Of a stretch of 18,074 bases of DNA, positions 1 to 18,074 are shown one piece after another (positions within the stretch are counted from its first letter, which is position 1; every line of letters starts with the position of its first letter). The stretch covers positions 1 to 18,074 of IMG/VR virus record IMGVR_UViG_3300045988_020153, one strand, 5' to 3'. The notes beneath the pieces were generated by a model. That model saw only the letters and a list, made by a program, of their open reading frames with translations. It was not told the origin of the DNA and ran no database searches. The translations under genes and the position numbers were made by a program. The DNA is from a virus.

Positions 1-119
1 CATGCTTAGCTAAGTTACGGTTACGTAACCGTAGCTTATTTGCTGACCGTTTTGTGACTGTCTTTTATTTTTTTTGTTTTGTTTTGTTTTTGGGCGTGTC
101 GTTTGTTTGTTTGTGTTAT
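1..119. repeat. Left inverted terminal repeat (ITR-L), 119 bp
   Basis: 1-119 is the exact reverse complement of 17956-18074, compared base by base; identity breaks at 120/17955. Internal structure: palindromes cttagctaag (5-14) and tacggttacgtaaccgta (16-33), then T-rich short repeats (gtttt)x3 at 76-91 and (gttt)x3 at 101-112. Confidence 0.97.
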
Positions 120-122
120 AAT
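114..122 (+). promoter_or_regulatory. Left-end early promoter, extended -10 box TGTTATAAT
   Basis: TGnTATAAT straddles the ITR boundary, about 34 nt upstream of the ATG at 156. No convincing -35. The right end carries a mirror-image element. Confidence 0.6.
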
Positions 123-155
123 AAAGTATTGACCACAAGGGAAAGGAAAAATAAA

Positions 156-401
156 ATGATGATTTCAAATATGACTTTCAATGAAAAGAATGAACTGCTG
201 ACCACTTTGTGGGATGACCCGTCTGTGACGCTTCATGGTGTCAAGGAAGGCGTTACGAGTTCGATTGATCGTGATCAGGCCGTTGATGATTATGAGGTAG
301 CTTTGTATGATTCGTATCAATTCATTTTGCCTTATGAAACGGATGACGATTTGCTTCTGTTTTCTGCTGAAGATTTGGAAACGTTTGCTCGGACGTGGTA
401 A
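156..401 (+). CDS. Highly acidic 81-aa early protein of unknown function (DNA-mimic or host-factor-inhibitor candidate)
   Basis: The track ORF 54-401 starts inside the ITR. The ATG at 156 follows the SD-like ggaaaggaaaaataaa. The 81 aa hold 11 Asp and 7 Glu against 2 Lys and 2 Arg. It is the only plus-strand gene and is followed by a strong hairpin terminator. Confidence 0.7.
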   Translation: MMISNMTFNEKNELLTTLWDDPSVTLHGVKEGVTSSIDRDQAVDDYEVALYDSYQFILPYETDDDLLLFSAEDLETFARTW

Positions 402-406
402 TAGTA

Positions 407-435
407 AAGCCCCTAGGTTATTAACCTAGGGGCTT
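407..435. terminator. Bidirectional rho-independent terminator between convergent genes
   Basis: Perfect 29-nt palindrome aagcccctaggtta-t-taacctaggggctt. It is followed by atttt on the plus strand, and its minus-strand reading is followed by tttact. It lies between the stop at 401 (+) and the stop at 452 (-). Confidence 0.85.
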
Positions 436-451
436 ATTTTATGCTGTCAAT

Positions 452-1105
452 TTAGGCGAATACGAGATACCACATTGACTTGTCTGCGGGTGCGAGTGCT
501 ACGTATCGGGTTTTGCCTGAATATCCTATGTAGTGTGCCCAAATGTATCCGTCTGCGATCACGCCGCCTTCGGATAGGTTGACTGTCTGTCCGTAGTGGT
601 ATTGGGCGACTATCTGTGCTGAGGTTGACGGTGCAGATCGTACGTTGAGCACGTCTACGTTGACTTTGTAGGTTCGTGGCGTGATGGTTACGTTATTGCT
701 TGCCGTGCGGGGGTGGAAGTAGCCGATAATACCGTTCTTAGTGAGGGTCACGTATCCGGCTTTGTTTGGGTTTTGTGACATGGTTTCCAGGGTGCCGTTG
801 CCGTTGTCTCGCACCACGATGGCTACGTGGTTCATGCCGTTGCCGTTCCAGAATGCCACGTCACCGTAAACCGGCGTGTAGTTGCCTGCTTCGCGGGTGA
901 ACGTGTTTTGCAGTGCTTTGGATCGGTCATATCGTGCGGTGTAGACGCTTGCGGCGTATCCGTCTACGGTGTTGGTGTCGGCGGCTGGGATGCCGTATAC
1001 GTTGCGGGCGTAGTTGCTCCATAGGTCCCAGCATTGTCCGCCGTATGCGCCGTCCATGTCGATGATTTTGCCGTTAACGTTGTTCATCCATTCTTGAATA
1101 TTCAT
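452..1105 (-). CDS. Endolysin: N-terminal CHAP amidase/endopeptidase plus C-terminal SH3b cell-wall-binding domain
   Basis: Start trimmed to the ATG at 1105 (MNIQEW...), preceded by aggaaggaaa and 1 nt after the holin stop. CHAP signature DGAYGGQCWDLW (Cys) and NHVAIV (His). C-terminus YKVNVDVLNVRSAPS...GYIWAHY is SH3b-like. Confidence 0.9.
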   Translation of the reverse strand: MNIQEWMNNVNGKIIDMDGAYGGQCWDLWSNYARNVYGIPAADTNTVDGYAASVYTARYDRSKALQNTFTREAGNYTPVYGDVAFWNGNGMNHVAIVVRDNGNGTLETMSQNPNKAGYVTLTKNGIIGYFHPRTASNNVTITPRTYKVNVDVLNVRSAPSTSAQIVAQYHYGQTVNLSEGGVIADGYIWAHYIGYSGKTRYVALAPADKSMWYLVFA

Positions 1106-1106
1106 G

Positions 1107-1478
1107 TTAGTTTTCCTTCCTGTGTTTTGGGGTATTGTTTTGCGCGAATACACTCATAAACGGTGCGTCCGCCAGCTCGGGGTTGATGGCGGTGATGTTT
1201 TCCAGGATTGAGGTGAGTTCGATTAGGCTGATGCCGCCTACGGTGCATACGAATACGCTGACTGGAAGTCCCAGGTCAACGTGGAGATTGATCATATCTA
1301 TGAAATAGGCTACCAGGGTTAGCATGAGGTAGGCGAACTTGTGCCATAATCCTTGTCGCATTTTTTGTGAACTCAACGTGTTGTTGAGTATGGCTTTTGC
1401 GATACCGGTGGCGTAGTCCACAATGATGAAGAAAACTACTGCGAATACACACCATATGTCCGTTGTCGTCATTGTCAT
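1107..1478 (-). CDS. Holin (Phage_holin_4_1 / toxin-secretion holin-like)
   Basis: 123 aa with hydrophobic helices (VFAVVFFIIVDYATG, FAYLMLTLVAYFI, VFVCTVGGISLIELTSILEN). The D..TG and SI.EN motifs are typical of this holin family. It sits immediately upstream of the endolysin. Confidence 0.75.
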   Translation of the reverse strand: MTMTTTDIWCVFAVVFFIIVDYATGIAKAILNNTLSSQKMRQGLWHKFAYLMLTLVAYFIDMINLHVDLGLPVSVFVCTVGGISLIELTSILENITAINPELADAPFMSVFAQNNTPKHRKEN

Positions 1479-1489
1479 TGATTGTTTCC

Positions 1490-2557
1490 TTACTTTCCTA
1501 GTAATTCTCCTATGATCAAACCAAAGTCGGCTTTTACTTGTGAGTCGTCGAAACGTATTTTGCCAAGTCTATAGCCGGTGGTGAGTCGCCTTATTATATC
1601 ATCTGACTTTTTGACATACCATGTTTTTTCGTCTACATGGTTCGGGTCGAGCGTGTATGTTGGCCGGTTGTTGTCTTTGGGTATGCGTCGTGAAACATAT
1701 TGTGAAACATGCCCGTCGCGTTCTGACACGGAAACCCATATTCCAAACCGCGCGTAGTCGGTAGTGTCCAGCACGTATGACAGTTCGCCATCGTCAGGAA
1801 TTGGCGCTAGTAACGTGTCTGATTCGTCGCGGAATTTGTTTCTGATCGCATAGTCGGCGTAATCCCCGTCGTACTGCTCAAGGAATTTGCCGAATTTCGA
1901 CTGTGCGACTTTCGCGGAAAATCCTCCATAATCGGCCAATTCGAGACACACGAAGCCGCCGCAATATAGCTTGTATTGTTGTTGGTTGGCTTGCTGGGAA
2001 CCAATGTCAAGTCGGTATTTGGCGAAATATGGGTTAGCCTTTTGAACCGCGTTGGAGAGGAATAGAACTTTTGTTCTATCCTGCCAACGGTCAACCGTAT
2101 TGTAAAACTCGCTGAAACTGTTCACTTCATTACTCAAAAAACGTAGGTTGTCGGGGAATATTTCGTCGAAGATAATCAAGTGCACTTTAGGGTAGGCGAC
2201 TGATTTCAATCCGCCCGCTTGGGAGAGGGCGACGAAATAACAGCATGTCCTCCAGTCCTTTTCATCCCATGACGTTTTATGGATCTGTCCTTTTTCGCCG
2301 TTGACTCGAAACTCGTACGAGGGAAAGAACTCTTGGATGTCCTTGAAAAACGTTTCCTTGCGGTGCTGTTCCACATCCGTGCGACGCAGGTAAATGAACT
2401 CGTGATCGTGCTTGATGTATTCCTTAATGCCGTATCGTTTGGCGGCGAACGTTTTGCCGAGTCCGCGTGCGCCGATTATGAAATTCCATGGAGCGTTTCG
2501 CGTCAACAGATTATGCAGATCGTAATAATCGCCCTCGTCAAGCGTCTGCAATGTCAT
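1490..2557 (-). CDS. DNA encapsidation ATPase (phi29 gp16-type)
   Basis: Start at the ATG at 2557, 9 nt after AGGAGG. Walker A is NFIIGARGLGKTF and Walker B is HLIIFDE. EFIYLRR and FLSNAVQKANPYF mirror phi29 gp16 LNFVIGARGIGKS, QFIYVRR, TIVFDEF and CLSNAVSVVNPYF (from memory). Confidence 0.92.
   Translation of the reverse strand: MTLQTLDEGDYYDLHNLLTRNAPWNFIIGARGLGKTFAAKRYGIKEYIKHDHEFIYLRRTDVEQHRKETFFKDIQEFFPSYEFRVNGEKGQIHKTSWDEKDWRTCCYFVALSQAGGLKSVAYPKVHLIIFDEIFPDNLRFLSNEVNSFSEFYNTVDRWQDRTKVLFLSNAVQKANPYFAKYRLDIGSQQANQQQYKLYCGGFVCLELADYGGFSAKVAQSKFGKFLEQYDGDYADYAIRNKFRDESDTLLAPIPDDGELSYVLDTTDYARFGIWVSVSERDGHVSQYVSRRIPKDNNRPTYTLDPNHVDEKTWYVKKSDDIIRRLTTGYRLGKIRFDDSQVKADFGLIIGELLGK
1593..1601 (-). 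promoter_or_regulatory. Candidate internal promoter for the lysis cassette, TGATATAAT
   Basis: Exact extended -10 on the minus strand inside the 3' end of the ATPase gene, about 115 nt upstream of the holin ATG. The 9-mer is identical to the late-promoter box at 12585-12593. Confidence 0.4.
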
Positions 2558-2579
2558 GCCTGCAAACCTCCTGAAACCA

Positions 2580-2615
2580 GTGGAGGGCGTGCGCCATGAC
2601 TCGCACGCCCTCCAC
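2580..2615 (-). other. 14-bp GC-rich hairpin in the ATPase leader (attenuator, terminator or RNA-stabilising element)
   Basis: gtggagggcgtgcg / cgcacgccctccac with an 8-nt loop. On the minus strand it is followed by tggtttc and then the AGGAGG RBS. The U-tract is weak. Confidence 0.5.
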
Positions 2616-2674
2616 AACCTATCATCTGGCGGCCGTTCAAGGGAAAGGTCATCACATAACCACCGCCACTATCA

Positions 2675-2683
2675 AGTATACCA
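2675..2683 (-). promoter_or_regulatory. Candidate promoter TGGTATACT upstream of the ATPase gene
   Basis: Extended -10-like box on the minus strand, 5 nt after the tail-lysin stop codon (2688-2690), within a 130-bp intergenic region. Confidence 0.4.
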
Positions 2684-2687
2684 CACT

Positions 2688-3899
2688 TTAGAACGCTGGC
2701 GGATTAGACTTGCCATCCCACACACTCAGCAACGAATATGCCTGATTGTATCGAGTCGTGTACGGGCCGAACGGGAACGTGCTCAGAATGTTGTTTTTGA
2801 GCTGTGCGAGGTTCGACGCCTTCGGCACCTTAAGGGCGTTCGCGGGGGATTGGTGATATGCGGTTACCCAAAGAATCTGCATTTTCGTGTCATCATACTC
2901 TTTAGGATAGCCTGCGTAGTCTTCCGCGAACTGCTTGCGTTGCCCGTCACGTGACTCGCTCCGCCCCGCCCATGTGCGGAACGCGGCAGCTTCTGCTGAG
3001 GTAAGAGAACGTTTGAACGTGCCGCCCGACTCCATGAGTGCCGCTATTTCAGGCGCGTCGGTTCTGAACGCATTGTATCCGGTTGGATCGGCGGCTTTCA
3101 TCGCGTTGAGCACTTGCAGGCGGCGCTCGAAACTCCATTGCGCAATTCCAATGCCCTGCAAATTGGCGGCTTCCACTGCATCCCAGCGCAAACCGGACTC
3201 AACGGTACCGACCACATATAAGGCGTACGAGTTTTCCGTACTGACCGAGCTGGACGGGTGCCCCTGTCCTTGCGAGTCTGACGGCTGGGATTGTGACGCT
3301 TTTTCGGAAAAATTATTGGCCGCAGTACGGTAAAAGATCCGTGTCCGCGCCCCGGCATTGTCGGTCTCGTGCAAGTAGAGGTTGTCGCCCTGCCAATGTA
3401 TCCACGCTCCCCCGCGTGCCGTGTCGGGGTTGCCCTGGTTGTTGGTGCCGGTCGGATTATCGGCGTCCGGTTTCGGCATGGTACGGGGATGCAAGTAACC
3501 TAACAGTCCGGTGGTGGGGAACCATTTGAGTGCGCTAGCGTCTGGATTTTGCGTGATAACGTAAATGTTCCCGTCTTTCACGCCGTCACCGGCGACTATC
3601 GCCACATGAGTGTAAGGGGTATACGTGCCGTATCCCCATATGGCGACATCCCCAGCCGCGGGCGCGTATCCGTCTGCGGGAATACGTTCGTACACTTGTT
3701 CGCACCGTGCGGACACGGGGTATGCGGTATACAGTCCGCCCGCATAACCGGTGGGGGTGATGCAATCCTGGATACTCATGCCGTACATATCCATACTGTA
3801 TTTAGCCCACAAGTCCCAGCACTGCGCCCCATACGCGCCGTCCATATCCCAATAACGACCCTGTGCCTGTTTTACCCAATCATCGAAAGTAATAGCCAT
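2688..3899 (-). CDS. Virion-associated peptidoglycan hydrolase (phi29 gp13 functional analogue): N-terminal CHAP plus C-terminal lytic-transglycosylase/lysozyme-like domain
   Basis: The N-terminus DGAYGAQCWDLW...THVAIV...GYLHPR is paralogous to the endolysin CHAP domain. The C-terminal GTVESG, GIGIAQWS and TAYHQSP resemble the SLT motifs ES / GLMQ / AYNxG. Its position between the fibre and the ATPase is syntenic with tail lysins of phi29-like phages. Confidence 0.8.
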   Translation of the reverse strand: MAITFDDWVKQAQGRYWDMDGAYGAQCWDLWAKYSMDMYGMSIQDCITPTGYAGGLYTAYPVSARCEQVYERIPADGYAPAAGDVAIWGYGTYTPYTHVAIVAGDGVKDGNIYVITQNPDASALKWFPTTGLLGYLHPRTMPKPDADNPTGTNNQGNPDTARGGAWIHWQGDNLYLHETDNAGARTRIFYRTAANNFSEKASQSQPSDSQGQGHPSSSVSTENSYALYVVGTVESGLRWDAVEAANLQGIGIAQWSFERRLQVLNAMKAADPTGYNAFRTDAPEIAALMESGGTFKRSLTSAEAAAFRTWAGRSESRDGQRKQFAEDYAGYPKEYDDTKMQILWVTAYHQSPANALKVPKASNLAQLKNNILSTFPFGPYTTRYNQAYSLLSVWDGKSNPPAF

Positions 3900-3922
3900 G
3901 CCACCATTATAGTGGCATGGCT
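3894..3922 (-). promoter_or_regulatory. 11-bp hairpin enclosing the tail-lysin start codon
   Basis: agccatgccac (3894-3904) pairs with gtggcatggct (3912-3922) around a 7-nt loop. The 3' arm in the mRNA contains the ATG at 3897-3899. On the minus strand the loop reads TATAATG. Confidence 0.55.
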
Positions 3923-3941
3923 ATGCGTGGATTATCGGAGA

Positions 3942-5381
3942 TTAAGCGGCGTAGGATGCCGTGAAGCTCGCATGGCCTTGATCGGCTACGGTCGCATTGT
4001 AGATACCCCATTCGCCGCTAGGTGCGATATAGCCTAGCGTCGGCTTTGAGGTGGAGCTGCCGGTGACTATCCATGACCAAATGTTATGACGTGGATACGT
4101 CCATTTCGCCAAGGTTCCACCCTTGCCCTCTCCGATTGATGGGATATCGCCTTGTCCGTCTACCGTGATAACGCCGTTTTGCAGAGTGAACTCCACCGGC
4201 ATGGAGCCGAACATGGAGATGGAGTACGCATGTCTACCGCGATAACTATCACGGCAAGCCGTGTAGAGGTATTTTGCGATAGCCTTGGCCCCAGTCTCGT
4301 TAGGGTGAATGTCTCCCGACGGGAACCAACCGTCTTCGCCCTTGCACCAAACGTAGGCGCTGTCCGCTACCACGACGCGACGGTTTCCGGTCGCGGCGGC
4401 GATCGCACCGTCAAGCAGTGCGGAATATTTCCGCATCCCCCCTTCGTCGAGAGTGGCACGGTCGAAGAGCATCGGGGCGATCACGATGATCGCGTTCGGA
4501 AACGCCGTCTTCATCGCCACAACTACGTCACGTGCCTTGGGTAGTCCGGTGTTGTACTCCAGGATGTCGTTGCGTCCGCCTGCGCATACGGCAACCCTGA
4601 CTTTAGCGTTGTCCACACTAATATCAGCCACGCAATTGGCAACCTGCTGGGCAAACGTCGGAATGCCGGACACGTTAAACCCTGCGCCGCTCTTCGCATA
4701 GTTTTTCCACTGCAATTCCGGAAACATGGTGGACAATTGGTATGACCACGTACGCTCCCTTTGCGTGCTGTCGGCGTACGAGTCGCCAAACGTCACTAAA
4801 TATCCGTCCTCATATTGCGCTTGCCCCAGTTTTTCCAGAATCTGCGCAATCTGCACGGAATTATTGCCAACCGAAGTGGATAGTGTGGTGATGTCCGTAG
4901 TGTTTTTATCCCACTTGGTTTTATTCGCGGTGGCGTGCGCGGTGGTGTCGGCCCCTAACGCGGTGAGGATGGTTTTGTTCGAGTCGGCTTTGCCAATGGC
5001 GGTGGTGGCGTCCACTCCTGCTTTATCCCACTTGGTTTTCGCGTCGGTGGCATGTGCGGCGGTGTCCGCGCCGAGCGCGGCGAGAATCGTCGCGTTGGAG
5101 TCGGCCTTGCTGATGGCGGTGGTGGCGTCCACTCCTGCTTTATCCCACTTGGTCTTAGCTGTGGTGGCGGCGTCTACGGTATTATCACCAACCAGCGCCT
5201 TGACCACTTCCTCATCATGCGTTTCACGCGATTCGACGCTTTCGATGCGGTTGAGGTGCTTTTCGAGCGTATCATCAATGGTACGCATGGAGCCGTTATA
5301 TCCGTCGCGCAGGTCAGCGGGGTCGGCGTCGCCGTAAAGGTTAAGCCCGTAATTGTCGGTTTTGTCGTAGATGGTGGTCAT
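3942..5381 (-). CDS. Tail fibre/appendage protein with tandem repeats and an SGNH (GDSL) esterase domain
   Basis: N-terminal fibre-anchor motif YGLNLYGDADPADLRDGYNGSMRTID. Then 39-aa repeats (KTKWDKAGVDATTAI.KADSN.TIL.ALGADT.AHAT). Then VTFGDSYADS (block I GDS), GGRND (block III) and GDIHPNETG (block V-like His). The last ~100 aa are beta-rich. Confidence 0.75.
   Translation of the reverse strand: MTTIYDKTDNYGLNLYGDADPADLRDGYNGSMRTIDDTLEKHLNRIESVESRETHDEEVVKALVGDNTVDAATTAKTKWDKAGVDATTAISKADSNATILAALGADTAAHATDAKTKWDKAGVDATTAIGKADSNKTILTALGADTTAHATANKTKWDKNTTDITTLSTSVGNNSVQIAQILEKLGQAQYEDGYLVTFGDSYADSTQRERTWSYQLSTMFPELQWKNYAKSGAGFNVSGIPTFAQQVANCVADISVDNAKVRVAVCAGGRNDILEYNTGLPKARDVVVAMKTAFPNAIIVIAPMLFDRATLDEGGMRKYSALLDGAIAAATGNRRVVVADSAYVWCKGEDGWFPSGDIHPNETGAKAIAKYLYTACRDSYRGRHAYSISMFGSMPVEFTLQNGVITVDGQGDIPSIGEGKGGTLAKWTYPRHNIWSWIVTGSSTSKPTLGYIAPSGEWGIYNATVADQGHASFTASYAA
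4884..5162 (-). repeat. In-frame tandem repeat, 117-bp period, about 2.3 copies, inside the fibre gene
   Basis: The plus-strand core ttatcccacttggt recurs near 4909, 5026 and 5143. This corresponds to KTKWDK at aa 76, 115 and 154. Confidence 0.85.
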
Positions 5382-5560
5382 TGGTTTGCTCCCTTGGTTT
5401 CACGGATGAGGGTTTCCAGTTGGTGTATGAGTCGATCGATCATCACCATTGCCCGATTATATCCGTCGCGCAGATCGGACGGGGTATCATCGGTGTAGAG
5501 AGGTAGCCCGTAGGTTGTGGTGCGCCCGTACATGTCGCGGTTTTCGTCATTTTCATTCAT
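5378..5560 (-). CDS. 60-aa protein carrying only the fibre N-terminal anchor motif (mini-paralogue of the fibre N-terminus)
   Basis: Start at the ATG at 5560 (MNENDENRDMYGRTTTYGLPLYTDDTPSDLRDGYNRAMVMID...). Stop and start overlap as ATGA at both ends (5557-5560 and 5378-5381). It shares a 17-nt identical DNA core with the fibre gene. Confidence 0.6.
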   Translation of the reverse strand: MNENDENRDMYGRTTTYGLPLYTDDTPSDLRDGYNRAMVMIDRLIHQLETLIRETKGANQ

Positions 5561-5754
5561 GATCTTCTCTTTCTCTGATGTGGATGCAGTTCCCGCAAGA
5601 GTAAAAATTTGTCCGCATCCTTTTGCACGTCGAACCCCGCTTGAGAGCATACTTCATAGAGCGCGATATTAAGCTGGGTTCTAAAGTCGCGGCCTTCGGA
5701 ATCTTTCTTCCCCTGAACGGTTATCGAGCTTATCGTTTTTTTGACATCCATCAT
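5557..5754 (-). CDS. 65-aa hypothetical protein in the appendage cluster
   Basis: ORF whose start overlaps the upstream stop as ATGA (5751-5754) and whose stop overlaps the downstream start as ATGA (5557-5560). This indicates translational coupling. Confidence 0.5.
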   Translation of the reverse strand: MMDVKKTISSITVQGKKDSEGRDFRTQLNIALYEVCSQAGFDVQKDADKFLLLRELHPHQRKRRS

Positions 5755-6377
5755 TCCCTCCCTTTTTCGTGGACAATGAAATATGTCGCTTGGGTCCCCG
5801 GTGACGTGGCTCTGTCGACTGGAATATATCCTTTTTCCGGTGATTTCGGTGGCGGTGTCGGTCGCTGATTCTGAGGTCGGGGTGTGACTCTCGGATCCGG
5901 GTTGCCGAAGATATCCTTATTACCCAACACCGCCCAAGTGATGCAATCATGCTGTGCCGCCTGAGCCGTGGTTACGGTAGCCATCTGATTAACCCGCGCG
6001 CCGAATACGGCCAATTCGCGGTATATGTCTCGATGAGTGTTTTTCGAGTCCTCGTACTTGCCACGCGTCGGATTATAGGTCAAATCGGAGTCTTCATATT
6101 GTCCGACCTGCTTTTCCAAGTCATCCAGGGTTTCATTGATGCGCTCGAACTGCCCGTTGAAACCGGCTATCAGCTGCTTGATGGCTTCAACGTCCGCGTT
6201 CTCATCCTGGGCGAGATTGTCGAGCTGTTCCCTGAGTTGGTCGAGATGCTCGGCCACCTCCTGCACGTATCCGAGCACGGTAAGCGTGTCCCGGTATGAA
6301 AACGGCTGAACCGTGGTGAAATAGCGTTGCCGCGGGTCAATATCGAGCGGTGCGGCGCATAGGTTAATACCGTCCAT
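5751..6377 (-). CDS. Coiled-coil structural protein (neck/tail appendage candidate) with a Pro-rich C-terminus
   Basis: Start set to the ATG at 6377, directly after AGGAGG (6381-6386); the track start at 6401 is a TTG with no SD. Heptad-like acidic region LDQLREQLDNLAQDENADVEAIKQL. C-terminal RVTPRPQNQRPTPPPKSPE. Confidence 0.55.
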   Translation of the reverse strand: MDGINLCAAPLDIDPRQRYFTTVQPFSYRDTLTVLGYVQEVAEHLDQLREQLDNLAQDENADVEAIKQLIAGFNGQFERINETLDDLEKQVGQYEDSDLTYNPTRGKYEDSKNTHRDIYRELAVFGARVNQMATVTTAQAAQHDCITWAVLGNKDIFGNPDPRVTPRPQNQRPTPPPKSPEKGYIPVDRATSPGTQATYFIVHEKGRE

Positions 6378-6408
6378 AATCCTCCTAACTGTCAATGTCA
6401 AGTATACT

Positions 6409-7221
6409 CTAGTGACCGAGATTGTAGGCGAGTGACGTGGAATACAGTTGTGGCACGTTGGTCATATTGTCACCACTCCCCCACATGCCGAGGAAAAGGT
6501 TTTCGAGCGAGTTGATGACCATCATGTCGATGTTGAGCATGGTGTTACGCCAATCCTGCAAGAGCTGGGACTGGGATCCGCTGGTTCCCAGGGTATGCGA
6601 GGTGGAATTGCCCTTGTCGGAGGAATGTGCGTAATCCGTGTTGCTCGTGCTGGTTGCGGTGGCCGTGCTGTCCTGCTGTGTGCTTGTATGCGTGTTGCCT
6701 ATCGAGTCCGTTTGTGATGCGGTTGTGGCGTACTTGCGAAAATCGTCAATGCGAGTCTGCGGAAACTCGCTGTTGAACGTCATGCTGGAGTTGTCGGCGG
6801 TGGTGTCGGACGTGCTGTTGGCACTGGACTCGTTCGACTGTGTGCCGCTCGATTTGCCGCTGGACTCGTTCGTGCTCGTCGAGTCCATAGTCTGTTTAAT
6901 ATCCGACGTAATAAAGGGGTCGAACTTGCGCTGGGCGGACAGATAGAGTTGGTTGAAATAGTCCATCTGCTCCCGCATGGTACGCCCCAAATAAAATATG
7001 AACATTTGCGGGGTTTCGCTTCCTATTTCCCTGAGCGCGTAGTGGGCTACGATTTTCTCGTTGAGTTTCGCCCTATAGTTTTCGTCGAAAATCGGGTAAT
7101 ATTGAGCGCTCAAATGCAGTTTTTCGTCCGTATCGAAACCGCGTGCGATCAGATTGCCAAGCGTCAACGTGTAATCCGCCATGCTGTCTTTGATGGCGTA
7201 CATGCTCAAGTCCTGCACCAT
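6409..7221 (-). CDS. Lower collar protein (phi29 gp11-type)
   Basis: The N-terminal YYPIFDENYRAKLNEKIVAHYALREIGSETPQMF...MDYFNQLY matches the conserved lower-collar signature of phi29/44AHJD-like phages (from memory). It carries a long Ser/Thr-rich insert. It lies immediately downstream of the portal gene. Confidence 0.7.
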   Translation of the reverse strand: MVQDLSMYAIKDSMADYTLTLGNLIARGFDTDEKLHLSAQYYPIFDENYRAKLNEKIVAHYALREIGSETPQMFIFYLGRTMREQMDYFNQLYLSAQRKFDPFITSDIKQTMDSTSTNESSGKSSGTQSNESSANSTSDTTADNSSMTFNSEFPQTRIDDFRKYATTASQTDSIGNTHTSTQQDSTATATSTSNTDYAHSSDKGNSTSHTLGTSGSQSQLLQDWRNTMLNIDMMVINSLENLFLGMWGSGDNMTNVPQLYSTSLAYNLGH

Positions 7222-7223
7222 AT

Positions 7224-8162
7224 TTATTCCTCTTCCTTGTTTCCGTCAACGTCCAGGAGCCCGCCTGAAGTGGTGTCGTTCCATTCGATGCCGATTGGTT
7301 TCCCGGAGTCGGCCATTTGCGGCCACAGTCGGTTGATCGTGTCGCACGCCTGCTGACGCGCCTTCAAGTAGCTCAGGCGGAATACGTTCGTACGACTGTT
7401 TCCAGCCGTGACTTCCGACTCAAGCAACCTTTCTTTCTTCTCGGTGGTTGAATTGTCGATACCAAGATAGTTCACGAGTTCGTTCCAGATCTGCGTTTTC
7501 GTCGTGATGATCTTATCCGCCAAAAACGGGGTGACGTTGGGGAAGGTCTGGAACATGCCGGTAATGTCCGCCGAGTCGTACGTATAAATGTACGGGTCTC
7601 CGTCTTCCCTCGCTTTCATCAGGTTTTGGGCGGTGAGTTTGTTGGTTTCTGAAGTGGCGATGATCAACGGCACCGAAATGTTGTCGAGGTTGACGTCAAG
7701 CGCACGGTCGGCAATCGCCAATCGTGTGGCGTAATTCCACATGACATCGATCATGGTGCAACGAAGTTGGTTGTCCCAAATGGGCACGCATTCCTTCGAC
7801 CCTATTTGCGGGTGCGAGTAGTTCGTGGCTACGGGCTGAAAAAGCGTAGGATTATTATAGTTGTTGACTCCGCCGATATTGCCGGACGTGACCATGAAAC
7901 GGTGTACACCCTTGCGTTTGTCGGGGAAAAAGAGCGCCAAACCGTTCTCGAATAGGGTCAGTTCCAAATATCTTTCATCAATGTACGGGGGTAGGTTCAC
8001 CCATTTGAAACGCGACACCGCCAACATTTCAATCAATTTCATGTACTGGTTAATGCGCAATGATTGCCGCATTTCAGGTAGGTTCAAATTGCCCCACATT
8101 GAACCTAATACGCTCTGGTTGTCCCAGTGCGCGGCCTTGCGCGCGTTATTACGTTTGCCCAT
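7224..8162 (-). CDS. Portal / upper collar connector (phi29 gp10-type)
   Basis: Start at the ATG at 8162 (MGKRNNARK...). FKWVNLPPYIDERYLE compares with phi29 FEWENLPPTINPSFLE, and EKKERLLESEV with EKKERMVTDEV. The N-terminus is basic, as in gp10. Confidence 0.88.
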   Translation of the reverse strand: MGKRNNARKAAHWDNQSVLGSMWGNLNLPEMRQSLRINQYMKLIEMLAVSRFKWVNLPPYIDERYLELTLFENGLALFFPDKRKGVHRFMVTSGNIGGVNNYNNPTLFQPVATNYSHPQIGSKECVPIWDNQLRCTMIDVMWNYATRLAIADRALDVNLDNISVPLIIATSETNKLTAQNLMKAREDGDPYIYTYDSADITGMFQTFPNVTPFLADKIITTKTQIWNELVNYLGIDNSTTEKKERLLESEVTAGNSRTNVFRLSYLKARQQACDTINRLWPQMADSGKPIGIEWNDTTSGGLLDVDGNKEEE

Positions 8163-8174
8163 AATTACCGTCCT

Positions 8175-8212
8175 AAAAAACAATGGAGAGAGCTTATTAC
8201 GCTCTCTCCATT
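8175..8212 (-). terminator. Rho-independent terminator between the tail-knob and portal genes
   Basis: 12-bp stem aatggagagagc / gctctctccatt with a 7-nt loop. On the minus strand it is followed by gtttttta. It is probably leaky, because the portal gene follows 13 nt later. Confidence 0.7.
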
Positions 8213-8216
8213 ATAT

Positions 8217-10457
8217 CTAGTATGCGATACCGGCCAGCGGCACGTTGTCCGCATAATCGGTGACGCCGATCTTGTCGGGGTCAGTCCATACGGTCACGCC
8301 CGACTCAAAAATGCCCTTGACCGTCAATCGGTACTCTTCTGGGCACGTGCTCGAACGTATGTACAATTCGTGCAGTTTCCAGTAGGTGAAATTGCTCATG
8401 GCCATAAGGTTTGTCGGAAGTTTCATAAACCTTTGCACGTAATACCCGTAGCGCAACCACACTTCGCCAATGGATCGCATGGCGGCGGGCGATATCTGCC
8501 GGAAACGTACCATGACACCAATCAGGCCGTTAGCCAAATTAAAAGCGTCACCGCCCAATGCGCCGGACGTGGTTGGCGGTACGGTTTGCGTCTGTTGTAC
8601 CTGGGCGTTGATGCCGGCGATCGTGTTCTCGTAATCGCCTTGCGCCGTCGCCTGAGCCAACTGTTTGTTCATATCTGCGAGCTGCATTGTCTGCTGATTG
8701 GACAGATTGGTTTGCGCGAGGCTGTAGGCGTTGGCCTGTGACGTTGAAGCGTTGTTGGTGGTTTGCGTGTTCGCCAATTGCTGGTTCGCGCTTGACACGT
8801 TGTTGTCGTAAGTCATTTGGTTTGTCCACGCGCCGATTGCGGTGCCTGCGATGGCTCCGGCCACACCGCCAATATCGCCCGTGACTGCGGAACCGACCGC
8901 GTTGGCCACACCCGATCCGATGGTGTTGATTTGCGCCATCTGATTGTTGAAGCCGAGGTTTTTCAGCGTCAAGTCGGTACTCATTTGCGCGCTCTGGTTG
9001 CTGATGGCGTTCATGGCGTTGCGGTTCGACGTGCCGAGCCGGTTTTGGGCGCTTGCATATTGCGTGCCGAGTTGGGCTTGAGCGTAGGCGTTGTTGATGC
9101 CCATTTGAGTTTTCTGGAAACCCCAGTCCGCGCTTTGTTGGGCGTATTGGCGCGTGTACGCGCTGTTCGCAAGAGCGAGAGCTGACCCGTTGTTGACGGT
9201 CATGAAGGTGGGGAAATTGGTCATGCCGAAGGACGCGTTGAGCATTTCGCCCGTATCGATAGGCAGTCCCTTACCGTCTGTTAGTGGTTGACGTTCGCCC
9301 AGGTTTCCGGCATGGTAGCCGCGCGCGTAAAAGTTCAGACGGGGCGACGGTGGCGCGTAATTCCATGATTCTCGAATAATCAGGTCAGCGCTTGGAATCT
9401 GTTCCGGCTCGTATGTGATCACGGTGCCGTTCAGGCACGAGCATTCGATATAGGCATATGGCGCTGTGAGGAACTTTTTCAGATACTTGTAGCGTTCCGG
9501 CACCTGGAAAGCATCGCGGAAGTTTTTGAGATTGATGATGTCCGTGTAGCGGGCGTTGCTATTGTCGTTACGCTTGCGCAATTCCCAGCAATTGCCGACG
9601 AAACCGACCGAGTGGCCGAAAAGTTCCGTTTTCTTGGGCTGTCCGTCCAACAACGCTTGCGGCAGATGTGGTACGGCGTAGATGCCGCAAATTCCCTGAG
9701 TGACCCACGGTGCGCTCATGCCTTCGGTGAAGAATGCGACAATATCGGTGGGCGTATCCAAATAGTACATGGATGTGCCATTAAACTGACTTTCGAACGC
9801 GCTACCCGTGGCGGTGTTGACCACCGGGTTAACCTTGGTGCCCGTATCGGCGTCCAGATCGGTGGTGCTTACGATGATCAGCCCGTAGGATGTATATTTC
9901 ACGCCATCGTGAGTGCCAATATCCATGAGCGGTTTCCATGACTCATTCGTGAGTACGGTGCATTTGCCGGTATCCAAGCCCTCCGGTAGGTCGAGATACG
10001 TTTTGCCGTAGTCTTTCCAGGCGTTCTCGTTCGCGATCCCCACATGGCCGCGTTCGACGTAGGCGTTACCCAATGTAATATCGTGTTGGAAGCTCTGCCA
10101 CACGTCAAGCTGGATGTTTAACTGTGTGGTGTTGGCGTTGATATAGTCGCATGTCTGGATGAAATAATACCAACTACGGGGGGTGTCAAAATCGTAATCG
10201 TTCGTGGCGATCAGATAATTATATTGGCATGCTTGGGCGAACGGCACGGGCAGTCGTACCGGCAGTCCGTATTTCGCCATGGTGCAGTTTGTGAACTCGA
10301 TGCCGTCCAGCTGGTTGAAATACTCTTGCTGAGCCGGTCTGTCCCATTTTACGATATCCCTGTAGCCCATGTCCCACGGGACGTTGCAGAGTTTGAACCG
10401 TGTGTTTGGCGTCCATTTCGCGTAGCTGAAGTTTATAGGCAAGTCGTTTGCGCTCAT
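8217..10457 (-). CDS. Tail knob / distal tube protein (phi29 gp9-type) with a large Q/N/A-rich insertion
   Basis: The N-terminal third parallels phi29 gp9. TRFKLCNVPWDMGYRDIVKW compares with VRILADVPFSNDYKNTRWF. WYYFIQTCDYINANTTQLNIQLDVWQSF...YVERGHV compares with [31 protein letters not shown]...IVREHV. AGGAGGG RBS at 10462-10468. Confidence 0.8.
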   Translation of the reverse strand: MSANDLPINFSYAKWTPNTRFKLCNVPWDMGYRDIVKWDRPAQQEYFNQLDGIEFTNCTMAKYGLPVRLPVPFAQACQYNYLIATNDYDFDTPRSWYYFIQTCDYINANTTQLNIQLDVWQSFQHDITLGNAYVERGHVGIANENAWKDYGKTYLDLPEGLDTGKCTVLTNESWKPLMDIGTHDGVKYTSYGLIIVSTTDLDADTGTKVNPVVNTATGSAFESQFNGTSMYYLDTPTDIVAFFTEGMSAPWVTQGICGIYAVPHLPQALLDGQPKKTELFGHSVGFVGNCWELRKRNDNSNARYTDIINLKNFRDAFQVPERYKYLKKFLTAPYAYIECSCLNGTVITYEPEQIPSADLIIRESWNYAPPSPRLNFYARGYHAGNLGERQPLTDGKGLPIDTGEMLNASFGMTNFPTFMTVNNGSALALANSAYTRQYAQQSADWGFQKTQMGINNAYAQAQLGTQYASAQNRLGTSNRNAMNAISNQSAQMSTDLTLKNLGFNNQMAQINTIGSGVANAVGSAVTGDIGGVAGAIAGTAIGAWTNQMTYDNNVSSANQQLANTQTTNNASTSQANAYSLAQTNLSNQQTMQLADMNKQLAQATAQGDYENTIAGINAQVQQTQTVPPTTSGALGGDAFNLANGLIGVMVRFRQISPAAMRSIGEVWLRYGYYVQRFMKLPTNLMAMSNFTYWKLHELYIRSSTCPEEYRLTVKGIFESGVTVWTDPDKIGVTDYADNVPLAGIAY

Positions 10458-10465
10458 AAAACCCT

Positions 10466-10506
10466 CCTAAAAATAATAGGTGTGAATAAAGTCTATCCAC
10501 ACCTAT
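10466..10506 (-). terminator. Terminator/attenuator after the capsid gene
   Basis: 9-bp stem ataggtgtg / cacacctat (10476-10484 and 10498-10506) with a 13-nt loop. On the minus strand it is followed by tattttta and then the RBS of the next gene. Confidence 0.6.
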
Positions 10507-10527
10507 CTTAGCGGCTGGTTATCATCG

Positions 10528-12243
10528 CTATGCGGTGACGGTGACCTTTGCCGTTCCGACAGCTCCCGCAAACTTCACGGTGACGTTGGCGGTGCCCGCT
10601 GTGGTTCCGGTCAGCACTCCATTGGGGGTGATGGTCGCGTGGGCGTCCACCGTCCACGTGGCGAGATTGGTCACGTCTGCGGTGTTGCCGTCCGTCTTGG
10701 TGGCGATCGCCTTAAGAGCCACATTGCCGTTCACTTTGACCGACTTTTCGCCCTGGATCTCGACGGACTCGATGGCTCCGGCCTTCCAGCCGCCAAGCCA
10801 AGTGCCGACGACCGGCACGGATAGCGCGGCGGAAACGGTCTGGTCGATTTCGGGCGTTGCCGGATCGATGTAGGTGGCCTGGGCGGTGACTTTAAGCGTT
10901 TCGGCGGTTTCATCCAAACCGCAACGAAGGATACCGTCGTTATCAATGGTGGTGAACTGAGAGGTTGCGCCCTCGACCGCGTACTTGATGCCGGTTGGCT
11001 GGAATGTCGCCGTTTCCTTGTTGGCGCTGGTAATGACGGACTCGACTTGCACCAAGTCGCCACGGGACACGTTTTCCGGAGTGATGGCGGACTGTCCATA
11101 CTTGCGCACGCGCAAGGTAAACTCGGGCTTCGAGGTGGTGAGTGTGTCCGGCAACGTCACGGACTCGTTGGAGCCTTTGCCCGTCCAGAACAGGATCGCG
11201 TTCGCGAACGGGTTCGGAGTGATGCTACCCCTGTGCTTGTAGAAGATATTGCGCGTGCCGTCAATCGGGTTCACGGGGGAGTTCGTCGTTTCCAACATTT
11301 CATCCCAGCAGAAGAAAAAGTCCTCCGTGGTGAGCACGGCCTGTACCTTGCCGCCCTGTCCGCCGATACCGAACATATCCTCCGGAATCGGGATAATACG
11401 GTACGGGACGTTAACCTTGTCAATGTTGAACGCGGCGGCCAATGCTTCCACGTTGAGAGCGGCGATAACCTGCGGAGTGGCGAACAAGATCGCTTCACTA
11501 TCTCGCCACGGAGTCACCCAACTCATGGCATTATACCGTGGCATGGCGCTCATTGGCGACGCCTTCAGCTCGTTCGCCATCTGCTGAATAAGGCGCAGTA
11601 GTCCCTTCGCGTCCGCTTCAGTCGAGTCGGCCTTACCAACGTCCGGGGTATGCACTCGATAGAACCCACCCTTACGAGCGTATTCCGCGAAGGTCTGCGT
11701 CTTCATGAGATACATGTCATTGCGGTCGGACAAGATCGGCGCGTTCATGATCTCAGCGATATAATCCGACATGCCACTTTCGCCGTCGAACGCGGTCAAC
11801 AAGGCGTCTTCAGGGATAGTGACGGGGTAATAATGATCGAACGTGAGCGGGTGGAATACGGACGCGGTCGGGAGACTGTAGTGCCCGTAAACGTCGTCGC
11901 CCAAATATTCCTTATTGAAGTTGCGAGTGCGTGCCTTGACGAGACCAACTGCGGCCTGCTCGTAAGTGGAGCCGTAGCGCTTGAGCGTGCGCGGGGAGCC
12001 GATCAGCTTCAGCTGGTCATCCCAATCAGCGTGCTGGATATAGAGCCCAATGAGACGCTGGATCAGCACGCCGGTGAACTCGTCACGAAGGTAGGGGAAG
12101 TTGCGCATGGTGTCCACGGCGTTCCTAATATTGCCCTGCGTGGCGCTCGGAATGCGTGTCTGGAACTGCGGGGACGTGGCGTTGCGGACGGCGTTGAAGA
12201 TCTCAACGTCACCCTTGCCGGCCAATGGTCGAATATTGGACAT
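10528..12243 (-). CDS. Major capsid protein with C-terminal Ig-like (Big_2-type) domain(s)
   Basis: 571 aa, directly after the scaffold gene, as for phi29 gp7-gp8. The C-terminal ~90 aa (IESVEIQGEKSVKVNGNVALKAIATKTDGNTADVTNLATWTVD...GVLTGTTAGTANVTVKFAG...AKVTVTA) is a textbook Big_2 pattern. A second Ig-like segment lies upstream of it. Confidence 0.8.
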   Translation of the reverse strand: MSNIRPLAGKGDVEIFNAVRNATSPQFQTRIPSATQGNIRNAVDTMRNFPYLRDEFTGVLIQRLIGLYIQHADWDDQLKLIGSPRTLKRYGSTYEQAAVGLVKARTRNFNKEYLGDDVYGHYSLPTASVFHPLTFDHYYPVTIPEDALLTAFDGESGMSDYIAEIMNAPILSDRNDMYLMKTQTFAEYARKGGFYRVHTPDVGKADSTEADAKGLLRLIQQMANELKASPMSAMPRYNAMSWVTPWRDSEAILFATPQVIAALNVEALAAAFNIDKVNVPYRIIPIPEDMFGIGGQGGKVQAVLTTEDFFFCWDEMLETTNSPVNPIDGTRNIFYKHRGSITPNPFANAILFWTGKGSNESVTLPDTLTTSKPEFTLRVRKYGQSAITPENVSRGDLVQVESVITSANKETATFQPTGIKYAVEGATSQFTTIDNDGILRCGLDETAETLKVTAQATYIDPATPEIDQTVSAALSVPVVGTWLGGWKAGAIESVEIQGEKSVKVNGNVALKAIATKTDGNTADVTNLATWTVDAHATITPNGVLTGTTAGTANVTVKFAGAVGTAKVTVTA

Positions 12244-12261
12244 TACTTATACCTTTCTGTT

Positions 12262-12549
12262 TTAGTCGAACAAATCTTCGATGGACTCGGTGCTGTCATT
12301 GTCTCCGTTGCCGTCATTGTCGGACGGTGCGGGGTCGGTGTAGCCGAGCGTGTCCAGCATGGCCTTCAGTCCGGCCAATTCCTTTTCAATCGCGTCAAGT
12401 CGAGCGGAAACGTCCGGCTCCTGTTTCAGATCCGGTTCCGGCTCGGGTTCTTTCGGCTTGACTTCATCGTCTACGGTTTCGGTCTGCCGTTCCTCTTCGG
12501 TCGGCGGCGGAGTGGTGTTTTCCTCGCCGTCATTGTCTGGGTCTGCCAT
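12262..12549 (-). CDS. Scaffolding protein candidate (phi29 gp7 analogue)
   Basis: 95 aa, very acidic and Pro/Glu-rich, with a central helical LDAIEKELAGLKAMLD segment. It is the first gene of the late operon, immediately upstream of the capsid gene, and has an AGGAG RBS. Confidence 0.6.
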   Translation of the reverse strand: MADPDNDGEENTTPPPTEEERQTETVDDEVKPKEPEPEPDLKQEPDVSARLDAIEKELAGLKAMLDTLGYTDPAPSDNDGNGDNDSTESIEDLFD

Positions 12550-12584
12550 ACAAACTCCTAACGATTGGCAATGTTTCCGCTAAA

Positions 12585-12593
12585 ATTATATCA
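12585..12593 (-). promoter_or_regulatory. Late-operon promoter, extended -10 TGATATAAT, no recognisable -35
   Basis: Exact TGnTATAAT on the minus strand, about 36 nt upstream of the scaffold ATG (12549) and just downstream of the terminator at 12612-12633. It is bracketed by the inverted repeat tttccgc (12574-12580) / gcggaaa (12598-12604). Confidence 0.65.
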
Positions 12594-12599
12594 TGTGGC

Positions 12600-12633
12600 G
12601 GAAAATAAAATGACCCCGCAATCACGCGGGGTC
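12600..12633 (-). terminator. Rho-independent terminator ending the early/replication transcript and the candidate ncRNA
   Basis: 8-bp GC stem gaccccgc / gcggggtc with a 6-nt loop. On the minus strand it is followed by attttattttcc. Confidence 0.85.
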
Positions 12634-12771
12634 GAAACGTCCCATGTGAGCGCGAGTTGAAGATCGTAGGGCACTACCGCCACGATAGTGATTTTCACGG
12701 GTCGGCGGCATTCTCAGCCGTGGCAGTCCGACTCATGTCGCTCCCAGTCGAAAATCGACGCTCAGGAAGAC
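12600..12771 (-). ncRNA. Candidate ~170-nt non-coding RNA (pRNA-like packaging RNA candidate)
   Basis: 217-bp ORF-free gap between pol and the late operon. Its own TGCTATAAT box lies at 12778-12786, predicting a TSS near 12771. Transcript nt 3-12 pair with nt 119-131 (10 bp with a 3-nt bulge). Hairpins sit at 12747-12759 (loop AUUUU) and 12688-12698 (loop AAAAU). A terminator hairpin at 12612-12633 is followed by a U-tract. Confidence 0.5.
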
Positions 12772-12777
12772 ATGATC

Positions 12778-12786
12778 ATTATAGCA
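12778..12786 (-). promoter_or_regulatory. Promoter TGCTATAAT overlapping the polymerase stop codon
   Basis: Exact TGnTATAAT on the minus strand. The TAA stop of pol (12779-12781) lies inside the -10 hexamer. Confidence 0.55.
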
Positions 12787-14230
12787 TGACCATTGTGCCG
12801 TAATCATCCATGACTTGCACGCCATGTCTAAACTTCTCGTAGGGGATGGGCTGGGAGAACATGTTCCCGGCCATGCATACGTCAACCTCTCCGTCGTCCC
12901 TCCATCCCTGATACCGGTTCATACCCAGGATAGTCAACTTCTCATATCGTGCGGCGATCTTCCATTTCCCAAGTTCGGTCGGGTGTATGTCGCATGATTT
13001 CACCGGATCCCAACCGCTCAGGATGCAACCGTCCGTGTTCGCATACAATAGTCGATCGGCGTTCGCGTGGCACACGTCCATAAGCTTGCGGCGTGCGTAG
13101 GCGTTGACCCATACGGGCACGGGCAGATAGTCGGTTTTCAGGTTCGATTCTTCGCGCTGGGCGACATCCCAGTCCAATGTTATGCCGTCTTTGGAGGTGG
13201 GGAGCATGACGTTGCCCTTGGGCAGACTCGCCATTTTGCCTACGAGAGCGTTCATGATCAGTTTCGCCATCTGCCGTTTCTCGCCCGTCGTCCGTTGTTT
13301 CAAGTCACCCCATTCATCCACGAACGAGCGGAAATAGCCTTTTGAGCGGCGGAACTTCCACCCTCGAACATGCTGGTATATAGTCACTTCGTAATTGTCG
13401 TACAGTAGTTGCTGGTCAATGTCGGTCAATACTCTTGTGATATAGCCACGAGTGGAAGTGAGCCGGTTGAGTCCGTATATACTGCGATTATCAAGTAGAA
13501 ATGGGTAGCCGTTTGGTTTGAGTTCCGCACGAAACGTGAGTTCGTCACAATGCAATGGCATAGCATCATCTTGGACATATTTGCCGTCGTACGGTTCCGG
13601 TTCACCCCACGGCAACCACTCGTCCCGTAATATGGACGGATACATGCTATTGCAGTCAACGTCAATAGCCTTGCCATACGCCCCCTCCCTGACTAACATG
13701 AAACCGCCGATATAGGCGTCATGCAATGACTTTTTCGTATCCGATTCGAGTTGCGGGAATTTGTCATAAAACCATTTCCACTCGCCGGACGCAAAAGCCT
13801 CCATACTCGCCCCGCCCGCAGTGATCTTGCACAAGTTGCGATTATCATACTCACGCAGAATATTGAGTAGTTGCGTGCCGGTCATGGTGATACGGCAGTT
13901 CTCACGCAAAAGATTCGATATATCGAAAAATCGTGCGGAATTTTCACGGTCGATACGCACGCTAAAGCTGAAAAATTTGCCTTTTTTCGAGATGATGGCG
14001 TCCCAGCTCAGATTAGCATTGTGTTCGTTGTGGGGCAATGAGTGTACGACGTGCGCAATAAACGGATCTAAAGTGTCTGGGTCAGTCACATATATAGTGA
14101 GTTTGCCGCCCGTCATTATGTACTCCAAAAGGCAGTTAGGCGCGGTGACGTCACGCAAGACGGTTCCGTCCGTGAATCGTATGACGTTATCCGCGCACCA
14201 CAACCCCACTCTTTTATCTTGCCTGGTCAT
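12779..14230 (-). CDS. Protein-primed family-B DNA polymerase (phi29 gp2-type), 483 aa
   Basis: Motif A is IDVDCNSMYPS. LPWGEPEPYDGKYVQDDAMPLH compares with phi29 LPYGEPIVFEGKYVWDEDYPLH (TPR1 region). Motif B is KLIMNALVGKMAS. A TPR2-like insertion is present. Motif C is LLYANTDGC. LGKWKIAARYEKL compares with LGYWAHESTFKRA. The exonuclease motifs are degenerate (see findings). Confidence 0.95.
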   Translation of the reverse strand: MTRQDKRVGLWCADNVIRFTDGTVLRDVTAPNCLLEYIMTGGKLTIYVTDPDTLDPFIAHVVHSLPHNEHNANLSWDAIISKKGKFFSFSVRIDRENSARFFDISNLLRENCRITMTGTQLLNILREYDNRNLCKITAGGASMEAFASGEWKWFYDKFPQLESDTKKSLHDAYIGGFMLVREGAYGKAIDVDCNSMYPSILRDEWLPWGEPEPYDGKYVQDDAMPLHCDELTFRAELKPNGYPFLLDNRSIYGLNRLTSTRGYITRVLTDIDQQLLYDNYEVTIYQHVRGWKFRRSKGYFRSFVDEWGDLKQRTTGEKRQMAKLIMNALVGKMASLPKGNVMLPTSKDGITLDWDVAQREESNLKTDYLPVPVWVNAYARRKLMDVCHANADRLLYANTDGCILSGWDPVKSCDIHPTELGKWKIAARYEKLTILGMNRYQGWRDDGEVDVCMAGNMFSQPIPYEKFRHGVQVMDDYGTMVML

Positions 14231-14257
14231 GGTACAACTTTCTTTGATTGACTGCCG

Positions 14258-15220
14258 CTACTTTTCCAATGCGCCCGCTTCCATCATCCATCGGTCGAAC
14301 TGCCGTCGCGAACGCTGATAGCCCTCGCTGTTGTCACGGAACACTGAAGTAAAACCGTGGCGCACTGGGTCATATACCGTCCAGTCGAACACGATACGGG
14401 GGGCGTCAGTCTGTTCGATGAACGCGCGTTTTTGTGCGGCTGAGAGTTGGCGGAATCGTTTCAACCGTTTCGAGCCGAGCGTGGTAGCCAAGATCTTCTC
14501 GAACACCTCATAACGTTCGCGGCTCATATAGGAAGGCCAATCATGATCACCATACAATTCTTTAGTCTGTTTGCCTGTTCCCTGCTTTTTGGACGGTTTG
14601 CTTTTTCGTTCGGTGCGCAATCCCAATATTTCTGCGGCATCGTGCATCTGATCCAGTAGTTCGTTGCGATGGCCGCTTTCCAGTTGGGAGCGCACGAAAG
14701 CTTCATCGCTCAGCACGTCGGTCATTTGCAGGAAGTCCGTGAGTTTCGATGGGATGATCTGATTACGTCCGAAGCCTTCACCGGTGGTGCCGGTGATCTC
14801 GGCCACACGCTGATCATACACGCTACGTTGTGGCATGGCCTGAGCTTTGTTCCATTCGTTGATTTTCCGTCGTGCCGCATTGATTTTCCGCTGTTGCTGT
14901 CGCAAGAGTTTACGTCGCTTCGCCACCGGCTCCGCCTGAATTTGCGCGTCTGTGATGGGTGTGCGCCCTGCGAACATGATGTCTTTTTTCGTCGGCTTTT
15001 CGATGGCGGTGGTGTGGTATGGGGTTGCTTTCGCTTCCGCTATGGCATGTTTCTTCTGCCGTTCCCACTCTTTGCCTAATGTTTTCGCGATGTTGACTAG
15101 TTGTTGGTCTGCGGTTTTGGCGAGATTGGAATAGGAGTAACTGCCAAGTTGTTTGATATTACGGGCGGCGCGTGCTTGCGCGGCTTGACGTGCCTTGACA
15201 TGCTTTTGCTTTCGAGACAT
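14258..15220 (-). CDS. Terminal protein candidate (primer for protein-primed replication)
   Basis: 320 aa and strongly basic (KQKHVKARQAAQARAAR, KRRKLLRQQQRKINAARRKIN). It lies immediately upstream of PolB, like phi29 gene 3. The C-terminal FRDNSEGY (Ser298) resembles the phi29 TP priming context FDSEG as I remember it. No other similarity is visible by eye. Confidence 0.55.
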   Translation of the reverse strand: MSRKQKHVKARQAAQARAARNIKQLGSYSYSNLAKTADQQLVNIAKTLGKEWERQKKHAIAEAKATPYHTTAIEKPTKKDIMFAGRTPITDAQIQAEPVAKRRKLLRQQQRKINAARRKINEWNKAQAMPQRSVYDQRVAEITGTTGEGFGRNQIIPSKLTDFLQMTDVLSDEAFVRSQLESGHRNELLDQMHDAAEILGLRTERKSKPSKKQGTGKQTKELYGDHDWPSYMSRERYEVFEKILATTLGSKRLKRFRQLSAAQKRAFIEQTDAPRIVFDWTVYDPVRHGFTSVFRDNSEGYQRSRRQFDRWMMEAGALEK

Positions 15221-15242
15221 ATGGCACAGTCCTTAAGATGGC

Positions 15243-15267
15243 GAGAGCACCCAAGTTGGGTGCTCTC
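15243..15267 (-). other. Hairpin without a U-tract between the SSB-like and TP genes
   Basis: gagagcaccc (15243-15252) pairs with gggtgctctc (15258-15267) around a 5-nt loop. The flanks are not T-rich on either strand. Confidence 0.5.
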
Positions 15268-15301
15268 TATGGATGAACGCTACTCAGTTATTATAGCAAG
15301 C

Positions 15302-15736
15302 TCACTTGGTTTCCTTGTCCACCGGCTCGATGCTGAAAAACTTGAAGCCACGACGGGAGCGGCGTTCGACAACCTTGATGCATAGCGGTTCCGTCCAGGT
15401 GTTCGGCGTGCCGAAGATCCCGAACATGGTGTTGAGTCCCGCCGCGAGAGTGGGGGAGGTGGCCGCGTACGCCTTGTTGTCATCGGTCACGATGACGACG
15501 CGCACGGTGTTGGAGATTTCGCCGGTCTGGTCGTCGGTCACCTGCACGGCCTGGGCTACTGCGTTCGTCATGTTCAGCGGCTCGTTGAGGTGTTCGTCGA
15601 GCTTTTCGGCGTTCTGCAATGCGCTGTAGAGCTTGATCTTGCCTTCACGAGTGCTTGTGTCGATGAAGTGTTGGACGGTGCCAAGTTCGGTGTTCTCGGT
15701 GTTGAACGCGACGAGTGCGGTATTGGTGTTTTCCAT
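15302..15736 (-). CDS. Single-stranded DNA-binding protein (phi29 p5-like)
   Basis: It begins MENTN, as phi29 p5 does. NAVAQAVQVTDDQTGE...AYAATSPTLAAGL...IKVVERRSRRGFKFFSIE parallels p5 NAIAQYKQVSDTYGD...LYSAISKTVAEAA...VKVVQGTSSKGNVFFSLQ (from memory). AGGAAAGG RBS. Position upstream of TP and pol. Confidence 0.6.
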   Translation of the reverse strand: MENTNTALVAFNTENTELGTVQHFIDTSTREGKIKLYSALQNAEKLDEHLNEPLNMTNAVAQAVQVTDDQTGEISNTVRVVIVTDDNKAYAATSPTLAAGLNTMFGIFGTPNTWTEPLCIKVVERRSRRGFKFFSIEPVDKETK

Positions 15737-15792
15737 TGGTTAACCTTTCCTAGATTGTTGTTATTTTATTTTCAGGCTTATGCCTAAAATCT

Positions 15793-15801
15793 TTTATATC
15801 A
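15793..15801 (-). promoter_or_regulatory. Candidate promoter TGATATAAA upstream of the SSB-like gene
   Basis: Extended -10-like box on the minus strand. Its TGA is the stop codon of the upstream gene. It lies about 57 nt upstream of the ATG at 15736. Confidence 0.4.
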
Positions 15802-16116
15802 CACGTCTTCGTTATTTTTAACGTCGGCGTGTCTTTTGTTTGTATGTTCTTCGGGGTTCCATTCTTGAGGTTCCTCAAAAGTCGCATACTTATAAAAAGT
15901 CTCCTCATTCATTGAGACCTTTTGCGAAAAAATGTTGATAGAACGTGGAATGAAATCCGGAAACAGTTTCTTCGCACGAATCGAATACGCGCGTGCGTCT
16001 TTCAAACGTCCGTCGATAACATGCTCCGCTTCCAGGAAGTCACCATCCACTAATTCCATGCCCTTAAGCACGGCATAGACGCGCGTGCGAAAAATTTCGG
16101 TTTTCATTCGTGCCAT
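15799..16116 (-). CDS. Histone-like dsDNA-binding protein candidate (phi29 p6-like)
   Basis: 105 aa against about 104 aa for p6. MARMKTEIFRTRVYAVLKGMELVDGD compares with p6 MAKMMQREITKTTVNVAKMVMVDGE. EETFYKYATF compares with VEKFLEVATV. The C-terminal tail is acidic. All comparisons are from memory of the p6 sequence. It is the first gene downstream of the consensus promoter. Confidence 0.5.
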   Translation of the reverse strand: MARMKTEIFRTRVYAVLKGMELVDGDFLEAEHVIDGRLKDARAYSIRAKKLFPDFIPRSINIFSQKVSMNEETFYKYATFEEPQEWNPEEHTNKRHADVKNNEDV

Positions 16117-16131
16117 GAGATTCTACCTTTC

Positions 16132-16641
16132 CTATTCAAAGATTTTTTGCAATTCTACGTCATTATATCGTGTCATGTCCAGTCTGTCAAAATTTTTAAA
16201 CACGGCAATAATCAGTTTTTCCGCTTGAGGACTATCAAAAACCGTGCAACAGTCATATGACGTGCCGCCCTTGACGGCACAGACCGCGCACCATGCAATC
16301 AAATTAGGCGGATTGATGGAACCGTCCAAATATTCAACGTCGGACGTGCGGGATAGGGCGGCAGAGAGTCCGTCCCACATAGTCAGACTCCCGCATATCC
16401 GAGATACAGTAACCACCGCTTGCGTAAACCACTCACCAGGCGCTTCACGCCACAACTCACACAACATATTGACGGCGCGACAACATGTTTCAAAATCGCC
16501 ATATCCAACGTCATACCGTTCCAGATTCAGCTCGCAGGTACGCCCCCGCGTAGCCCTGACAATACGCGGCGACTCCATGATGGCATCATCAAAATCACGC
16601 ATACGATAGATCGGAGTCCTATCATCACCACGCCTAAACAT
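16132..16641 (-). CDS. 169-aa early protein of unknown function (Cys/Trp-rich)
   Basis: Start chosen at the ATG at 16641, 7 nt after GAGGAG. An alternative ATG at 16743 (GAGG + 6 nt) would add 34 Arg-rich residues. No recognisable motif. Confidence 0.6.
   Translation of the reverse strand: MFRRGDDRTPIYRMRDFDDAIMESPRIVRATRGRTCELNLERYDVGYGDFETCCRAVNMLCELWREAPGEWFTQAVVTVSRICGSLTMWDGLSAALSRTSDVEYLDGSINPPNLIAWCAVCAVKGGTSYDCCTVFDSPQAEKLIIAVFKNFDRLDMTRYNDVELQKIFE
16162..16190 (-). promoter_or_regulatory. Perfect consensus sigma-A/sigma-70 promoter TTGACA-N17-TATAAT (strong early promoter)
   Basis: The minus strand reads tttaaaaatTTGACAgactggacatgacacgaTATAATgacg. The -35 is at 16185-16190, the -10 at 16162-16167, and the spacer is exactly 17 nt. 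An A/T-rich UP-like tract lies at 16191-16200. The promoter sits about 45 nt upstream of the ATG at 16116. Confidence 0.8.
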
Positions 16642-16812
16642 AGTACCGCTCCTCAACGCGAAAATAACCGATATTCTCCGTATGAGACCGGATAGCCGCC
16701 CACCGTTTAACCAAATCCGCCGCATCCTTGTATGAGGACGCATAACCGACCTCGATAGGCGGCTTGCGCGCATCCCTCAAGTATGCAAGAGCCACGAAAA
16801 TACTATACATGT

Positions 16813-17016
16813 CTAAAACTCCAATTCATCAACAAAATCACTATCACCATACAGCCACATGACCGCCCACAACCGCCGATCAGGGCAACGTTTCGGAGGA
16901 TCAGTAGCGCTCCGCTTATGCCGTCTCCCAGCCCAAAACGCGCGCAAACGCCAATAACTATCAGCGTCCGGGCACGTGCCGCACGCCCACGAATGTACCC
17001 AACCGCGAAAATACAT
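16813..17016 (-). CDS. 67-aa early protein of unknown function (Trp/Arg-rich)
   Basis: ATG at 17016 preceded by the GAGGAG RBS. It forms a tight junction with the upstream gene. Confidence 0.55.
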   Translation of the reverse strand: MYFRGWVHSWACGTCPDADSYWRLRAFWAGRRHKRSATDPPKRCPDRRLWAVMWLYGDSDFVDELEF

Positions 17017-17019
17017 GTT

Positions 17020-17265
17020 TTAACTCCTCTCTATTAAGGGCGTGCGGGCAATATCGATAGCGTCAACAAGCACGTCCGCCACCTGGTTATAGTCGGTAGC
17101 ACTATACGACGCCACCCCCACAGCCGAACACAATCCCTCCGGCGAGTGAAACACCACATCATACTTCAGCCTATACGACTGACTATGAGAGCAATACCAC
17201 AATTCCACATCACCGCCACAATGTTGAGACGGAAACACAGCAACCTTCATATCACAATAACGCAT
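17020..17265 (-). CDS. 81-aa early protein of unknown function
   Basis: The ORF is in line with its neighbours. The start is uncertain: the ATG at 17265 has a weak SD, and the ATG at 17250 is an alternative. Confidence 0.45.
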   Translation of the reverse strand: MRYCDMKVAVFPSQHCGGDVELWYCSHSQSYRLKYDVVFHSPEGLCSAVGVASYSATDYNQVADVLVDAIDIARTPLIERS

Positions 17266-17281
17266 GACCAGAGATCTTTCA

Positions 17282-17437
17282 CTACAAAACCAATACGATA
17301 GACACGCACACAATCAGCATGACCAGAAAACACATTGCGTCACGCATATCACGCGGTGCCTCAGAAAACACTTCAGCACCCGCAGCAATCAGCAGGATCG
17401 CAAACAAGACAACAACAATAACCACATCAATCATCAT
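17282..17437 (-). CDS. 51-aa small membrane protein with two predicted TM helices
   Basis: MMIDVVIVVVLFAILLIAAGA...MCFLVMLIVCVSIVLVL. The start ATGATGA overlaps the stop of the upstream gene (17427-17437), suggesting translational coupling. Confidence 0.5.
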   Translation of the reverse strand: MMIDVVIVVVLFAILLIAAGAEVFSEAPRDMRDAMCFLVMLIVCVSIVLVL

Positions 17438-17675
17438 AACACCACGGTCCACTGTTAAAAGCCCTACTAAGCTCTTGAAAATCAATGCCACGACAGTATG
17501 CAATTCCGTCGTCTACGTCGATAAACTCCATAAGAGATACCCAACGGCCACGGTCTAGATCAAATATTGCAAACCGGTAATCCACACCACAGTAGTCGCA
17601 TGGATGCTCACACCACCGAAAACGACGGTCTAACCCCGTGTACGTGTCAACAACAGTAAAATAATGCCATTCCAT
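17427..17675 (-). CDS. 82-aa early protein of unknown function with a Cys/His cluster
   Basis: ATG at 17675, 6 nt after GGAGG (17682-17686). It contains WCEHPCDYCG, a possible small metal-binding knuckle. Confidence 0.6.
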   Translation of the reverse strand: MEWHYFTVVDTYTGLDRRFRWCEHPCDYCGVDYRFAIFDLDRGRWVSLMEFIDVDDGIAYCRGIDFQELSRAFNSGPWCYDD

Positions 17676-17689
17676 GATTTGACCTCCAA

Positions 17690-17920
17690 TCAAACGAGCG
17701 AAACCTTAACCATGCCAACCATCGTACCGTCAAGATCAAACGTGGCATTATCAATATCCACACCCACATTACGCCCAACATAAGCGCTACGAACATAAGA
17801 CAACACGCCATCCAACGACGCTTTCAACGACGCTGTATGAAACATGCCACTAGGCTTCACACAGTCAGACAAAACCTCAAAAACCTGAAAACCATCATCA
17901 GCAATAATGAAATACCACAT
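17690..17920 (-). CDS. 76-aa immediate-early protein of unknown function (first gene from the right end)
   Basis: ATG at 17920 preceded by caagggaaaggaaataaa. This is nearly the same RBS cassette as the left-end gene. Confidence 0.65.
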   Translation of the reverse strand: MWYFIIADDGFQVFEVLSDCVKPSGMFHTASLKASLDGVLSYVRSAYVGRNVGVDIDNATFDLDGTMVGMVKVSLV

Positions 17921-17947
17921 TTTATTTCCTTTCCCTTGAAGTTGATA

Positions 17948-17956
17948 GTTATATCA
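17948..17956 (-). promoter_or_regulatory. Right-end early promoter, extended -10-like TGATATAAC
   Basis: On the minus strand at the ITR boundary. An overlapping alternative, TGTTATGAT, lies 5 nt upstream. It is about 28 nt upstream of the ATG at 17920 and mirrors the left-end promoter. Confidence 0.5.
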
Positions 17957-18074
17957 TAACACAAACAAACAAACGACACGCCCAAAAACAAAACAAAACA
18001 AAAAAAATAAAAGACAGTCACAAAACGGTCAGCAAATAAGCTACGGTTACGTAACCGTAACTTAGCTAAGCATG
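17956..18074. repeat. Right inverted terminal repeat (ITR-R), 119 bp
   Basis: Exact reverse complement of 1-119, carrying the same palindromes and A-rich mirror of the T-rich repeats. Confidence 0.97.

Follow-up and report, generated by a model that had tools for sequence, protein, structure and literature searches.

The Locus between the Polymerase and Structural Genes

The window, i.e., the whole stretch of 18,074 nucleotides analyzed here (IMG/VR record IMGVR_UViG_3300045988_020153), is the complete 18-kb genome of a phi29-like Bifidobacterium phage. Between its polymerase gene (pol) and its structural genes, on the minus strand like all the features described below, lies a non-coding RNA gene. 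The surrounding gap free of open reading frames measures 229 nt (12550-12778) and not the 217 bp first given. An extended -10 promoter, TGCTATAAT, covers the final codons of pol together with its stop TAA (12781-12779); it was found at 12778..12786, i.e., from 12786 to 12778 on the minus strand, just as the original prediction had described it. Transcription is predicted to start at G12771 and to finish at an intrinsic terminator (12602..12633), which was also correctly foreseen: its stem (12633-12612) has nine pairs, seven of them G-C, and is followed by UUUUAUUUU, with the U tract at 12610-12602. Given this start, the whole predicted RNA (12603..12771) is ∼169 nt long, in agreement with the expected length of about 170 nt. 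Its first 133 nt form domain I (12771-12639), which a linker of 5 nt connects to the terminator, a 3′ domain of its own. Both the promoter and the terminator would presumably be in use. Directly 3′ of the terminator there is a second extended -10 box, TGATATAAT (12585..12593), the presumed promoter of the late operon; its TATAAT hexamer is invariant in a six-sequence alignment, and the version in BD811P1 is TGGTATAAT. A search of the whole window with ARAGORN returned no tRNA or tmRNA genes.

The genome also encodes the two presumed protein partners of such an RNA. The first is a 355-aa packaging ATPase of the gp16 type (1490..2557; PHROG 2150, E = 1e-59), 28% identical to phi29 gp16 in an alignment that covers residues 1-319 of 332 (E = 3e-42), a span that we take to include the pRNA-binding C-terminal domain. 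The second is a portal of the gp10 type (7224..8162; PHROG 2038, E = 2e-54), whose basic N-terminus, MGKRNNARK, aligns with MARKRSNTYR of phi29. The homologues of gp16 and gp10 and the basic stretch GKRNNARK, all claimed from the sequence at the outset, are thereby confirmed, and the genome combines a gp16-type ATPase, a gp10-type portal, and an RNA downstream of the early TP-pol genes, as expected of the pRNA class.

Conservation among Related Phages

The original prediction called for the spacer to be conserved among relatives, and so it is: each of the 134 related genomes or contigs that were fetched (99 distinct sequences) has the RNA element, namely, the 85 GenBank and IMG/VR relatives found through pol and 49 contigs from gut metagenomes. 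One metagenome pattern match (L123) was discarded as unrelated sequence. The mean column identity of the element is 0.848, compared with 0.60-0.69 at third codon positions in the genes on either side, and 1-nt indels are frequent among its relatives, which rules out that it is coding. The element is under purifying selection. All the GenBank records of these phages that were examined leave it without annotation.

Could this conservation belong to the pol mRNA instead of to a separate transcript? The stretch would then be the structured 3′ end of that mRNA, a stability or insulator element that closes early transcription ahead of the late promoter. The position of the terminator, directly before the late promoter, would suit such a role, and the promoter of the RNA gene is putative; since it overlaps coding sequence, part of its conservation could be accounted for by the latter. 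However, its mean column identity is 0.955 in the 85 relatives, against 0.60 at the neighboring third codon positions of pol, and the arrangement of TGCTATAAT over the stop codon is retained even where pol is 33% identical. Furthermore, a terminator alone would suffice to end early transcription, yet 133 nt of structure, in which loops are conserved and helices covary, are kept upstream of it, and the closing helix of this structure begins at precisely the position where the -10 box would place the start of transcription. We regard this explanation as very improbable.

The Conserved Fold

The element is a real structured RNA gene. Its consensus structure comprises 43 pairs, of which 98.3% are pairable over the 99 distinct sequences, and 18 of these pairs have compensatory double changes. 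None of 500 shuffled controls reached the observed value on any of five measures, and slid controls of the same structure were merely 33-47% paired. The structure includes conserved G-U pairs, e.g., U14-G119, that would be A-C on the opposite strand, so that the molecule under selection is the minus-strand transcript. The folding of the single minus-strand sequence, proposed earlier as a check, agrees in outline: at the minimum free energy (MFE; -65.9 kcal/mol, z = -2.68, with 2 of 200 shuffles folding as well) the 5′ end closes on nt ∼119-133 and the terminator stands apart as a domain of its own. On the element as it stands in the window, the consensus fold has -31.1 kcal/mol vs -45.6 for the MFE.

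The ends of domain I are joined by two helices. In the outer one, P0, GUCUU (nt 1-5, 12767..12771) pairs with GGGAC (nt 129-133, 12639..12643); it is paired in 99% of cases and has double changes in three pairs (2/132: UA 76, CG 1; 4/130: UG 42, UA 28, CG 5). In the inner one, P1, GAGCGU (nt 9-14, 12758..12763) pairs with GCGCUC (nt 119-124, 12648..12653) in 100% of cases, and A-U replaces G13-C120 in nine sequences. On the 3′ strand, P1 is followed by a bulge or internal loop, ACAU (nt 125-128), which shows correlated non-Watson-Crick changes (ACAU/UGAU). The closure of the 5′ end on the 3′ end was thus correctly anticipated, but not its register: the proposed UUCC/GGGA pairing, which needs a C that is absent from most relatives, is not the conserved one, and the conserved pairings are GUCUU/RRGAC and GAGCGU/GCGCUC.

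The terminator had been described as a separate 3′ domain, and this holds. It is left apart in the MFE fold and its stem covaries on its own, from CCCCGCG/CGCGGGG to CCCUCCG/CGGAGGG, while the linker that connects it to the closing helix varies from 5 to 8 nt. These data bear on the reading of the locus as a riboswitch-like attenuator, or as a regulatory region at the DNA level, rather than as a trans-acting RNA. The order of promoter, structured leader, terminator, and genes does resemble that of an attenuator, and phi29 has protein-binding sites between its early and late promoters. Against this, the terminator stem shares no bases with the 3′ strand of the closing helix, and together with the variable linker and the independent covariation this leaves no evident antiterminator fold of the mutually exclusive kind. 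Past the terminator, moreover, the late genes are preceded by a near-invariant presumed promoter of their own, no riboswitch family was matched in the Rfam scans of the window and of the 201-nt region around the element, and covariation in which G-U pairs are kept is specific to one strand and belongs to the level of RNA, not of DNA. An attenuator or DNA-level region is, in our opinion, scarcely credible.

Inward of P1 comes a near-invariant stretch, GAUUUUCGAC (nt 16-25, 12747..12756), that has no double changes. Either it folds on itself as a local hairpin, or it extends the closing helix in an irregular manner, as the 5′ strand opposite CGAUCUUC (nt 106-113, 12666-12659). The hairpin gucg-AUUUU-cgac that had been proposed here is present (12759-12747), and UCG-AUUUU-CGA stays pairable among the relatives; its changes are one-sided only, and it competes with the alternative cross-strand pairing. 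Its suggested partner, gug-AAAAU-cac, is likewise present in the window (12698-12688); it is disrupted in 34 of the 77 relatives counted, and the AAAAU “loop” region differs among them in both sequence and length. The AUUUU/AAAAU loop pair itself is specific to the window: over 77 sequences the two hairpins and their loop pair fare no better than shuffled controls, 240 of 500 of which attain the observed percentage paired. Two other pairings of this region were set aside. The intramolecular pairing of GAUUUUC with GAAAAUC, seen in the MFE fold of the window itself, is not conserved, and for AUUUUC with the GAGAAU loop, the variants GAUUCUC and GAAAAC were found by inspection to co-occur inconsistently.

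The closing helix leads to a three-way junction. Its base, P2, joins GGG (nt 27-29, 12743..12745) to CCC (nt 101-103, 12671-12669) and is a prediction only, because these positions are invariant. The first arm begins with a C-like helix whose 5′ strand (nt 35-44, 12728..12737, with G38 bulged) pairs with nt 67-76 (12705-12696); seven of its nine pairs have double changes, e.g., U-A to C-G and C-G to U-A. Then comes a CE-like bulge of 7 nt on the 5′ side, ACUGCCA (nt 45-51, 12721..12727), whose GCCA complements the D-like loop, and the arm is capped by an E-like hairpin, CGGC-UGAGAAU-GCCG (nt 52-66, 12706..12720). The 4-bp helix of the latter is 99.7% paired, with double changes in one pair, and positions 59 and 62 of its loop change jointly, being either G..U or A..C. 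The second arm is a D-like hairpin, CACUAUC-GUGGC-GGUAGUG (nt 82-100, 12672..12690), with a 5-nt loop; its helix is 99.9% paired, with double changes in five of seven pairs.

Comparison with phi29 pRNA

To our knowledge, pRNA is the only RNA component known in a viral DNA-packaging motor, and it has become a workhorse of RNA nanotechnology. How closely does the new RNA resemble it? At the level of sequence profiles, it does not. The suggested scan with the Rfam pRNA model RF00044 (gathering threshold 100 bits), which gives 145.4 bits with phi29 as positive control, matched nothing at E ≤ 10, either in the window as a whole or in the 201-nt region (12590-12790). With all Rfam families, under the same limits and on the same two targets, nothing credible emerged; weak matches to suhB and isrO are due to the terminator alone. 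In the opposite direction, a model built for the present RNA family (R1) and run with filters off had no significant matches in Cp-1, Av-1, BadAargau2, or phi29, and it gave phi29 pRNA 5.9 bits. Neither sequence nor profile thus speaks for homology, and the resemblance to pRNA is one of architecture only.

That resemblance is extensive. Both RNAs are ∼170 nt long with an end-closed domain of 120-133 nt, here secured by helices that are 99-100% paired (P0 and P1), and with a terminator hairpin as separate 3′ domain. Both run through A, C, bulge, E, D, and A around a three-way junction, so that the pRNA order of C helix, 5′-side CE bulge, E hairpin, and D hairpin is found here as well. In detail, the C helix has 5+4 bp in the phi29 consensus and 3+6 bp here, each with a 1-nt 5′ bulge; the 5′-side bulge has 9 and 7 nt, respectively; and the E helix has 4 bp in both. 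The E loop is UUGAGU (6 nt) in the consensus and UGAGAAU (7 nt) here, with UGAG in common. The 3′ side of the C/E arm is contiguous in the two RNAs, the D helix has 6 bp in the consensus and 7 bp here, both with a 5-nt loop, and the linker from D to A is 0 nt in each. The genes agree too, since both belong to protein-primed podophages, are encoded on the strand of TP-pol and downstream of it, and have an extended -10 promoter TGCTATAAT of their own.

There are differences as well. The junction linkers are 5 and ∼5 nt here and 1 and 3 nt in phi29, and the A-like helix contains a conserved GAUUUUC/GAUYUUC region that phi29 does not have. In phi29, the A helix carries a 3-nt bulge, CCA, on its 5′ strand that is needed for the docking of gp16 (PMC3479190); this RNA has no equivalent, and its irregularity is on the 3′ strand instead. 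The G+C content is 58%, compared with 41% for phi29 pRNA, the host here being an actinobacterium. Finally, since all the genes share one strand, the RNA gene is found in the middle of the genome, with the early operon on one side and the late operon on the other, unlike that of phi29.

The Bulge-Loop Pairing

A hallmark of the pRNA class is a CE bulge and a D loop that are complementary and covary. In this RNA, GCCA (nt 48-51, 12724-12721), the last four bases of the bulge, is complementary to UGGC (nt 90-93, 12682-12679), the last four bases of the D-like loop, in the same register as AACC/GGUU of phi29. Over the 99 sequences the first pair is GC in 85, GU in 9, and AU in 5, without mismatches; A appears only where the partner is U, in at least three lineages, with the change from G-C to A-U passing through G-U. 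The other pairs are CG in 99; CG in 93 and UG in 6; and AU in 88, GU in 2, and other combinations in 9, so that the fourth pair (A-U) is mismatched in 9 of 99. Covariation is limited to one pair and about three independent events. Rich in G-C, the duplex has a far higher stability than that of phi29 (-8.7 vs -3.7 kcal/mol). Compensatory changes, which had been proposed as the test of both the closing helix and the loop pair, therefore support the former (P0 and P1), while in the latter it is GCCA/UGGC that covaries instead of AUUUU/AAAAU.

We infer that the GCCA/UGGC pairing joins separate molecules. It could equally be an intramolecular pseudoknot that locks the arms of the junction, and this is the crux of another explanation, in which the element, though a structured small RNA, serves some other end. 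It might control the switch from early to late expression, sequester a protein, or act against the host, and its likeness to pRNA would be convergent or coincidental. The bulge lies 9 bp up one arm and the loop 7 bp up the other, and they could meet in cis. Structure and conservation show that the RNA is functional, not which function it has; the site between the early and late operons would suit a regulator; profile similarity to pRNA is lacking; and the conserved unpaired GAUUUUCGAC, UGAGAAU, and the G-U/A-C switches could be contacts to any ligand or protein. Nevertheless, many features of the pRNA consensus match together, the register of the complementary loops included, the genome is that of a phi29-type phage with an ATPase of the pRNA-dependent type, and no Rfam family was matched. 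A different job therefore seems unlikely.

A Probable Divergent Prohead RNA

Taken together, the gene most likely encodes a divergent prohead RNA, with its role in packaging deduced from the architecture and the genomic setting. The RNA probably serves this lineage of phages as prohead (packaging) RNA and has an architecture of the phi29-pRNA type. As regards the original prediction of a pRNA-like unit, its core stands, with a conserved fold and a pRNA-like design; the loop pair and the register of the closing helix were wrong.

As for the mechanism, a small stable non-coding RNA would be produced from its own extended -10 promoter and ended by the intrinsic terminator. In its first 133 nt, the 5′ and 3′ ends form a long irregular closing helix leading to the three-way junction, which carries the C/E-like arm and the D-like hairpin. 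Each RNA would pair its GCCA bulge with the UGGC loop of its neighbor, and a ring would thereby form at the prohead's portal vertex; contacts to portal and capsid would be made by the C/E-like arm, and the closing helix, with its conserved irregularities, would dock the gp16-type ATPase. The RNA would accordingly be expected to bind proheads and to be required for packaging.

If this is true, gut Bifidobacterium phages have a second pRNA family, unrelated in sequence and with the same architecture, and motors built around an RNA are widespread and probably of ancient origin. The family would also be an independent data set on which features of pRNA are essential: the geometry of the three-way junction, the loop register, and the UGAG of the E loop are retained, and the CCA bulge is not. 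Whether all gp16-type ATPases need an RNA adaptor would become testable in culturable phages, namely, BP1, with B. pseudocatenulatum U19 as host, and BD811P1-3, with B. dentium DA811. A further step is to consider the RNA a true homologue of phi29 pRNA, no longer recognizable by sequence, with the ring already present in the common ancestor of the phages of Firmicutes and Actinobacteria; for this we see nearly even chances, tilted slightly toward the negative. Were it so, the G-C-rich loop pairing of 4-5 bp would make a naturally hyperstable pRNA ring, and other small protein-primed podophages would harbor undetected pRNAs, one such case being the spacer RNA of the BadAztec type described below.

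Candidates outside Bacillus

Are pRNAs established only for Bacillus phages, as originally stated? Two reviews concur, treating pRNA as peculiar to the phi29 relatives of Bacillus (PMC5066667, PMC11476376, the latter with a list of roughly 2,100 phi29-like genomes), but putative ones have been put forward for Cp-1 and Av-1. That of Streptococcus phage Cp-1 was proposed earlier and is mentioned in the Goe4 study, in which a covariance model could not reliably find it (PMC6266182). For Actinomyces phage Av-1, whose host is likewise an actinobacterium, record NC_009643 has a misc_RNA feature, “packaging RNA” (16295-16402), that overlaps two ORFs and is matched neither by Rfam nor by R1. Both are single-sequence predictions, whereas the element described here is supported by 99 distinct sequences. 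Because it has the same layout as the phi29 packaging RNA, the RNA part of the motor is probably not confined to Bacillus phages.

The space after pol was inspected in other phi29-like phages of actinobacteria too. In Curtobacterium phage Reje it is occupied by a small gene and promoters, and in Eggerthella phage LE1-1 there is no gap after pol. The honeybee Bifidobacterium phages BadAargau2 and BadAztec1 have a spacer RNA at the same place, from pol to a scaffold-like gene. Its interior is unrelated in sequence and R1 has no match there; two distinct sequences of this type exist, and a scan of IMG/VR with BadAargau2 pol for more of them returned only the phage itself. Despite a pol that is only 33% identical, the same TGCTATAAT/TGCTATAGT box is placed over its stop codon. 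In this spacer RNA the closing helix, GUGAGCG/CGCUCAC, hardly differs from CUGAGCG/CGCUCA of the present RNA; it is followed by a strong hairpin, and a second helix covaries between these two phages.

Genome and Gene Content

The spacer between the polymerase and scaffold-like genes of this phi29-like Bifidobacterium phage almost certainly encodes a real, independently selected, structured RNA, and the architecture and genomic context of this RNA indicate that it is probably a prohead RNA. Exact inverted terminal repeats of 119 bp, at 1-119 and 17956-18074, show the window (18,074 nt, 52% G+C) to be a whole linear phage genome of protein-primed type. Nearly all its long ORFs lie on the minus strand, and PHROG profile matches identify an SSB (15302-15736), a B-family DNA polymerase (pol, 12779-14230), the major head protein (10528-12243), a tail protein (8217-10457), the upper collar/portal protein (7224-8183), the lower collar protein (6409-7221), and a gp16-type packaging ATPase (1490-2617). 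Over the region, the closest database records (75-85% identical in DNA) are those of the Bifidobacterium phages BP1 and BD811P1-3 and one human faecal contig, none of which carries any annotation in the pol-to-scaffold spacer. The next nearest polymerases, only 33% identical, belong to honeybee Bifidobacterium phages; beyond these rank Actinomyces, Curtobacterium, Clostridium, and Bacillus phi29-like phages.

Some other features of the genome deserve mention. A common N-terminal motif, DMDGAYG(G/A)QCWDLW, links two minus-strand proteins (452-1153 and 2688-3899); the pair probably comprises an endolysin and a tail-associated lysin whose N-terminal domains are related and may be peptidases. After the one sizeable ORF on the plus strand (54-401) comes a strong hairpin, GCCCCTAGGTTATTAACCTAGGGGC, with a T run (396-440, plus); this hairpin lies opposite the end of the late operon on the minus strand and accounts for weak Rfam matches to trpB and NsiR1. 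Another weak Rfam match, to RAGATH-21 at 16978-17048 (minus; 22.5 bits where the gathering score is 70.3; E = 4; common stretch CCCUUAAUAGA), is probably due to chance.

Signals and Conservation of the Spacer

The stretch devoid of long ORFs measures 229 nt, rather than the 217 nt of the original prediction, whose transcription signals are both present: an exact extended -10 box, TGCTATAAT, at 12786-12778 (minus), with the pol stop codon inside it, and an intrinsic terminator consisting of a 9-bp, G+C-rich hairpin at 12633-12612 followed by UUUUAUUUU. Directly 3' of this terminator, and ahead of the scaffold-like gene (start at 12549), is a second extended -10 box, TGATATAAT, at 12593-12585 (minus). 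Its TATAAT hexamer is invariant in a six-sequence alignment, and it is presumed to be the promoter of the late operon.

Alignment of the spacer in related genomes had been proposed as a check, and the spacer is kept, at 74-94% DNA identity, in all 80 relatives found by a polymerase scan of IMG/VR (75-93% protein identity) and in all five GenBank records added to them. A degenerate pattern made from the invariant motifs gave 49 additional copies, those on labelled contigs coming almost exclusively from human-gut metagenomes, with many contigs of ~18 kb; one further match was an unrelated sequence and was discarded as false. Measured as mean pairwise identity per column, the RNA domain (0.848) and the -10 box (0.955) exceed the third codon positions of the pol (0.60), scaffold (0.69), and capsid (0.66) genes, which places the spacer under purifying selection; one-base indels at a number of sites mark it as non-coding.

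Secondary Structure of the RNA

Folded alone, 12771-12600 gives -65.9 kcal/mol (z = -2.68 against dinucleotide shuffles), and, as anticipated, this minimum free energy (MFE) structure closes the 5' end on nt ~119-133 (nt 1 being G12771) and leaves the terminator as a separate hairpin. The RNAalifold consensus of 77 distinct sequences is unlike the single-sequence MFE; it was refined by eye and with mutual information, and the covariance model made from it, R1, recovers all family members at 103-153 bits. In the alignment of 99 distinct sequences the resulting 43-pair structure is 98.3% pairable, with double-sided changes in 18 of the 43 pairs (115 cells). No column shuffle out of 500 reached the value of the real alignment on any of five measures, a shift of the 3' partners by 1-3 columns reduced pairing to 33-47%, and a MAFFT-only alignment gave the same picture.

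The structure begins with P0 (GUCUU, nt 1-5, with RRGAC, nt 129-133), separated by an internal loop from P1 (GAGCGU, nt 9-14, with GCGCUC, nt 119-124); both show the compensatory changes that had been sought in the closing helix. Next come a near-invariant region, GAUUUUCGAC (nt 16-25) opposite CGAUYUUC (nt 106-113), and P2 (GGG, nt 27-29, with invariant CCC, nt 101-103); since neither P2 nor the GAUUUUC region varies, their pairing is a prediction only. After P2, a three-way junction leads to two arms. The first consists of a C-like helix (nt 35-44 with nt 67-76) from which a single G bulges, a 7-nt bulge confined to the 5' side, ACUGCCA (nt 45-51), and a 4-bp E-like hairpin, CGGC-UGAGAAU-GCCG (nt 52-66); the second, after a variable linker of 3-7 nt, is a 7-bp D-like hairpin, CACUAUC-GUGGC-GGUAGUG (nt 82-100), which adjoins P2 without a linker. 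Compensatory changes occur in the C-like, E-like, and D-like helices, and conserved G-U pairs make the structural signal strand-specific, that of a minus-strand transcript. At three sites, correlated changes from G-U to A-C suggest non-canonical or tertiary contacts. The clearest, scattered over clades, turns the E-like loop UGAGAAU (window 12706-12720) into UGAAAAC (nt 59 and 62: G..U 54, A..C 22); the others join nt 7 with nt 125/126 (12765/12647-12646), within the internal loop that separates P0 from P1, and nt 15 with nt 114 (12757/12658).

Could such a spacer be a mere 3'-UTR or insulator element? Such a reading is unlikely, a terminator needing far less structure than is conserved here. 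An attenuator or riboswitch is also unlikely, given that the terminator and the fold upstream of it are not in competition, that the late genes have their own promoter, and that covariation is found at the RNA level.

The details of the original prediction fared less well than its outline. A 5'/3' closing helix is indeed conserved, but in the register GUCUU/RRGAC; the proposed UUCC/GGGA register needs a C that most relatives lack. The small hairpins whose AUUUU and AAAAU loops were suggested to kiss are present in the sequence, but the MFE pairs these two stretches with each other intramolecularly, and the proposed closing helix, small hairpins, and loop pair together do no better than shuffles, 240 of 500 of which reach the observed percentage paired. 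The first hairpin is pairable in relatives, but by one-sided changes only, and its G13 covaries with C120 of the closing helix. In the second, the G of "gug" and the C of "cac" are unpaired in 34 of 77 sequences, and the AAAAU "loop" is the variable linker between the two arms, occurring as AACAU, AAUAU, GGAAU, or shortened forms.

Complementarity between the Bulge and the Hairpin Loop

A different complementarity links GCCA (nt 48-51), the four bases at the 3' end of the bulge, to UGGC (nt 90-93), the four at the 3' end of the 5-nt loop of the D-like hairpin. Over 99 sequences, G48-C93 is GC in 85, GU in 9, and AU in 5; C49-G92 is always CG (99); C50-G91 is CG in 93 and UG in 6; and A51-U90 is AU in 88, GU in 2, and other in 9. 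An A at position 48 occurs solely opposite U at 93, in three clades (BD811P2/L103, L079/L093/L140, and L095/L104), with G-U intermediates elsewhere; in L095 the fourth pair (51-90) is G-U. The alternative G89-C93 pair, which would close a 3-nt loop, meets three A-C mismatches and is less consistent than 48-93. The duplex energy of GCCAC/GUGGC (5 bp) is -8.7 kcal/mol. Support for loop-loop pairing, one covarying pair with about three independent events, is real but modest. The main rival to a prohead RNA, namely a structured RNA that serves another purpose and forms the GCCA/UGGC contact as an intramolecular pseudoknot, appears distinctly less probable.

Comparison with phi29 pRNA

The Rfam Phage_pRNA model, RF00044, whose use had been proposed, scores the phi29 pRNA at 145 bits but does not detect the Bifidobacterium RNA, and no profile similarity between the two is detectable in either direction. 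The RF00044 consensus opens with an A helix and, after a junction of 1 nt, a C helix (5+4 bp, with a 1-nt bulge on the 5' strand); a bulge of 9 nt, again on the 5' side, then precedes the E helix (4 bp) and its 6-nt loop, UUGAGU. Thirteen contiguous pairs on the 3' side and a junction of 3 nt lead on to the D helix (6 bp, loop of 5 nt), which joins A with no linker. The order of elements is identical in the Bifidobacterium RNA and their sizes are nearly equal. Its complementary tetranucleotides lie at positions matching the established phi29 ones, A45-ACC-48 and G82-GUU-85 (sequence checked against the phi29 record). In both RNAs a linker and terminator hairpin form a separate 3' domain, and both RNAs are encoded downstream of TP-pol on the same strand. 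UGAG is common to the E loops (UUGAGU and UGAGAAU), and the extended -10 TGCTATAAT is identical to that of the phi29 pRNA promoter, A1 (328-356 of the phi29 record, L143), although these last two likenesses may be coincidences of consensus sequences. In contrast to phi29 pRNA, the Bifidobacterium RNA lacks the CCA bulge on the 5' strand of the A helix, has longer junction strands, and is high in G+C.

The predicted protein partners are also present. Over residues 1-319 of 332, the window ATPase and phi29 gp16 can be aligned at 28% identity (E = 3e-42); this span takes in the C-terminal domain, the pRNA-binding part of the phi29 protein. Identity between the portal and gp10 is 26%, and the basic N-terminus of the portal, MGKRNNARK (phi29 MARKRSNTYR), is compatible with a pRNA yet not discriminating, because basic portal N-termini also occur in BadAargau2, Av-1, and Cp-1.

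Other Phages

No published report of the Bifidobacterium spacer RNA was found: the Goe4 study describes covariance-model pRNAs in Bacillus phages only, a proposed Cp-1 pRNA not being reliably found (PMC6266182), and the BP1 description does not mention a pRNA (PMC12694917). In BadAargau2 and BadAztec1 (pol 33% identical) a 179-nt spacer occupies the equivalent position. Its features (13100-13237, minus, in L087, BadAargau2; 2740-2869 in L089, BadAztec1) include TGCTATAAT or TGCTATAGT over the pol stop codon and a closing helix, GUGAGCG/CGCUCAC, almost identical to that of the window RNA. A second helix covaries between these two sequences only (GGCGG/CCGCC to GACAG/CUGUU), and a strong 3' hairpin and two copies of the quasi-palindromic GGUGCC are also present. 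After pol, neither Curtobacterium Reje nor Eggerthella LE1-1 offers space for a comparable RNA. The "packaging RNA" annotated in the Av-1 GenBank record (L088) at 16295-16402, overlapping ORFs B and C, is matched by neither Rfam nor R1. Elsewhere in Av-1, upstream of its late genes, the interval separating ORF7 from ORF8 (4471-4600) contains a promoter and a short RNA together with a strong terminator. In MT835826 (L090, 3760-3900), pol is followed by a TTGACA-17-TGTACAAT promoter and a leader of ~100 nt, the 5' end of which, GGGGCAGUAUAU, is complementary to AUAUAUGCCCC around the ATG of the next ORF.
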